From positions 448,001 through 512,000 of the forward strand of contig CAVXPZ010000004.1 in assembly GCA_963763775.1 (NCBI GenBank): 64,000 nt of DNA. The letters run 5' to 3'. This document shows, one piece after another, positions 1-64,000 of this stretch (its first letter is position 1; each line of letters begins with the position of its first letter). Source of the stretch: an uncultured Chloroflexia bacterium. GTDB taxonomy: Bacteria > Chloroflexota > Limnocylindria > Limnocylindrales > CSP1-4. The notes under the pieces are model-generated. The model had not been told where the DNA came from. It was given only the letters and a program-made list of their open reading frames with translations, and did no database searches. The translations under genes were made by a program, and so were the position numbers.

Positions 1-569
1 GCTCGCCGCCGGTGATCGAGTCCGGCGTGATGCTTGCGATCGCGGTCGTCGGGCTCGCGGTGAACGGGGTGTCGCTGTGGCTCCTGCGAGAGGCTCGCAC
101 CCGGAGCCTGAACATGCGCGGCGCCTATCTGGAGGTCCTTGGGGACCTCCTTGGATCGTGCGCGGTGATCGTGGCAGCGGTCGTCATCGGGATCACCGGG
201 TGGACGCAGGCTGACGCCGTGGCCTCGGTCGCGATCGCGATCATGATCGTGCCGCGCACGGTCGGGCTTCTCCGCGATGCCGTCCACGTCCTCCTCGAAG
301 CCACGCCAAAGGGGATGGACATGCGCGAGGTCCGAGCCCACATCCTCGACGCCGACGGGGTCGCGGATGTCCACGACCTGCACGCCTGGACGATCACCTC
401 GGGGATGAACGTCGTGTCGGCCCATGTCGTGCTGGGCGAAGGCGCCGACGGGCCGGCGGTCCTCGACGAGCTGTGCCGCTGTCTGTCGGGAGACTTCGAC
501 ATCGAGCACTCGACGTTCCAGCTCGAGACCGGCGACCGGCGCCGGCTCGAGGAACGTAGCCATGCCTGA
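1..569 (+). CDS. Cation diffusion facilitator (CzcD/ZitB-like) transporter, 5' truncated by the window edge
   Basis: SLNMRGAYLEVLGDLLGS TM motif, DVHDLHAWTITSG and HSTFQLE C-terminal domain motifs. Confidence 0.9.
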   Translation, partial: SPPVIESGVMLAIAVVGLAVNGVSLWLLREARTRSLNMRGAYLEVLGDLLGSCAVIVAAVVIGITGWTQADAVASVAIAIMIVPRTVGLLRDAVHVLLEATPKGMDMREVRAHILDADGVADVHDLHAWTITSGMNVVSAHVVLGEGADGPAVLDELCRCLSGDFDIEHSTFQLETGDRRRLEERSHA

Positions 570-590
570 GGACGCGGCGCGGGCCGGCCG

Positions 591-1148
591 TCAGTAGCTG
601 GGCGGGGTCAGGCAGAAGAGGACGGTGACGGGGGCGGTGCCGCGGTTCATGTTCCAGTGCGGCAGCCGCGACGGGAACTGGATGGCGTCGCCTTCGCGCA
701 GGACGTAGTGCTCGTCGGCGACCCACAGGTCGAGGACGCCGGCGATGATCACGACGACCTCCTCGTCCGAGTCGTGGCTGTACGGCTCCTCGCCCGTGCC
801 GCCGCCGGGCTCGATCGTCGACATGATCACCTGGAGTCGTCCGGCCATGTTCGCGGTCAGGAACTCGTCGATGGACTTGAGTCCCGGGTAGGCGACGCGG
901 CGACGCGCCTCGCGTCGGACGACGCGGCCCGTGATCGGCTCCTCGGCGAATAGCTGGGCGATCGAGACATCGAGCGCGTGCGCGATCCGGCCGACGGTCG
1001 CGATCGAGGGGCTCGTGACGTCGCGCTCCACCTGCGAGAGGAAGCTCTCGGTCACGCCGGCCCGGTCCGCGACGGTGCGCAGCGTGAGCCGCCGCGATTG
1101 GCGCAGGGCACGGATGCGGGTCCCGAGTCCGAGGTCCGTGTCGGCCAT
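591..1148 (-). CDS. XRE-family HTH plus cupin transcriptional regulator (PuuR-like)
   Basis: N-terminal HTH (LTLRTVADRAGVTESFLSQVER), C-terminal cupin (YSHDSDEE...LREGDAIQF...PH); divergent from the polyamine ABC operon. Confidence 0.9.
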   Translation of the reverse strand: MADTDLGLGTRIRALRQSRRLTLRTVADRAGVTESFLSQVERDVTSPSIATVGRIAHALDVSIAQLFAEEPITGRVVRREARRRVAYPGLKSIDEFLTANMAGRLQVIMSTIEPGGGTGEEPYSHDSDEEVVVIIAGVLDLWVADEHYVLREGDAIQFPSRLPHWNMNRGTAPVTVLFCLTPPSY

Positions 1149-1182
1149 GCGTCCCTCCCGTCCCGTGACCCTGTCGTGTGCG

Positions 1183-1200
1183 ACTTCAGAGAGCTGAAGT
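1183..1200. promoter_or_regulatory. Palindromic candidate operator ACTTCAG-N4-CTGAAGT
   Basis: Perfect 7-bp inverted repeat in the divergent region between the regulator and potA. Confidence 0.55.
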
Positions 1201-1271
1201 ATAGGTTCAGCCGGTCGCTGATCGGCAACGTCGGATTCCCGATCCGGTGCGAGATTTGCACGATCCGCGCG

Positions 1272-1300
1272 TTGACTCGCCCGCGTCTCGCCCGTACCAT
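1272..1300 (+). promoter_or_regulatory. Sigma70-type promoter of the polyamine ABC operon
   Basis: TTGACT (1272-1277), 17-bp spacer, TACCAT (1295-1300). Confidence 0.65.
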
Positions 1301-1372
1301 CGCGCCTACCTGTAGCGAGGCTACAGGGATGCCGCTCAGCGCCTGGACCGTCCGCCCCCGAGGACCCGCCCG

Positions 1373-2563
1373 TTGACCGCCTCCCTGACCCCCGACGCCA
1401 GCACCGGATCCCCTGCCGCCGCCCGCCCGGCCACGAGTGCCGCGGCGGGGTCGAGCCCGGACGTCGAGCTGCTCGGTGTCACGAAGCGCTTCGGTGGCGT
1501 GACTGCGGTCGACCACATGAACCTGCGCATCGAGCGCGGCGAGTTCTACAGCCTGCTCGGACCGTCGGGCTGCGGCAAGACCACGACCCTCCGGATGATC
1601 GCGGGCTTCGAGCAGCCGACCGAGGGCGAGATCACCTTGGCCGGCCAGCCGATCGCCGGCGTGCCGCCCTACAAGCGGAACGTGAACACCGTCTTCCAGC
1701 ACTACGCGCTCTTCCCGCACATGGACGTGGCCCGCAACGTCGGGTACGGCCTGCGCCAGGTGAAGGTCGGCAAGGCCGAGGAGACGCGGCGCGTCGCCGA
1801 GGCGCTTGCCCTCGTGCGGCTGTCGGGCTACGAGCGCCGGCGGACGTGGGAGATGTCCGGCGGCCAGCAGCAGCGCGTCGCCCTGGCCCGAGCGCTCGTG
1901 AACCACCCGACGGTGCTGCTGCTCGACGAACCGCTCGGCGCGCTCGACCTGAAGCTCCGCAAGGAGATGCAGCTCGAGCTGAAGGCCCTCCAGCGCGAGG
2001 TCGGGATCACGTTCGTCTACGTGACCCACGACCAGGAGGAAGCCCTGACGATGAGCGACGTGATCGTCGTCATGCGTGACGGCCTCATCCAGCAGATGGG
2101 CGGGCCGACCGAGCTGTACGAACGTCCGGTCAACCGGTTCGTGGCCGACTTCATCGGCACCTCGAACTTCGTGACCGGCGCGGTCGAATCCATCGATGCG
2201 AACGCCCACAAGGTCATCGTCCGGAGCGAACGCGGCCTGATCCTGCGTGGCACGGCCACGGATCCGACCGCGACGTTCGGCCCGGGCCAATCCGTCACGG
2301 TCGCGATGCGGCCGGAGCGACTCGATGTCGCCCCGGCCGATGCCGGCTCGACGGAGACCGGGTGGTCGTCCGTGCTGGGACGCATCAACCAGGGCACCTA
2401 TCTCGGCGACCAGACCGAGTTCCGGGTGCAGACCGATCAGGCGGGCGAGCTCATCGTCCGTCGCCAGAACGCCATGGGGGCGGGTGCCAGTCTGGGTCTG
2501 GGACCGGGAGATCCGGTCCAGGTCCGCTGGCGTGACGAAGCCAACCTGGTCCTCGCGGGCTAG
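1373..2563 (+). CDS. potA: Spermidine/putrescine ABC transporter ATP-binding subunit
   Basis: GPSGCGKTT, VFQHYALFPH, MSGGQQQRVALAR, LLLDEPLGALD; C-terminal TOBE-like domain. Confidence 0.9.
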   Translation: MTASLTPDASTGSPAAARPATSAAAGSSPDVELLGVTKRFGGVTAVDHMNLRIERGEFYSLLGPSGCGKTTTLRMIAGFEQPTEGEITLAGQPIAGVPPYKRNVNTVFQHYALFPHMDVARNVGYGLRQVKVGKAEETRRVAEALALVRLSGYERRRTWEMSGGQQQRVALARALVNHPTVLLLDEPLGALDLKLRKEMQLELKALQREVGITFVYVTHDQEEALTMSDVIVVMRDGLIQQMGGPTELYERPVNRFVADFIGTSNFVTGAVESIDANAHKVIVRSERGLILRGTATDPTATFGPGQSVTVAMRPERLDVAPADAGSTETGWSSVLGRINQGTYLGDQTEFRVQTDQAGELIVRRQNAMGAGASLGLGPGDPVQVRWRDEANLVLAG

Positions 2564-2609
2564 GACGGAACGGGACCCCGACGAGGTCGGGATCGGAGGA
2601 GGCATCCAC

Positions 2610-3858
2610 GTGAGCGAACAGGATCTCGACAACATCCTTCGGCGGATGTCGGAGACGCGGATCAACCGGCGCGGCTTCCTCGCGGCGGCCGGGCTGACGG
2701 GGACGGCCGCGTTCCTCGCGGCATGTTCGGCTGGCGGCGCCGCCAGCGCGGCCCCGAGCGAGGCCGCTTCGGCGGCCGCGCCGTCGGCCTCGGCTGCCCC
2801 ACCGTCCGCCGCCGCGTCGGCCGAGGCGTCCGCGGCGGCATCGGCGGCGGCGTACGAGCACACCGACGTCGAAAAAGAGCTCTTCATGTACAACTGGAGC
2901 GACTACATCTCCCCGAAGAACATCGAGGCCTTCAAGGCCGAGTACGGGCTCGACGAAGTTCCAGTACGACATCTTCGCCAACAACGACGAGCTGATGGCC
3001 AAGCTCCAGGCTGGAGCGTCCGGGTACGACATCACCGCGCCGACCGCGAACTACGTGCCGGCGATGATCGAGGGTGGGTTCATCCAGAAGCTCGACATGA
3101 CGAAGATCCCGAACGCCGCGAAGATCAACAAGGCGTTCAAGGGCCAGGCGTGGGATCCGAACGACGAGTACCAGGTCCCGAAGGACTACGGCACGACCGG
3201 GATCCTCTATCGCTCCAAGATGATCCCGTCGGTCCCGACGTCGTGGAAGGACTTCTACGACCTCACCAAGGGCGCCGCTTCGGGCAAGGTCGATCTTCGT
3301 CGACTCGAGAGACGACGTCCTCGACTTCCCGCTCAAGATGCTGGGCTACTCGCTCAACTCCGTCGTGAAGGAGGAGCTCGACGAGGCGCGTACCGTGCTG
3401 CTCGATGTCGCCCCGCACATCCTCGCGCTCGACTCCGACACCTACGGCCAGAAGATGGCCGACGGCGAGGCCGCGATGACCCTCGGCTGGACCGGACCGC
3501 TTGGTCAGGAGATGAAGGACACGCAAGGACAAGGGCTACGTCGTCCCGAGTGAGGGCACGGCCTTCTGGATCGACACGTGGGTCATGCTCACCGACGCCC
3601 CGCACCCGAACGCCTCGTACGCCTGGCTGGACTTCATCCACCGACCCGAGGTCCAGGGCGAGGAGACCAACTACAACCTGCTACGCGACGCCCGAACGAC
3701 GAGGCGAAGGCGTTCGTCGACCCGACCATCCTGCTGACCCGGCGATCTTCCCGCCCGCGGATCGTCATCGCGAAGCTCGAGAGGCGCAGGCCGACACCTC
3801 GGGCAACGCCCAGCGCATCGACATCTGGGAAGAGTTCAAGTCGAAGATCGGCGGCTGA
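2610..3858 (+). CDS. potD: Polyamine ABC substrate-binding Tat lipoprotein (several frameshifts)
   Basis: GGAGGA RBS plus GTG; NRRGFL twin-Arg and LAAC lipobox; YNWSDYI, DYGTTGI, FWIDTW segments spread over frames (shifts near 2955, 3290, 3525, 3680-3790). Confidence 0.8.
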
Positions 3859-3885
3859 CGCCGCATCAGCCGCGAGATCGCGCCG

Positions 3886-4797
3886 ATGTCGACGACCGCA
3901 TCGGCGATCGCGAAAGGACCGGACGAGGCCGGCCGGCGCCCGGCTCCGTTCCGGCCTGCTCACGACGGTCCTGCTGCTGCCGGCCGGCCTCTGGTACCTC
4001 GTCCTGCTCGTCCTGCCGCTGGCGATCGTCGTCGTCTTCTCCTTCGGGACACGAGCCAAGAACGGCGGCTACTCAGCCGGGCTTCGTCTTCGACAACTAC
4101 GTCCGCGCGATCGAGAAGTCCGACCCGTTCGTCACGAGCCTGCAGATGGCCATCGCCGGCACCGTCGGGTGCCTGCTCGTCGGGCTGCCGCTCGCCTACT
4201 TCCTGGCGACGCGCGCCGGCAAGCGCAAGAGCGTCTACATCCTGCCTGCTCGTCGTCCCGTTCTGGACGAGCTTCCTCATCCGCACCTACGCGTGGCTGA
4301 TCATCCTCGGCCCGAACCTCGGGCTGGCCGGCCAGCTCGAGTCGATCACCGGCGCGGACAAGATCCAGATCCTCGGCACCCCGTTCGCGGTCCTGCTCGG
4401 ACTCATCTACGGCTACCTGCCGCTGATGGTCTTCCCGCTCTACGTGACGCTGGAGCGGATGGACCGAACGCTCGGCGAGGCCTCCAAGGACCTCGGGGCG
4501 GGGCGCTGGGCGACGTTCCGGCAGATCACCCTGCCCATCGCGCTCCCCGGCCTCGTGACCGGGAGCATCCTCGTCTTCATCCCGATGATGGGCGAGTACG
4601 TGATCCCGCAGATCCTCGGATACGGCCGCACGTACCTCATGGGCAATGCCCTGGTGACCGACTTCCTCGAGGCGCGGAACTGGCCGTCGGGATCCGCCCG
4701 GGCGGTCTTCCTGATCCTCATCATGATCGTCACCATCGCGGGCTACCTCTGGTTCGTGAACCGCGGGCGGCAGACCCGTGAAGTGAGCGTCCTGTGA
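3886..4797 (+). CDS. potB: Polyamine ABC permease (frameshifted)
   Basis: VPFWTSFLIRTYAW, YGYLPLMVFPLY, EASKDLGA (EAA loop); 5' half in other frames. Confidence 0.85.
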   Translation: MSTTASAIAKGPDEAGRRPAPFRPAHDGPAAAGRPLVPRPARPAAGDRRRLLLRDTSQERRLLSRASSSTTTSARSRSPTRSSRACRWPSPAPSGACSSGCRSPTSWRRAPASARASTSCLLVVPFWTSFLIRTYAWLIILGPNLGLAGQLESITGADKIQILGTPFAVLLGLIYGYLPLMVFPLYVTLERMDRTLGEASKDLGAGRWATFRQITLPIALPGLVTGSILVFIPMMGEYVIPQILGYGRTYLMGNALVTDFLEARNWPSGSARAVFLILIMIVTIAGYLWFVNRGRQTREVSVL

Positions 4798-5731
4798 CCG
4801 CGCCAGCCGTCACCGACCGGCGAGCCGCGGCGGCGCGCCGCGCGAACGCGCCTCGCGCAGACCGATCGATGGGCGCGGCCTCGTCGAGTTCTACTTCCGG
4901 TTCCACACGGTCGCTCGTCTACGTCTTCCTGTACCTGCCGATCGTCGTCGTCGTCCTGTTCGCCTTCAACGGCACCGACCGGGTCGTGACGAAGTGGGGC
5001 GGCCTCTCGATCAAGTGGTTCGAGACCGCGCTCGGCGACGAGGTCGTCAAGACCGCGCTGACGAACAGCTTCATCGTCGCGATCCCGAACGCGTTCATGG
5101 CGACCATCTTCGGGACGATGGCGGCGCTCGGCCTCCAGCGCGTCGGCAAGAAGCTGCGCCTCGGGTTCGACACCCTGACGTACATGAGCGTCATCGTCCC
5201 CGAGATCGTCATCGCGCTCTCGACGCTCGTGCTGTTCGCGACCGGCTTCGACTTCATCCAGTCGACGTTCGGCATCCGGCTGGAACATCGGGCTACCCGA
5301 CGATCATCGCGGCGCACGTGCTGTTCAACCTGAGCCTGGTCCTGCTGCTCGTCCGCGCCCGCCTGTCGGGGATGGACCGCAGCCTCGTCGATGCGAGCGC
5401 GGACCTCTTCGCCACCCCGTGGCGGACGTTCCGCCAGATCACCTTCCCGCAACTGCTCCCGGCGATCGTCGCGGGATTCCTGCTGGCCTTCACGTTCAGC
5501 TTCGACGATTACGTCATCACCACGTTCACGTCCGGCCCTGGTTCCTCGACGCTGCCGCTGTACATCTTCGGGCAGGTCAAGCGAGGGGTGACCCCGGAGA
5601 CCAACGCGGTCGCCACGATGATGCTGGCGCTCACGCTGATCCTGCTGTTCATCGGCCAGCTCGTGCTGATCTGGCAATCGCGACGCGCGGGGCGGCGCGC
5701 CTCGATGGCGTCCGTGATCGCCGAGACCTGA
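4794..5731 (+). CDS. potC: Polyamine ABC permease (frameshift near 5290)
   Basis: FLYLPIVVVVLFAFN, VPEIV, DASADLFA, FSFDDYVIT, GVTPETNA. Confidence 0.85.
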
Positions 5732-5742
5732 GCCCCTCGTCG

Positions 5743-6208
5743 ATGGCGCACCCCCTCGACAACGTGGACGGATGGCGGGGTCCGACGGCCTCCCAGGCCA
5801 GCGGCCTGACCCTCGCCGCGGCGCGGGCCGTCATCGATGCCGTGCAGGCCGCGGCCCGCGACCTCGGCGTGGCGATGAGCTGCGCGGTCGTCGATTTCGG
5901 GCGACCAGCTCGTGGCCTTCGAGCGGATGGACGCGGCGGACCTCGTCGGGATCACGCTCGCCCGGGACAAGGCGTTCACCGCGCTGGTCAACCGGATGCC
6001 GACCCGCGACCTCGCCCCGATCGTCGGCCCGGGCACGGAGTTCTACGGCTACGACTCGGTCGCGGCGGGCCGGATGATCGTCTTCGCGGGCGGCATGCCG
6101 CTGGAACGCGACGGCGTCCTCGTGGGCGCGGTGGGCGTCAGCGGCGGCGATGCCGCCCAGGACCAGCAGGCCGTCGACGCGGGTGTCGCGGCGTTCATCG
6201 GCGACTGA
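5743..6208 (+). CDS. GlcG/HbpS-family heme-binding protein (frameshift near 5900)
   Basis: MSCAVVD...AFERMD...KAFTA...FAGGMPL...GAVGVSGG...QD pattern. Confidence 0.8.
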
Positions 6209-6248
6209 GGCCGGCTGCACCGCCAGCCGCAGGTCAGCCGGCGGGGAG

Positions 6249-7472
6249 TCAGCTCGCGGCGACCAGCTCCGGTTCGGGCAGGCCGGCGTCGGATGCCAGC
6301 AGCGCGGCCTTGTCGGTCCGCTCCCACGGCAGGTCGAGGTCCGGACGGCCGAAGTGGCCGTACGCCGCGGTCTGGCGGTAGATCGGGCGCCGCAGGTCGA
6401 GGGCCGCGATGATCGAGGCCGGTCGCAGGTCGAAGTGGCGCTCGATGAGCGTCTGGATCTCCGCATCGGCGATCCGGCCGGTGCCGAAGGAGTCGACCGT
6501 GAAGCTGATCGGCCGGGCGATCCCGATGCCGTAGGCGACCTCGACCTCGAAGCGGTCGGCGAGGCCCGCGGCCACGACGTTCTTCGCGACCCAGCGGGCC
6601 GCATAGGCCGCGGAGCGGTCCACCTTCGTCGGATCCTTGCCCGAGAACGCGCCGCCGCCGTGCCGGGCCATGCCGCCGTAGCTATCGACGATGATCTTGC
6701 GTCCGGTCAGACCGGCGTCGCCCATCGGCCCGCCCGTCACGAAGCGGCCGGTCGGGTTCACGTGCATGACCGGGTCGGTGCTGCGCAGCTCGTGGGGGAT
6801 CGTCGGCAGGACGACGGTCTCGACGATCTCCGAGCGCAGGCGCTCGGCCCGGACGTCCGGGTCGTGCTGGGCCGACACCACGACCGTGCGGACGCGCTTC
6901 GGGACGCCGCGCTCGTACTCGACGGTGACCTGGGTCTTGCCGTCCGGGCGGAGGTAGGGCAGCTGGCCGGACTTGCGGACCTCCGCGAGCCGGCGGGCCA
7001 TCCGATGCGCGAGCGCGATCGGGAGCGGCATCAGCTCCGGCGTCTCGCGGCAGGCGAACCCGAACATCATGCCCTGGTCGCCGGCGCCCAGCTCGAACGC
7101 CGGGGCCGCGTCGTCGCGGACCTCGAGGGCGGCGTCCACGCCCTGGGCGATGTCGGCGGACTGCTCCTTGACCGAGACGAGCGTCCCGCAGGTCAGGTAG
7201 TCGAAGCCGTAGTCCGCGCGCGTGTAGCCGATGTCGCGGACCGTCTCGCGGACGACGGACTGGAAGTCGATGTAGGTCGAGGTCGAGATCTCGCCGAGGA
7301 CCATCACGAGCCCGGTCGTCGTCGCGGTCTCGCAGGCCACGCGCGCCTCGGGGTCGTCGCGGATGATCGCGTCCAGGATCGCGTCGCTGATCTGGTCGCA
7401 CATCTTGTCCGGGTGGCCCTCGGTCACCGACTCGGACGTGAACAGGTACTGCGCGGCGTCGACGATGCTCAT
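6249..7472 (-). CDS. metK: S-adenosylmethionine synthetase
   Basis: [44 protein letters not shown]. Confidence 0.98.
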
Positions 7473-7542
7473 GCGGCGGATGGGTCCTCACTGGGTGGGT
7501 GCGGTTCGGGCGGAGGGTACCACGCGTCCCGGCCGCGGCTCC

Positions 7543-9133
7543 TCAGACGCCCGAGCGCAGCGCCTCGAGATCCAGGTCACGTTCGACCCGATGCAACGCT
7601 TCGTCGCCGATCACGCCCTCGTCGCGCAGCCGGATGACCGCGTCCCGCTGCGTCTCGACGATGGCCAGCCGGATCGCCTGGTGGTCGACGCGCTCGCGGT
7701 CGGCCTCGTCCAGGTCCCCGTCGGCGTCGGGCCACGCATGGTCGGCTTCGTGCTCGTAGCGGGCCCGCAGCTGGTCCACAAGCGGCGAGTGGTCGGGATA
7801 CTCCTGCGCCAACCCGATGAGCCGGTCGAGCGCGGCATCGACGGCGGCCTGGCGCGCGACGCTCTCCTCCCGGGCGAGACCCGTCCCGACGACGAGTCCG
7901 GCGCGCGAGATGACCCACGGCAGCGTCAGCCCCTGTCCCACGAGCGTGGCCAGGATCACGCAGAACGTGAGGAAGATGATGAGGTTGCGCTCGGGGAAGG
8001 GCGACGGGTCGACCGGCAGCGAGAGGGCCGCGGCGAGCGAGACGGCGCCGCGCATCCCGGCCCAGGAGATGACCACGACCGCCCCGCGCGGCGGCGATGG
8101 GTCACCCTCGCGGATCCGCGCGCTGAGCATCCTGGGCAGGTAGGTCGCGGGGAACACCCACACGAACCGCGCGACGATCACGGTCAGGCTGATCGCGACC
8201 CCGAGCCCCACCAGCTCGCCCGGTGCTGTAGCCGGTCAGGCCCTGGACGACGAACGGCAGCTGCAGGCCGATGAGCATGAACAACAGGCTGTCGATGAGG
8301 AAGTAGAGGACCGCCCAGACACCGTTGCCCAGCAATCGCCCGTCCGGCGACAGGGCCCGTGCGGCGCTCCTGCCGGCGATGAGCCCGGCGGTCACGGTCG
8401 CAAGGACGCCGCTGACGCCGACCGCCTCGGCGGCGAGGTAGGCGGTGATCGGCGCGATGAGCGACAGGATGATCTCGAGCGTCGGGTCGCCCGTCCGCCG
8501 CCATGCGCCGGTGATCAGGATGCCGACCACGACCCCGATCGCGATGCCGCCGAGGCCGACGACGACGAACGACACGCCGGCGTCCAGCGCGGCGAAGGAC
8601 CCCGTGAGGACGGCCGCCACCGCGACCCGGTACGCGATGAGGGCCGACGCGTCGTTGACGAGGCTCTCGCCCTCGAGGATCGTGACGACGCGGCGCGGGA
8701 CGCCGAGCCGGCGAAGGACCGAGGTCGCGGCGACGGCGTCCGGCGGGGCGACGATCGCCCCGAGCGCGAAGGCCGGTGCCCACTGGAGGGCCGGGACCAG
8801 GAGGCCGGCCACGACCCCCACGACGAGCGTGCTGAAGAGCACGAGCCCGATGGCGAGCAGCCCGATGGGTCGCAGGTTGGCCTTGATGTCGCGCAGCTGC
8901 GACGAGTACCCCGACCCGAAGAGGATCGGCGGCAGGAACACCAGGAACACGACCTCGGGCGGGAGCTGGACCGTCGGCGCGTCCGGCACCATCCCGAGCA
9001 CGATGCCCAGGCCAAGGCCGCCCAGGACCAGGAGGATCGGGTAGGCGACGCCGATCCGGCGCGCGAGATACGCGAGGCCGGTGGCGACCACGAGCAGCAG
9101 CAGGACCAGCTCGATGGCGGCCTTCGCGTCCAT
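7543..9133 (-). CDS. CPA1-family Na+/H+ antiporter (frameshift near 8215-8230)
   Basis: PPDAVAA, LEGESLVNDA, WAGMRGAVSLAAAL, QGLTLP. Confidence 0.88.
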
Positions 9134-9160
9134 GGGAGATCGGCTCGGACCGGGCCGCGG

Positions 9161-11194
9161 TCAGGCCGGACGGGCGGCCAGGCGGCCGCGTCCGAGCGCG
9201 AGCCAGTCCGCGAGTCCCGGCAGGTCGAGCGGTTCGAGGTCATCGGCCGGCGCGAAGCCGAAGACCGCGCCGAGGAAGGCCAGCTCGGCCTCGAGGGCTC
9301 GGCGGATCGCGGTCGCGCCGCGGAACCCGTGGCCCTCGCCCTCGAACGCGAGATAGGCATGCGGCACCCCGTTCGCCGCCAGGGCCGCGACCACGGCCTC
9401 GGACTGCGACGGCGGGACCACGCGGTCGTCGAGGCCCTGCATGACGAGCATCGGGCTCGCGATCCGATCGAGACGGTGGACCGGCGACCGCTCCCGGTAG
9501 CGCTCGGCGGTCTCGGGATACGGCCCGACCAGCCGGTCCATGTACCGGCTCTCGAACTTGTGGGTGTCGCGTGCGAGCCACTCGAGGTCCGCGACGCCGT
9601 ACCGGCTGATCCCCGCCGCGAAGACGCGGTGGTCCGCGAGGGCCGCGAGCGTCGTGAGGCCGCCGGCGCTGCCGCCCTCGATCGCCATCCGGTCGGCGTC
9701 GACGTCGCCCCGATCGGCGAGGAACCGCGCCGCGGCGACGCAGTCCTCCACGTCGGCCACGCCCCACAGGCCGCGCAGCGAGTCCCGGTAGTCGCGCCCA
9801 TAGCCGGTACTGCCGGCGTAGTCGACGTCGACCACGGCGATCCCCCGGCTCGTCAGCAGCTGGATGCCGAGATCGAGGGCGCCCGACGCGTTCGCCGTCG
9901 GGCCGCCATGCGACGACACCAGGAGGGGCGGCCGCTCGTCCGTCGGGCCGGTGAACCCGGCGTTGACCGGCGGGTAGAAGAGGGCGTGGGCGATCCGGCC
10001 GTCGGCGGAGGGGAACCGGATCGCCTCGGGGATCGAGACGACGCCGGGGTCGGGCGTGATCGACGACGACCGGCGCAGGATGCCCGTCACGTTGAGCGTC
10101 GTCGGGTCGAACGCGGCGACTGCCGCGGCCTCGGCCGCCGAGGCGGCGATCGCGACGACCGCCCCGGGTCCGACGCGCAGGCCGTCCAGCTCGGTGAACG
10201 GGGACTCGACCTCGCCGACGTACTCGCCGGGGAGGATGTGCAGCAGGCGGTCGTGGCCGTCGGAGCGGGCGGCCGCCACGATCGAGCCGTCGGCGAGGAA
10301 GCCGTACGTCGAGCGGTCGAGGGTCCAGGACGGGTCCGCGAACTCGGCCTCCATCGCCGCGAGCGGCTCCAGTCGCGGGCCTTCCACGAGCCGGTAGAGG
10401 TTCCACCAGCCGCTGCGATCGCTGACGAGGTGCAGCACCCCGTCGGCCGACCACTCCGGCTGGACGATCGACTCCTCCGGCCCGCCGGCGGCCAGGTCGG
10501 ACGGTCCGAGCGTCCCATCCTCGAGGATCGGGGCGGTCCGGAGCCGCGTCGCATCCCACGGCATGTCCGGGTGGTCCCACTCCAGCCACGCCAGCGTCGT
10601 CCCGTCCGGGGAGATCCGCGGCGAGGCCAGGAAGTCCGGCCCCTCGACGAGGATCACCGGATCGCGCTCGCCGTCGAGCGGCACGTCCACGATGGCGGCC
10701 AGGGGCTTGCCGTCGGGGACGCGCTCCTCGCGGATCGCGAGGAACCGGCGCCGGGCGGCGTCGAAGCGCAGGTCGGCGTAGCGGTACGGCCCGTCGGGCG
10801 TGATCGCCACCGGGGTCGCGTCGCCAGGGTCCAGACGATGGAGGCGACCATCGCCGGCGTGCGAGAACACGACCGTGCCGCCGACGGCGGTGTACGCGCC
10901 ACCGCCGTATTCGTGGACTCGCGTCCGGACGTCGAATGGCGGCGGGTTCAGCTCGGTCGACGCCCCGTCGGCGCCACGCCGGACCAGGACCTGCCGGCCG
11001 CCCTCAGCCGGACGGCCCTCCAGCCAGTAGACGTCGTCACCGTCGATCCACGGCTCGCCGAGACGGACGACCTCCCCGACGAGGTCGTCGATGCGGATCG
11101 GCGACGACCAGCTCCCGAACGGCGCGACGACCGGCCCGGGACCGGCGACATCATCGCCGGCCGGGGCGGCCTCGTCGGACCGGTCGCCCGTCAG
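9161..11194 (-). CDS. S9-family (prolyl oligopeptidase/acylaminoacyl) peptidase; start uncertain
   Basis: [11 protein letters not shown]-terminus, [21 protein letters not shown] nucleophile, [13 protein letters not shown] triad. Confidence 0.9.
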
Positions 11195-12465
11195 GTCCCG
11201 TGCTGCCACGAGGCGACGTAGGCGGCCTGCTCTGCGGTCATCGGCTCGAGCTCGATCCCGAGGGCGGCGAGCTTGAGCCGGGCGACCTCGGCGTCGATCG
11301 CCTCGGGCACGACGTAAACGCGGGCCTCGAGCTCGGCATGGTGGGTGGCCACGTACTCGGCAGAGAGCGCCTGGTTCGCGAAGCTCATGTCCATGACGGC
11401 GGCCGGGTGGCCTTCGGCGGCGCCGAGGTTGACGAGCCGGCCTTCCGCGATGAGGTTGAGCTTCTTGCCGCCGAGGTCGAACTCCTGGACGTTCTCGCGG
11501 ACCTCGCGGACATGGCCCTCGGCCATCTCGCGCAGCGCCGCGAGGTCCAACTCCGCGTCGAAGTGACCGGAGTTGGCCATGATCGCGCCGTCGCCCATCG
11601 CCGCGAAATGCTCGCGCCGGAAGACGTTGAGGTTGCCCGTCGCGGTCACGAACAGCTCGCCCCAGCGGGCCGCATCGATGTGGGACATCACGGCGAACCC
11701 GTCCATCAGGGCCTCGAGCGCCCGGACCGGGTCCACCTCGACGACCGCGACATGGGCGCCGTGCCCGTCCATCCGGGCCGCGATGCCCTTGCCGACCCAG
11801 CCGTACCCGGCGACGACCACCTTGCGGCCGGCGATGAGGATGTTCGTCGCCCGCAGGATCCCGTCGAGCGTGCTCTGGCCGGTCCCGTAGCGGTTGTCGA
11901 AGAGGTGCTTGGTCTGGGCCTCGTTGACGGCCACGACCGGGAAGCCGAGTGCGCCGTCGGCGGCCATCGCCTTGAGGCGGATGACGCCGGTCGTCGTCTC
12001 CTCGGTCCCGGCGAGGACCTCCGCGATCTGGGCCGGACGCTCGCTGTGGAGGAGCGACACGAGATCGCAGCCGTCGTCCATCGTGATCTGCGGATGGCCG
12101 TCGGCGACGCTGTTGAGATGGGCGTAGTAGGTGTCCCGGTCCTCGCCGCGTCGGGCGTAGACGCCGATCCCGTACTCCGCGACGAGGGCCGCCGCGACGT
12201 CGTCCTTGGTCGAGAGCGGGTTCGAGGCCGCGAGCACCACGTGAGCGCCCCCCGCCTTGAGCGTTCGCATCAGGTTGGCGGTCTCGGTGGTGACGTGCAG
12301 GCACGCGCCGATGCGCAGGCCGTCGAGCGGGCGATCGCGCTCGAAGCGCTCGCGGATCAGGCGCAGGACGGGCATCTCGCGCTCGGCCCATTCGATCCGG
12401 CGGACGCCCTCGGCGGCGAGGCCGAGATCGGTCACGTCGTGGGCCGGCAGGGTGGTGGAGGTCAT
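11191..12465 (-). CDS. ahcY: Adenosylhomocysteinase
   Basis: [41 protein letters not shown]. Confidence 0.97.
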
Positions 12466-13328
12466 CGAGGGTCGGTCTCCTTGCGGGTGAAGAGCCGCCG
12501 CAGCGGCGCGGCGAGGTCGGGCCAGGGCGAGCCCAGGCGGTGGACGAGACGTTCTTCGAACCGCACGTGCTCGGTGAACCCGAGGCGTCGGTACGCGTTG
12601 AGGGCCGGTGGGTTGTCCGACCGGACGTTGAGCACGACCTGGTCGCACGAGCGGAGGAGCTCCGCGGTCACCGCACCGGTGACGGCCGTCGCGAAGCCAC
12701 GCCCACGATAGTCGATGTGGGTGAACACGTTGCCGACCACCGCGAGCCGCGCCGACGGGCTGACCACATGCGTGCCCGCGGCGGCCACGAGGTTGCCGTT
12801 GACCCGGACGCCGTAGTACACGCCCTCCGCGAGCGAGGACGAGGGCAGCCACGACGCGAACCCCAGCTGATAGAGCCGGTTGAGGTCCCCGATGTCGACG
12901 GGCAGGATCCGCGACACCGACGCCGGGTACGGCCGGAATCGGGTCCGGTCGACCCACATCCGGACCATCGGCGGGCCGGGGTCGACGCGGTAGTGGGCCT
13001 CCACGGCCGCCATGACGTCCGGACGCAGCGCGACGTAGGCGGCACGCGGCCGCACGAGGTCCCGCAGGATCGTGTCGATCCCGTCCGTGCGGCCCATGAC
13101 GAACAGCGGCTGCGGGGTCGGGCCGTTGTACTCGAGGACCAGGCTGACCGGCTCGTCGCCGGCATAGCCGACCGCCCAGCGGGTCCGGGCGAACTCGCGT
13201 TCCTCGAGGTCGCAGATCGCGTAGGCGGCGAACAGCCGGTCGCGCTCGAGGAAATCGCGCAGGACCGCCCGGTCCGTCGTGGTCCGCGCGATGACGTCGC
13301 CACGGCGACCGATCGCGACGGTCGCCAT
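12462..13328 (-). CDS. GNAT-family acetyltransferase (C-terminal FR47-like domain)
   Basis: [15 protein letters not shown] acetyl-CoA motif, [13 protein letters not shown]. Confidence 0.85.
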
Positions 13329-14776
13329 CAGGGCCGGACCTCGGCGGGCTCGGTCAGTCGCACGGGCCGGTCGTGTCCGGGCAGCTGCGCCCATCGCGCG
13401 ATCGCGGCGGCCTGGGCGGCGCGCAGGCCGTCCTCGAACGGCGGCCGGACGATCCCCTCCTCCGTGATGATCCCGGTGATCAACTCGGCCGGGGTCACGT
13501 CGAAGGCGGGATTGCGGACGGCCGTGTCGGGCGGGGCGATCCGGATGCCGCGGATCAGGAGGACCTCGTCGGCCTTGCGCTCCTCGATGGGGATCGCCGA
13601 CCCGTCGGGCGTGTCGAGGTCGACGGAACTCGTCGGCGCGCAGATGTAGAACGGGATCCCGTGACGCGCCGCAAGGACGGCCAGCTGGTACGTGCCGATC
13701 TTGTTGGCGGTATCGCCGTTGGCCGCCACGCGGTCGGCGCCGACCAGGATGACGTCGACCTCGCCGTTGGCCATCAGGTGACCCGCGGCCACATCGGGGA
13801 GCAGCGTGTGGGGCACCCCGGCCTGGGCGAGCTCCCACGCGGTGAGGCGGGCGCCCTGGAGGTAGGGCCGGGTCTCGTCGACCCAGACGTGGACAGCCCG
13901 GCCGGCATGGTGGGCGGCCTGGACCACCCCGAGCGCCGTGCCGAACTGGCCGCAGGCTAGCGGCCCGGTGTTGCAGTGGGTGAGGATGCGGACGAGGTCC
14001 TCGGGGGCGCCCGGGAGCGCCTCGAGCCCGAACGTCGCGAGGCGGCCGTGGTCCGTGGTTGCCTCCAGGACGATGGCGTCTGCCTCCGCGCGCATCGCGT
14101 CGGCGATCGCGTCGCCGTCCTCGGAGAGGTCGCCGATCGCCTCGTAGCGGGCCATCAGCCGGTCCACGGCCCAGCGCAGGTTCACGGCCGTGGGCCGCGA
14201 CTGGACCAGGGCGTTGGACGCGCCGCGCAACGTCGCCCGGCGCGCGTACGGCCGGGTCTCGCGGATCCGGTCCGCCGTCATGGCCAGCCCGATGGCCGCG
14301 ACCTGGCCGATCGCGGGTGCGCCCCGGATGACCATGCCGCGGATCGAGTACGCGACCTCGGCCGCGGAGGCGTGCGGGACCTCGACGAGCGCCCCCGGCA
14401 GCTCGCGCTGGTCGATCATGTACAGGACGCCGCCATCCTCGCGGAACGGGGTCCGGAACCCGGTCGGGGCGGCGGGCGTGGCCGCCGGCGCGGCGTCGGG
14501 CCCGGGCGGCGCCGGCGCGATGGCGCCGCCGATCATGCTGGCCCCGGTGGTCGGGTCGAGGATGCCCGCGGCCGCCTCCACGGACGCCCGTTGGATCGCC
14601 TGGGCGGCGCCCGCGACGGTCGCGGCCGTCTGGACGAGCTCACCCGCGAACTGTCGGAAGAACCGGCGCCGGCCGAGGTCGACGGGTTCGGGTCCGGGTC
14701 CGCGCGCCTGATCGGCGACGGCCGGTCCGGCAGGCGCCGCCGGGACCACGGGCTCCGACGTGGTCGGCTCGCTCAT
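13328..14776 (-). CDS. mtnA: S-methyl-5-thioribose-1-phosphate isomerase with a ~105-aa N-terminal extension
   Basis: [61 protein letters not shown]. Confidence 0.93.
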
Positions 14777-14837
14777 CGCGTCGTCGTGGCGCTCGCCATC
14801 GGACCCCAACGATGCGCCTGCCTCGCGGTCCCGCGGC

Positions 14838-15359
14838 TCAGTACTGGATGACGCTGGTGACCCGTCGTCCATCGAGACGGTCGCGGCCCTTCAGGAAGTC
14901 GAGCTCGACGAGGAAGGCCAGCCCGGCCACGTCGCCGCGCAACCGTTCCACGAGTTCGATGGTCCCCTTCACGGTCCCGCCGGTCGCCAGCAGGTCGTCG
15001 ACGATGAGGACCTTCTGACCGGGCTGGATCGCATCCCGGTGGATCTCGAGGGTGTTCGAGCCGTACTCGAGCGCGTACTCGACGGAGATCGTCTCGGCCG
15101 GGAGCTTGCCCAGCTTGCGGACCGGGACGAGGCCGGCATCGAGCTTGTACGCCATCGGCGCGCTGAAGATGAAGCCGCGGGACTCCATCCCGACCACGAT
15201 GTCGATCCCCTCGCCCACGTACGGGGCGAGCATGAGGTCGATGGACTCCTTATAGGAGACCGGGTCCTTCAGCAGCGTGGTGATGTCGTAGAAGAGGATC
15301 CCGGGCTTCGGGAAGTCGGGGATCTCGCGGATCTTCGCGCGAAGCTCCTCAGCGGACAC
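14838..15359 (-). CDS. apt: Adenine phosphoribosyltransferase
   Basis: PDFPKPGILFYDIT, ESRGF, YALEYG, IVDDLLATGGT. Confidence 0.97.
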   Translation of the reverse strand: MSAEELRAKIREIPDFPKPGILFYDITTLLKDPVSYKESIDLMLAPYVGEGIDIVVGMESRGFIFSAPMAYKLDAGLVPVRKLGKLPAETISVEYALEYGSNTLEIHRDAIQPGQKVLIVDDLLATGGTVKGTIELVERLRGDVAGLAFLVELDFLKGRDRLDGRRVTSVIQY

Positions 15360-15506
15360 TGGATCGGGACCTCCATCGGGCGGCAGGCAGGCGCTTCCGG
15401 GTGGCGATGGCGCTGGGGCGCGGGCCGGCTCGAAGTCTACCGCAGGCGGACGCCACGTCCAGCCTTGGAACGGGCTGGACGGGCCCGTCGGGACGTCCGA
15501 AGACGC

Positions 15507-16946
15507 TCAGGTCGCTTCGGGCACCGACGGCACGACAGCGGGGGCGCGGTGCGCGGCGGTCGAGCGGAGCCGGCCGGTCATCGCGAGGCCGCCGATCCCG
15601 ACGGCGATCGCGACGGCGAACGCCCCGGCGAGCCCGGGACCGTAGTCGCCGGCACCACGCAGGCTCGCCGCGATGATCGCGCCGCTGACCCCTGTCCCGA
15701 GGGCCGTCCCCAGCGTGTCGGACAGGCTCAGCGCACTCGAGGCGGAGCCCTGGGTCTCCGGTGACGCTTCCTTGAGGACGATCAGCGAGAGCGGGGCGTA
15801 GGCCAGCCCCATCCCGAGACCGGCCAGCGCGAAGCTCGGCACGGCCCAGACGACGGGCACCTCCGGGATGAGCACGAGCGCGAACGCGGCCAACCCCGCC
15901 AGGGCCACCACGTATCCGGCGCGCACGAACCGGTCGGTGGACCAGCGCTCGGAGCCGCGCGCCTGGATCCACGAGCCGGCCGTCCACGAGATCGTGGCCG
16001 CGGTCAGCGCGATCCCGGCGGCGATCGCCGACAGGCCTCGGTACTCCTCGAGGGTGAGGGACACGTAGGCGTCCACCCCGAAGAACATGAAGGTCAGCAC
16101 GCCGCGCAGCAACACAGCGGCCGGCAGCACGGGGCGAGCCGTGAGCGTGCCGGCGGGCGTAAGGCGGCGGATGCCCGGGAGCAGCGCGACGAGACCGAGG
16201 GCGACGAAGCCGACCGTCGCGACCGGCAAGCCGCTGGTCAGGCCGACGGTGATCAGGCCGGCGCCGAACGCCACGAGCAGCGCGTACGGCAGCCGGCGAC
16301 GCTCCGCCCGGCCAGCCGCCGACTCGGCGGCCGCGGCGGCATCACTCGGCGGCACGGCGACCACGGAGCGGATCGTCAGCAGGCCCGCGACCGCGATGAG
16401 CGGCAGCAACCCGAGGAACACGTACCGCCAGCCTAGGAATTCGCCGACCACGCCCGCCAGGGCCGGCCCGATGACCCCGGGCAGGACCCATGCCGTCGAG
16501 AGGGTCGCGAACATCCGGGGCCGGAGGCGTTCCGGCAGGCTGCGGCCGATCGCCACGTACGCGATCGGCGGGATCGCCCCGGCCCCGAGCCCCTGGATGA
16601 ACCGGGCGGCCACGAGCACGCCCATCGACGGCGCGAGGCCGCCGATCAGCAGCCCGATGGCGAAGAGGCCGAGCCCGGCGGCGAAGGGACGGCCGAGGCC
16701 GCCACGGTCGAGCGCGCCGCCGACGACGGCGATCCCGATGAGCGACCCGAGGAAGAACGCCGTGAAGACCCAGCCGTACAGGGCCTTGTCGCCGAGTTCG
16801 TCGGCGACGATCGGCATGACCGTCGAGACGGCGAGGGCCTCGAACGCGACGAGGGTGATCGTGAGGACCAGGCCACCGGTCAGGGCGCGCCGTTTCGGCG
16901 ACCACAGGCCGTCGTCGCGCGGATCGATGGTGGCTTGGGCGTCCAT
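15507..16946 (-). CDS. MFS transporter (DHA2-like, ~14 TM)
   Basis: AFEALAVSTVMP, ARFIQGLGAG, AWVLPGVIGP; hydrophobic throughout. Confidence 0.88.
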   Translation of the reverse strand: MDAQATIDPRDDGLWSPKRRALTGGLVLTITLVAFEALAVSTVMPIVADELGDKALYGWVFTAFFLGSLIGIAVVGGALDRGGLGRPFAAGLGLFAIGLLIGGLAPSMGVLVAARFIQGLGAGAIPPIAYVAIGRSLPERLRPRMFATLSTAWVLPGVIGPALAGVVGEFLGWRYVFLGLLPLIAVAGLLTIRSVVAVPPSDAAAAAESAAGRAERRRLPYALLVAFGAGLITVGLTSGLPVATVGFVALGLVALLPGIRRLTPAGTLTARPVLPAAVLLRGVLTFMFFGVDAYVSLTLEEYRGLSAIAAGIALTAATISWTAGSWIQARGSERWSTDRFVRAGYVVALAGLAAFALVLIPEVPVVWAVPSFALAGLGMGLAYAPLSLIVLKEASPETQGSASSALSLSDTLGTALGTGVSGAIIAASLRGAGDYGPGLAGAFAVAIAVGIGGLAMTGRLRSTAAHRAPAVVPSVPEAT

Positions 16947-17048
16947 GTCGACAAGGATGCGGCGCGGCGCCGATCCGCGCCACGGCCGTGCGTCGCAGGC
17001 CGGGCACCGTCGTTCGTCGCGGGCGCCGTCCGCGCCGCGGCCCGCGTC

Positions 17049-18095
17049 TCAGTCGCGCACGATCGCCTCCGGCCCGAGGTCGCGGCGAAGCTGCATGGCG
17101 GCGGCGTCGTGGACCGCCCCCGTGATCGCCCCCGTCTCCCGGAGGCGGTCCAGACCGAGCAACGCCGCTCCGAGTACGGGCGGCGGATCGAGGCGGTGGA
17201 TGCGCGCCAGCGGCGCCACCGCGTGGATCCCGGCCGCGATCCGCGCCTCGAAGTCCGCGTCGTCGGCGCGGAACACGCCGCCGGCGAGCGTCACGTCGAC
17301 GTCGCGCCTCGTCAGGTGAAGGCGGCGGACGATCGCGATGGCCATCGTCGCGACCTCGTCCGCGAGCCGGTCGATGATCCCGCGGGCCACCGCGTCGCCG
17401 TCGCGGGCGGCGCCGAAGACCACCGGCGAGAGCTCTCGCACCCGCGTCCAGGGGATCCGGTCGATCTCGAACGCGATCGTGAGGTCGAGCGGGCGCTTCA
17501 GGCCGAAGTGGGCCGGCACCGAGCGCTCGAGGCTCGTCCGCGGTCCACGCGCGTCGCGGGCTCGGACGGCCGCGCCGAGACCGGCGATGCCGACATCGGT
17601 CCCGCCGCCCCAGTCGCCCGAGGCGTTCCCCAGCGCGGCGAGCCGCGCCGTCCGCCCGTCGGGCGCGATCCCGGCGGCATTCACGCCGGCCCCGCAGATG
17701 ACCCCAACGCCCCAGCCGCGATCGGTTCCCGCGCGGACCGGCGCGAAGGCGTCATTGACGACCCGGATCTCCTCGGCAAGACCGGCGGCCCGGTACGCGC
17801 GCTCGAGTCGGCGCACGTCGCCGGCCGAGTCGGCGCCGGCCACGGTGCAGGACGCGACCCTTGCCCGCGTGCCGGCGCCGGTGGCGGCGTCCAGGCCCGC
17901 GGCTCGGCGCGCCTCGTCGGCCAGGCGGGCGAGCCCCTCGGCACCGGCCGCCATCCCGACGACCTGGTGCGAGGTGGTAGGCCCGCGAACAGCGGCGAGC
18001 AGCCGGCCATCAGGGCCGACGAGCACGAGTTCGGTCTTGGAGTTCCCGCCGTCGACCGCGAGGACGGCCACGGGCGGCGGTGCCTCGTGACTCAT
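17049..18095 (-). CDS. BadF/BadG-type sugar kinase (N-acetylglucosamine kinase-like)
   Basis: AVDGGNSKT, VVNDAFA, ICGAGVN, SGDWGGG, LAGGVF. Confidence 0.88.
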   Translation of the reverse strand: MSHEAPPPVAVLAVDGGNSKTELVLVGPDGRLLAAVRGPTTSHQVVGMAAGAEGLARLADEARRAAGLDAATGAGTRARVASCTVAGADSAGDVRRLERAYRAAGLAEEIRVVNDAFAPVRAGTDRGWGVGVICGAGVNAAGIAPDGRTARLAALGNASGDWGGGTDVGIAGLGAAVRARDARGPRTSLERSVPAHFGLKRPLDLTIAFEIDRIPWTRVRELSPVVFGAARDGDAVARGIIDRLADEVATMAIAIVRRLHLTRRDVDVTLAGGVFRADDADFEARIAAGIHAVAPLARIHRLDPPPVLGAALLGLDRLRETGAITGAVHDAAAMQLRRDLGPEAIVRD

Positions 18096-18725
18096 GCCCA
18101 GCTCGGGCGCGCCGGGACCTCGTCGAGCTCGTCGATGCGCACGAAGACCGCGCCGGCGTCGCGGAGTCGGGCCACCGTGGCCGGCACCGCAGCGAGCGTG
18201 CCTCGGGGCCAGCTGTGGAGCAGGACCACGGCGCCGTCACCACGGGCCTCGACCCCGGCGAGCACGTCGGCCGTGATCATCGCGCCGGTCCGCGTCCGGT
18301 TCCCAGTCTTCCGCGGCCACGTCCCAGCCGACATGCCGGTACCCGTCGGACGTCGCCGCGGCCAGCACGCGTGGGTCGTCCCAGCCCGCCCCGAACGGGC
18401 AGCGGAACCACGGTCGCGGGTCCACGCCGGTCGAGTCCAGGATGATCCGGCCGGCCTCGGCGATGTCCTCGGCCAGACCGGCGTCCGTCAGGAGCGGCAT
18501 GCGGGCATGGTAGTGCGAGTGATTGCCCACCAGGTGACCGGCCGTCGCGATCGCCCGTGCCGTGGCGGGATAGGCTTCGGCCCAGCGCCCCTGGACGAAG
18601 AACGTGGCTCGGACGCCGGCGCTCGCCAGCGTCTCGAGCAGTCGCTCGGTCACGCCCGCCTCGCTCGGTCGATCGGGGTGCTCCGCATCGAACGTCAGCG
18701 CGACCCGCAGGCGATCGCCGCTCAC
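18092..18725 (-). CDS. CE4 polysaccharide deacetylase (frameshift near 18290)
   Basis: ALTFDAEH, ATFFVQG, GNHSHYH, WFRCPFG, VVLLHSW. Confidence 0.82.
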
Positions 18726-19831
18726 TTGTCGATCCCGGTGACGACGAGACCTCGGGTGAAGAACCGCTGGGCGAGGATGAACGCCACCACGGGGACGATC
18801 AGAGTCATCAGGGTTCCCGCCTGGATCAGGCCTGGCTCGCGGTAGTGGATCCCGTCGAACCGCTGGAGACCGAGGGCGAGCGTCTGGATCTGGGTGTTGC
18901 CGGCCGTATAGATGAGCGGGCCGAAGAAGTCGTTCCACGAATACACGAGGTGGAAGACCGCCACGGCGATGATCACCGGGATCGACTGCGGCAGGATGAC
19001 CGACCACAGCGTCCGGAACGGACCTGCGCCGTCGATCGCGGCCGCCTCGTCCATCTCGAGCGGGATCGTCATGAAGTACTGGCGCATCAGGAACACGTCG
19101 AAGGCGTTCGCGAAGAAGGTCGGCACGAGCAGCGGGAGCCAGGTGCCGACCCAGCCGAGCTTCAGGAAGATCGTATAGGTCGGGATGATGGTCACGGCCG
19201 TGGGCAGGAAGATCGTCGCGATCAGGATCGTGAAGAGCAAGCCTCGACCGGGGAACTGGAACCGGGCGAACCCGTAGGCGACGAGGGTGCATGAAAGCAG
19301 GGTCCCGATCGTCGAGATGAGGGCGATCGCGGCCGTGTTGAACAGCAGCCGCGGATAGTCGATCAGGTTCCAGACCTTGCCGAAGTTCTCCCAGTGCGGG
19401 GCGAACTTCCAGGTCTGCTCGAGCGTCCGCCACGACCCCACCCAGGTGATGGGTGCCAGGTCGGGTGCCGCCGGATCGATGAACGTGCTCTGCTTGCGGC
19501 CGGGCTCGAAGAGCGCCATCTCCCGCGTGGTCCCGTCGATCGGCACCAACAGGATCGGCAGCTCCTTGCCCTGGTACGGGAACGTGACCGGATCGGCTGG
19601 GAAGAGCGGGGTACCGGCCTGGGTGATCTGGTCCGTGCTCTTGATGGCATAGGTGAAGGATCGAAGCAGCGGCGACAGGAACGCGGCAAGGAACAGGACC
19701 GCGATCAAGGTCAACAGGAACGTCTTCGGACGGTCACCACGCTGACGCGGCGGCCGACTCTCGGTCGCCGCGGCGCGCGTACGACCGAACCATCGAGACC
19801 GTCTGGCGACGCTGGGAACCTCGGCGGTCAC
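18722..19831 (-). CDS. Carbohydrate ABC transporter permease (MalG-like)
   Basis: AYGFARFQFPG, FLMRQYFMTIPLEMDEAAAIDGA, WNDFFGPLIY. Confidence 0.9.
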   Translation of the reverse strand: MTAEVPSVARRSRWFGRTRAAATESRPPRQRGDRPKTFLLTLIAVLFLAAFLSPLLRSFTYAIKSTDQITQAGTPLFPADPVTFPYQGKELPILLVPIDGTTREMALFEPGRKQSTFIDPAAPDLAPITWVGSWRTLEQTWKFAPHWENFGKVWNLIDYPRLLFNTAAIALISTIGTLLSCTLVAYGFARFQFPGRGLLFTILIATIFLPTAVTIIPTYTIFLKLGWVGTWLPLLVPTFFANAFDVFLMRQYFMTIPLEMDEAAAIDGAGPFRTLWSVILPQSIPVIIAVAVFHLVYSWNDFFGPLIYTAGNTQIQTLALGLQRFDGIHYREPGLIQAGTLMTLIVPVVAFILAQRFFTRGLVVTGIDK

Positions 19832-19844
19832 CGACGGACCGCTG

Positions 19845-20793
19845 TCATCGGTTGTCGCCGGCGTAGTAGACCCAGCGACGGGCCCCAGCGAAGAGGAGCA
19901 ACGTGATCGCGAGCGTGATCACGAAGAGGAGCCAGCCCATGGTGGCGCCGTAGGACATGTTCTGGAACGTGAAGAAGTTCTTGTAGAGGTAGAGGTTGAA
20001 GAAGTTGGTCGAGCCGGCCGGCTCACCTGTCCCGTTCTTGAGCACCAGCGGTACGAGAAAGTACTGGAGGACCTCCACGGTCGCGAGGACGATCGTGTAG
20101 AAGATCACCGGCGAGAGCATCGGGATCGTGATGTGGCGGATCTGCGCGAAGGACCCCGCCCCGTCGATCCGAGCCGCGTCGTAGAGCTCGGACGGGATGC
20201 CCTTGAGGCCCGCGAGATAGACGATCATCCCGGCGCCGATCCCCCAGATCCCCATCAGCACGAGCCCCGGGTAGATCCACGCCGGATCCTCCAGCCAGGC
20301 CGGCGGATGCGCGACGCCGACGAATTGGAGCGCGCCGTTGATCCAGCCGCTGTCGGGGTTCAGCATGCTGCGCCAGATGAAGACCCCGGCCACGAATGGG
20401 ACCACGTACGGCAGGTAGAACAGGATCCGGAAGCCACTCGAGCCCCGCAGATGCCGGGAGTGCAGCATCAGGGCGATGAGCAGGGGCAGGATCGACCGCG
20501 ACCGGAAGTGCCAGTGCCGCGTACTTGAAGGTGACGGCCAGGGACTCCCACATCTGCTGGTCGCCGAGGAGCGTCTGGTAGTTCTTGAGGCCGACGAACT
20601 GGAGCGGTTCCGCCTGCGCGAGATTGATGTTCGTGAAGGTGAACGCGAGCGTCGCGATCATCGGGAAGAGCGTGAACAGGAAGAACCCGATGAGCCACGG
20701 CGCGATGAAGACGTAGCCCCAGCGCGCCCGACGCCACGCCAGACCCGACATCCGGGTGCGGCGGCGGGCGCGGGGCGCGCTGAGGGTCGTCAC
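19845..20793 (-). CDS. Carbohydrate ABC transporter permease (MalF-like; frameshift near 20490)
   Basis: FIAPWLIGF, FVGLKNY, FRILFYLP, YLAGLKGIPSELYDAARIDGA. Confidence 0.87.
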
Positions 20794-20797
20794 CGGT

Positions 20798-22320
20798 TCA
20801 GGACGCCTTGTCCCAGATGGCCTGCATCTGGACGCGCATGTCCTCGATCTCCTTGTCGAGGTCGAGGCCGGGCGTCGATTGCCACTTCTGGGAGAACTTC
20901 TGGATCAGGTCGAAGGTCTCGTTGTAGGCCGGCGTGTAGGACTCGAAGTTCGGCACGTCGGCGAACTGGACGGCGTCCTTGGCCACCTTCCAGTCGATCG
21001 GCTGGGTGTAGTCGGCCTGGAGCGACTGCAGGAACGCATCCTGCTTGGCTTCGACCGCCGGCATCCCGCCGTACAGCTTGAGGAGATCCTCGTTCTGGAG
21101 CAGGTAGGTCAGGACCGTGAACGCTGCGTCCTGGTCCTTGCAGTCCTTGAGGATGCGGAACGTGTCGGCATTGAACGCCGCGGTCGTCTGCCCCTGGTAG
21201 GACGGCGTGGCCGCCATGTTCCAGTCGTCGCCGGCGTCCTTGACGCCGTACTTGGACCACAGGTAGTTGGTGCTCATCGCGACCTTGCCGGTGAAGAAGG
21301 GATACCCACCGGGGTTGAAGTCGGTGTTCTGGAACTTGGCATAGTCGACGGCCGTGTGATCGGTCCAGATGGAGTCGTAGAAGGCGTGCCACGCGGCCTT
21401 CCAGGCATCCGGGATCACGACGGTCTTGCCGTCGGGCGCCGACGAAGGAACCGGCCTTCCAGTACGCACCGGTCTGTCGAAGGTCATCGCGCTGCGGCTC
21501 GAAGCCCCACTGGACCACGTTGGTCGGATCGAAGCCGGCCTCGGTCGCGTCCTTGCCGTTCTTGTCTACCGTCAGGAGCAGGGCCAGCTTCCGGATCGGT
21601 GTCGTAGTCCCAGGGGACGACCGAACCGTCCGGCATCGTGTACTTGCTGTTGAAGGTATGGGGCGGTTCGTTGAGACCGGCTTCCTTGAAGAGGCCGGAC
21701 TTGTACCAGAGGACGGATGGGTAGATGGCATACGGGATCCCGACCTGTCCCTCGCCGCCGACGTTGTAGAGCTCGACCGTCGACTTCGGGTACTGGGTCA
21801 TGTCGTAGTGGTTCTTGTCGATGAGCGGCTGCAGGTCGAGCCACTGGTTGTGGAACGAATTCGCGCCGCCGATGCCGATCGGACCGACGATGCATGGAGC
21901 GTTGCCGGCGCCGATCTGCACGGCCAGTCCGTCACGCGCCGCGGCGTAGACGTAGCCCTCGAACCCGAGGTGGATGCCCGGGTGCGACGCATTGAAGTCA
22001 TCGGCGACCTTCTGTTCGACGACGACCTGGTCGGGTGAGTCGCCGGTGCCAAGGCAGCAGAACCAGCGGACGTCGATGTCGCCGGGCTTGGCGGTCGATG
22101 TGTTGGCGGGCAGCGGCGTCGGGACCGGGGTGGCCGAGGGCGTGGCGCTGTCGGCCGAAGCCTCGGCACTGGCCGAGGCCTCCGCTGCGGCAGACGCGGA
22201 TGGCGCCGCCGACGCGGCATCGGCCGAGGCCGCCGGCGAACCGGTCGATGATGAGCATGCGGACAGGATCAGCGCGAATGATGCGAACAGGACGCCGAAA
22301 CGTCCGAACCTTCGATCCAT
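20798..22320 (-). CDS. Sugar ABC substrate-binding lipoprotein (frameshifts near 21440-21600)
   Basis: LSAC lipobox, Ala/Ser/Pro linker, RWFCCLGTG, LDLQPLI, GIPYAIYPSVLWY, FFTGKVAM. Confidence 0.82.
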
Positions 22321-22339
22321 GATGTTCCTCCGTGTCCGT

Positions 22340-23152
22340 CTACCGGGTGACCAGGCGAGTGGCGATGGCATGCGATTGCTCCTCCTCCTCGTGCGCCGCA
22401 CCCTCCCAGTGCGGCCGCACCACCACCCGCTCCACGTAGTAGCGGGTCCGATCGCCACGCACGAACGTCCGGCCGAACTCGACCGGTGTGCCGTCCGCGG
22501 TGGAAGCGATACCTTCGATGAGCAGCGCCGGCGACCCCGGCTTCCGGCCCAGCAATCGCGCCTCCCGGGCGCGGAGCAGGACCGGCTCCATGAGCTCACG
22601 GGCCTTCGCGACCCGCACGTCATAGCGCTCGGTGAGCAGGTCGTAGAGCGAACCGTGCTCGAGGTCCGAGGCGAGCAATCCGGGGAACCGCTCCGCGGGC
22701 AGGTGGACCTGCTCGAGGAGCAGCGGCTCGCCGCCGGCGACGCGGAGCCGCTCCAGGTACAACGTCGGCGACCCGAGCTCGAGACCGAGGGCGTTGGCGA
22801 CGGCCTCGCCGGCCGACTCGGGACGCGAGGCCAACAACCGCGTCTCGGGATCCAGGCCGCGGAGCTGCATCTCCTCGGTGAAGGAGAGCTCACCCGCGAA
22901 GTCGCGGTCGATCCGCGGATGGAGGACGAAGGTCCCCCGCCCACGGGTCCGCTCCAGTCGCTGCTCGCGGACGAGCTCGCTCAGCGCCCGGCGGATCGTG
23001 ATGAGGCTGCAGCCGTAGCGGGACGCGAGGTCGCGTTCGGTGGGCAACCGGTCGCCGGGGCGCCATTCACCGGCATCCAGGGCCGCCGTCAGGTCGAGGT
23101 AGACCTGATGATGCAGCGGGATCGGGCCGAGCTCGAGTCGGAAGCGGGCCAT
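22340..23152 (-). CDS. GntR/HutC-family regulator (wHTH plus UTRA)
   Basis: PGDRLPTERDLASRYGCSLITIRRAL, RGRGTFV, SFTEEM, SLYDLL. Confidence 0.92.
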   Translation of the reverse strand: MARFRLELGPIPLHHQVYLDLTAALDAGEWRPGDRLPTERDLASRYGCSLITIRRALSELVREQRLERTRGRGTFVLHPRIDRDFAGELSFTEEMQLRGLDPETRLLASRPESAGEAVANALGLELGSPTLYLERLRVAGGEPLLLEQVHLPAERFPGLLASDLEHGSLYDLLTERYDVRVAKARELMEPVLLRAREARLLGRKPGSPALLIEGIASTADGTPVEFGRTFVRGDRTRYYVERVVVRPHWEGAAHEEEEQSHAIATRLVTR

Positions 23153-23210
23153 CGGGCGGGGCGAGCCTCGTGCGACGGGACGGGGATTTCCGGGTCTTGT
23201 GCGCGCGGCG

Positions 23211-23234
23211 ATTGCTGATAACGTTATAAGCAAT
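23211..23234. promoter_or_regulatory. 24-bp near-perfect palindrome ATTGCTGATAACGTTATAAGCAAT, candidate GntR operator
   Basis: AT-rich inverted repeat (11 of 12 pairs) between divergent gntR and GH4 genes, next to a minus-strand TTGACA (23237-23242). Confidence 0.75.
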
Positions 23235-23276
23235 GGTGTCAAGCCCCGTGGGTGGCACGAGGAGCGAGGAAGGCAC

Positions 23277-24545
23277 ATGGGTCTGAAGGTCGCCGTGGTC
23301 GGCGGCGGGAGCACCTACACCCCCGAGCTGGTCGAGGGCTTCGAGGCCCGCCGCGACCGGATGCCGATCGACGAGCTGGTCCTGCTCGACATCGACGCCG
23401 AGCGGCTCGCGATCGTCGGCGGCCTTGCCCAGCGGATGCTGGACCGGCTCGACTGGACCGGCCGTCTGACCCTGACCGACGATCGCGACGCGGCGATCGA
23501 CGGCGCGGACTTCGTCCTCATCCAGCTTCGCGTCGGCGGTCAGGCCGCCCGCCTCGTCGACGAGACGCTCCCCCCGACCTTCGGCGTCATCGGGCAGGAG
23601 ACGACGGGAGCCGGCGGCTTCGCGAAAGCGCTGCGGACCGTCCCGCTCGTCCTGGACCTCGCCGAGATCACCGCGCGGCGTGGCGCGAAGGACGCCTGGA
23701 TCGTGGACTTCACGAATCCGGTCGGCATCGTCAGCCAGGCCCTGCTCGACGCCGGACACCGGGCGATCGGCCTGTGCAACGTGGCCATCAACATCCAGCG
23801 CAGCCTGGCCGAGCGGTTCGAGGTCACGCCCGACCGCGTCGAGTTGGAGCACGTCGGCCTGAACCACCTGAGCTGGGAGCGGGCCGTCCGGGTGGATGGC
23901 GTCGATCGCCTGCCGGGGCTCATCGCGGACGACGCCGCGTCGCTCGCCGAGCACGTCGGCCTGCCCGCCGAGCTGATCCGCAGCCTCGGCGCCATCCCGT
24001 CCTACTACCTGCACTACTACTACCAGACTCGCCAGGTGGTCGAGGACCAGCGGTCCGGCGGCACACGGGCGCAGGAGGTCATCGACATCGAGCACGAGCT
24101 GCTCGAGATGTATCGCGATCAGGGGCTCGCCGAGAAGCCGGCGCTGCTCGCGAGCCGGGGCGGTGCCTACTACAGCGAGGCGGCCGCGCAGCTCATCGCC
24201 TCGCTCCACGACGGCGCCGGCGATGTCCAGGTCGTCGACGTCCGGAACGACGGCGCGATCCCCGACCTGCCGGACGACGCGGTGGTCGAGATCCCGGCGC
24301 GCATCGACCGCGATGGCGCGCATCCCCTCCCGCTCGGCCCGCTCGCGCCCGAGATGCGCGGGCTCGTCCAGGCGGTGAAGGCCTACGAGAACCTGGCGAT
24401 CGAGGCGGCGCTGAGCGGCGATCGCGACGTCGCGCTTCGGGCGCTGCTCGCCAATCCGCTGGTCGCCGACTACGACGTCGCGGCGCCACTTCTCGACGCC
24501 TTGCTCGAGGCGAACCGGGCGCACCTGCCGCGGTTCTTCCGCTAG
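23277..24545 (+). CDS. GH4 6-phospho-beta-glucosidase (CelF/ChbF-like)
   Basis: GGGSTYTP, GQETTGAGG, DFTNP, GLCN, GLNH, SRGGAYYS. Confidence 0.92.
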   Translation: MGLKVAVVGGGSTYTPELVEGFEARRDRMPIDELVLLDIDAERLAIVGGLAQRMLDRLDWTGRLTLTDDRDAAIDGADFVLIQLRVGGQAARLVDETLPPTFGVIGQETTGAGGFAKALRTVPLVLDLAEITARRGAKDAWIVDFTNPVGIVSQALLDAGHRAIGLCNVAINIQRSLAERFEVTPDRVELEHVGLNHLSWERAVRVDGVDRLPGLIADDAASLAEHVGLPAELIRSLGAIPSYYLHYYYQTRQVVEDQRSGGTRAQEVIDIEHELLEMYRDQGLAEKPALLASRGGAYYSEAAAQLIASLHDGAGDVQVVDVRNDGAIPDLPDDAVVEIPARIDRDGAHPLPLGPLAPEMRGLVQAVKAYENLAIEAALSGDRDVALRALLANPLVADYDVAAPLLDALLEANRAHLPRFFR

Positions 24546-25843
24546 GGCAGCGGCCCGCTCGCGACGGTCAGGACGCGCTCCCACGCGTGTCCGGAGGGTC
24601 CCTCGCGAACCCAGGCGACGACGAGGGTCGAGCCCACGAGCACCGCGCCCAACGGGACGGGACACGTCGGTGCGGTCGATCGAACGCCCGCCGGTCGCCA
24701 GGTCGCTCACGCCGGCCACGCGAAGGCCCGTGGTCCTGCACCCCACCTGGCACGCCTGCCAGACGATGACCGTGGCCGCCGGCGACGTCGCCAGGGACAT
24801 GTCGCCGGCACCCGGCCCGTCCCAGCGGCCGGCCTCCGACCAGGTCTCCGCCCGGTCGTCCGAGGTGGACACGATGACGTGCGCCTGCGGTCCGATGCGG
24901 GTGGCCACAGCCGAGACCACCTGCGCCCCGTCGGAGGCGAGCCGCGGGGCCGCCCAGACCGGGTGGTCGACGTACGCGGTGCCATGGCTCGTGACGTGGT
25001 CCTGCGTCACCTTGACCGAGATGTGGTCCACCCCGTGGGTCGCGAACACCGCCTGCGGGCCGACGGCCGTCGCGGCGAGGCCGCCGTCACGGAACGGATC
25101 GTCGGTATACAGCTCGCGAGCCGTCGCGTACTGGAAGGCGGGTTCCCCGACGGCCGCACCTGACGCATCGAGGGGCTGGACCAGGATGTCGCCGGTCTGC
25201 CCATCCGTGTACGCCACGAACCGCTGGTCCGGCGTCATCACGAGGGCCGGCACGCCGACCTCGCCGATGTCGTCGCCGGTCACCCGCACGGGCTCGTCCC
25301 AGGTCACGCCCCGATCGCGAGAGCGGCGGAGCATCAGCCGCTGGGTCGCCACTTGCGGGCCGCGCTGCGCCCAGGCGGCCCACAGGGTGCCGTCGGGCTC
25401 GATGGCCAGCGCGTGGCGTGCGGCGTCCGGATCCTCGGACGCCGAGACCCGGACCGGATCGCTCCACGACGACGCCGGCGTCATCGGACCAGCGGACTCG
25501 CAGCACGCCCCAGAAACCCTGGATGTCCTCGCGGGTCATCAGGAAGACGCGCGACCCGTCGCTCACGAGGTTGCCGTCCCAGGTGTCACCCGTGATGTAG
25601 GTCGTGGCCGCCGGCGTCCATCGGTCGGGCGAGGCGTCCACGCCGGTCGCCGGCCCGTAGCCACCCGAGGTGCCGCCCGCCGCCGGGTCGATGCGGCCGG
25701 TCAGGAGGCCGGTCACCAGGACCGTGATCGCCACGACCACGACGATCGTGGCGATCGGCCGCCGCGGCCCGGGTCGGGACGTCAGCTCGCTCGGCGGCGG
25801 CGCGGGCGTCCGTCCAGTCGACGAGCGGGCGTTCTTCGGTCAT
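24542..25843 (-). CDS. Membrane-anchored Asp-box/BNR (sialidase-like propeller) protein, frameshifted
   Basis: N-terminal TM, then three Asp-box-like repeats (WSDDAGV.W, RSRDRGVTW, TSDDRAETW); ends ...VASGPLP-TAG at 24542. Confidence 0.6.
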
Positions 25844-25922
25844 GCCCGCAGAGTCGCGACGCGGCGGCTGGTCGTCCATGGGCCATCGGTCCGGGTCTCC
25901 CGGCCGGTCGGGGCGGCCCCGG

Positions 25923-26870
25923 TCAGGTGCCCGCGAGCCGCTCCACGACCGGCGCCAGCTCGTCGACGCCGCCGACCATGATCGAGGTGATGCCGAGCCG
26001 CTCGCGGAGCGACTCGAACTTCTCGACGAACCGGTCGATCGATCCGATGAACAGGTGCGGCGAATCGAGCACCTCCGCCTCGGTCAGCTCGATGCCGGTC
26101 CGGCCCTTGAGGTAGTCGATGACGGCCCGTGCCTCGGCGCCGACGTCGTCGGTCACCGTGACCGGCCACGCCGACGGGTAGATGTTGAAGATGAGGTCGT
26201 CGAACCGCTCGCCGGCGGCCTCGCGGACCCAGGCGATCTTCTCGGCCGTCGCCTCGAAGGTGATGCTCCGCGGATCCGACCGCTGCTCCCCGAGGATCCG
26301 CGGCGCGAGCCCGACGATGTCCGCCTCGCGGGCGGCCAGTTCGAGCGTCCGACGGCCGCCACCGCCGATGAAGAAGGGCGGGTGCGGGCGCTGGACCGGC
26401 TTGGGCCCGGCGTCGTAGTCGGTGATCGTGTAGTGCTCGCCGGCGAAGCTGAACGGCCCGTCGGCGAAGCAGCCTTTGAGCACCGCGATGGCCTCGGCGA
26501 GACGGGCGCCGCGCGTCGCGACGGCCTCGAACGGCAGGCCGATCGCCGCGTACTCCGGCTGGTTCCAGCCGGACCCCATCGCGATGTCGAGCCGGCCCTC
26601 CGACAGGACGTCGAGGCTCGCGAGGTCCTGGGCAAGGACCGCCGGGTGCCGCAGGTCGTTGTTCAGGACGAACGTGCCGATCCGGAGCGTCGTCGTCGCT
26701 GCGGCGATCGTCGCCATGGCCGGGACGGGTGAGAGCTGCGGGATCAGGTGATCCGGGATGACCAGGGCGTGGAACCCCATCGACTCGGCGCGACGCGCCA
26801 GCTCGGCCAGCTCGCGTCCGGGCATCGGATCGCGGGCGTCGGCCAGGAACGTGAAGGGACGCATCGTCAT
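25923..26870 (-). CDS. LLM-class, probably F420-dependent oxidoreductase (MSMEG_2516-like)
   Basis: IPDHL, VLNNDLRHPAVLA, SEGRLDIAMGSGW, PVQRPHPP, IGGGG. Confidence 0.85.
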   Translation of the reverse strand: MTMRPFTFLADARDPMPGRELAELARRAESMGFHALVIPDHLIPQLSPVPAMATIAAATTTLRIGTFVLNNDLRHPAVLAQDLASLDVLSEGRLDIAMGSGWNQPEYAAIGLPFEAVATRGARLAEAIAVLKGCFADGPFSFAGEHYTITDYDAGPKPVQRPHPPFFIGGGGRRTLELAAREADIVGLAPRILGEQRSDPRSITFEATAEKIAWVREAAGERFDDLIFNIYPSAWPVTVTDDVGAEARAVIDYLKGRTGIELTEAEVLDSPHLFIGSIDRFVEKFESLRERLGITSIMVGGVDELAPVVERLAGT

Positions 26871-26929
26871 CGACCGATCGTGCCACATCGCATCGGGACG
26901 CGAGTCGGCTGGATGCCTAGACTCCCCGC

Positions 26930-27331
26930 ATGGAGTGGTTCGCCGGGTTCGCGGTCGCGGTCGTCGCGGTCCTGCTCGTCGGGGTGCGGCACGTCGGCGC
27001 CCGCCGCGTCGCCGCGGGCGATCAGCGCGCCGTGTGGCTGGTGTTTGCGCCGACGATCTTCTTCGCCTTCGTGTTCCTGTTCGCTGGCCTCCTCGTGACG
27101 GTCCGCAGCGGGCCGATCGGCCTCTTCATGGTCGGGCTGGGGGTGGTGTCCCTGGTCCTGCTGATCCGGATGGCGCGCGCCACGGCCAAGGCGCCGACCG
27201 GTCCCGATGGCGTCGACATCGACATCGGCGACGGGCCGTGGATCGACTACATCGTTTGGGGAGCGCTGCTCGTCCCGCTCCTGATCGGCGTCGCGCTGGT
27301 GATCGCGGTGATCATCGACCGTCTGAGCTGA
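26930..27331 (+). CDS. Hypothetical 4-TM membrane protein
   Basis: Four hydrophobic segments; TAGACT -10 box 6 nt before the ATG. Confidence 0.7.
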   Translation: MEWFAGFAVAVVAVLLVGVRHVGARRVAAGDQRAVWLVFAPTIFFAFVFLFAGLLVTVRSGPIGLFMVGLGVVSLVLLIRMARATAKAPTGPDGVDIDIGDGPWIDYIVWGALLVPLLIGVALVIAVIIDRLS

Positions 27332-27899
27332 CCGCGTCCCATCGTTCGCGGTCAAGCCGGTAGAGCACGTGCGGCCGCAGCGGGTCGCCGGGGTCGAGCC
27401 GCGGGTGGTCGAAGTCGTCGGCCGGGTCGTGGGTCATGCCGATCCGCTCCATGACGCGGCGCGACGGGGCATTGGCGACGGTCGTCCACGACAGGATCTC
27501 GTCCAGGCCCGCCACGGCGAACGCGTGGTCCCGCACGGCGACCGCACCCTCGGTCGCATAGCCGTGACCCCAGGCCTCGCGGGCCAGGCGCCAGCCGATC
27601 TCGACGCAGGGCGTGAACGCCATCTCGAACGTCGGCCGGGCGAGCCCGACGAACCCGATGAAGGTCTCGTCCTCGAGGCGTTCCACCGCCCACAGCCCGA
27701 ACCCGTCCCGATCGAACGAGGCCTCGGCTTTGTCGATGATCAGGTCGCTCGTCGCGCGGTCCGGACGGCTCGGGAAGTAGCGCATGACCTCCGGGTCGGC
27801 GTTCAGCGCGGCGAATGGTGCCCGGTCCGCCGCGCGCCATCGGCGCAGCACCAGTCGCTCCGTGCGGAGCTCCGGGCCAGGACCCGGCGTCGCGACCAC
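27312..27899 (-). CDS. RimJ/RimL-type GNAT acetyltransferase
   Basis: LRTERLVLRRW, DPEVMRYF, EIGWRLAREAWGHGYATE, SRRVMERIGM. Confidence 0.9.
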   Translation of the reverse strand: MVATPGPGPELRTERLVLRRWRAADRAPFAALNADPEVMRYFPSRPDRATSDLIIDKAEASFDRDGFGLWAVERLEDETFIGFVGLARPTFEMAFTPCVEIGWRLAREAWGHGYATEGAVAVRDHAFAVAGLDEILSWTTVANAPSRRVMERIGMTHDPADDFDHPRLDPGDPLRPHVLYRLDRERWDAVSSDGR

Positions 27900-27904
27900 G
27901 GGCC

Positions 27905-31724
<3,820 letters not shown>

Positions 31725-31732
<8 letters not shown>

Positions 31733-32414
31733 CGGGCGCGTCCTTCCGGAGGACCCGCCGCCAGCCGGTCTTCGTCCGCCGTACGCCGGCGGCGTCGGGT
31801 GGCCCGTCGACCTCGCCCGGGGCGGCCAGGCGCTCGGTGTCGGCCGGGCGCAGCGCGAACGTGTTGAAGCGGTTGGCTGCCTTGCTGGTGCCGTCCCGCG
31901 CCCAGGCCTCCACCGCCTCGGCCGCCGCATCGAGCAGCTCGTCGAGCCGTTGCTGCTCGTCGGGTGCGAACTTGCTCAGGACATGATCGGTCGCCGTTCG
32001 GTCCGGCTCGCCGATCCCGACGCGGAGCCGGCTGAACTTCTCCGTGCCGAGCTCCTCGATGATCGAGCGGAGGCCGTTGTGCCCGCCCGGCCCCCCACCT
32101 TCGCGGAAGCGCAGCTTGCCGAACGGCAGCGTGAAGTCGTCCGCCACGACCAGGAGGTCGCCGAGCGGCGCGTGCTCGCGCGCCAGGACCTTCCGGACCG
32201 CCCGCCCCGAGTCGTTCATGTAGGTGAGGGGCTTCACGAGCGTCAGGTCGAGGCCGCGGAACCGGCCCATGACGACGTTCGAGGCGTCGCGCTGACGGCC
32301 CTTGCCGGTCCAGCCGGCCTGTTCGGCGAGACGGTCCATGACCAGCCAGCCGACGTTGTGGCGCGTGCCCGCATACGGCGTTCCCGGGTTCCCGAGCCCG
32401 ACGACGACCTTCAC
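31725..32414 (-). CDS. pth: Peptidyl-tRNA hydrolase
   Basis: VVGLGNPG..Y..TRHNVG, KPLTYMNDSG, GGHNGLRSI, RLRVGIG. Confidence 0.96.
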
Positions 32415-32593
32415 CGACCCTCCGAGGACAGCACGACAGGGCCCGATCCCGGCTCGGACGGACCGACGGGAGGGCCTCCCGGGATGGTACCAGCCCGCGC
32501 GCTCTCGGCCGCCGGGGGCGCTCGATTCGCGGCCGGACGATCCCTCCTGAAGGGCCAGGGTCTGACGCAGCCAGCCCACCGGCCCGCAGATGC

Positions 32594-32684
32594 GACGCTT
32601 TCGTACTACGCTCTCGTACTACGCTCTCGTACGACGCTCTCGTACGACGCTTTCGCACAACGAAGTCGCACGACGAAATCGCAT
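32594..32684 (+). repeat. Tandem array of seven 13-bp units (consensus nACGCTCTCGTAC)
   Basis: gacgctttcgtac/tacgctctcgtac/tacgctctcgtac/gacgctctcgtac/gacgctttcgcac/aacgaagtcgcac/gacgaaatcgcat, no spacers. Confidence 0.92.
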
Positions 32685-33216
32685 GACCGCGGCAGAGGGA
32701 GCGGCAGCGCGGAGCTGCCGCCGCGAGATCAGGGCACCGGAGGCGATGATGGCCACCCTCGGGGTTCCGACGATCCTGGGCTCGCTGCAACGGGCGACCA
32801 ACACCTACGAGCAGCGCCTCGACGAACGGCTGATCGAGCTGGGACTCACGTCCCGTGAACTCCAGGTGATGCGATCGGCCTTCATCGAGGACGCGACGAT
32901 CGCGCAGGTCCGCGCGGCGACGGGCATGCACCCGTCGACGCTGTCGAGTCTCGTCGCCCGCTTGATCCGTGCCGGCTACCTGCGGAAACGGCGTGGCGGC
33001 CCGGATGGCCGCCATCGAGTCATCGAGCTCACGATCCCCGGCGCCGAGGCCGCACGGATCGCCGAGGACATCCTCTTCGAACTCGAGGCGGCGATCCAAC
33101 GAGAGACCGACGATCGAGGCGGACTCGACGCCCTGACGTCGGTCGTCGACGCCATCTCGCGCCTGCCCATCGCGTCGACCGATCCCGCGGATGGACTACC
33201 CGAAACGACGGCATGA
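32683..33216 (+). CDS. MarR-like winged-helix protein
   Basis: LGLTSRELQVM...TIAQVRAATGMHPSTLSSLVARLIRAGYL...DGRHRVIELT..G. Confidence 0.8.
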   Translation: MTAAEGAAARSCRREIRAPEAMMATLGVPTILGSLQRATNTYEQRLDERLIELGLTSRELQVMRSAFIEDATIAQVRAATGMHPSTLSSLVARLIRAGYLRKRRGGPDGRHRVIELTIPGAEAARIAEDILFELEAAIQRETDDRGGLDALTSVVDAISRLPIASTDPADGLPETTA

Positions 33217-33229
33217 GCGGCGGCGGCGA

Positions 33230-33736
33230 TCAGGGATCGCCCACGGCCGGATCGCGGAGCAGGCGCCGTTCCATTGATCGCATCGCGGCCTCCTCGGCCG
33301 GCTCGGCATGGTCCATGCCCATGATGTGGAGCGTCCCATGGGTGACGAGCAGTCGCAGCTCGTCGGCCGGCGCCCAGCGGACGTCGCCCGTCTGGCCGCC
33401 GCGTCCGGCCTCGGCCTGCTCGACGGCCCGTTCCACGGAGACGACCATGTCGCCGAGGTGCGGCCGTCGGCCCGGCGGGAGCGGGAACGGATCGTCCGAC
33501 AACAGCGGGAACGAGAGGACGTCCGTCGGGCCGTCCTTCCCCATGTGCGTGGCGTTGAGGCCGGCCAGCTCGGCGTCGTCGCTGAGGATGAGACCGATCG
33601 AGGCCGGCTTGGGGGCATCGGCCGCGGCCAGCGCCGCGACGATCGCCCGTGCGAGGACGACGGTGGCGACCGGCGGGCGGACGCCGTCACGGACGTCGAC
33701 GTCGATCCGCCATGGCCCGAGGTAGATACTTCGCAC
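33230..33736 (-). CDS. ybeY: rRNA maturation RNase YbeY
   Basis: PTDVLSFP, LGDMVVS, HGTLHIMGMDH zinc motif. Confidence 0.92.
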   Translation of the reverse strand: MRSIYLGPWRIDVDVRDGVRPPVATVVLARAIVAALAAADAPKPASIGLILSDDAELAGLNATHMGKDGPTDVLSFPLLSDDPFPLPPGRRPHLGDMVVSVERAVEQAEAGRGGQTGDVRWAPADELRLLVTHGTLHIMGMDHAEPAEEAAMRSMERRLLRDPAVGDP

Positions 33737-33807
33737 GGCGACACGGTAGTCGAGTCGAGGGCGTGCAGGGTCGATGGACGCAGCGTCGCGACGATCCTGG
33801 CCTCGAG

Positions 33808-36002
33808 CTAGGAGGCGGTCCCGCCCCCGGTGCCGCCCGCCCGTCGCGCCGCCGCCGCCGGCCGCCGCGCGCCGCGACTCGAGCTCCACCACGGTGTTCT
33901 GCGGGTAGGCGATCCGCGTGTGGTACATGCCGAGCAACTGCTCGACGAAGGCCTCGCGGATCCGCTCGAGGTCGCGGAGCGTCAGGTCGCACTCGTCGAA
34001 CTGGGCATCCGAGGTGCGCTCCTCGATGATGCGGCTGACCATGCCGCGGATGGCCGGCTCGTCGCGCGACGCGAGGGATCGGACGGATGCCTCGACGCCG
34101 TCGGCGAGCATGATCAGCGCCGCCTCACGCGTCTGCGGCTTCGGCCCGGCATGGCGGAACACGCGTTCGTCGACCGCCGCGGCGGCCTTCGCGCCTTCGG
34201 CGCTGGTGAGCCCGCCGTACGCGGCGGCAGCCCGCTCCTTCGCCCGGGCGAAGAAGTAGCTCATGATCGCGGTCCCGTGGTGCTGCGGGATGTAGGCGAT
34301 CAGGGCCTTCGGCAGGCGGTTCTTGTACGCGAGGTCGATGCCGTCGACCACGTGCTGCTTGACGATCTGGGCGCTGACCTCGGGCTCGAGCTGGTCGTGG
34401 ATGTTCTCGCCGCCGGCCTGGTTCTCGATGAAGGCGAGCGGGTTCGCGAGCTTGCCGATGTCGTGGTAGTACGCCGCGACGCGCGTCACGAGCGGGTCCG
34501 CGCCGATGGCCTCGGCCGCGCGTTCGGCGAGGTTGCCGACCATCAGCGAGTGGTGGTAGGTGCCGGGCGTCTCGACGAGCAGCCGTCGCAGGAGCGGCTG
34601 TGACGGGTTCGCCAGCTCGAGGAGCTGGAAGACGGTCAGGATCCCGAAGACCGAGCCGAGGACGGCGAACGTCCCGACGGCCGCGATCCCGGACCCGGCC
34701 GCCGATGCGGCCGAGGCGAACCACAGCTCGACGATGCCCTGGATGTCCCTGCGCCCCGAGGAGCGAGAAGACCGTGACGACCGCGGCATTCACGACGAAG
34801 ACCGCGAACGCGGCCTGCACGAACACCTGCAGGCGGTCGCCGCGCCGGATGGTGATGATCCCGGCGAGCCCGCCGAGGAAGATGTAGGACGCGAATTCGA
34901 GCGAGCCGCCGTTCACGGCGCCGCCGATGATCGCGACCAACGCCATCACGACCGTCGCCAGCGAGGCATCGAGCAGGATCGCGAGCAGCATCCCGATGGC
35001 CGCCGTCGGGAGGAAGTACTGCAGGATCGACCGGCCGGCGGTGACCTTCAGGGCGACCGTGGCGCCCGCCACGAGGAGCCCGGTCAGCAGGAGCGCGTTG
35101 TCCCGGTGCCACAGACCCGGGCGGAACCGCCACAGCCAGCCGAGCAGGATCCCGACGATCAACGCGCCGAGGATCGCCCAGCCGACCAGGCTCGCGACAT
35201 CCGGTCCGCGGTCGCCGGTCAGCCCGATCGCGTCGATCTTCTCGATGTCCTCGGCGGTCAGGCGCTCGTTGGCCCGGACGATGGCCTCGCCCTGGAGGAT
35301 CTGGACCATCACCGGGGCGACGGCCTCGGCCGCCTTCGACTGCTCCTGCGCGGTGAGCGGTGCGCTGAACGACGAGTTGGGGACGACGAGCGGGTTGATG
35401 AGCTCCGCCGCGAGGGCCCGCTGGTCGGCGTCCAGGCCGCCCGCCATCAGGCCCGCCAGGCGCGTCCGCGTCTCCGCGACCTCGGTGTCGCGCAACTCGG
35501 CTCGAAGCAGCGCATCGAGGACGCGCGCGGACTCCGTGCGGATGATCGGCCAGTCGCCCGGCTTGACCGCCGCGAGCGTCGCCCGTGCGTCCTTCGACAG
35601 GTCCGGGATGGCGGTCTCGAGGAGCGACGCGCGCTCGGCCTCGGGCAGGTCGGCGGCGAACGTCGTATCGACGCGGGAGACGCGCTGCTCGAAGGCGAGC
35701 TGCTGCTCCTGGGCGATCGCGATCGCGTTGTCCGTCGTGAAGTCGTACTGCGGCGGGACCGCCTCGCGGGCGGTGGCCCGCGCGGCCTCGGTCTGCGCGG
35801 CGCTCTCGAATTCCGTGGTCTTGGTCGCGATGATGTCGCGCGGCGCGAGGTCGCCGGCGGCCAGCGACAGCGGCTGCTGCGGCAGGATGTCCGCCCCGAG
35901 CACCACCGTCAGGATGATCACGAGGATCGCCGCGGAGATCCCGAGGCGCGTGGCGTCGCGGCGCGTGAATCGGGCGATCGCGTCGACGCGCTGGGTCAGC
36001 AT
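33808..36002 (-). CDS. 7TM-HD family phosphohydrolase (PgpH-like cyclic-di-AMP phosphodiesterase); frameshifts near 34750 and 33840
   Basis: Extracellular domain plus 7 TM, then PGTYHHS, YYHDIGK, FIENQ, QHHGT, LADGVEA; TAG at 33808-33810 after GGTGGGTAS. Confidence 0.88.
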
Positions 36003-36005
36003 CGG

Positions 36006-36488
36006 TCAGTGCCCGCCGTCGCCGTCGTGCGCGGCCAGGTCCGCCTTCGCGAGGGCCGCTGCCACCATGCCGCTGACGACCTTGCCGTCGGCGCGCCCGC
36101 GGGTCCGCGGCGAGAGCCAGCCCATGACCTTGCCGAGGTCGCGCGCGGACGAGGCGCCCGTCGCGGCGATGCCCTCGTCCACGAGGGCGGCGATCTCCGC
36201 CTCGCTCATGGCCTCGGGCAGGTAGTCGCGGAGGATGGCGATCTCCGCCTCCTCCTTGGTCGCGAGGTCCTCGCGACCGGCCCCGCGGAACGCCTCGACG
36301 GATTCCCGGCGCGTCTTCACCTCACGGGTGAGCACGGTCAGGACCTCGTCGTCGGTCAGGGGCTTGCCCTGCCGCTTCTCGACGTTGTAGATGGCGTTGA
36401 CGGCCATCCGCAGCACGTCGCGGCGCAGGGCCTCACCGCCGCGCATGGCGGTGGCGATATCGGTCTGGATGCGATCTCGAAGGGACAC
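36006..36488 (-). CDS. GatB/YqeY domain protein
   Basis: SLRDRIQTDIATAMR, KTRRESVEAF, YLPE, DLGKVMG, RADGK; directly downstream of rpsU. Confidence 0.92.
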   Translation of the reverse strand: MSLRDRIQTDIATAMRGGEALRRDVLRMAVNAIYNVEKRQGKPLTDDEVLTVLTREVKTRRESVEAFRGAGREDLATKEEAEIAILRDYLPEAMSEAEIAALVDEGIAATGASSARDLGKVMGWLSPRTRGRADGKVVSGMVAAALAKADLAAHDGDGGH

Positions 36489-36586
36489 CGGTTCGGCAAC
36501 CTCGGGCGGCGGTCGGCCGATCACTCGGCCTGGTGCCGGGACGCCCGCGGGGGCGCAGGGTCGGTCGGGTGCGAGCGGATGCTCGC

Positions 36587-36772
36587 TCAGCCGGCCTGCG
36601 TTCGGGCGTTCTTCTTGCGCTTCGCTTCCTTGCGCTTCCGCTTCACCGACGGCTTCTCGTAGTGCTCGCGTCGGCGAGCCTCTGCGAGGATGCCGCTCTG
36701 CTGGATCTTCTTGTTGAAGCGACGCAGGGCGCTCTCGAACGTCTCGTTCTCTCCCACTCGGACTTCAGCCAA
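36587..36772 (-). CDS. rpsU: 30S ribosomal protein S21
   Basis: [16 protein letters not shown]...[18 protein letters not shown]; GGAGGTGA RBS before TTG. Confidence 0.97.
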
Positions 36773-36900
36773 TCCCGGTTCACCTCCCCAGGCCTAGGGT
36801 CGTGTCTTCCGGCGTCGGGCTCGCGGCCAACCGGCCCGCACGCGTCCTGGACGGCTTCCCGCCAAGGGCCGCCGGAGCATAGCCGAGGCCCCCGAGGCGG

Positions 36901-37242
36901 TCAAACGGCCGGAAGGTGCTGTCCGAGGACGAAGATCCAGTAGGCATCCAGTCCAGCGACGACAGCCCAGAACCCGATGATGAGCGTCGGGCGCCGAAGG
37001 AAACACTTGCTCCACGACACGCCGAGCGTGATCGAGCGGGTGTACAGCACGATCGCGACGATCGCGACGACGAGCACGAAGACCGCCGGACCGACAAGCC
37101 AGGCGATCAGACCGATCGTACCCATCCGGCAGAAGGTGAACGCCAGCCGCTCGTACTTTTCGGGCCGACTCAGCGGAGGCCGGACGTAGGAGCCGGGCCC
37201 GACCGCGGGCGGCGCGAGGGAGTCACCGTGGATGCTCGTCAT
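36901..37242 (-). CDS. Small Cys-containing membrane protein, last gene of the radical SAM operon
   Basis: ATGA overlap with the radical SAM stop; 2-3 TM; FTFC and SKC cysteines. Confidence 0.75.
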   Translation of the reverse strand: MTSIHGDSLAPPAVGPGSYVRPPLSRPEKYERLAFTFCRMGTIGLIAWLVGPAVFVLVVAIVAIVLYTRSITLGVSWSKCFLRRPTLIIGFWAVVAGLDAYWIFVLGQHLPAV

Positions 37243-38825
37243 GGCACCGTCCTCAGCTCGCCTGACTCGAGTATGGGTGCCTGAGCAGCGGCGTCCAGAC
37301 TGACCAACCGGGCTGCGGGCACCATCCCTGCCGACGTTCGGCGACGCAGTTCCCCGAACACTTGCCTCGCGCAGAACGGGACCCGCACCGGGTTCGCTTC
37401 GCCGTCCGTCGACCCGACGTGGACACAGCATTGCTGCAGGCGCTCGACGTTCAGGGTCCATGGATCCATGAACGTCTTGATCGACACCCGCTTGACGCGC
37501 AGGGCGATCTCGTCGAGCGGCGCGCTCCCCCGGTTCGTGAGCCAGCGGCCAAGGCCCTTGATGAACCCCGACACCCCGAGGTCGCAGACCTCGCAGATGT
37601 CCAGGAGATAGTCGATGACCTCGCGCCGGCTGACCATCGCGGTCTCCGAGAGCAAGCCGGTCAGGGATTCCCAGAGCGCATCATCGGGCGCGAGGCGATT
37701 GCCGAACACGGCCATCCGCTGCTTCAGACGATCCCGTCCGATCAGTTGCACGATCGACCGATGACCTCCGTCATCGCCTCGGATGAAGTAGGTGAGCGAC
37801 GAGCAGTCCGGGTGGCTGCACGGCAGCGCGATGAAATCGTCCGGTCCGACCCGACCGTCGGTCTGCTCGCCGAGCCGGCGGATGGTGCCCGTCGTCGTCG
37901 CCCGTGCCATGGGATCGACCGGGTTGGCCCGCCCGGAGGTGAACATCGGCTGGATGGCGACCCCCGCGATGTAGTCGGTCGCGAAGGCATGGTCGACGAC
38001 GGCACCCACCTCGTCATCGTTGACCCCCTTGGCGACGGCCATCGCCAGCGTCGTGAAGATCCGCTCTCCCGTGAGCCGCCGGATCGCCTCTGCCTTCATG
38101 TCGCGAAGGTCCTCACCTCGATGGAACAGGTGGGTCTCCAGTCGAAAGCCGTCGAACTGGAGGTACACCTCGACGCGGTCCCGCAGGCGCGCGAGCTCCG
38201 CCAGGAACCGGTCGTCTCGAGCGATCCGGATCCCGTTGGTATTGAGGACCACGCGGGTGACCTTGCGCTCCGCGGCCGCGGGGAGGATCTCGACGATCTC
38301 CGGATGGACGGTCGGCTCGCCGCCCGACAGCATGAGGGCGTCGACCCGGCCACCCTCGCGCTCGATCGCCGTGTCGAGCGACCGCAGGATGTGCGGAAGT
38401 CGGGCATGACGATTGATCCCGGGACCACTGTCGGCGAAGCAGGTCGGGCAATGCAGATTGCAGTTCTGGGTCACGTCGAGCAGCAGGATGCAGCTGTGCT
38501 GGGTCTGGAGATCGCCGAGGCCGTCCAGGTAGCCCATCGGGATCGGCCTGACGTTGTCGGGGACGTCCGGCGTGATCTCGCGCGTCGGGATCCGCCAATC
38601 CTGGAGGTCCTCCCAGAGGTCGTGGTCCTCTTCGTACAGGCTCACCACCTCTCCGTGGCCCCGCTGGCAGTAGCGCCGCAGGTAGACCGCGCCGTCCATC
38701 GCCACGAGGTTGCCCTGGAGGATGTCGGTCTCGTAGTCGATCTCCCGATCGGGATCGTCGCTGAAGCACTGACCGCAGACGGTCAGCACCATTCGGAGCG
38801 GCAGATAGGGGCGAAGCTCCAGCAT
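37239..38825 (-). CDS. Radical SAM enzyme of the Tes/GDGT-MAS (MJ0619, COG1964)-like family
   Basis: CNLHCPTC; LSGGEPTVHP; NTNG; YLQFDG; N-terminal CGQC...YCQRGH; PCSHPDC; C-terminal FMDPW...QQCCVH...VPFC. Confidence 0.88.
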   Translation of the reverse strand: MLELRPYLPLRMVLTVCGQCFSDDPDREIDYETDILQGNLVAMDGAVYLRRYCQRGHGEVVSLYEEDHDLWEDLQDWRIPTREITPDVPDNVRPIPMGYLDGLGDLQTQHSCILLLDVTQNCNLHCPTCFADSGPGINRHARLPHILRSLDTAIEREGGRVDALMLSGGEPTVHPEIVEILPAAAERKVTRVVLNTNGIRIARDDRFLAELARLRDRVEVYLQFDGFRLETHLFHRGEDLRDMKAEAIRRLTGERIFTTLAMAVAKGVNDDEVGAVVDHAFATDYIAGVAIQPMFTSGRANPVDPMARATTTGTIRRLGEQTDGRVGPDDFIALPCSHPDCSSLTYFIRGDDGGHRSIVQLIGRDRLKQRMAVFGNRLAPDDALWESLTGLLSETAMVSRREVIDYLLDICEVCDLGVSGFIKGLGRWLTNRGSAPLDEIALRVKRVSIKTFMDPWTLNVERLQQCCVHVGSTDGEANPVRVPFCARQVFGELRRRTSAGMVPAARLVSLDAAAQAPILESGELRTVP

Positions 38826-39367
38826 CAGGCGGACCCCATCCCCACGAAGGGGAGGCAGAGCCCCGTGATCGCGAGGAGCACGACGACCGGGACGACGAGC
38901 AAGATCGCCAGCGCGCGGCCAGCGCGCTCGGGGTCCGGATGGAGGGCCCGCAGGACCAGGGCCGAGATGCCGAGCCCGAGGAGGAGGGCGACCGTGAGCA
39001 CCCCCTGGGCCATCGGACCGGCGCCGTACGTGGTTGGACGACCCAGGTAGGCGAACGCGAATAGCACCCAGACGATGCCGTACGCACCCAGGATCGCCCA
39101 TCTCGCCCTCGATCTGATGGGCTTCATGGCATCGCGTTCATGCTCGCGGGCGGTGCGGAGGGCGAATGCCTCGCGGACCTCGTCAGCCGTGTATCCGCCG
39201 GCGATCGCCGCATGTTCGAGGGCGGCGTCGGTGAACTTCGATCGATTCACGGTCAACCAGGTGGCGAGCTGCTCCACCCTGGAGGCCCCTTGCCACCCGG
39301 TCGACGGGGAGACCGGCGTCGGATCCGGGTCGCTTGCTGCGGCGTCGCCTCGGCCGTTCTCAGTCAC
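38825..39367 (-). CDS. Hypothetical membrane protein (soluble N-terminus, 3 TM, C-terminal TGLC)
   Basis: GGAGG RBS plus GTG overlapping the Lgt-like stop; stop overlaps the radical SAM start. Confidence 0.75.
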   Translation of the reverse strand: MTENGRGDAAASDPDPTPVSPSTGWQGASRVEQLATWLTVNRSKFTDAALEHAAIAGGYTADEVREAFALRTAREHERDAMKPIRSRARWAILGAYGIVWVLFAFAYLGRPTTYGAGPMAQGVLTVALLLGLGISALVLRALHPDPERAGRALAILLVVPVVVLLAITGLCLPFVGMGSA

Positions 39368-40182
39368 GAGGTTCCCTCCATGTGGATGACGGGCGGCGGC
39401 GTGGGCACCCGGTAGGCGTCGCGTCGCACCTGGCGGATGAAATGGAGCACCAGGAGCGCGACCATGGGGATCAGGACCCATTGAGGCCCTGTCAAGCCAA
39501 GCGCCTGCGGTTCGTTCCCGCGAACGAACTCCACGAGAAATCGAAAGACCCCCGCAGCGACGAGGTACATCTTCACGGCATCGCCGGGGACGCTCACCTT
39601 GTCGCGATACCGCAGGATGACGGCGATCGCGATGAGATTGAACGCGATCTCGTACAGCATCGACGGATGCATCGGAACGTCGCACCCTGGGCAGCGAGCG
39701 AAGGCGGCTGCGGCGGCGGCATCGACGCTGATCCCCCAGGGCAGCCCCGTCGGCGTCCCGAGTGGGAGCTCCGAGAAGAAGCACCCGACCCGCCCGATCG
39801 CCGTCGCGACCGGGATCGCCAGCAGGTAGCAGTCGCCCGTGGAGCGCGTGTACCCGAAGGCGCGTTTCGTGAGGGCGATCGCCAGATACCCTCCCGCGAG
39901 CGCGCCCAGGATGCTCTTCCCGCTGTGCTCGATGACCTCGCTGAACGGGCGGTCGGCGAAGGCCGCATAGAGCTCGACGTGCTCCCACGACGTGATGACG
40001 CGCGCGCCGATCGCCCCACCGAGGACGGCGGCCAGGGAGATCCAGACGATCGGTCCGCCGAGCCATCCGCGGACCCGCAGTTCGCGGTAGTAGATCGCCA
40101 GGCCGACGGCCAGCGCGAGCACCGTGAACGCATCGTGCGTCATCAGGGTCAGGGGACCCAGCTGGAACAGGACCGGATGCAT
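39364..40182 (-). CDS. Divergent prolipoprotein diacylglyceryl transferase (Lgt) family protein
   Basis: MHPVLFQLG start, GGAIGAR, IGRVGCF, LPWG, HPSMLYE, RFLVEFVR. Confidence 0.85.
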   Translation of the reverse strand: MHPVLFQLGPLTLMTHDAFTVLALAVGLAIYYRELRVRGWLGGPIVWISLAAVLGGAIGARVITSWEHVELYAAFADRPFSEVIEHSGKSILGALAGGYLAIALTKRAFGYTRSTGDCYLLAIPVATAIGRVGCFFSELPLGTPTGLPWGISVDAAAAAAFARCPGCDVPMHPSMLYEIAFNLIAIAVILRYRDKVSVPGDAVKMYLVAAGVFRFLVEFVRGNEPQALGLTGPQWVLIPMVALLVLHFIRQVRRDAYRVPTPPPVIHMEGTS

Positions 40183-40326
40183 CAGCGCCACTCCGCGACC
40201 GGTTCGTCGGAGGCTCGGGCTCCACGGATCCGAGGCCGTCCGTCTCGCACGGTACACGGTCGGGCAATGCCCGAGCGTCGCGCGGCCGACGTCTCGCTCC
40301 GCCCAAGGCGTAGGCTGGCGCACAGC

Positions 40327-41991
40327 ATGACGACCCTGCTCGATCTGCTCGATTCAGCCGTCGGACGCTACGGCGACCGCGGGGCCCTGGCCCTGCGACG
40401 CGACGACGGCACCACGGCCGAGTGGAGCTTCCGCGAGCTCCAGCGTCGCTCCCGGATCGCCGCGTGGCGGCTGCGCGCCCTGGGCCTCGAGCCGGGCGAC
40501 CGCATCCTGACGTGGTCGCCGTCCATGCCCGAGCTCGCCGCCGCCTACTACGGGGCGATGGAGGCCCGGCTCATCCTGGTGCCGCTGGACCTGCGGATGT
40601 CGCCGCAGGCGGTCGAGGGGATCGTGGCCGCGTCGAACGCTCGGCACCTCGTCCTGGGCACGGGCCGGGACGCGCCGGACCCGCGCGAGGCCGGCCTCGA
40701 GCACTTCCCGACGACGACCGTGGAGGCGCTGTGCGCCGAGCCGGCTCCGGATGACCCGGCGTTCCCGCCCGACTGGGAGGCGCGACAGGGCGCCTGGGAG
40801 CGACCGACCACGGACGAGACCTTCGAGCTCGTGTTCACCTCCGGCACGACCGGGAATCCGAAGGGCGTGACGCTCACCCACGACAACGTCGTCGCCTCGA
40901 TCGAGTCGTTCCACCGGATCGTGCCGCCGATGGAGCACCGGATCGTCTCGCTGCTCCCGCTCTCGCACCTGCTCGAGCAGGCCGTCGGGTTGTACTACGC
41001 GCTCGACGTCGGCGCGGACATCCTGTACGTGCGCAGCCGAAACCCGCGCGTGATCTTCGATGCGCTGCGCGACCACCGCGTCACGTCGATGGTGGTCGTC
41101 CCGCAGGTGCTCGACCTGTTCTGGAGCGCCATCGAGCGCGAGGTCGAGAAACGCGGACGCACGCGCGCGTTCGAGCGGCTTCGCTGGGTCGCGCGGCACC
41201 TGCCGATGGGCCTGCGGCCACGGCTCTTCGGCAGCATCCACACGCAGCTCGGCGGCCACTTCCGCCTGTTCCTCTCCTCGGGGGCGTTCCTGCCGCCGAG
41301 CCTCCAGCAGGCGTGGGAGGACATCGGCGTCACCGTCCTCCAGGGCTACGGCGCCACCGAGACCGGGACCGGCACCTGTACGACCCTCCAGGACCACGGG
41401 CCGGGCACGGTGGGGCGACCCCCAGAGGGCATCGAGATGCGGCTCGCGGCCGACGGCGAGATCCAGTTCCGCGGCCGCACGGTCTTCGGCGGCTACTGGA
41501 ACGACCCCGTGGCGACGGCCGACGCGTTCACCGAGGACGGCTGGTACCGGACCGGCGACATCGGCCACCTCGACGCGGACGGCCGGCTCATCCTGTCCGG
41601 GCGGACCAAGGACATCATCGTGCTGCCCAACGGGTTCAACGTGTACCCGGAGGACATCGAGAACGCCCTGCGGATCGCCGGCATCCGCGATTCGGTGGTC
41701 GCCGAGACCGAGCCGGGCCGCATCGAGGCCGTCGTCCTCGCCGGGACCCCGATCGGCGAGACCGTCGCGCCGCCGCCGCCGGCCGAGTTCCGCGCCCGCA
41801 TCGACGCGGCCGTCAAGGCCGCGAACGGGACCCTGGGCCCGAACCAGCGGATCGCGGCGTGGCGCCTGTGGCCGCAGGAGGACTTCCCGCGCACCCACAC
41901 GCTCAAGATCAAGCGGGCGCCCGTGCGCGCGTGGCTCGCCGCCGATCATCCCCTCCCGGTCTCGGACGAGTCGGCTCAGCCCACCGGGTAG
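40327..41991 (+). CDS. AMP-dependent synthetase (long-chain acyl-CoA ligase-like)
   Basis: FTSGTTGNPKGV, LPLSH, QGYGATE, WYRTGDIG, GRTKD, NVYPEDIE. Confidence 0.9.
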   Translation: MTTLLDLLDSAVGRYGDRGALALRRDDGTTAEWSFRELQRRSRIAAWRLRALGLEPGDRILTWSPSMPELAAAYYGAMEARLILVPLDLRMSPQAVEGIVAASNARHLVLGTGRDAPDPREAGLEHFPTTTVEALCAEPAPDDPAFPPDWEARQGAWERPTTDETFELVFTSGTTGNPKGVTLTHDNVVASIESFHRIVPPMEHRIVSLLPLSHLLEQAVGLYYALDVGADILYVRSRNPRVIFDALRDHRVTSMVVVPQVLDLFWSAIEREVEKRGRTRAFERLRWVARHLPMGLRPRLFGSIHTQLGGHFRLFLSSGAFLPPSLQQAWEDIGVTVLQGYGATETGTGTCTTLQDHGPGTVGRPPEGIEMRLAADGEIQFRGRTVFGGYWNDPVATADAFTEDGWYRTGDIGHLDADGRLILSGRTKDIIVLPNGFNVYPEDIENALRIAGIRDSVVAETEPGRIEAVVLAGTPIGETVAPPPPAEFRARIDAAVKAANGTLGPNQRIAAWRLWPQEDFPRTHTLKIKRAPVRAWLAADHPLPVSDESAQPTG

Positions 41992-42521
41992 GGGATCCCG
42001 ATCGTCTCGAGCGCGGCCTGGATGTCCGGGGCGGTGGGATCGGTCGCGGCGCCGGGAAGCCAGTCGTACACGATCACCGTCGTCCCGAGGCCGCGGATGA
42101 CGTGGACCGTGCCTTCCGGCGACTGGACGCGACCCGGGCCGGTGGCCAGCCACTGCTGCTGCTCGGCGGCCGCCGCGGCTGCGCGCTGCGTGTCGGGGAA
42201 CTCGTAGACGGCGATGAGGCCGCGGTCCTGGTCCTGCGGCATGAACGCCTGGTAGACGGCGCGCGGCGCCGAGGCCAGCAGCGGCGCTTCGGCCGGGCGG
42301 AACGGCGTCTGCGTGTCGAGGAGGGTCATCCGCCGCTCGCCGAGCGCGGCCGAGATGGCCGCGCGCGTCTGGAGGATCGCGTCGGTGGTCGGCCGGTCGG
42401 GAGCGGTCGTCGTCGCCGGGAAGGTCGCGGCGGGCGGCGGGGCCCCGGCAGCGCATCCGGCGACCACGAGCGCCCCGGCGAGCGCTCCAGTAAGCGCGAC
42501 GGCGCGGACCAGTCGGCTCAT
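41976..42521 (-). CDS. Hypothetical lipoprotein
   Basis: Signal peptide with VAGC lipobox and Pro/Thr linker; ATGA overlap with the HIT gene. Confidence 0.75.
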   Translation of the reverse strand: MSRLVRAVALTGALAGALVVAGCAAGAPPPAATFPATTTAPDRPTTDAILQTRAAISAALGERRMTLLDTQTPFRPAEAPLLASAPRAVYQAFMPQDQDRGLIAVYEFPDTQRAAAAAAEQQQWLATGPGRVQSPEGTVHVIRGLGTTVIVYDWLPGAATDPTAPDIQAALETIGIPYPVG

Positions 42522-42883
42522 CCGGGCGGCCACTCGAACGGCCGGCCGCCCATCAGGTGCAGGTGCAGGTGGTCGACCGTCTGCCCGCCCCAACGGCCCA
42601 CGTTCGTCACGACGCGGTAGCCCGCGTCGGCGATGCCCTGCTCGCGGGCCACGGCCGCGCTCACCGCGAAGAGCCGGCCAAGCAATGGGCCGTCGGCCTC
42701 CGTCAGGTCCGCGGCCGAGCCGATGTGCCGGCGCGGGATCACGAGGATGTGCGTCGGCGCCCGGGGCGCGATGTCGCGGAACGCGATGACCTCGTCGTCC
42801 TCGTGGACCCGGGTCGATGGGATCTCGTCCGCGACGATGCGGCAGAACAGGCAGTCGGCGGCCACGGGCCCTCCTTCGGTCAT
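42518..42883 (-). CDS. Histidine triad (HINT) nucleotide-binding protein
   Basis: DCLFCRI, AFRDIAP.APTHILVIP, GQTVDHLHLHLMGG. Confidence 0.95.
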   Translation of the reverse strand: MTEGGPVAADCLFCRIVADEIPSTRVHEDDEVIAFRDIAPRAPTHILVIPRRHIGSAADLTEADGPLLGRLFAVSAAVAREQGIADAGYRVVTNVGRWGGQTVDHLHLHLMGGRPFEWPPG

Positions 42884-42887
42884 GGTC

Positions 42888-43350
42888 TCACCACAGGACG
42901 GGTTTCGAGCTCATGAGGAACCCGATCGTGCCGACGAGGCCGGCCATCAAGTACGAGATGTAGCGCTGGCGCCGCGCCCGATCCATCCACACCGTGTCGT
43001 CGGCCGCGGCCGTGACGCCGACGAGCCGCCGGAGGTTCGGCCGCTGGATGAAGAACGCGATGCCGAGGTTCACGAAGTAGATCGTCAGCGCCACGAGCAG
43101 CCACGGTTGCTGGAGCAGCCCCGAGCCGAGCACGGAGATCAGCGCGAGACCCGTGATGGCGAGGCCCAGGCCGATGACGATCGTGCCGTTGGACTGGACG
43201 TACAGCAGTCCCTGGACCACCCGGTTACCGGAGTCGACGGTGGCCCGGCGCGTCCGCAAGGGCGAACGGGAGCAGGATCGACGGCAGGACCAGGCAGACC
43301 GCCAGCGAGATGTGCGCGACGAGCAGCAGCGGGAAGACGGCAGCGGGCAT
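42888..43350 (-). CDS. 4-TM membrane protein (DUF2269-like), frameshift near 43262
   Basis: LLVAHISLA start, ITGLALI, PWL, LMSSKP C-terminus; TACAAT 7 nt upstream of the ATG. Confidence 0.65.
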
Positions 43351-43377
43351 CCGCGCGATTGTAGGGTGGCCGAGCCG

Positions 43378-44325
43378 TCAGGCCGGACGACGCGCCTCGA
43401 GGGCCACCCATTCGCCCTCGGCCGTACGGTCGCCGATGACCAGACCGGCGGCCTCGAGGGCGGCGCGGACATCGGCCTCGCGGTCGATGAAGATGCCCGA
43501 GGCGACCAGCCAACCCCCGGGACGGAGCTCGTCGTGGAGGGCCGTCGCCAGCGGCACGAGCACGCCCGCGATGAGGTTCGCGAGGACCACGTCGTACGGC
43601 GGCTCACCGGACGGGAGGCTGCCGTCGCGCGCGCGGATCCGACGGGCGAGGTGGTTCCGGCGGGCATTCGCGTGCGTGGCCTCGATCGCGATCGGGTCCG
43701 TGTCGACGCCGAGCGCCGACACGGCGCCCAGGCGGACCGCGGCGATCGCCAGGATGCCGCTGCCGCAACCGACGTCGAGGACGCGGGCACCGTCGAGCGC
43801 GCCGCGGTCCGCGAGCACCTCCAGGCCGGCGAGGCACAGCCGCGTCGTCGGGTGCAGGCCGGTCCCGAAGGCCATCCCCGGGTCCAGCGCGAGCACGACG
43901 TCGTCGGGGGCCGCGTGGTGACGGCGCCACGTGGGCCGGATGACGATCCGCCGCCCGACTCGGAGCACGGGGAAGTACGCCTTCCAGGCGTCGGCCCAGT
44001 CGGCCTCGTGGATCAGCCGTGTCCGGATCTCGCCGATCGGCCGCAGCCCGAACGCCTGGAGGTGGCCCAGGGCCTCGGACGCCTCGGCGACGCCGCGCTC
44101 GGCGGCGGCCGGGTCGCGGGCCGGGAGGTAGGCCCGGATCGTCGCCGGCCGCGATGGGTCGATGCGCGCCCCGAGCCCCTCGTCGACGAGGTCGAAGGCG
44201 GGCTCCACGGCGACCCCGCCGGGCGCGACACGCCCGAGGATCTCGCTGACCGCCTCGACCGCCTCCACGTCGGCCTCGACCGAGACCTCCAGCCAGGCAT
44301 CGCGGTCCGTCGGGTCCGGGCTCAC
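43378..44325 (-). CDS. prmA: Ribosomal protein L11 methyltransferase
   Basis: DWADAWK, LDPGMAFGTGLHPTT, VLDVGCGSGIL, ANL, SGI; GTGA overlap with dnaJ. Confidence 0.95.
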   Translation of the reverse strand: MSPDPTDRDAWLEVSVEADVEAVEAVSEILGRVAPGGVAVEPAFDLVDEGLGARIDPSRPATIRAYLPARDPAAAERGVAEASEALGHLQAFGLRPIGEIRTRLIHEADWADAWKAYFPVLRVGRRIVIRPTWRRHHAAPDDVVLALDPGMAFGTGLHPTTRLCLAGLEVLADRGALDGARVLDVGCGSGILAIAAVRLGAVSALGVDTDPIAIEATHANARRNHLARRIRARDGSLPSGEPPYDVVLANLIAGVLVPLATALHDELRPGGWLVASGIFIDREADVRAALEAAGLVIGDRTAEGEWVALEARRPA

Positions 44326-45442
44326 CCCAGACCGAGCTTCTCGAGGAAGCCGCCGGAGCCGTGGACCTCTTCGCCGCTCTCGGCCGCGAGTTCGGTCAGC
44401 AGCTCGCGCTGCCGCTTCGAAAGCTTGGTTGGCACGACCACGTCGACCATGACGTGGAGGTCGCCGCGCGACCCCGCCCGTCGCAGGTGCGGGACGCCCT
44501 TGCCGCGCAGGCGGATCTCGGTGTCCGGCTGGGTGCCGGCCTTGATCTCGACCTCCTCCTCGCCGTCGACGGTCGGGACGCGGATCTTCGTCCCGAGCGC
44601 GGCCTGGGCGATCGAGATCTTCGCCTCGTACAGGAGCTCCGTGCCCTCGCGCTTGAGCGTCGGATGCGGGGCCACGTGGACCGCCACGTAGAGGCTGCCG
44701 GGCGTCCCGCCTCGGGGACCGACCTCGCCCTCGCCCGAGAGGCGGATCTGGTGGCCCTCGTCGATGCCGGGCGGGATGCTGACACCGGCAGCGTGCGCTT
44801 GCGCTCCGTCCGACCGTCGCCCTTGCAGGTGTGGCACGGCGTCTCGACGATCTTGCCTTCGCCCTTGCAGCGCGGGCAGGCGCTGACGTTGACCATCTGG
44901 CCGAGCATCGTCTGGCGCACGCTGCGGATCTCGCCGCGGCCCTCGCACTGGGGGCAGGTCGTCGCCTCCGTGCCGGGCTCGGCGCCGTTGCCGTGACACG
45001 TCTCGCACGGCTGGAGGACGCGGAACTCGATCTCCTTCTCGGTGCCCTTGACGGCTTCCTCGAAGGTGATGCGGAGGTCGTACCGCAGGTCCGCGCCAGG
45101 CTGCGGCCGTCCGCGCCGCGCCGCCCCGGCTCCGGCCCCGCCGCCGAAGAACGCGTCGAAGATGTCCGAGAACCCACCGAACCCGTCGAAACCCGGGGCA
45201 CCGCCCGCCGCGCCGTCGACCCCCGCGCGGCCGAACATGTCGTACCGCTGGCGGCGGTCCGGATCCGAGAGGACCTGGTACGCCTCGTTGATCTCCTTGA
45301 ACTGCTCCTGCGCGGCTGGATCGGTGTTGACGTCCGGGTGCCATTGCTGGGCGAGCTTGCGGAAGGCGCGCTTGATCTCGGCGTCGGATGCCCCGCGCTC
45401 GACGCCGAGGACCTGGTAGTAGTCGCGCTCGGTGGTGGCCAT
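44322..45442 (-). CDS. dnaJ: Chaperone DnaJ (frameshift near 44785)
   Basis: J domain with HPD, G/F region, four CxxCxGxG repeats, IPPGID, LRGKGVP. Confidence 0.95.
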
Positions 45443-45555
45443 GGAGGCTCACAGGATACGGGAGGCGACTCCGGGACTCGTGCGCGCGGGCGGCGCGGTA
45501 CTGTGCGAATGTCCGTCCCGCCCGTCCCGCACGTCCCGCCCGGCTGGAGCCCCCG

Positions 45556-46386
45556 ATGACCGATGCGCCTCGCCTGACCGTCGCGCTCACCTTCGATCAC
45601 GACGCGATCTCCGACTCGGTCCGCCGCGGCGACCCGCCGGTCAAGTTCTCGCACGGCGAGTTCGGGCCGCGCGTCGGCGTGCCGCGGATCCTGTCGCTGC
45701 TGGCGCGCCACGCGATCCCGGCGACCTGGTTCGTGCCCGGGCACACGCTCGAGACGTTCCCGGACTCGATCGACGCGATCCTCGCCGGTGGCCATGAGCT
45801 CGCCTGCCACGGCTGGTATCACGAGGACTTCGCCGAGCTCGACGCCGACGCCCAGGGCGAGATCCTGCGGCGGTGCGTGGAAGCCGTCCGATCGCGGACC
45901 GGCGCCGCGCCGAGCGGCCATCGGGCGCCGTACTGGTCGCTCGGGGCCGGCACGCTCGCGCTCGTGGAGGCGGCCGGGTTCGGCTACGACTCGTCGCTGA
46001 TGTCCGACGACTACCGGCTCGCGCGCGTCCGGCACGGCGACCGGCACTCGACCGCGGCCGGGACGACGTGGGGCGGGGCCGGCCGTCTGGTGGAGGTGCC
46101 CGTCTACTGGGGCCTCGACGACTGGCCGATGTTCGAGCCGGGGCCTGGTCGTGACGGGCTGTCCGCGCCGTCGCGCGTCCTCGAGATCTGGCTTGGCGAG
46201 CTTCGGTACGCCCACGCCAACGCCCCGGGCGGCCTCCTCACGGTGACCATGCACCCGGAATGCATCGGCCGAGGCCACCGGATGGCGATGCTCGAGACGT
46301 TCATCGCCGAGGCGGCCGCCCTCCCGGGCGTCGTGTTCGAGCGCCTGGATGCCGTCGTGAGCCGCTGGTCGGCCGCAAACCCCTAG
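45556..46386 (+). CDS. CE4 deacetylase (PuuE/HpPgdA-like)
   Basis: LTFDHD, GEFGPRVGVPRIL, ATWFVPG, HGWYHE, RAPYW, YDSS, LDDWP, TMHP. Confidence 0.85.
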   Translation: MTDAPRLTVALTFDHDAISDSVRRGDPPVKFSHGEFGPRVGVPRILSLLARHAIPATWFVPGHTLETFPDSIDAILAGGHELACHGWYHEDFAELDADAQGEILRRCVEAVRSRTGAAPSGHRAPYWSLGAGTLALVEAAGFGYDSSLMSDDYRLARVRHGDRHSTAAGTTWGGAGRLVEVPVYWGLDDWPMFEPGPGRDGLSAPSRVLEIWLGELRYAHANAPGGLLTVTMHPECIGRGHRMAMLETFIAEAAALPGVVFERLDAVVSRWSAANP

Positions 46387-46402
46387 GGGACCGAGGCCAC
46401 GC

Positions 46403-46921
46403 ATGATCCTCCCCAAGGTCCGCGATCCGCGGTTCATCACGGTCCGTCGCGGCGGGACCCTGCAGGACGACGACCATCGTCGCCTCGCGATGTGGGCGGC
46501 CGACTGCGCGGAGCACGTGCTGCATCACTTCGAGGTCGCACGGCCGCAGGACGACCGGCCACGTCGCGCGATCGAGCTCGGGCGCTCCTGGGCCAGAGGC
46601 GAGATCCCGTGGGCCGAGGCCCGCACGGCGGCCGGCCATGCGAACGCCGCGGCCAGGGACCTGCGCGGGGCGGCACGGTACGCGGCGTACGCGGCCGCGC
46701 AGGCCGCGGCGGTGGGCCACGTGGCGGCCCATGAGCTCGGTGCGGCCGCCTACGCGATCAGGGCCGTGCAGGCGGCTACGGCCGGAGACGACGAGCGAGC
46801 GGCGGCCGGCCGAGCGGAGTGTCAGTGGCAGCGCGCTCGACTCCCCCGCGAGATCCGGGAACTCGTGCTCGATGACCAGCGGTTGCGCAACGAGCTGTGC
46901 TGGTTCGTGTTCGTGGACTGA
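46403..46921 (+). CDS. Imm5-like putative immunity protein
   Basis: RDPRFITVRRGG...WAADCAEHVL...DDRPRRAI...HVAAH...QWQ pattern. Confidence 0.75.
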   Translation: MILPKVRDPRFITVRRGGTLQDDDHRRLAMWAADCAEHVLHHFEVARPQDDRPRRAIELGRSWARGEIPWAEARTAAGHANAAARDLRGAARYAAYAAAQAAAVGHVAAHELGAAAYAIRAVQAATAGDDERAAAGRAECQWQRARLPREIRELVLDDQRLRNELCWFVFVD

Positions 46922-46929
46922 CGCCGCCG

Positions 46930-47608
46930 GTCCCGCCCAGGGGGCGTGCGCGAGGACCATAGACGTGACGGCTGGACGCCGGTAGAGGTGGAGTACCGTT
47001 GTCCCACGAGCGCGGATGCTGCGGTCCGGGATCGAATCCCGAGGGTTTGGAAAGGTCAACGTCGAGAGCGTCGGCTGTCAGGCTCGGACGAGTCGCGACC
47101 GCGTTGAAGAACGGACTGCATGGGGTAGGCCGAGCCATCGAACTCGACGGTCTCCGGATCGCCGCGTCAGAGAGCCGCGACCGTGATCTGACGTATGACA
47201 GTCGCCAGCTGGATCGACCAGCCGGTGAGGGATGGCAGGTCGCGGCCAAGGTCGCCGTTGAGGAGGACGGTCTCGGGAAACGGGATGGCCTCCGTGTCGC
47301 TGGCCGAACGCGTCGTATGCGTCGGCCTGCTCGACAAAGGCCGCTGCGCCACCGGCCAGTCGCGATCGACGGACGCGCTACGGCTGCGAGGCGCGCATTG
47401 AGACGCACCACGGCTGCTCGAACCTCTGGACCGAGCCGCATCGATCGTCGTCGCCGCCAGGCTGGCGCTCGGCGAGGACGCGGCGGCAGGTGACGCAGCA
47501 TCGGCGTCGCGTCGTGTCGACGTCGGAACGGGACCGTGATGGATGGACTTGCGGTGGCGCCGACCGCGAGCCTGCGACCAGGAGGGCGACCATCAGTGGG
47601 CGCTTCAT
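46930..47608 (-). pseudogene. Degenerate or error-rich ORF for a putative exported protein; 3' end uncertain
   Basis: TAGCCT 6 nt before ATG 47608; signal-peptide-like MKRPLMVALLVAG; no continuous frame afterwards. Confidence 0.35.
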
Positions 47609-47708
47609 CGGCCGAGGCTACTCCACTGTCGGCTGGACGCGCAAGGTCAACTCGTGATCAGCGGCCGACCACGCGCGGGCGTCAAGCGGGCGGACTTCTA
47701 CCCGGCGA

Positions 47709-48398
47709 TCACGGCTCATCGACTAGCCGGCGCGCTCGGTCGAGGACCGCGTCGAACATGGTCGCAGTCAACCGGCCGGTGAACATGTTCTGCTGCGACG
47801 GGTGGTACGAGCCCAGCAGCACGTGTGGGCCGACCCGCGCCTCCGCGAGGTGCCCGAACTGGGGCTTGGGCCTCGCCTGATGGCCCATGTCGGCGAACGC
47901 ACGGATGGCCGCGTCCCAGCCGAACCCGCCGAGCGCGACGACGACCCGGAGCTCCGACAGCAGCCGCATCTCCCGGACGAGGAACGGTGCGCAGGCGTCG
48001 CGCTCGTCGACGGTCGGCTTGTTGGCGGGTGGCGCGCAGCGGACGGCCGCGGCGATGTACGTGTCGCTGAGGGTGAGCCCGTCGTCAGCCCGACGCGAGA
48101 TCGGCGACGAAGCCAGGCCGGCCCGGGAGAGCGCAGCGAACAGGAAGTCCCCGGAAGCATCGCCGGTGAACACGCGGCCGGTCCGGTTGCCGCCGTGGGC
48201 GGCCGGTGCCAGGCCGAGGAGCAGGATCCGCGCCTCCGGGTCGCCGAACCCCGGCACCGGCCGACCCCAGTAGGTCTCGTGGCGGAACCGCGCCACCCTG
48301 TCGCGGGCGACCCGCTCCCGCCACTCGACGAGCCGGGGGCAACGGCGACACTCGGTGATCTCGTTCGTGAGGGCGTCGAGCGCCACGCGGTCAGTCAC
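47709..48398 (-). CDS. Family-5 uracil-DNA glycosylase (UdgB-like, Fe-S)
   Basis: CRRCPRL, GLAPAAHGGNRTGRVFTGD, RCAPPANKP, YHPSQQN. Confidence 0.93.
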   Translation of the reverse strand: MTDRVALDALTNEITECRRCPRLVEWRERVARDRVARFRHETYWGRPVPGFGDPEARILLLGLAPAAHGGNRTGRVFTGDASGDFLFAALSRAGLASSPISRRADDGLTLSDTYIAAAVRCAPPANKPTVDERDACAPFLVREMRLLSELRVVVALGGFGWDAAIRAFADMGHQARPKPQFGHLAEARVGPHVLLGSYHPSQQNMFTGRLTATMFDAVLDRARRLVDEP

Positions 48399-48430
48399 GT
48401 CGCCGCTCGCCCACCCGCCCGACCATGCCG

Positions 48431-49231
48431 CTATTTGAGGAGCAGCTGGTCGAGCCGCCGCGACACGACGAGCAGCCCCGCCATCCCCATGACCGTCAGG
48501 TACACGACGTGGATCAGCAGGTCCGGGCTGATCGCGCCCACCGTGAGCGAGCGGATGAGGTCCACGCCCTGGTACAGCGGTGTCAGTCGGACGACCAACT
48601 GGAGTGCCGGCGGGTAGGTCGAGAGCGGGTAGAACGTGGCCGAGAAGAGGAACATCGGCAGGACGACCAGCTGGATGAGGTCGAAGTCCTGCCAGGTCTT
48701 CATGAAGGACGTGGCCGCCATGCCGACGGCCCCGAAAGCGAACCCGACGAGCAACGCCGCCGGGAACGCGAGGATGACCCACGGCGAGACGATGAGCCCG
48801 AGCACCGCCATCACGACCATGAACCCGATCGCGTACAGGCCACCGCGCATCAGCGCCCACGCCAGCTCGCCGACCGCGATGTCTCCGGGCGATAGCGGGG
48901 TCGACAGGATCGCCGTGAAGGTCTTGTTGTAGTTGAGCTTGAAGAAGAAGTTGAACGTGCTCTCGCTGATCGCGCCATTCATCGCCGCGCTCGCGAGCAG
49001 CGCCGGGGCGACGAACAGCTGATAGCTGATGGGCTGGCCGTCGGGTCCCGGCACGTCCCCGACGAGGGCGCCCAGCCCGAACCCGATGCTCAGCAGATAG
49101 AACAGCGGCTCGAAGAACCCGGACAGCAGGATGAGCCAGCCGTGGCGGTACAGGTAGAGGTTGCGCTCGACCAGGCGCCACGACCGACGACTGCCGATCA
49201 GGAAGGTAGAGCTCAGGGGCAGCGACGTCAT
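48431..49231 (-). CDS. ABC-2 exporter permease (NodJ-like)
   Basis: FEPLFYLL, FVAPALLA, TPL, PMFLFSATFYP. Confidence 0.88.
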   Translation of the reverse strand: MTSLPLSSTFLIGSRRSWRLVERNLYLYRHGWLILLSGFFEPLFYLLSIGFGLGALVGDVPGPDGQPISYQLFVAPALLASAAMNGAISESTFNFFFKLNYNKTFTAILSTPLSPGDIAVGELAWALMRGGLYAIGFMVVMAVLGLIVSPWVILAFPAALLVGFAFGAVGMAATSFMKTWQDFDLIQLVVLPMFLFSATFYPLSTYPPALQLVVRLTPLYQGVDLIRSLTVGAISPDLLIHVVYLTVMGMAGLLVVSRRLDQLLLK

Positions 49232-50043
49232 CAGCGGACCAGCTTCCGACGGATCGTCGTGACCATCAGGACGGTCCCGATCGCGAACATCGTCGTCAGG
49301 TAGACGACGTCGATCACGGCGGCCAGCGGGTCGTCGGCCACGGTGCCGAGCGACAGGGCGCGGGTCAGCTCGACGCCGTGGAAGAGCGGCGTGAACCAGG
49401 CGAGCACCTGCAGCGGCTCCGGCAGGCTGCTGATCGGGTAGAACGTGCCCGAGAACAGGAACAGCGGCGTGATCCCGAACCGGAAGATCGCATTGAACTT
49501 GCTCGGGGTCGGTTGGGTCGCCGCGAACGCGGCGATGGGGGCTGCGAACGCGAGTCCGGTCAGGACCGCGGCGGGGATCGCGAGCACGACGGTCGGCGAC
49601 GCCGCCGCGCCGAACAGCACGATCACGATCGTGAAGATCGTCGCGATCATGAGCATCCGGACCGCGATCCACGCGAGGTTGCCCAGGGCGATGTCCCGGG
49701 GCGAGATCGGCGTCGCGTGCATCGCCTGGAAGATCCGGGTCCAGATGAGTCCGCTCATGATCGGGAACATCGCCTCGAACGAGGCCGATTGCATGCAGGT
49801 CGCCGCCAGCAGCCCCGGGGCGAGGAACTGGAGGTACGAGACGCCGCCGAGCGCGGCCGTGTCGGCAGCACTGTCGACGTACGAGCCGAGGCCGATCCCC
49901 ATCGCGGTCAGGAAGAGGACCGGGGTGAGGAACGAGCTGAAGATGCTCGCGCGGTACGTCCGCCGGTACTGGAGGAACCGGTGCTCGAAGACCCGGCCGA
50001 TCGCCGACGTCTGACCCTGGGCGGCGCCGCTGATGGCGGTCAC
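49231..50043 (-). CDS. ABC-2 exporter permease (NodJ-like)
   Basis: YLQFLAPGLLA, ATPI, PLFLFSGTFYPI, TPLFHGV. Confidence 0.88.
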   Translation of the reverse strand: MTAISGAAQGQTSAIGRVFEHRFLQYRRTYRASIFSSFLTPVLFLTAMGIGLGSYVDSAADTAALGGVSYLQFLAPGLLAATCMQSASFEAMFPIMSGLIWTRIFQAMHATPISPRDIALGNLAWIAVRMLMIATIFTIVIVLFGAAASPTVVLAIPAAVLTGLAFAAPIAAFAATQPTPSKFNAIFRFGITPLFLFSGTFYPISSLPEPLQVLAWFTPLFHGVELTRALSLGTVADDPLAAVIDVVYLTTMFAIGTVLMVTTIRRKLVR

Positions 50044-50050
50044 GACGCGC

Positions 50051-50989
50051 CTACTCGATCAGCGAGCGGCCGGTCAGCCGCAGGAACACGTCCTCGAGGG
50101 ATGATCGGCGCACGAGGACGGCCTCCGGCTGGAGGCCGCGCTCGTGGACGGCCACGGCCGCCGCCTCGCCGTCGTCCGTGTAGAGGAGAACGCGGTCGGG
50201 AAGGTGCTCGGTGCGCTCCGCCAATCCCTCGAGCTGGCCGTCGAGCGTCTCGGCGACGCCGGGGGCGAAGCGGAGCTCCGTGACCTCCTTCGTCGAGTAC
50301 TGCTCGATGAGGCCGCGGGGGCTGCCCTCCGCCACGATCTTGGCCTTGTCCATGACGACGAGCCGGTCGCACAGCTGCTCGGCCTCGTCCATGTAGTGGG
50401 TCGTGAGGACGAGGGTCACGCCACGCTGCTTGAGCCGGTACAGCCGGTCCCAGAGAAGGTGCCGCGCCTGCGGGTCGAGGCCGGTCGTCGGCTCGTCGAG
50501 GAGGAGGACGTCCGGCTCGTTGATGAGCGATCGAGCGATCGTCAGACGGCGCTTCATGCCCCCCGACAGCGGCTCGACCTGATCGCCGCCGCGCTCGGTG
50601 AGCTGGGCGAAGTCGAGGAGTTCCTCGGCGCGTTTCGCGACCTCGGCCCGGGTCAGCCCGAAGTACCGCCCGTAGATGAGCAGGTTCTCGCGCACCGTGA
50701 GCTCGGTGTCCAGCGTGTCCTGCTGCGGGACCACGCCGAGACGGGCGCGGATCTGGGGACCCTGGGTCGTCGGGTCCATCCCCATGACCCGCAGCTCGCC
50801 GTCAGTGGTCGGCGACACGCAGCCGATCATCCGCATCGTCGAGGTCTTGCCGGCCCCGTTCGGCCCCAGAAAGCCGAACGATTCGCCGGGCGCGACATCG
50901 AAGTCGATGGCGTCCACGGCGGTGAAGTCACCGAAGCGCTTGGTCAGGCCGCGGGCATGGATGAGCGAGGCGTCGGGGGTCTCAGGCAT
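50051..50989 (-). CDS. ABC exporter ATP-binding subunit (NodI-like)
   Basis: GPNGAGKTS, GVVPQQDTLD, LSGGMKRRL, LDEPTTGLDPQAR, TTHYMDEAE. Confidence 0.92.
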   Translation of the reverse strand: MPETPDASLIHARGLTKRFGDFTAVDAIDFDVAPGESFGFLGPNGAGKTSTMRMIGCVSPTTDGELRVMGMDPTTQGPQIRARLGVVPQQDTLDTELTVRENLLIYGRYFGLTRAEVAKRAEELLDFAQLTERGGDQVEPLSGGMKRRLTIARSLINEPDVLLLDEPTTGLDPQARHLLWDRLYRLKQRGVTLVLTTHYMDEAEQLCDRLVVMDKAKIVAEGSPRGLIEQYSTKEVTELRFAPGVAETLDGQLEGLAERTEHLPDRVLLYTDDGEAAAVAVHERGLQPEAVLVRRSSLEDVFLRLTGRSLIE

Positions 50990-51034
50990 GGGCGGGCATG
51001 GTACTGCGACGGCCGGCTGGATGCTCACAGAAAC

Positions 51035-51054
51035 GTGCTACAGTCGAGTAGCAC
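51035..51054. promoter_or_regulatory. Palindrome GTGCTAC-N6-GTAGCAC overlapping an extended -10 (TGcTACAGT)
   Basis: Perfect 7-bp inverted repeat in the 116-bp gap between the ABC ATPase and the LLM-MenA fusion. Confidence 0.65.
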
Positions 51055-51105
51055 AAGCTTGCAGCGGCGTGCCGACGCCGCCCGCCCTCGAACGGAGCCA
51101 TCGCC

Positions 51106-53199
51106 ATGCGCACGCTCGCCCGTCCCATCGGTCTCGGTCTCGCCGCCCGTGGCGACGTGGAGGAGGTTGTGACCTGGGCGCGGCAGGCACGCGACCAGGG
51201 GCTCGATTCGGTCTGGGTCCACGACAGCTACTTCGAGCGGGACGGCGTCTCGTTCGCGACGGCCATCGCCCTCGCGATCGCGCTCGACGACGACGGCGAC
51301 GAAGCCGGCTTCCGCGTCGCGCTGGGCGCGGCCAACCCGTTCACCCGGCACCCGGTCGTCCTGGCCATGACCGGCTCGGCGCTCGACGAGATCCTGCCCG
51401 GACGGTTCGTGCTGGGCCTCGGGACCGGGCTGCCGCTGCGGCTCAAGCAGATGGGCATCCCGTACGAGCCGGATGCGGCCGTCGAGGGCGTGTCCCAGGC
51501 GATGGACCAGATCCGCGCCCTGTGGGTCGGCGAGCGCCTGCCGTCCGCCACCCCGGGCTTGCCGCCGATCCAGCCGATGTTCCCGCCGACGCACCGCATC
51601 CCGATCGTCATCGCGGCGTACCGCAAGGCGTTCGTGGAGCTCGCGGGCCAGAAGGCCGACGGCTATCTCGCGCGCCCGGCCGAGTCGATCCCGTCGCTGC
51701 GCGGGATCCTGGAACGACTCCGCGCGGCGGCCGTGGCCGCGGGCCGCGACCCGCACGAGATCGAGACCGCCGGGTACCTGCTGTCCCTCGTGGACAAGAC
51801 CCGCCGCGAGGCCCTCAACCGCGCGAAGCGCGAGCCGTTCGTCATCTACATGATGTCGGTGCTCTCGGACGTGTCGCTGCAGCGAGCGGGGTTCGACAAG
51901 GAGCTCCGCGACCGCATCGCCGCCGCCTGGCGGGCCGAGGACTACACGACCGCCGGCAACCTCATCCCCGACGAGCTGCTCGATGCGTTCATGTTGTGCG
52001 GCACGCGCGAGGACGTGGCCGCGGGCGCCATGGCCTACCACGCGCAGGCCGGGCTGCAGTTGCCGCTCCTCCAGCCGGTCCTCCAGGAGGACCGCCAGAT
52101 CGACGAGCTGATCGCCGCGGCGGCGATCTACGCCTCGGTCCCGAAGACCGCCGAAAGCGAGGTGCCGGCCCTCGCTGGGGCGGCCGTCGTCGGGGGCGGG
52201 GAGGGCTCCGGTACGGGCGCGCCCAGCGGCGCCTCGAACGGGACCCCGGTCACCAGCCTCGCCGACGATCGCCAGCTCGGGTTCCGGGACCGCGCGTCGC
52301 GACGCGCCGGGGCCTTGTACGAGATCCTCCGGCCGTTCGCGTTCACCGCCTCGGTCATCCCCGTCCTGGCGGGCGCGGCGCTCGCCTGGGTCGACGAGCT
52401 GTGGAACTGGGCGCCGTTCATCGCGGCCCTGCTCGGCGCCGTCTTCCTCCATGCCGGCACGAACATCGTCAATGAGGTCTACGACGTCCGGAAGGGCGTC
52501 GACTCGATCACGAGCCCGCGGGCCAGCCACGCGATCGTGAAGGGCCGGATGAAGGAGCGGACCGCGCTGATCATCGCGGGCGTCTTCTTCGCGCTCGCCG
52601 TCGTCGTCGGGCTGTACCTGGTCTGGCTGCGCGGGCCGGCGATCATCGTGCTCGGCGTCCTCGGCCTCATCGGGGGGTACGGCTATACCGCGCCGCCACT
52701 CGAGTACAAGAACCGCGCGCTCGGCGTGCCGATCGTCTTCCTGCTGATGGGCCCGCTCATGGTCGAGGGGTCGTACTTCGCGGTCAGCGGCGAGTGGTCC
52801 CTGACCGCGCTCGTGCTCTCGATCCCCGTGGGCCTCCTGGTCGCGGCGATCCTCCACGGCAACGAGTGGCGCGACATCCGCGAGGACAGCCGGGCCGGCA
52901 TCTCGACCATGTCCGCGAAGATCGGCCGACGATGGGCGCACTACGGGTACGTGGCGCTGGTGCTCGGCGCGTACATCGTGCTCGCTCTCGCGGTGATCGC
53001 CGACGTGCTGCCGGCCTGGACGATGCTCGCGATCCTGTCGCTGCCGTTCCTGGCGCAGGTCATCCGCTCCGCGGAGCTCGGCGCCACGGGCCAGGCCCGA
53101 GCCATCGCGATGATCGACCTCCAGACGGCCCGGCTGCATCTGGCCTTCGGGTCCTTGTTGGTGCTCGGGTTGGTGCTGTCCCGGGTCATCGGTGGCTGA
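51106..53199 (+). CDS. Fusion of an LLM (Mer-like) flavin/F420 oxidoreductase and a MenA/UbiA-type prenyltransferase
   Basis: N-half: DSVWVHDSY, NPFTRHPVVLA, GRFVLGLGTG, ELAGQKADG. C-half: ILRPF, NEVYDVRKGVD, YTAPP..YK..LG, NEWRDIREDSRAGIST. One 697-aa ORF. Confidence 0.88.
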   Translation: MRTLARPIGLGLAARGDVEEVVTWARQARDQGLDSVWVHDSYFERDGVSFATAIALAIALDDDGDEAGFRVALGAANPFTRHPVVLAMTGSALDEILPGRFVLGLGTGLPLRLKQMGIPYEPDAAVEGVSQAMDQIRALWVGERLPSATPGLPPIQPMFPPTHRIPIVIAAYRKAFVELAGQKADGYLARPAESIPSLRGILERLRAAAVAAGRDPHEIETAGYLLSLVDKTRREALNRAKREPFVIYMMSVLSDVSLQRAGFDKELRDRIAAAWRAEDYTTAGNLIPDELLDAFMLCGTREDVAAGAMAYHAQAGLQLPLLQPVLQEDRQIDELIAAAAIYASVPKTAESEVPALAGAAVVGGGEGSGTGAPSGASNGTPVTSLADDRQLGFRDRASRRAGALYEILRPFAFTASVIPVLAGAALAWVDELWNWAPFIAALLGAVFLHAGTNIVNEVYDVRKGVDSITSPRASHAIVKGRMKERTALIIAGVFFALAVVVGLYLVWLRGPAIIVLGVLGLIGGYGYTAPPLEYKNRALGVPIVFLLMGPLMVEGSYFAVSGEWSLTALVLSIPVGLLVAAILHGNEWRDIREDSRAGISTMSAKIGRRWAHYGYVALVLGAYIVLALAVIADVLPAWTMLAILSLPFLAQVIRSAELGATGQARAIAMIDLQTARLHLAFGSLLVLGLVLSRVIGG

Positions 53200-53939
53200 C
53201 CGGTCGGGGGTCGGTGGCGACGCGGCCGCGGCCGCGGGTGGCTCCGGCTCGGGCGTCGCGCCGAGAGCCGCAGCGCTCCCCGGCTCGGGCGTCGCGCCAG
53301 GCGCCCTCGGTGTCGGCCTCCTTGCGGCGCAGGCCGCGTTCGCCGCGACCTTCCGCGGCCCACGCGACCGCTTCTGGCACCGGATGACGCTGACCGGCCT
53401 GTCGCTCGGGTCGCTCGCGTTGCTGACCAGCCGGCCCGCGCGTCGGACACGGATCGGTCCGACCGAGGTCGCGCTCGGGCTCGCGTCCGCGGCAACGCTC
53501 TATGCCACCTTCCGGGTCGGCGACGCGTTCGCGCGGCGGTTCGTGCCGAGCGGCGATGCCGAGATCCGCGACATCTACACGTTGCGGACCCTGCGGCCGA
53601 AGCCGGAGATCGCGGCCCGTCTCGCGACGATCATCGGGCCTGCCGAGGAACTGTTCTGGCGCGGCCTCGTGCAGGAGGCGCTGATGGCCCGCTACGGCCG
53701 CTGGCCCGGGGCCGCGATGGCGGCGATGGCCTACGGCGGGGTCCACATCGTGACGGGCAACTTCACGCTGTTCGGCGCCGCGGGGATCGCGGGTGCCCAT
53801 TGGTGCGCGCTGTACGCGGCCGGCGTCCCGCTCGGGGCGCTGGTCGTCAGCCACGTCACGTGGGACGTCTGGATCTTCCTCATCCAGCCGACCGGCGAGA
53901 TCGCCCCGCTGACAACCCGCGGCCGCCGGCACGACGTAA
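53192..53939 (+). CDS. CPBP/CAAX-type intramembrane metalloprotease; 3' end uncertain (probable indel read-through)
   Basis: EELFWRG, YGGVH, SHVTWD motifs; overlaps the fusion gene by 8 nt. Confidence 0.82.
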
Positions 53940-54006
53940 GCGCCGGCGAAGCACTCCGACCACCCGGTAAGCCGTGGGCGAAGCGGCCGCCCGCCATCCT
54001 CGCGCG

Positions 54007-54760
54007 ATGGACATCGTCCGGTCGGCCTCGATCTGCGGGCGCTCCGCCACCGACGACGGCTGGACCCAGCGGCGCGCTCGCGAGCGAAGGCCAGGGTCTC
54101 GAGGTCGGTCGATCTGGCGTGATCGAGCGCGGTCATGCCGATCGACGTCGCGGTCGCGACGGTCGTCGCGCGTCGCGGCGGCCCTCGGCGGTCGGTATCG
54201 GTATCCGGCTGCTCTGGCACGGCGAAGGGCTCGACCGACTCCTCGACCGGCGTCACGCCGTCTCGTGGAACGCATGGTCGACGTCCTCCGGGACGAGGGA
54301 TGGGACGTCGACACCGAGGTGACCGTTCAGCGAGTTCGCGGCGAGCGCGGATCCGATCGACATCCTCGCGTTCCATGCCGGTGACCGGCGCCCTGCTCGT
54401 CATCGAGGTCAAGTCGGTCGTCCCCGACCTGCAGGCGATGCTCGTCGGCACTCGATCGGAAGGGCCGGCTTGCACCCGACATCGCCGCCGAGTCGGCTGG
54501 CGGGCGACGTCGGTCTCGCGGTTGCTGGTCCTCCCGGACGACCGGACGTCCCGACGTCGAATCGCGCATGCACGCGGCCACGTTCGCGATGGCCTTCCTG
54601 CCGACGCGGACGGTCGAGGTCCGAGCGGTGGCTCCGTCGGCCGGAGGCGCGATCGCGCGGCCTGTTGTTCCTGACAGATGCCACATCAGGCGGCCACACG
54701 TCACCGGGTCGGGGGCTCGCCAGCCAGACCCCGACGTCCGCGCGGAGCGCGCACGCTCGA
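54007..54760 (+). pseudogene. XRE-HTH plus PD-(D/E)XK nuclease-like protein, many frameshifts
   Basis: Pieces across frames: LRHRR/GWTQ...IERG; LLWHGEGLDRLLD; GWDVDTEVTF; IDILAFH; LLVIEVKS; RLLVLPDDRTSRRR. Confidence 0.65.
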
Positions 54761-54932
54761 GGCGTGAGATGTCGAGCGGCCGAACTCCTGACATCGGTCT
54801 CCGTCAGGCGGCCTCTGGCAGGAACCGCGGACGTAACGGCCAACCAGAGCGGCCGATGGCAGGAGATCGGGCCGGCGCGATCCGCGACCGCGCAGGCCAC
54901 GGCCCCGCCGACCGGCACGCCAACCCCCGAAT

Positions 54933-54965
54933 CGCGGAGCCCGGGCCGACGGCCCGGGCTCCGCG
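54933..54965 (-). terminator. GC-rich hairpin downstream of dnaK
   Basis: Perfect 15-bp stem cgcggagcccgggcc-gac-ggcccgggctccgcg, 26 nt after the dnaK stop; no clear U-tract. Confidence 0.7.
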
Positions 54966-54991
54966 TGTCCACGACTGATCGAGGCGGGGGC

Positions 54992-56965
54992 CTAGACCTC
55001 CTTGAACTCGCCTTCGACGGTCTCCTCGCCCTCGGGTGTCGAGCCCTCGGCGGAGCCGTCCCCGGCACCGGCCGAGCCGTCACCCGAGCCTGCGCCGGAC
55101 CCGTCATCGGCGCCCGAGCCGTTCCCGCCGTCCGTGCCGGCACCGGCCGCCGACGCGGCCTGGTACGCGGCCGTGGACACCCGGTTGAGGGTCTCGGCCA
55201 GGGACGTCATCTGGCTCTTCACCGCGTCGACGTCCGAGCCCTTGAGCGCCTCGCGCAGCCCCTCGACCTTGTTCTCGACCTCGATCTTGTCCTCGGACGA
55301 GATCTTGTCGCCGAGGTCCTTGACGACGCGCTCGGCCTGGAAGGTCAGGGCCTCCGCATCGTTGCGGACCTCGACCTCCTCGCGCCGTGCCTTGTCCTCG
55401 GACGCGTGCTCCTGCGCCTCTCGGACCATCTGGTCGACGGCGCTCTTGTCGAGCATCGACGACGCCGTGATCCGGACCTGCTGTTCCTTGCCGGTCGCCC
55501 GGTCCTTGGCCTTGACGTCGAGGATGCCGTTCGCATCGATGTCGAACGTGACCTCGATCTGCGGCACGCCGCGCGGCGCCGGCGGGATCCCGTCGAGGAT
55601 GAACCGGCCGAGCGTCTTGTTGTCCGCCGCGAAGTCGCGCTCGCCCTGGAGGACGTGGATCTCGACCTGCGACTGCGAGTCGCTCGCGGTCGAGAACACC
55701 TGCGACTTCGATGTCGGGATGGTGGTGTTGCGCTCGATGAGCTTCGTCATGACGCCGCCGAGCGTCTCGATGCCGAGCGAGAGCGGCGTGACGTCGAGCA
55801 GCAGGACGTCCTTGACGTCGCCCGCGAGGACGCCGGCCTGGATCGCCGCCCCGATGGCCACGACCTCGTCCGGGTTGACGCCCTTGTGCGGTTCCTTGCC
55901 GCCGAACATCGCCTTGACCGCCTCGACGACGGCCGGCATCCGCGTCATGCCGCCGACGAGGATGACCTCGTCGATGTCGCCGGCCTTGAGCCCGGAGTCC
56001 TTGATGGCGGCCTTGACCGGACCCTCGGTCTTCTTGACCAGGTCCGCGACCAGGTCCTCGAGCTTCGCCCGGGTCAGCGAGACCACGAGGTGCTTGGGGC
56101 CGGTGGCGTCGGCGGTGATGTAGGGGAGGTTGATCTCGGTCGTCGTCGTCGACGAGAGCTCGATCTTCGCTTTCTCGGCGGCCTCCTTGAGGCGCTGGAG
56201 GGCCTGCTGGTCCTTCGCGAGGTCGATGCCCTGATCCTTCTTGAACTCCGCGAGCAGCCACTCGATCACGCGCTGGTCGAAGTCGTCGCCGCCCAGGTGG
56301 GTGTCGCCGTTGGTCGCCTTGACCTCGAAGACGCCTTCGCCGAGCTCGAGGATCGAGATGTCGAACGTGCCGCCGCCCAGGTCGTAGACGGCGATCTTCT
56401 CGTCGCCCTTCTTGTCGAGGCCGTAGGCGAGCGCCGACGCGGTCGGCTCGTTGATGATCCGCTTGACGTCGAGGCCGGCGATCCGCCCGGCGTCCTTGGT
56501 CGCCTGGCGCTGGGTGTCGTCGAAGTAGGCCGGGACGGTGATGACCGCCTCGGTGATCTTCTCGCCGAGGTACGCCTCGGCGTCCGTCTTGAGCTTCTGG
56601 AGGATCATCGCGCTGATCTCGGGCGGCGTGTACGACTTGCCGTCGGCCAGGTCGACGGCGACGCCGTCGGACTTGCCGTCCTTGGCGACCGTGTACGGGA
56701 CGAGATCCTTCGAGCGCTTGACCTCCGGGTCGTCCCAGCGGCGGCCCATGAACCGCTTGATCGAATAGACGGTATTGGCCGGGTTGGTCACGGCCTGGCG
56801 CTTGGCGAGCTGGCCGACGAGCCGCTCCCCGGTCTTCGTGAAGGCGACGACCGAGGGGACCGTCCGGCCGCCCTCGGCGGACGCGATGACGGTGGGCTCG
56901 CCGCCCTCCATGACGGCGACGACGGAGTTCGTCGTCCCGAGGTCGATGCCGATGATCTTGCCCAT
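54992..56965 (-). CDS. dnaK: Chaperone DnaK
   Basis: [47 protein letters not shown]. Confidence 0.99.
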
Positions 56966-57015
56966 TGGCGTGGTGCTCCTTGGATCCTTAGAGGGGGGGT
57001 CGGTGTCGGGATGGA

Positions 57016-57579
57016 TCAGTTGATGGGGGTGCTCGAGGCGTCGCCCGCGACGGCCACGAGGGCCGGCCGCAGGACGCGGTCGCGGAGCCGGTAGCCGCGC
57101 CGGACCTCCTCGACGATCTCGCCCTCGGGGCGCCCGGTACCGGGCACGTTCACGATGGCCTCGTGCTCGCGAGGGTCGAACGCGAGTCCCGGCGCTGCGT
57201 CGATGCGGCTGACGCCCTCGGACTCGAGGAGCGTGCGCAGCTTGCGGTCGATGGCGGCGATGCCCTCGAACCACGGGTCGTCGGCGATGGACGCCGGCCG
57301 AGCCTCGATGGCCCGGTCGAAGTCGTCGGCGAGGGTCAGGACCTTGCGGATCAGATCCTCGTTCGCCAGCCCGAGGTCGCGGTCGCGCTCCTCGGCCGTG
57401 CGGCGCTTGAAGTTGAGGAACTCGGCGCGCTCGCGCTGGAGCGCCGCCAGGTAGTCCTCGGCGTGCTGCTGGCTCTCGGCCAGGGCCGCCTGGAGCATCT
57501 CGATGTCGGCGAGGAGCTTGGTCGGCGAGACATCGATCTCGTCGACGCGCGCCTGCGCGCGCGTCCGGTGACTAGGCAT
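57016..57579 (-). CDS. grpE: Nucleotide exchange factor GrpE
   Basis: [37 protein letters not shown]. Confidence 0.96.
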
Positions 57580-58639
57580 AGAGGTGGTCCACCAGTTCGT
57601 TCATCAGGCCCGAGACGAAGCGGACCGTGCCGATCGCCTGCGAGTAGCTCATCCGGGTCGGTCCGAGGACGCCGACGACGCCGATCGCCCGACCGGGTCG
57701 CCCGTACGGGGCGAGCACCAGCGAGACGTCGCGCATCTCGACCGGCGTGTTCTCGTGGCCGATGTAGACCTGGATCCGGCCGGCGTCGGCCACGTCGCCG
57801 ACGAGCTGGCCGAGATAGGCCCGGTTCTCGAGGGCCGAGAAGACGCGGCGGAGCTTGTCGCTCTGCGCGAACTCCGGGGCGTCCATCACGTTGAGGAGAC
57901 CGTCGCTGAAGACCTCCTCGATGGCCTCGGCGTCGTAGTCGCGCACGACCCGCACGACGCGGTCGCCGATCCGGCGGGCGAGGCCCTCGACCCGGTCGTC
58001 CGGTCGGAGCCGACCGATGACCGTCTCGGCGCGATCCGCCGTCGCACTGCTGAGCCGGTCGTTGAGCAGGGCGGCGACCTGGTTGAGCGTGGGCTGGTCG
58101 ATGGCGTCGTCGTCCGCGAGACCGACCAGCGCCTGCTTGATCGCGCCCTCGCGCAGGACGAGGATGAGGCTCGCCATGCGCTCGTTGATCGCCACGAGGT
58201 CGATGCGGCGGATGTGGGCAGAGCGTGCCTTGGCCGGCGTCGCCAGGCCCGCGGACCGGGTGATGCTCGCGAGCGTCGTCGCGGCGAGGCGGAACCAGTG
58301 CTCGCTGGCGAACTCCACCTGGCCGAACTGGTGACGGATCATCAACTGCTCGACAGCGGGCAGCGGCACGACGTCCGAGATCGATTCCACGTAGAAGCGA
58401 TAGCCCGAATCGGTCGGCATGCGGCCCGCGGAGGTATGCGGGTGCGTCAGGAGGCCGGCCGCCTCGAGCTCCGCCAGGATGCTGCGGACCGTCGCGCTCG
58501 ACACACCGAGCCCGTATCGCTCCACGAGCGCCTGCGAGCCGACGGGGACGGCGGTCGCGACATATTCCTCGATGACGGCCCGGAGGATCGCCTGTGAACG
58601 GAGGTCCAGGGGGCCGAGGGGGCGGTTTCGACGCGCCAA
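57572..58639 (-). CDS. hrcA: Heat-inducible transcription repressor HrcA
   Basis: ILRAVIEEY...PVGS...SSATVR...HPHTSAGRMPT..GYRFYV; GVLGPTRM.Y. Confidence 0.96.
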   Translation of the reverse strand: MARRNRPLGPLDLRSQAILRAVIEEYVATAVPVGSQALVERYGLGVSSATVRSILAELEAAGLLTHPHTSAGRMPTDSGYRFYVESISDVVPLPAVEQLMIRHQFGQVEFASEHWFRLAATTLASITRSAGLATPAKARSAHIRRIDLVAINERMASLILVLREGAIKQALVGLADDDAIDQPTLNQVAALLNDRLSSATADRAETVIGRLRPDDRVEGLARRIGDRVVRVVRDYDAEAIEEVFSDGLLNVMDAPEFAQSDKLRRVFSALENRAYLGQLVGDVADAGRIQVYIGHENTPVEMRDVSLVLAPYGRPGRAIGVVGVLGPTRMSYSQAIGTVRFVSGLMNELVDHLYA

Positions 58640-58658
58640 GGTCGGTCTCCCAGCGTGG

Positions 58659-58685
58659 TTAGCACTCTACCATCGAGAGTGCTAA
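58659..58685. promoter_or_regulatory. CIRCE element (HrcA operator)
   Basis: Exact TTAGCACTC-N9-GAGTGCTAA, 20 nt upstream of hrcA. Confidence 0.98.
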
Positions 58686-58698
58686 CGAGGTTGCCGGC

Positions 58699-58728
58699 AT
58701 CGTAGCAGTCACGAGGTCCGAGTGTCAA
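58699..58728 (-). promoter_or_regulatory. Sigma70-type promoter of hrcA-grpE-dnaK
   Basis: TTGACA, 18-bp spacer, TACGAT with an upstream TG (extended -10), just upstream of CIRCE. Confidence 0.8.
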
Positions 58729-58766
58729 CGGAGTTCGGGCGGGACTGGTCGGCGGCCCCGCCTCAG

Positions 58767-59994
58767 TCAGACCAGGCGGGCGAACAGCTCGTTCGAGAGC
58801 AGGCGGCCGCGCGTCGTGAGGACGACGCGGTCGTCGGGTGTCACGTTCACGAGCTCGGCGGTCAGTGCCCAGCCGAATGCGTCCGCGAGCGGGGGCTCGG
58901 TGGTGGCCGCGAAGGGCACGCCGGTGTCGAGCCGAAGGCCCAGGATCACGCGTTCCACGGCCGCCGTCTCCGCGTCGACCGACTCCGAGTCACCGGGCGG
59001 CAACGACGGGGTCGACCCGTCCCCCGGGGTCAAGCGCCGCGACGTAGCCGTCGAGCCGGGCCGCGTTCCATCGACGCGTCGCGCCGTCGAAGGCGTGCGC
59101 CCCCGGACCGACCGCCTCATAGGGTCGCCGCTCCCAGTACGCGCGGTTGTGCCGGCTCTCGTGCGAGGGTCGGGCCCAGTTGCTGATCTCGTACCCGCGA
59201 TAGCCCGCCTCGGCGAGTCGAACGACCGCATGGTGGTACTGGGCCGCAGCGTGATCCTCGTCCTGCGTCGAGCGGGCGATCTCGCGCCACCGTCGAGCGC
59301 CGGCGGTCGTCGGCAGATGGTCGCCGCCCAGCCCGGTCAGACCCTCGGCGTCGGGGTCGTCGAGCGTGAGGGCGTAGAGCGACAGGTGATCCGGACCGAG
59401 GTCGATCGCCGCGTCGAGGGTGGTCATCCAGCTCACGACGCTCTGGTCGGGGAGGTCGTACAGCAGGTCGAGGCTGACCGACCGGACGCCGGCCCGCCGG
59501 GCCTCGCGAACGGCGTCGCCGACGTCAGCGGCGCGGTGCCGCCGGCCCAGGCGCTTGAGCTGGCCGTCGTCGAGGGACTGCGCCCCGATGGACAGACGCG
59601 TGATCCCGGCCTGGAGCCAGGCCGCCGGGTCGCCCCGCTCGTCGGGACCGGGGTTCGCCTCGAGGGTCACCTCGGCGCCTGCGATGAGGCCGAACCGGCG
59701 GCGCACCTGCTCGACGATCCGCGCGACCTCGTCCGGGGCGAGCAGCGACGGGGTCCCGCCGCCGAGGTACAGGCTCTCGAGCGGCGCGCGACCCGGCCCG
59801 ACCGCGACATCCAGCGCATCGGCCCGGAGATCGATCTCGACGGCGAGGGCGTCGAGGAAGGACGCCGTGCGAGCCGCGGGTCCCCTGGCTGCGGCCCCCG
59901 CGTACACGACGAAGTCGCAGTACGGACAGATCGAGACACAGAACGGGATGTGCACGTACATCGCGACCGGCGGACCCCCCGCGGCGACGATCAT
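58767..59994 (-). CDS. hemW: Radical SAM heme chaperone HemW (HemN-like); frameshift near 59030
   Basis: YVHIPFCVSICPYCDF, YLGGGTPS, EANP, YEISNW, HNRAYW; lepA-hrcA context. Confidence 0.9.
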
Positions 59995-60761
59995 CGCTCC
60001 CTCGTCGCCGATTCGCGCGTCCCGATGACGCGCCAGCCGTCCGGCGGCCGGCGCCGTTTGTCGATCTCCTCCACCTCGCGACCGCGCGGCTTCGTCTGAC
60101 CCGCGTGCCCGGTGCACAGGAAGACCGCGAAGCGGGTGATCGCGTGGCCAAGGAACGCCGCCGCGATGCCGCCGGTCACGACCGTCAGCCAGCCGCCGAT
60201 GAGGCCCATCCCCAGCGTCATGAAGAACAGGTACTTGTCACGTCCGGACGCCCCGAGGCGGGTCGTCAGGGTGTAGAGGAAGGCCTGGATGACGTTCGCG
60301 AGGGACGGATTCATCCCGGTGGACAGCAGCAAGCCGAAGATGGCGCCGCGGAACGCGACTTCGTCGATGAACGCGGTGGCGACCGAGTTGAGCAACGCCC
60401 CCGGATACGACCAGGCCCCCGGGAAGCGGATGCGGTGGTACCGGTAGGTGGCGAACGCCACGGCGAACGCGACACCGCCGAGCCCATACAGGAGGCCGCC
60501 CAGGACGGCCAGCAGCCGGTCGCCGGAGCCCAGGAACAATCGGTTCTGCGGGTCCGGGTGGATGATCAGGATCATGAGGGCCAGGCCCACGCCGATCCCG
60601 TACCAGGCGAGTCGCCGGCGGATCTTGGGGCTCTCGCCGTCCCGCGTGGCCTCGTAATACTCGGCGGTGCCGAAGCGCTCCGACTCGAGGCGGAGCATCG
60701 CCATCAGCAGGGCGAGCCCGACCGTGACGAGGCCGCGGGACCACTCGATATAGGCGTCCAC
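59991..60761 (-). CDS. CPBP/Abi-family membrane protein with degenerate metal motifs
   Basis: DEVAFRG, GH in the last TM, multi-TM. Confidence 0.7.
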   Translation of the reverse strand: MDAYIEWSRGLVTVGLALLMAMLRLESERFGTAEYYEATRDGESPKIRRRLAWYGIGVGLALMILIIHPDPQNRLFLGSGDRLLAVLGGLLYGLGGVAFAVAFATYRYHRIRFPGAWSYPGALLNSVATAFIDEVAFRGAIFGLLLSTGMNPSLANVIQAFLYTLTTRLGASGRDKYLFFMTLGMGLIGGWLTVVTGGIAAAFLGHAITRFAVFLCTGHAGQTKPRGREVEEIDKRRRPPDGWRVIGTRESATRER

Positions 60762-60771
60762 GTCCGCTCGC

Positions 60772-62583
<1,812 letters not shown>

Positions 62584-62727
62584 GGTGCGGGAGTGTAGCC
62601 GGTCACGCTCCGGGGGCGGCCACGATGACGACGATGGGCGCCGCAGCCAAGGCGCTGACGCCGACCGTCATGATGGACCGGCGATGTTTCACGAGGATCG
62701 AGATCGGCGGGAGTCAAGGAGGGCACC

Positions 62728-63225
62728 ATGAACTCACTCGTTCGGGACCACCTGCCGGCGACGTTCTTCGCCGAGTACCTGGGGCTCCGGAGCCAGCTCA
62801 TGGACCTCCTGACGGACGACGACCTGACGTATCGCCCGGCGCCGGGCACGTTCAGCCTTGGCGAGCTCTGTCGGGAGATCGGGGACATCGAACACTCGTA
62901 CGTCGAAGCGCTTCGGGTGTTCCGGCAGGACTTCGACTGGCGCAACCCGGATCCCCGGATCGAGCGCAGCGTCGAGGCGCTGACGGCGTGGTACGCAGGA
63001 CTGGACCGAGACCTGCTCGCCGCCATCGAGGCGCTGTCGGAGGACGACATCGCCGGCCGGCGGATCCAGCGCGGCGACTTCGAGGTGGAAGGGTTCACGC
63101 CGCTCGCCGCCCAGGAGCTCGACATCTACCGGGAGGCGTTGCTGATCTTCTACGCCAAGGTGAGCGTCTACCTGCGGGCGATGGGCCGACAGCTCCCGCC
63201 GCAATGGGAGCACTGGATCGGCTGA
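62728..63225 (+). CDS. DinB/YfiT-like four-helix protein
   Basis: AAGGAGG RBS; DDLTYRP...SLGELCREIG..E..Y...VYLRAMG pattern (canonical His ligands absent). Confidence 0.7.
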   Translation: MNSLVRDHLPATFFAEYLGLRSQLMDLLTDDDLTYRPAPGTFSLGELCREIGDIEHSYVEALRVFRQDFDWRNPDPRIERSVEALTAWYAGLDRDLLAAIEALSEDDIAGRRIQRGDFEVEGFTPLAAQELDIYREALLIFYAKVSVYLRAMGRQLPPQWEHWIG

Positions 63226-63257
63226 CCGGTCCCGGCGGGCGCCGGCCCGGACTCCCG

Positions 63258-64000
63258 TCAGGCCTGGGCGCCGGCCAGCACGGTGACGCCAACGATGATC
63301 AGGGCCACGCCCGCGACCTGGATGCGCGCGAGCCGCTCGCCGAAGAGGAGGAACGCCGCGACGGCGCTGATCGCGGCGAACTGGCTGCCCATCACCGCCA
63401 CGATCGGGATGCTCTCCCTGGCGCCCCACGCCGAGGCCGTCGAGCCGAGGATCTCGCCCGCCCCGGCCACGACGAGCAGCGGCAGGGCCGCGCGCGTCAA
63501 GCGCAGCCGACCGGCCAGGGCGATGGGGATCGTGATGACGGCGATGCCGACGAACCGTGCGGCGAGCGCGACCCACACGGCTGGCACGAAGGCGGCGGCC
63601 CGACCGCTCGACACGAGACCGACGCCAAAGACCAACGCGGCGGCGATCGCGAGGATCACGCTGCGCCGCATCTCGCGGTCGGAGACGGGTGGCGTGTGGC
63701 TCCGCGGGCCGGGCGGTGCCGTGACCGGGGGTGCCGACTCGGGCGCCGGCGTGGGTGCCGGTGCGTCGAGCGCCTCCGGGACGAAGTCCAGGTCCCCGGC
63801 CGGGACGTCGCCCGCGGCACGCTCGAAGGAGGAGAGGACCACCCCGATCGCGATGACCGCCAAGGCGACCCCGGCCACCACGCCGACCGTGTCCCCCAGC
63901 GCGATCGCGATCAGGGCGGCCACGGCGCCCTCGGTGGCGACGATCGGTGCGACGATCGAGACCTTGCCGATCGTCAGGGCCATGTAGGTCAGCATCAGCC
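63258..64000 (-). CDS. DMT/EamA-family transporter, 5' truncated by the window edge
   Basis: GKVSIVAPI, LFGERLARIQVAGV; two hydrophobic repeats. Confidence 0.85.
   Translation of the reverse strand, partial: LMLTYMALTIGKVSIVAPIVATEGAVAALIAIALGDTVGVVAGVALAVIAIGVVLSSFERAAGDVPAGDLDFVPEALDAPAPTPAPESAPPVTAPPGPRSHTPPVSDREMRRSVILAIAAALVFGVGLVSSGRAAAFVPAVWVALAARFVGIAVITIPIALAGRLRLTRAALPLLVVAGAGEILGSTASAWGARESIPIVAVMGSQFAAISAVAAFLLFGERLARIQVAGVALIIVGVTVLAGAQA

What the first reader, a model, noticed from the sequence alone, without database searches (positions are those of the whole stretch)
36901..41991. Candidate lipid or lipoprotein cross-linking system: Tes/GDGT-MAS-like radical SAM + non-canonical Lgt + two Cys-bearing membrane proteins, facing an acyl-CoA ligase
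Seen: four minus-strand genes are chained by stop/start overlaps (40182>39364, 39367>38825, 38825>37239, 37242>36901), which points to one translationally coupled unit. It sits between HIT/lipoprotein and rpsU, and by eye its codon usage is less GC3-extreme than its neighbours. The radical SAM protein has CNLHCPTC plus an N-terminal CGQC...CQRGH site, PCSHPDC and a C-terminal QCCVH...PFC. Knowledge: this architecture matches the MJ0619/Tes (GDGT-MAS) family, which forms C-C bonds between lipid tails in archaea; most bacterial homologues are uncharacterised. Lgt enzymes move diacylglyceryl groups from phospholipid onto Cys. Inference: the Lgt paralogue lipidates a dedicated small membrane protein and the radical SAM enzyme joins acyl tails, giving a membrane-spanning or macrocyclic lipid anchor. 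The divergent acyl-CoA ligase may supply chains.
Basis: partly seen in the sequence, partly recalled or inferred. Interest (0 to 1): 0.85.

Follow-up and report, generated by a model that had tools for sequence, protein, structure and literature searches.

The report
Lgt paralogue coupled to Tes-like enzyme
Four overlapping genes encode a second lipoprotein-lipidating enzyme, a radical enzyme related to the archaeal membrane-lipid cross-linker, and two small cysteine-bearing membrane proteins; the set recurs in several bacterial phyla and its function is unknown.

Summary
Four minus-strand genes (40182-36901) overlap stop to start, and their GC3 (0.84-0.87) is lower than that of neighbours (0.91-0.97).

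The radical SAM protein is Tes/GDGT-MAS-like over its whole length by sequence and by predicted fold. It falls below the NCBIfam cut-offs for Tes and TrsS. It lacks the Cys motif of the Tes N-terminal [4Fe-4S] cluster.

The Lgt gene is an extra paralogue ("LgtP") of a distinct clade. It carries Y26H and N146C, the signature that a paper reports for M. smegmatis MSMEG_5408.

The linkage is conserved:
- Among 41 species-representative loci whose rSAM is at least 41% identical, 39 carry LgtP beside it on the same strand. They come from Chloroflexota, many cultured Actinomycetota, Armatimonadota and Vulcanimicrobiota.
- In 301 Chloroflexota genomes, the 13 with LgtP are exactly the 13 whose rSAM belongs to LgtP-linked clades.
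- The 113-aa protein has two invariant Cys and occurs only with rSAMs that lack the N-cluster motif.
- The 180-aa protein family keeps an invariant Cys at the outer end of its last helix.
- The acyl-CoA ligase is a neighbour only in close relatives.

The function is inferred, not shown. My best guess is dedicated Cys lipidation followed by radical chemistry on lipid tails. My literature searches found no paper describing this linkage.

The parts
39364..40182 (-). LgtP: Lgt-family paralogue (272 aa) with Y26H (H16) and N146C (C134). It keeps R143, G154, R239, E243 and R246, and has a CPGC insert before the HPS motif.
   Evidence: Pfam LGT 111 bits; TIGR00544 57.4 against a cut-off of 118.9. It is one of 3 Lgt-family genes in the genome; the canonical one scores 208 bits on contig C1. 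Residues come from the alignment to E. coli Lgt 5AZB and the family alignments. It forms a separate clade from canonical Lgt, SH-aLRT 97.
38825..39367 (-). mp180: 180-aa membrane protein. It has an N-terminal soluble part, three predicted helices, and an invariant Cys171 (ITGLC) at the end of the last helix, 9 residues before the C-terminus.
   Evidence: No Pfam or NCBIfam match. In the alignment of 7 relatives the only invariant columns are M1, P14, G58, L124, P160, G169 and C171. Hydropathy gives TM 88-106, 116-134 and 153-171. The nearest Atlas clusters are unnamed Chloroflexota proteins.
37239..38825 (-). Tes/GDGT-MAS-like radical SAM protein (528 aa). It has rubredoxin-like C17/C20/C53/H57, radical SAM C122/C126/C129, C336/C341, C411/C414, and M453/C466/C467/C485. 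The N-terminal-cluster motif is absent.
   Evidence: alignments; motif table; model pLDDT 72.7; 7TOL E 6.7e-30, TM 0.65/0.69.
36901..37242 (-). mp113: 113-aa membrane protein with two invariant Cys, C38 (FTFC) and C80 (SKC).
   Evidence: No Pfam match above cut-off. 690 relatives were found; none of the 120 listed carries a Pfam family, and every source name given is 'hypothetical protein'. In 17 sequences from four phyla the only invariant columns are C38, L45, G74 and C80. It is found only beside rSAMs that lack the N-cluster motif: 28 of 33, against 0 of 43.
40330..41991 (+). Divergent acyl-CoA ligase (553 aa); a lineage-restricted neighbour, not a core part.
   Evidence: AMP-binding 221 bits. 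It is adjacent to the cassette in L035, L036 and L037 and in L097 and L098, and was not found beside it in the other 78 genome-contig loci. It is present without the cassette in same-genus G124 and absent from this site in G261.

Best explanation
The four genes form one conserved membrane module of unknown product, built from four parts.

1. LgtP is a paralogue of the enzyme that moves a diacylglyceryl group from phosphatidylglycerol onto a Cys thiol.
2. One or more small membrane proteins of the mp180 type have a last helix that runs inside-to-outside and ends in an invariant Cys in a lipobox-like [ST]-[AG]-G-x-C context.
3. A cytoplasmic radical SAM enzyme has the GDGT-MAS/Tes fold. It keeps the radical SAM cluster, the rubredoxin-like site and the motifs aligned with the C-terminal cluster region of Tes, but it has lost the N-terminal cluster.
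4. mp113 is a small membrane protein with two invariant Cys that accompanies only this N-cluster-less form.

Most likely mechanism, which is inferred and not shown: LgtP lipidates the helix-end Cys of mp180-type proteins at the outer leaflet. The rSAM, held at the inner face by mp113, abstracts hydrogen from a lipid-tail terminus as Tes does. It then forms a new bond that cyclises or cross-links the anchor's acyl chains.

Shown here: the gene set, its co-inheritance across phyla, the family placements and the conserved residues.

Inferred: that LgtP is active, that mp180's Cys is its acceptor, that the rSAM's substrate is a lipid tail, and what mp113 does.
For: Module conservation. In 34 neighbourhoods taken from the 301-genome Chloroflexota sample (one of them a second rSAM copy in G221), 11 have LgtP upstream on the same strand within 3 kb. 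The window's own locus makes 12.

Among 80 species-representative loci from all bacteria, 39 of the 41 with rSAM at least 41% identical have LgtP adjacent on the same strand (32 upstream, 7 downstream). The 2 misses are at contig ends. Among the 38 loci with at most 36% identity, 10 have it.

Co-occurrence. The LgtP profile splits 301 Chloroflexota genomes into 13 with at least 275 bits and the rest with at most 171 bits. Those 13 are G000 (the window's own genome), the 11 with LgtP adjacent to the rSAM, and G257. In G257 the two genes lie on separate short contigs.

Co-evolution. The 12 LgtP sequences form one group against 13 canonical Lgts (SH-aLRT 97). Their branching broadly follows the rSAM tree.

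LgtP is always an extra copy. Each of 11 carrier genomes checked, the window's own and cultured Mycobacterium, Pseudarthrobacter and Nocardia strains among them, also holds a higher-scoring canonical Lgt.

LgtP residues across 50 sequences: R143, G154 and R239 in 50 of 50; an acidic residue at 243 in 50 of 50; N146C in 49 of 50; Y26H in 37 of 50.

rSAM. 7TOL is the only full-length PDB match by sequence and by fold. The Tes cluster description comes from section 2.1 of PMC13459092.

Conserved Cys. These are C171 of mp180 and C38 and C80 of mp113. A C-terminal-helix Cys protein was found by a heuristic in the module of 26 of 39 loci, against 39 of 843 control ORFs; at least 2 of the 26 look like wrong-frame ORFs.

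Topology. mp180 has an N-terminal stretch with 11 K/R, three helices and Cys at the end of the third. The long forms carry a further C-terminal domain with two Cys.

Lipid context of the wider family. A sister clade sits beside a CDP-alcohol phosphatidyltransferase.
Against: LgtP lacks Y26 and N146. PMC13251419 (passages read) counts the same pair in MSMEG_5408 as a sign of presumed low Lgt activity. That Y26, N146 and G154 are the three strictly required residues in E. coli is my recollection, not a call.

The Cys context of mp180 (ITGLC) does not fit the canonical lipobox [LVI][ASTVI][GAS]C. I took that consensus from the abstract of PMC12462473 as listed.

In 13 of 39 loci the heuristic found no C-terminal-Cys protein. 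In many Actinomycetota the gap between LgtP and the rSAM is only 60-120 bp.

The rSAM lacks one of the four Tes metal sites and is far below the Tes cut-off (183 against 450 bits).

The invariant Cys of mp113 could themselves be the substrate or metal ligands, which would change the mechanism.

There are no expression, lipid or protein-mass data of any kind.

Carrier genera such as Arthrobacter and Nocardioides are, to my recollection, not known for membrane-spanning lipids. That argues against a bulk lipid product, though not against a rare one.
Confidence: 0.4

Rival explanations
1. Bulk or minor membrane-spanning lipid synthesis. The rSAM is the bacterial counterpart of Tes and joins the tails of ordinary phospholipids. 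LgtP serves as a phosphatidylglycerol-binding partner or transfers the joined diacylglyceryl unit. The small proteins are scaffolds or regulators.
For: The rSAM has a full-length Tes-like fold and keeps the motifs aligned with the Tes C-terminal cluster region. Zeng et al. 2022 (PMC8941075, passages read) propose that bacterial Tes homologues make membrane-spanning lipids. A sister clade lies beside a CDP-alcohol phosphatidyltransferase. LgtP keeps R143 and R239, which PMC13251419 says are proposed to bind the phospholipid headgroup.
Against: It does not explain why a Cys is among the very few invariant positions in both small proteins. It also does not explain why an Lgt paralogue is needed.

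The module is patchy even within genera. It is absent from 2 same-genus genomes and present in about 29 of 151 genomes of one Mycobacterium-level genus. That fits an accessory function better than core membrane architecture.

The known bacterial membrane-spanning lipid synthase Mss is described as a separate radical SAM enzyme (PMC13459092). I did not compare it.
Confidence: 0.2
2. Protein- or peptide-directed radical chemistry. The rSAM acts on Cys of mp113 or mp180, for example by linking a Cys sulfur to a carbon. That would borrow the C-S step that Tes takes through its cluster. The outcome would be a cross-linked or lipid-tethered small protein. If signal peptidase II cuts before the modified Cys, the outcome would be a short lipopeptide.
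For: Both small proteins have invariant Cys. mp113 pairs strictly with the rSAM form that lost the N-cluster motif: 28 of 33, against 0 of 43. The Tes mechanism includes a carbon-sulfur intermediate (PMC13459092 section 2.1). The short forms of mp180 end only 8-14 residues after the Cys.
Against: The enzyme has no SPASM or twitch domain. Its only full-length relative is a lipid enzyme; peptide maturases match only the core (SkfB TM 0.34). No leader-peptide-like conservation or protease/exporter genes were seen in the loci read.
Confidence: 0.2
3. The genes are neighbours without a shared function, and LgtP is a decaying or redundant Lgt copy.
For: LgtP lacks two residues held to be essential. 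The literature treats MSMEG_5408 as a possibly redundant homologue.
Against: The genes are linked on the same strand in 39 of 41 loci across four phyla. Co-occurrence is 13 of 13 in 301 genomes. LgtP is a coherent clade with R143, G154 and R239 in 50 of 50 sequences. The window genes overlap stop to start.
Confidence: 0.05

Closest known systems
Tetraether synthase Tes / GDGT-MAS (MJ0619; PDB 7TOL, 7TOM)
   Same: It is the only full-length match by sequence (E 6.6e-36) and by predicted fold (E 6.7e-30, TM 0.65/0.69). Shared features are the radical SAM CX3CX2C, a rubredoxin-like 3Cys+His site, and the C-terminal FMD...CC.H...PFC motifs.
   Different: Identity is about 21% over the structural alignment. 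It scores 183 bits against the 450-bit cut-off of NF045702. The CPxDCGxC motif of the N-terminal [4Fe-4S] cluster is replaced by PMGYLDGLG. There are extra conserved Cys (C336/C341, C411/C414). It is bacterial and is always paired with an Lgt paralogue and mp113.
Radical SAM (seleno)protein TrsS (NCBIfam NF045646)
   Same: It is the best-scoring NCBIfam model (217 bits, positions 16-430 of 441).
   Different: The score is far below the 490-bit cut-off. The window gene has no in-frame TGA. I could not read the paper that defines TrsS (Haft and Tolstoy 2025, known to me only as a reference in PMC13188914). Its gene context is therefore unknown to me.
Second Lgt homologue of Mycobacterium smegmatis, MSMEG_5408
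   Same: PMC13251419 (passages) states that it carries Y26H and N146C. That is the signature of the window's LgtP (H16, C134). In both cases it sits in the genome beside a major canonical Lgt.
   Different: I did not see its sequence or its neighbours. Membership of the LgtP clade and linkage to a Tes-like rSAM are therefore untested for that gene. The papers read discuss it only as a possibly redundant or low-activity Lgt.
Canonical prolipoprotein diacylglyceryl transferase Lgt (E. coli, PDB 5AZB)
   Same: It has the Pfam LGT domain over its full length. R143, G154, H196 (HPS), R239, E243 and R246 are conserved.
   Different: Identity to the genome's own canonical Lgt is about 30%. It carries Y26H and N146C. 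In the window clade a CPGC insert is added. The presumed acceptor motif is not a lipobox in a signal peptide but a Cys at the end of the last helix of a polytopic protein.
Bacterial membrane-spanning lipid synthase Mss (Thermotoga)
   Same: It is a radical SAM enzyme reported to join fatty-acid tails in bacteria (PMC13459092, passages).
   Different: It was not compared here because no Mss sequence was at hand. The review describes it as a separately discovered synthase, under the remark that Tes homologues have been detected in some bacterial genomes.

Membership tests
Tes (NF045702, tetraether lipid synthase) | Score at or above the curated equivalog cut-off (450 bits) | tested here: not met
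   182.7 bits. None of the 30 Chloroflexota homologues reached it; their best E-value was 1e-106.
Tes (NF045702, tetraether lipid synthase) | Radical SAM CX3CX2C cluster motif | tested here: met
   C122, C126 and C129 are invariant in 30 of 30 sequences.
Tes (NF045702, tetraether lipid synthase) | Rubredoxin-like iron site, 3 Cys + 1 His (as described in PMC13459092 section 2.1) | tested here: met
   C53 and H57 are invariant; C17 and C20 are at least 90% conserved. There is a weak Zn_ribbon_HMPTM match. The ligand roles are inferred from the motif, not from a structure.
Tes (NF045702, tetraether lipid synthase) | N-terminal [4Fe-4S] cluster, 3 Cys + 1 His | tested here: not met
   The CPxDCGxC motif is present in 43 of the 76 parsed homologues. 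It is absent from all 33 rSAMs of the window type, where the window reads PMGYLDGLG. This region of the model has pLDDT below 50.
Tes (NF045702, tetraether lipid synthase) | C-terminal [4Fe-4S] cluster, 3 Cys + 1 Met, the proposed site of the C-S intermediate | tested here: inconclusive
   F452 and D454 are invariant and M453 at least 90% conserved. QCCVH aligns with RCCIH of 7TOL and PFC with PFC. I could not check which residues are the ligands in 7TOL.
Tes (NF045702, tetraether lipid synthase) | Whole-length fold like GDGT-MAS | tested here: met
   Foldseek gives 7TOL E 6.7e-30, TM 0.65/0.69 over 558 columns. The next entry, SkfB, has TM 0.34. The model has pLDDT 72.7 and pTM 0.79.
Tes (NF045702, tetraether lipid synthase) | Joins terminal carbons of lipid tails | not testable with these tools
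   This needs enzymology or lipidomics.
TrsS (NF045646) | Score at or above the curated cut-off (490 bits) | tested here: not met
   217.3 bits. The best among 30 homologues had E 2.8e-114, below the cut-off.
Canonical Lgt (TIGR00544 / E. coli Lgt) | Pfam LGT domain | tested here: met
   111.4 bits against a cut-off of 24.9, residues 3-248.
Canonical Lgt (TIGR00544 / E. coli Lgt) | Equivalog cut-off of TIGR00544 (118.9 bits) | tested here: not met
   57.4 bits.
Canonical Lgt (TIGR00544 / E. coli Lgt) | Residues Y26, N146 and G154 (their essentiality is recalled; the signature motif G142-R143-L-G-N146 is quoted in PMC13251419) | tested here: not met
   Y26 is H16 and N146 is C134; G154 is kept. 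Across 50 LgtP sequences, N146C occurs in 49, Y26H in 37 and G154 in 50.
Canonical Lgt (TIGR00544 / E. coli Lgt) | R143 and R239 (headgroup binding and gating, per PMC13251419) | tested here: met
   Both are present in 50 of 50 LgtP sequences.
MSMEG_5408-type second Lgt | Y26H together with N146C, beside a canonical Lgt in the same genome | tested here: met
   the paper statement is. The sequence of MSMEG_5408 itself was not seen.
Bacterial lipoprotein substrate (lipobox) | [LVI][ASTVI][GAS]C at the end of an N-terminal signal peptide | tested here: not met
   mp180 has ITGLC at the end of its third, last helix. Relatives have [ST]-[AG]-G-x-C. The consensus was taken from the abstract of PMC12462473 as listed.
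Mss (bacterial membrane-spanning lipid synthase) | Sequence relationship to Thermotoga Mss | not tested

The most novel reading that the evidence does not exclude
The module makes a kind of membrane anchor not yet described. A polytopic protein, or a short lipopeptide cut from it, is S-diacylglycerylated at a helix-end Cys by a dedicated Lgt paralogue. A Tes-like radical enzyme then covalently cyclises its acyl tails, or joins them to a lipid or to the Cys of mp113 in the opposite leaflet. The result would be a protein-borne membrane-spanning tether in ordinary aerobic soil bacteria. If true, it would assign a function both to the bacterial Tes homologues of this clade and to the enigmatic second Lgt of actinomycetes.
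Probability: 0.2. Interest if true: 0.9.

Novelty: new variant of a known kind. Interest (0 to 1): 0.75.

Why it matters
Two open questions meet in this locus.

The first is the role of bacterial homologues of the archaeal tetraether synthase. They have been known since 2022 and are suspected of making membrane-spanning lipids, but in the papers I read they remain without a demonstrated function (PMC8941075, PMC13459092).

The second is the role of the second Lgt homologue of actinomycetes, with its Y26H and N146C changes. The literature treats it as a weak or redundant enzyme (PMC13251419; bioRxiv 2025.01.07.631728).

The comparison here shows that an Lgt clade with this signature and one clade of Tes-like enzymes are inherited together with two Cys-bearing membrane proteins. 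This holds across Chloroflexota, Actinomycetota, Armatimonadota and Vulcanimicrobiota.

The set occurs in cultured strains of Pseudarthrobacter, Arthrobacter, Nocardioides, Microbispora, Nonomuraea, Janibacter, Nocardia and Mycobacterium. The hypothesis can therefore be tested directly by deletion, mass spectrometry and lipidomics.

The searches I ran found no paper that links the two families. The library does not hold most subscription journals, and the paper that defines TrsS could not be read.

Tried and rejected
Complex prediction of LgtP with the C-terminal part of mp180 gave the verdict 'no answer' (score 0.00). It is not used for or against binding.

Sequencing-run search: no RNA holder was listed and only small DNA shares (at most 0.16) were found. 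Nothing was laid, and it is not used as evidence for expression or habitat.

The search for related loci with the LgtP alignment A2 failed because no stretch was conserved enough. I used the rSAM alignment A3 instead.

The paper that defines TrsS (Haft and Tolstoy 2025) is not held. Searching for it gave only the review that cites it.

A search for papers naming the genes next to MSMEG_5408 found nothing useful. Tschumi et al. 2012 is not in the library.

The idea that the acyl-CoA ligase is a core component was rejected.

The idea that the rSAM belongs to a cofactor family (MoaA, PqqE) was rejected. MoaA scores 42 bits against 217 and 183 for TrsS and Tes, and PqqE gives only a core match at E 7.9e-4.

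The promoter/terminator scan found one promoter-like site just downstream of mp113, in front of rpsU, and no convincing terminator. Nothing is built on it.

The AlphaFold model of mp113 is of low confidence (pLDDT 64, pTM 0.44). It suggests three helices with a break at G51-P52, so the topology of mp113 stays uncertain.

In one search three of my column indices (the CPGC insert, H196, Y235) were off by one to two positions. Those columns of the table are ignored, and the statements on HPS and CPGC rest on the printed alignment.

In one search the rows for 'mem300', 'PrmA' and 'DnaJ' used wrong frames and are ignored.

Supplementary files of the papers were not available. Supplementary Fig. S8 and Table S2 of PMC13251419 may already show the N146C group and could bear on the novelty claim.

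Full report
WHAT IS THERE

On the minus strand of the window four genes follow each other with overlapping stop and start codons: GTGA at 39367-39364, TGATG at 38825 and ATGA at 37242-37239. They encode:
- a 272-aa Lgt-family protein, here called LgtP (39364-40182);
- a 180-aa membrane protein, mp180 (38825-39367);
- a 528-aa radical SAM protein (37239-38825);
- a 113-aa membrane protein, mp113 (36901-37242).

Downstream lie rpsU and yqeY. Upstream, divergently, lies an acyl-CoA ligase, followed by a putative lipoprotein ORF and a HIT gene.

GC3 of the four genes is 0.84-0.87, against 0.91-0.97 for five of the flanking genes.

The genome is a 3.3-Mb, 87%-complete assembly. The nearest named relatives of its proteins are Chloroflexota of the 'Candidatus Limnocylindria/Limnocylindrales' type.

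THE RADICAL SAM PROTEIN

Pfam sees a Radical_SAM domain and, weakly, the zinc ribbon named after MJ0619. In NCBIfam the best models are TrsS (217 bits, cut-off 490) and Tes (183 bits, cut-off 450). MoaA, mycofactocin and similar cofactor or peptide maturases score about 45 bits or less.

Among solved structures, GDGT-MAS (7TOL) is the only chain matched over both the core and the C-terminal part (E 6.6e-36). An AlphaFold model built on ten sequences (pLDDT 72.7, pTM 0.79) finds 7TOL and 7TOM at E about 1e-29 with TM 0.65/0.69. The next entry, SkfB, reaches TM 0.34. The enzyme therefore belongs to the Tes superfamily and not to a cofactor family.

It is not a Tes by the curated cut-off, and one defining feature is missing. 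A review (PMC13459092, section 2.1 read) describes four metal sites in Tes:
- a rubredoxin-like iron (3 Cys + His);
- an N-terminal [4Fe-4S] cluster (3 Cys + His);
- the radical SAM cluster;
- a C-terminal [4Fe-4S] cluster (3 Cys + Met), on which the first substrate radical is parked as a C-S adduct.

The window protein keeps C17/C20/C53/H57, C122/C126/C129 and the C-terminal FMD...QCCVH...PFC motifs. Where most homologues and 7TOL read GCPxDCGLCxxH, it reads PMGYLDGLGDLQTQH. It also has conserved Cys that 7TOL lacks at the aligned place (PCSHPDC; C411xxC414).

THE LGT PARALOGUE

The genome has three Lgt-family genes. The canonical one scores 208 bits with PF01790, LgtP scores 111 and a third scores 71.

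Aligned to E. coli Lgt, LgtP has H at Y26 and C at N146. It keeps R143, G154, the HPS motif, R239, E243 and R246.

In a tree of 27 Lgt-family proteins from ten Chloroflexota genomes, the 12 LgtP sequences form one group (SH-aLRT 97) apart from 13 canonical enzymes.

Over 50 LgtP sequences from all phyla found, N146C holds in 49 and Y26H in 37. R143, G154 and R239 hold in 50.

[quoted passage not shown] That is the LgtP signature. I did not see that gene or its neighbours.

THE LINKAGE IS CONSERVED

In a sample of 301 Chloroflexota genomes, 37 hold a Tes-like rSAM at E up to 1e-20. With wider flanks, 11 of 34 neighbourhoods drawn from those genomes (one a second rSAM copy in G221) have LgtP upstream on the same strand. 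Several of the 23 without it end less than 1 kb upstream of the rSAM.

The LgtP profile separates the same 301 genomes cleanly. Thirteen score 275 bits or more, and the next best scores 171. These 13 are the window's own genome, the 11 with adjacent genes, and G257, where LgtP and the rSAM sit on two short contigs.

In the rSAM tree the LgtP-linked sequences form the window clade and two further groups. A large clade without LgtP is nested among them.

A scan of one genome per species for all bacteria and archaea returned 80 loci. All 41 loci with at least 41% identity to the window rSAM belong to its clade, and 39 of them carry LgtP next to the rSAM on the same strand. The two without it end at a contig edge.

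These loci come from:
- Limnocylindrales and other Chloroflexota;
- a Rubrobacter MAG;
- many cultured Actinomycetota: Nocardia, Nonomuraea, Microbispora, Dactylosporangium, Ornithinimicrobium, Microbacterium, Nocardioides, Metallococcus, Humibacillus, Arthrobacter, Pseudarthrobacter, Janibacter and Mycobacterium;
- Armatimonadota (Fimbriimonas, Abditibacterium);
- Vulcanimicrobiota.

Of the 38 loci with at most 36% identity, 10 also have an LgtP. They come from Ktedonosporobacter, an Anaerolineae MAG, Lentimicrobium, Bacteroidales, three Planctomycetota, an Acidobacteriota MAG, a Clostridiaceae MAG and a gammaproteobacterial MAG.

Three cultured carriers checked each hold a canonical Lgt as well.

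THE TWO SMALL PROTEINS

mp113 has 690 relatives in the protein collection. None of the 120 listed carries a Pfam family, and every source name given is 'hypothetical protein'.

An iterative search of the fetched loci finds mp113 in 31 of the 41 window-clade loci. It also finds it in all six window-type loci from the Chloroflexota sample. It finds it in none of the 39 other loci and in none of the 8 other Chloroflexota loci searched.

The pairing with the cluster motif is strict. mp113 is present beside 28 of 33 rSAMs without the CPxDCGxC motif and beside 0 of 43 with it (76 loci were parsable by my pattern).

In 17 sequences from four phyla the only invariant columns are C38, L45, G74 and C80.

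mp180 has no family. Its relatives in sister genomes vary in number, from one to at least four tandem copies. They also vary in length: long forms add a domain of about 140 aa ending in WxC[ED].

The only invariant columns in seven mp180 sequences are M1, P14, G58, L124, P160, G169 and C171. C171 closes the third predicted helix. The N-terminal 87 residues carry 11 K/R, which puts the N-terminus inside and the Cys at the outer end.

In Actinomycetota the corresponding proteins share a helix ending [ST]-[AG]-G-x-C. By a simple rule, a C-terminal-helix Cys protein lies in the module of 26 of 39 loci, against 39 of 843 control ORFs. At least two of the 26 look spurious. Thirteen loci have none by this rule, some of which hold long forms that the rule cannot see.

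Even the distant LgtP-linked loci of Chloroflexota have a small membrane protein whose last helix carries a Cys 8-14 residues from the end.

WHAT IS NOT CORE

The acyl-CoA ligase is adjacent in the window and in L036, L097 and L098 (divergent, 72-80% identical). It is also adjacent in L035 and L037 (same strand, 42% identical). It is adjacent nowhere else among the 80 loci.

Inside the genus the site is variable. G124 has the ligase but carries an ECF sigma factor gene and an unknown gene in place of the cassette. G261 has neither the cassette nor the ligase there. With the lower GC3, this marks the cassette as accessory DNA.

The same patchiness is seen in one Mycobacterium-level genus, where about 29 of 151 genomes have a window-type rSAM (E up to 1e-126).

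HOW IT MOST LIKELY WORKS

Shown: four gene families are inherited together, each with a few strictly kept residues.

Inferred from the families: Lgt enzymes transfer diacylglyceryl from phosphatidylglycerol to a Cys thiol at the outer face of the membrane. Tes abstracts hydrogen from the terminal carbon of a lipid tail and joins two such carbons through a cluster-bound C-S intermediate.

A Cys placed at the outer end of an inside-to-outside helix, preceded by small residues, is what an Lgt acceptor looks like, although the motif is not the canonical lipobox.

I therefore rank first a two-step modification. LgtP lipidates mp180-type proteins. The rSAM, at the inner face and probably together with mp113, then modifies the tails (confidence 0.4 for this reading as a whole).

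The weakest links are three. The activity of LgtP is in doubt because Y26 and N146 are changed. The role of mp113 is unknown: its Cys could be ligands replacing the lost cluster, or could be substrates. The nature of the bond formed is also unknown.

The rivals are synthesis of tail-joined free lipids (0.2), radical chemistry on the proteins' Cys (0.2), and no shared function (0.05).

NOVELTY

Bacterial Tes homologues (PMC8941075, passages; PMC13459092) and N146C-type Lgt homologues (PMC13251419) are each in print as uncharacterised.

Full-text searches found no paper that holds 'diacylglyceryl transferase', 'radical SAM' and 'tetraether' together (0 papers). None holds 'GDGT-MAS' with 'Lgt' (0 papers). 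Three papers hold 'diacylglyceryl transferase', 'radical SAM' and 'neighborhood', and none is relevant: one was read in passages, and two were judged from their listing.

The library lacks most subscription journals, the TrsS paper and all supplements, so prior description cannot be excluded.

I rate the finding a new variant of known kinds. The parts are familiar; their coupling and the two Cys proteins are not.

LIMITS

There are no experimental data. The tree is unrooted and has long branches. The Lgt tree used a quick method. Counts across relatives are not independent. The C-terminal-Cys family is defined by a heuristic. The unpublished genomes G227, G145 and G038 enter only tallies and one tree row.

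Noticed in passing
L058:7036-10393 (also L055, L047, L054): The clade of Tes-like rSAMs without LgtP is followed directly by a class-I SAM methyltransferase. It lies next to a CDP-alcohol phosphatidyltransferase gene, which hints at a separate lipid-headgroup or lipid-methylation pathway.
   Followed up: partly
window 36773-41991, compared with L091/L094 (G124) and L092/L095 (G261): The site between rpsU and the HIT gene is variable within the genus. G124 has an ECF sigma factor and an unknown gene where the cassette sits. G261 joins the rpsU flank almost directly to the lipoprotein/HIT flank, without the acyl-CoA ligase.
   Followed up: partly
L035:4677-7654; L034:5578-7650: mp180-type genes are multiplied in tandem (at least four copies). 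Some appear frameshifted in my reading. Long forms carry a C-terminal domain of about 140 aa with two Cys that ends in WxC[ED] and has no Pfam match.
   Followed up: partly
L041:7179-8081; L045:9175-10074: In one distant LgtP-linked clade a predicted permease of family ArsP_1 (108 bits), with a CTC motif, follows the rSAM in place of mp113.
   Followed up: no
window 39670-39700 (LgtP residues about 162-167): Most window-clade LgtP proteins carry a C-P-G/S-C motif just before the conserved HPS motif. This was seen in Chloroflexota and in several Actinomycetota (L107, L108, L110, L111). In L106, L113, L116, L120 and L137 the insert is there but carries no Cys. The motif and the insert are absent from canonical Lgt and from the distant LgtP clades. 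Together with C134 it gives three Cys near the presumed active site.
   Followed up: no
LgtP of L103-L105, L130, L132, L133, L140, L155, L156, L158, L174, L175: A second LgtP variant reads GR(V/I)(A/G)C...GCC.G, with Cys at the places of N146 and E151. It occurs in Vulcanimicrobiota, Armatimonadota, Planctomycetota, Bacteroidota and a Clostridiaceae MAG.
   Followed up: no
window 36904-36876 (minus strand): A sigma-70-like promoter match (9 of 12) starts 3 bases into the end of mp113 and points at rpsU. This suggests that rpsU is not dependent on read-through from the cassette.
   Followed up: no
G444, G432, G358: Three matches in the Mycobacterium-level genus include one TGA. Because these matches run to query residues 514-521, past the usual end, the TGA is probably the gene's own stop read through into the next frame, not a selenocysteine or a break.
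   Followed up: no
window 41976-42883: The longest ORFs of the putative lipoprotein (41976-42593) and of the HIT gene (42518-42883) overlap by 76 bases on the same strand. The true start of the lipoprotein gene is probably further downstream, near MSRLVRAV...VVAGC.
   Followed up: no

What the first reader, a model, noticed from the sequence alone, without database searches (positions are those of the whole stretch)
51106..53939. LLM oxidoreductase-MenA prenyltransferase fusion coupled to a CAAX/CPBP protease
Seen: a 697-aa ORF with a complete Mer-like luciferase-fold domain (~51106-52140), a Gly/Ser/Ala linker and a complete MenA-like domain with both Asp-rich motifs (from ~52320). The linker (52130-52320) has no stop codon in any plus-strand frame, so an indel artefact joining two genes is unlikely. 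The next gene overlaps by 8 nt and has intact CPBP motifs. Knowledge: MenA/UbiA enzymes prenylate aromatic or head-group acceptors, LLM proteins do F420/FMN redox chemistry, and CPBP proteases are homologous to eukaryotic prenyl-protein proteases. I know of no described LLM-MenA fusion. Inference: a prenylate-and-reduce/oxidise pathway for an unusual quinone, prenylated cofactor or prenylated peptide, or a membrane-tethered F420:quinone redox link.
Basis: partly seen in the sequence, partly recalled or inferred. Interest (0 to 1): 0.8.

Follow-up and report, generated by a model that had tools for sequence, protein, structure and literature searches.

The report
Reductase-prenyltransferase fusion with membrane hydrolase partner
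An uncultured soil Chloroflexota bacterium carries a real, widely conserved gene that joins a deazaflavin-type reductase domain to a vitamin-K-type membrane prenyltransferase, always followed by a membrane hydrolase gene, and it probably belongs to an undescribed way of making a membrane quinone.

Summary
Window 51106-53199 (+) is one 697-aa ORF: a Mer-like luciferase-fold (LLM) domain, a roughly 40-residue disordered linker, and a 9-helix MenA/UBIAD1-like UbiA domain with both Asp-rich motifs. A CPBP gene with intact catalytic motifs starts 8 nt before the fusion's stop. The fusion is not an assembly artefact. It is one ORF in 76 of 77 species-level genomes checked. It occurs in 50 of 121 sampled genomes of the class (Limnocylindria by record titles) and in other Chloroflexota families at 55-60% identity. 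Its C-domains form one clade. The CPBP gene follows it in every informative locus except one. The C-domain fails the curated MenA cut-offs that the class's own men-cluster MenA passes. Most of the class lacks MenD (14/121 have it) and MqnA/D (0/121). Within the window's family, the fusion, a second fusion (FDOR-like domain + MenA-like) and the classical pathway are nearly complementary. My best reading (about 0.4) is that the N-domain reduces an oxidised quinone head group to the quinol and the C-domain prenylates it; the CPBP step is unknown. F420 use is inferred from homology only: 18 of 50 fusion genomes lack CofD. The architecture is a new variant of known kinds, and I found no paper describing it.

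The parts
51106..53199 (+). Fusion gene, 697 aa (P0001): LLM domain + linker + MenA/UBIAD1-like prenyltransferase
   Evidence: ORF and translation; two Pfam domains; one coding frame by GC3; same architecture in all 120 listed clusters
51106..52155 (+). N-terminal luciferase-like (TIM-barrel) hydride-transferase domain, residues 1-350, Mer-like
   Evidence: Pfam PF00296, 144 bits. Best NCBIfam LLM matches are F420 families, all below cut-off. Best PDB sequence match is F420-dependent Mer 1z69, E 2e-29. Foldseek top hits are Mer 8qpl/1z69, TM 0.88-0.89 on the target. pLDDT is mostly 85-95
52156..52275 (+). Gly/Ser/Ala/Pro-rich interdomain linker, residues 351-390
   Evidence: AF2 pLDDT 31-39; poorly conserved and variable in length in alignments A1-A3; coding frame unchanged
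52276..53196 (+). C-terminal UbiA-superfamily prenyltransferase domain, residues 391-697, nine predicted membrane helices
   Evidence: Pfam PF01040, 115 bits. Best PDB match is human UBIAD1 8djk, E 3e-24. Helices from AF2. MenA models match best but below cut-off
52462..52503 (+). First Asp-rich motif, N453-x3-D460-x3-G-x-D466
   Evidence: N453, N456, E457, D460, R462, G464 and D466 are invariant in 38 fusion proteins; coordinates
52861..52887 (+). Second Asp-rich motif, N586-E-W-R-D590-x3-D594
   Evidence: N586, W588, R589, D590 and D594 are invariant in 38 fusion proteins; coordinates
53192..53932 (+). CPBP (Rce1-like) intramembrane hydrolase gene, conserved core; the open frame runs on to 54322 in this assembly
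   Evidence: Pfam PF02517, 41.4 bits. Homology to neighbours' genes ends near residue 240. EExxxR (53645-53662), YGGVH (53732-53746) and HxxWD (53852-53866) are invariant in 36 sequences

Best explanation
Shown: this is a genuine two-gene module of single origin. Gene 1 encodes a bifunctional membrane enzyme. A cytoplasmic Mer-like luciferase-fold hydride-transferase domain is tethered by a flexible ~40-residue linker to a nine-helix MenA/UBIAD1-like prenyltransferase. Helix parity puts both Asp-rich motifs on the same (cytoplasmic) side as the N-domain. Gene 2 encodes a CPBP intramembrane hydrolase with all its catalytic residues. Inferred: the module makes a prenylated quinone in bacteria that lack the known routes to the naphthoquinone head group. 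The N-domain transfers a hydride (from F420H2 by homology, or from a reduced flavin) to an oxidised quinone head group, either scavenged or made by an unknown route. This gives the electron-rich quinol. The tethered C-domain then alkylates the quinol with a polyprenyl diphosphate. The CPBP protein carries out a further, unidentified hydrolytic or handling step on the same lipid or on the enzyme.
For: Reality and spread of the fusion:
- All 120 listed clusters carry PF00296 + PF01040 at 77-100% identity.
- It is one ORF in 76 of 77 species genomes.
- It occurs in 50 of 121 sampled genomes of the class and in other families of the phylum at 55-60% identity.
- The fusion C-domains form one clade with SH-aLRT 100.

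Both domains look active: many residues are invariant in 38 sequences, including both Asp motifs.

CPBP partner:
- It lies directly downstream in 10/10, 17/18, 77/77 and 15/15 informative loci.
- Its catalytic residues are invariant in 36 sequences.

The C-domain is not canonical MenA:
- It scores 153.7 and 79.8 bits on NF004751 and TIGR00751, whose cut-offs are 264 and 102.15.
- The men-cluster MenA of two genomes of the same class scores 294-308 and 195-226 bits on the same models.

Head-group pathways are missing:
- The window's own genome has no MenB, MenD, MqnA/D or MenG over cut-off, yet it has NuoH.
- In the class, MenD is present in 14/121 genomes and MqnA/D in 0/121.

Distribution within the window's family (36 genomes):
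- 15 have the fusion, 13 have MenD, and only 1 has both. Fisher p is 0.004, but relatives are not independent.

Convergent support:
- A separate MenA-like lineage in 37/121 genomes is fused to a different domain.
- The predicted fold of that domain is the split beta-barrel of F420/flavin quinone-reducing FDORs.
- In a congener it sits at the syntenic site next to the same ABC transporter.

Chemical logic:
- UBIAD1 shows no activity without a reductant.
- Reduction of menadione to the hydroquinone is held to be required for prenylation (PMC4398444, passages read).
- FDORs reduce menaquinone with F420H2 (PMC8498797, passages read).
Against: - No biochemical data exist and every carrier is an uncultured MAG.
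- The acceptor is unknown.
- CofD was not found in 18 of the 50 fusion genomes. Eight of those are at least 91% complete: G010, G013, G025, G028, G034, G058, G064, G085.
- CofH was found in only 3 of 121 genomes. F420 dependence is therefore doubtful for part of the family.
- AF2 gives no confident domain-domain arrangement (pTM 0.59), so channelling is not shown.
- Two genomes (G020, G022) have both the men pathway and the fusion.
- The five genomes checked that lack any other MenA-like gene still have one more unclassified UbiA-like gene that could serve quinone synthesis.
- The CPBP step has no explanation in this model.
Confidence: 0.4

Rival explanations
1. Prenylate first, tailor afterwards. 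The C-domain prenylates a quinol, and the LLM domain then modifies the lipid product. It might saturate a side-chain double bond as MenJ does, reduce a keto group, or hydroxylate the ring as an FMN monooxygenase.
For: F420-dependent LLMs that act on lipids are among the structural and sequence matches, for example FGD2/hydroxymycolic acid dehydrogenase 9fp4. FMN monooxygenases share the fold. CofD is missing from 18 of 50 carriers, which fits a flavin-using enzyme.
Against: Every top match is an F420 hydride transferase; FMN monooxygenases rank lower. The second fusion type carries an FDOR-like fold, whose known chemistry includes quinone-ring reduction. A soluble domain on a 40-residue tether reaches a small soluble acceptor more easily than a membrane-embedded polyprenyl chain (inference).
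Confidence: 0.2
2. Ordinary MenA. The C-domain is the housekeeping DHNA polyprenyltransferase, fed by cross-fed DHNA, and the N-domain is accessory or regulatory.
For: The best family matches are MenA models. JGI and NCBI name the proteins DHNA polyprenyltransferase. In five checked genomes the fusion is the only MenA-like gene, and all five have NuoH. MenA-only bacteria that depend on external DHNA or quinones are described (search listing and abstracts only: PMC9704088, 10.1101/2023.03.13.532228).
Against: It fails the equivalog cut-offs that the class's men-cluster MenA passes. It forms a clade apart from that MenA. The N-domain is as conserved as the C-domain over 55-100% identity, which does not fit a dispensable part. 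No MenG/UbiE over cut-off is present in the window's genome.
Confidence: 0.15
3. Non-quinone product. The pair prenylates and reduces another acceptor, such as a deazaflavin or flavin, a phenazine-like or polyketide aromatic, or a lipid head group, for a specialised membrane metabolite.
For: The distribution is patchy even within a genus: 2 of 6 genomes in the window's genus have it. It fails the MenA cut-offs. UbiA enzymes accept many acceptors (general knowledge). Other MenA-like proteins carry cupin or FDOR-like N-domains.
Against: No biosynthetic neighbours such as PKS or NRPS genes are conserved; neighbours are housekeeping genes and change between families. The distribution is complementary to the men pathway within the family.
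Confidence: 0.15
4. Prenylated peptide or protein system. The UbiA domain prenylates a peptide, and the CPBP protease trims it as Rce1 does.
For: The pairing of a prenyltransferase with an Rce1-like hydrolase holds in all informative loci but one.
Against: No conserved small ORF accompanies the pair. The gap between the two genes is mostly -58 to 140 nt, and the downstream DNA differs between families. UbiA-family enzymes are not known to prenylate proteins (general knowledge). In the one locus without a CPBP gene, an alpha/beta-hydrolase esterase takes its place.
Confidence: 0.03
5. Assembly or frameshift artefact that joins two separate genes.
For: This assembly does contain frameshifted genes: nuoH in three frames, ctaB, and another UbiA-like gene. 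One relative (L084) has a stop after the N-domain. In G027 and G211 the two halves match on different contigs.
Against: The fusion is one ORF in 76 of 77 independent assemblies and the coding frame is constant. All 120 clusters from many sources carry both domains.
Confidence: 0.01

Closest known systems
MenA (1,4-dihydroxy-2-naphthoate polyprenyltransferase) and human UBIAD1
   Same: UbiA superfamily, nine helices and two Asp-rich motifs. MenA models are the best NCBIfam matches, and UBIAD1 (8djk) is the best solved relative.
   Different: Scores fall below every MenA equivalog cut-off, while the class's men-cluster MenA passes. It forms a separate clade. It carries a 390-residue N-terminal extension. 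No men genes are present in the window's own genome.
F420-dependent luciferase-like hydride transferases (Mer, FGD, Adf, hydroxymycolic acid dehydrogenase)
   Same: TIM-barrel LLM fold. Mer is the best match both by sequence (1z69, E 2e-29) and by structure (TM 0.88-0.89 on the target).
   Different: Scores fall far below the Mer cut-offs (133.8 against 276; 107.9 against 348.7). It is fused to a membrane enzyme. Methanopterin is not expected in this organism (general knowledge). The cofactor is unproven.
FDOR-A / Ddn F420H2:menaquinone reductases
   Same: The proposed chemistry, two-electron reduction of a quinone by F420H2 (PMC8498797, passages read). The second fusion type in relatives has this fold. 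A PF04075 gene lies near the fusion in G013.
   Different: The fold differs from the window's N-domain. The known enzymes stand alone and act on finished menaquinone.
Rce1 / CPBP (CAAX protease and bacteriocin-processing) family
   Same: Pfam PF02517 match, with invariant EExxxR, FxxxH-like and HxxxD motifs.
   Different: It matches no curated CPBP subfamily; the best NCBIfam score is about 20 bits against cut-offs of 130-435. It is paired with a small-molecule prenyltransferase, not a protein prenyltransferase. The substrate is unknown.
IspH-UbiA 'Rosetta stone' fusions
   Same: An earlier example of a UbiA enzyme fused to a soluble redox enzyme of the same pathway (PMC4746011, search listing and abstract only).
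   Different: The partner domain there is a 4Fe-4S IspH that acts on the prenyl donor side. Here the partner is an LLM domain that probably acts on the acceptor side.

Membership tests
UbiA prenyltransferase superfamily (PF01040) | Profile match over the curated cut-off | tested here: met
   115 bits against 34.2, residues 417-650
UbiA prenyltransferase superfamily (PF01040) | Two Asp-rich Mg/diphosphate-binding motifs | tested here: met
   N453..D460..D466 and N586..D590..D594 are invariant in 38 sequences
UbiA prenyltransferase superfamily (PF01040) | Polytopic fold of about nine membrane helices | tested here: met
   The AF2 model has nine long helices between residues 410 and 696, pLDDT mostly above 85
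MenA, DHNA polyprenyltransferase (TIGR00751, NF004749/NF004751) | Score over the curated equivalog cut-off | tested here: not met
   79.8 against 102.15, 169.5 against 277, and 153.7 against 264. Positive control: the men-cluster MenA of G098 and G022 pass with 225.8/195.4 and 307.7/294
MenA, DHNA polyprenyltransferase (TIGR00751, NF004749/NF004751) | Occurs together with DHNA synthesis genes (MenB, MenD) | tested here: not met
   The window's own genome (87% complete) has no MenB or MenD over cut-off. Only 2 of 50 fusion genomes have MenD
MenA, DHNA polyprenyltransferase (TIGR00751, NF004749/NF004751) | Prenylates DHNA | not testable with these tools
   Needs an enzyme assay
Luciferase-like monooxygenase/oxidoreductase superfamily (PF00296) | Profile match and TIM-barrel fold | tested here: met
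   144 bits against 27.9. Foldseek TM 0.86-0.89 to Mer structures, normalised on the target
F420-dependent methylene-H4MPT reductase Mer (TIGR03555, NF002619) | Score over the curated equivalog cut-off | tested here: not met
   107.9 against 348.7 and 133.8 against 276
F420-dependent LLM class | Binds and uses F420 | not testable with these tools
   Supported only by ranking: all the best sequence and structure matches are F420 enzymes
F420-dependent LLM class | Host can supply F420 | tested here: inconclusive
   The window's own genome has CofD (298 bits), but CofH was not found. CofD is present in 32 of 50 fusion genomes and was not found in 18. CofH was found in 3 of 121 genomes
CPBP / Rce1-like (PF02517) | Profile match over the cut-off | tested here: met
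   41.4 bits against 22.4, residues 143-226
CPBP / Rce1-like (PF02517) | Catalytic motifs EExxxR, FxxxH, HxxxN/D | tested here: met
   E152, E153, R157, H185, H221 and D225 (P0002 numbering) are invariant in 36 sequences. The motif definitions are recalled from the literature, not taken from a call
CPBP / Rce1-like (PF02517) | Cleaves prenylated proteins or bacteriocin precursors | not testable with these tools
   No candidate substrate gene is conserved beside it

The most novel reading that the evidence does not exclude
Redox-domain-prenyltransferase fusions are the core of an undescribed route to the respiratory quinone in Limnocylindria and other Chloroflexota. The window carries the LLM type; relatives also carry an FDOR-like type. 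These bacteria have complex I but neither known menaquinone pathway. In this route an oxidised head group, salvaged from the soil or made by unknown enzymes, is reduced and prenylated by one polypeptide. A CPBP intramembrane hydrolase takes a role new for its family, acting on a small prenyl-lipid rather than a protein.
Probability: 0.25. Interest if true: 0.8.

Novelty: new variant of a known kind. Interest (0 to 1): 0.62.

Why it matters
Limnocylindria (formerly Ellin6529) are abundant, uncultured soil and groundwater bacteria. Of 121 sampled genomes, 107 lack MenD and none has MqnA/D, yet the genomes I checked for it have complex I. What quinone they use, and how they obtain it, is therefore an open question. 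This module gives a concrete, clonable candidate. It also offers a natural example of a reductase joined to a membrane prenyltransferase, which bears on why MenA/UBIAD1 enzymes need quinol substrates. The strict pairing with a bacterial CPBP protein gives that large and mostly unexplained family a defined metabolic context. The class also mostly lacks Fo synthase while keeping CofD. Together these points suggest a way of life based on scavenging cofactor head groups.

Tried and rejected
- Complex prediction of the UbiA domain (residues 390-697, alignment A3) with the CPBP core (alignment A4): no verdict. The score was 0.00 in two runs and the controls were not folded. This is not evidence either way.
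- The look-up of sequencing runs on window 51000-54000: no RNA holder was listed. The best DNA holders share 0.05-0.09 of the words. I therefore did not use read laying, and the read check across the linker was not done.
- Rfam found nothing over gathering scores in the whole window. In 53850-55050 there are only chance-level miRNA-like matches at a hairpin.
- The protein-atlas search on the N-domain of the second fusion type scored at most 0.84, below the useful mark. Pfam gave no hit for it either. Only the predicted fold placed it.
- I tested whether window 53940-54990 is a decayed copy of the second fusion gene. It is not: tblastn E values were at least 0.5.
- Gene neighbourhoods gave no pathway clue. 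Around the fusion in the more distant family they are gltX, hisA-like, an aminotransferase and similar genes. Around the window genome's other MenA-like gene they are GNATs, PLP enzymes and lgt.
- AF2 of the whole fusion gave pTM 0.59, so it says nothing about how the domains face each other.
- Literature searches found no description of the fusion: 'luciferase-like/UbiA/F420/prenyltransferase', 'PF00296 + PF01040' (0 papers), 'Limnocylindria + menaquinone' (0 papers), 'CPBP/UbiA/prenyltransferase' (no listed paper holds 'CPBP'), and 'UbiA/fusion protein/N-terminal domain/menaquinone/oxidoreductase/MenA'. Supplements were closed and could hold domain-architecture tables that I could not see.
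Full report
**Observation**

Window 51106-53199 (+) is a 697-aa ORF. Pfam finds Bac_luciferase at residues 14-313 (144 bits) and UbiA at 417-650 (115 bits). The window is 71% G+C. Third-position G+C stays at 0.95-0.98 in a single frame from about 51200 to 52900, straight through the linker. No stop lies in any + frame between 52130 and 52320; the nearest are at 52109 and 52473. The constant frame and the comparative data below are.

The next ORF starts with GTG at 53192, 8 nt before the fusion's TGA. It matches Pfam Rce1-like (41.4 bits). It has no stop at 53939 and stays open to 54322. The coding signal and the homology end near 53900-53930, and homologues stop 5-30 residues after 'QPTGEI'. 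This assembly has frameshifted genes elsewhere: nuoH in three frames, ctaB, and another UbiA-like gene. The run-on tail may therefore be an error.

**The fusion is real and widespread**

- A search of 5.8 billion proteins listed 120 clusters, the query's own among them. All carry PF00296 + PF01040, at 77-100% identity and 613-765 aa. Where named, sources call them DHNA polyprenyltransferase or LLM oxidoreductase of Chloroflexota or 'Candidatus Limnocylindrales'.
- At 50% clustering there is one clean full-length distant representative, P0122 (680 aa, 59%), plus many fragments.
- In 121 sampled genomes of the class, 50 hold the fusion at E below 1e-100. By family this is 15 of 36 in f1 (the window's family), 0 of 5 in f2, 28 of 39 in f3, 6 of 40 in f4 and 1 of 1 in f5. 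In the window's own genus only 2 of 6 genomes have it. Four of the 50 (G067, G087, G106, G112) are flagged as unpublished; without them the count is 46 of 117.
- In 401 genomes of the phylum it also occurs in other families (f18 9/12, f19 7/8, f28 2/5, f11 2/24 and others) at 55-60% identity. Apart from a few hits at contig ends or with halves on separate contigs (G211, G219, G251), these lie in one open frame. G251 and G426 in that count are unpublished.
- A scan of one genome per species found 229 stretches that encode a relative. The best 80 are all uncultured MAGs from soil, groundwater, peat and permafrost, and all but one are labelled Chloroflexi/Chloroflexota/Chloroflexia or Limnocylindria/-ales.
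- In 76 of the 77 of these that could be checked, both domains lie in one ORF. L084 has a stop after the N-domain. These loci overlap in part with the genomes counted above, so the sets are not independent.
- A tree of 55 UbiA domains puts all fusion C-domains in one clade (SH-aLRT 100). That clade is separate from the men-cluster MenA clade and from the second fusion type described below.

**Anatomy**

AF2 with a 38-row alignment gives two confident domains (mean pLDDT 83.6) and a disordered linker at residues 351-390 (pLDDT 31-39). With pTM 0.59, the mutual orientation of the domains is not predicted.

The N-domain is a TIM barrel. Its best solved relatives, by sequence and by fold, are F420-dependent Mer (1z69, E 2e-29; TM 0.88-0.89 on the target). 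Next come F420 glucose-6-phosphate dehydrogenases, FGD2 and Adf. FMN monooxygenases rank lower. All its NCBIfam matches are F420 LLM families, and all fall far below their cut-offs.

The C-domain has nine long helices. The motifs N453..D460..D466 and N586..D590..D594 sit at the ends of helices 2 and 6 and are invariant in 38 sequences. With the N-domain in the cytoplasm, helix parity puts both motifs on the cytoplasmic side. This last point is inference.

**The CPBP partner**

A CPBP gene follows the fusion directly in:
- 10 of 10 informative loci;
- 17 of 18 loci (three of them repeat genomes);
- 77 of 77 informative loci (three further loci end at the contig edge);
- 15 of 15 loci from other families of the phylum, at 48-54% identity.

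E152, E153, R157, H185, H221 and D225 (P0002 numbering) are invariant in 36 sequences.

The single exception is G013. There a BD-FAE alpha/beta-hydrolase (208 bits) and then a PF04075 F420H2-dependent quinone reductase family gene (42 bits) follow the fusion.

No other neighbour is conserved across families. An ABC ATPase gene lies upstream on the other strand in 43 of 80 loci.

**What the C-domain is not**

It scores 153.7 bits on NF004751 (cut-off 264) and 79.8 bits on TIGR00751 (cut-off 102.15). As a control, the MenA genes that sit beside menD in two genomes of the same class score 307.7 and 294 on NF004751 and 225.8 and 195.4 on TIGR00751. The fusion's C-domain is therefore a MenA-like paralogue, not the canonical enzyme.

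**Genomic setting**

The window's own genome is 87% complete.
- It has no MenB over cut-off (best 120.8 against 342.7), no MenD (38 against 244), no PF02621 match and no MenG/UbiE (63.9 against 158).
- It does have NuoH and a CtaA-CtaB gene.

Across the 121 genomes of the class:
- MenD is over cut-off in 14 and PF02621 in none.
- A second fusion, about 461 aa with a 150-residue N-domain and a MenA-like domain, is full-length in 37 (G112 is unpublished).
- The predicted fold of that N-domain (pLDDT 82, pTM 0.72) best matches F420- and FAD-binding split beta-barrel proteins: MSMEG_6526, MSMEG_5243, Rv2074, Rv1155 and PNPOx-like proteins. Foldseek E values are about 3e-4 and TM is 0.46-0.52 on the query.
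- A third stand-alone MenA-like type, L003, is in 38.

In the window's family (36 genomes) 15 have the LLM fusion, 11 the second fusion, 13 MenD and 8 the L003 type. Every genome has at least one. Overlaps are few: LLM fusion with MenD in 1 genome, LLM fusion with the second fusion in 3, and the second fusion with MenD in 1. For LLM fusion against MenD, Fisher p is 0.004, but relatives are not independent.

In a congener (G059) the second fusion sits beside the same ABC transporter (83% identical) that flanks the window's gene. In five closest relatives both fusions lie in tandem.

Five genomes in which the LLM fusion is the only MenA-like gene (G053, G080, G083, G095, G119) all have NuoH. Each has only two other UbiA genes: a heme O synthase type and an unclassified UbiA-like gene.

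**Mechanism**

Two unrelated redox folds have been fused independently to two different MenA-like lineages. Both occur mostly in genomes without the classical head-group pathway (only 3 of the 84 genomes with either fusion have MenD). This points to a reduction coupled to prenylation. UBIAD1 has no activity without a reductant, and its authors hold that menadione must be reduced to the hydroquinone before prenylation (PMC4398444, passages read). FDORs reduce menaquinone and menadione with F420H2, and occur in Actinobacteria and Chloroflexi (PMC8498797, passages read).

I therefore favour reduction of an oxidised head group followed by prenylation, with confidence about 0.4. The role of the CPBP protein is open. 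Its replacement by an esterase in G013 hints at hydrolysis of a small molecule or lipid rather than protein processing, but that is one locus.

**Evidence against, and limits**

- F420 use is inferred from homology only.
- CofD is present in the window's genome (298 bits) and in 99 of 121 class genomes. It was not found in 18 of the 50 fusion genomes: 17 in f3 and G013. For two of these (G109, G118) the absence is deduced from the tallies.
- CofH was found in only 3 of 121 genomes, and not in the window's genome. F420 would therefore need Fo salvage, or the domain uses another flavin.
- Completeness is 76-99%, so single absences are weak. The family-wide patterns are stronger.
- No carrier is cultured and no expression data were found.

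**Novelty**

The proteins are in public databases under generic names. None of my searches found a paper describing the LLM-UbiA architecture or its CPBP partner. Supplements were closed. Other UbiA fusions are known, for example IspH-UbiA (PMC4746011, abstract only). I rate this a new variant of known kinds, with interest 0.62.

Noticed in passing
L050:4527-5912 (also L046:8300-9715, L127, L128-L146); not in the window: A second fusion, about 461 aa: a 150-residue domain whose predicted fold is a split beta-barrel (FDOR/PNPOx-like), joined to a separate MenA-like lineage. It is full-length in 37 of 121 class genomes. It lies in tandem with the LLM fusion in the nearest relatives and replaces it at the syntenic site in G059.
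   Followed up: yes
class-wide (genome search, 121 genomes): CofD is present in 99 of 121 genomes but CofH (Fo synthase) in only 3. MenD is present in 14 and MqnA/D in none. The class appears to depend on outside sources or unknown routes for both the deazaflavin and the quinone head groups.
   Followed up: partly
window 53995-54710: The stretch between the CPBP gene and the dnaK stop is about 70% identical at the DNA level in four close relatives (L048, L050, L079, L102). It shows no codon-position G+C periodicity, its ORFs translate to Arg-rich nonsense, and Rfam finds nothing.
   Followed up: partly
window 54925-54973: A GC-rich hairpin lies just before the dnaK stop (54992), between convergent genes. 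It probably acts as a two-way terminator. The only Rfam matches are chance-level miRNA ones.
   Followed up: no
L026:2-1588 (G013): This is the only fusion locus without a CPBP gene. A BD-FAE alpha/beta-hydrolase and a PF04075 F420H2-dependent quinone reductase family gene follow the fusion instead.
   Followed up: partly
G000:C3:458741-459880; G000:C1:1474996-1475746; G000:C1:182030-182717: nuoH, the ctaA-ctaB fusion and a UbiA-like gene each match in two or three frames, so this four-contig assembly carries indel errors. The long tail of the CPBP ORF (53932-54322) may be one of them.
   Followed up: partly
L006:1153-3315 (G000:C1:1283620-1285827): A 720-aa fusion of a PRK13105-type (lycopene-elongase-like) prenyltransferase with a GT2 glycosyltransferase resembling HpnB/CruG, probably for a carotenoid glycoside.
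   Followed up: no
P0223: A 456-aa protein with a Cupin_2 domain in front of a MenA-like UbiA domain, a third kind of N-terminal addition to this prenyltransferase group.
   Followed up: no
window 48431-51028 (-): An ABC-2 transporter (ATPase 50051-51028, permeases 49231-50043 and 48431-49672) is transcribed divergently 78 nt upstream of the fusion. The same transporter flanks the second fusion in G059, and an ABC ATPase lies within 5 kb upstream in 43 of 80 loci.
   Followed up: partly
window 54992-58639 (-): An hrcA-grpE-dnaK heat-shock operon runs convergent to the module. The longest dnaK ORF starts 106 codons before the HSP70 domain, so the true start is probably further in.
   Followed up: no
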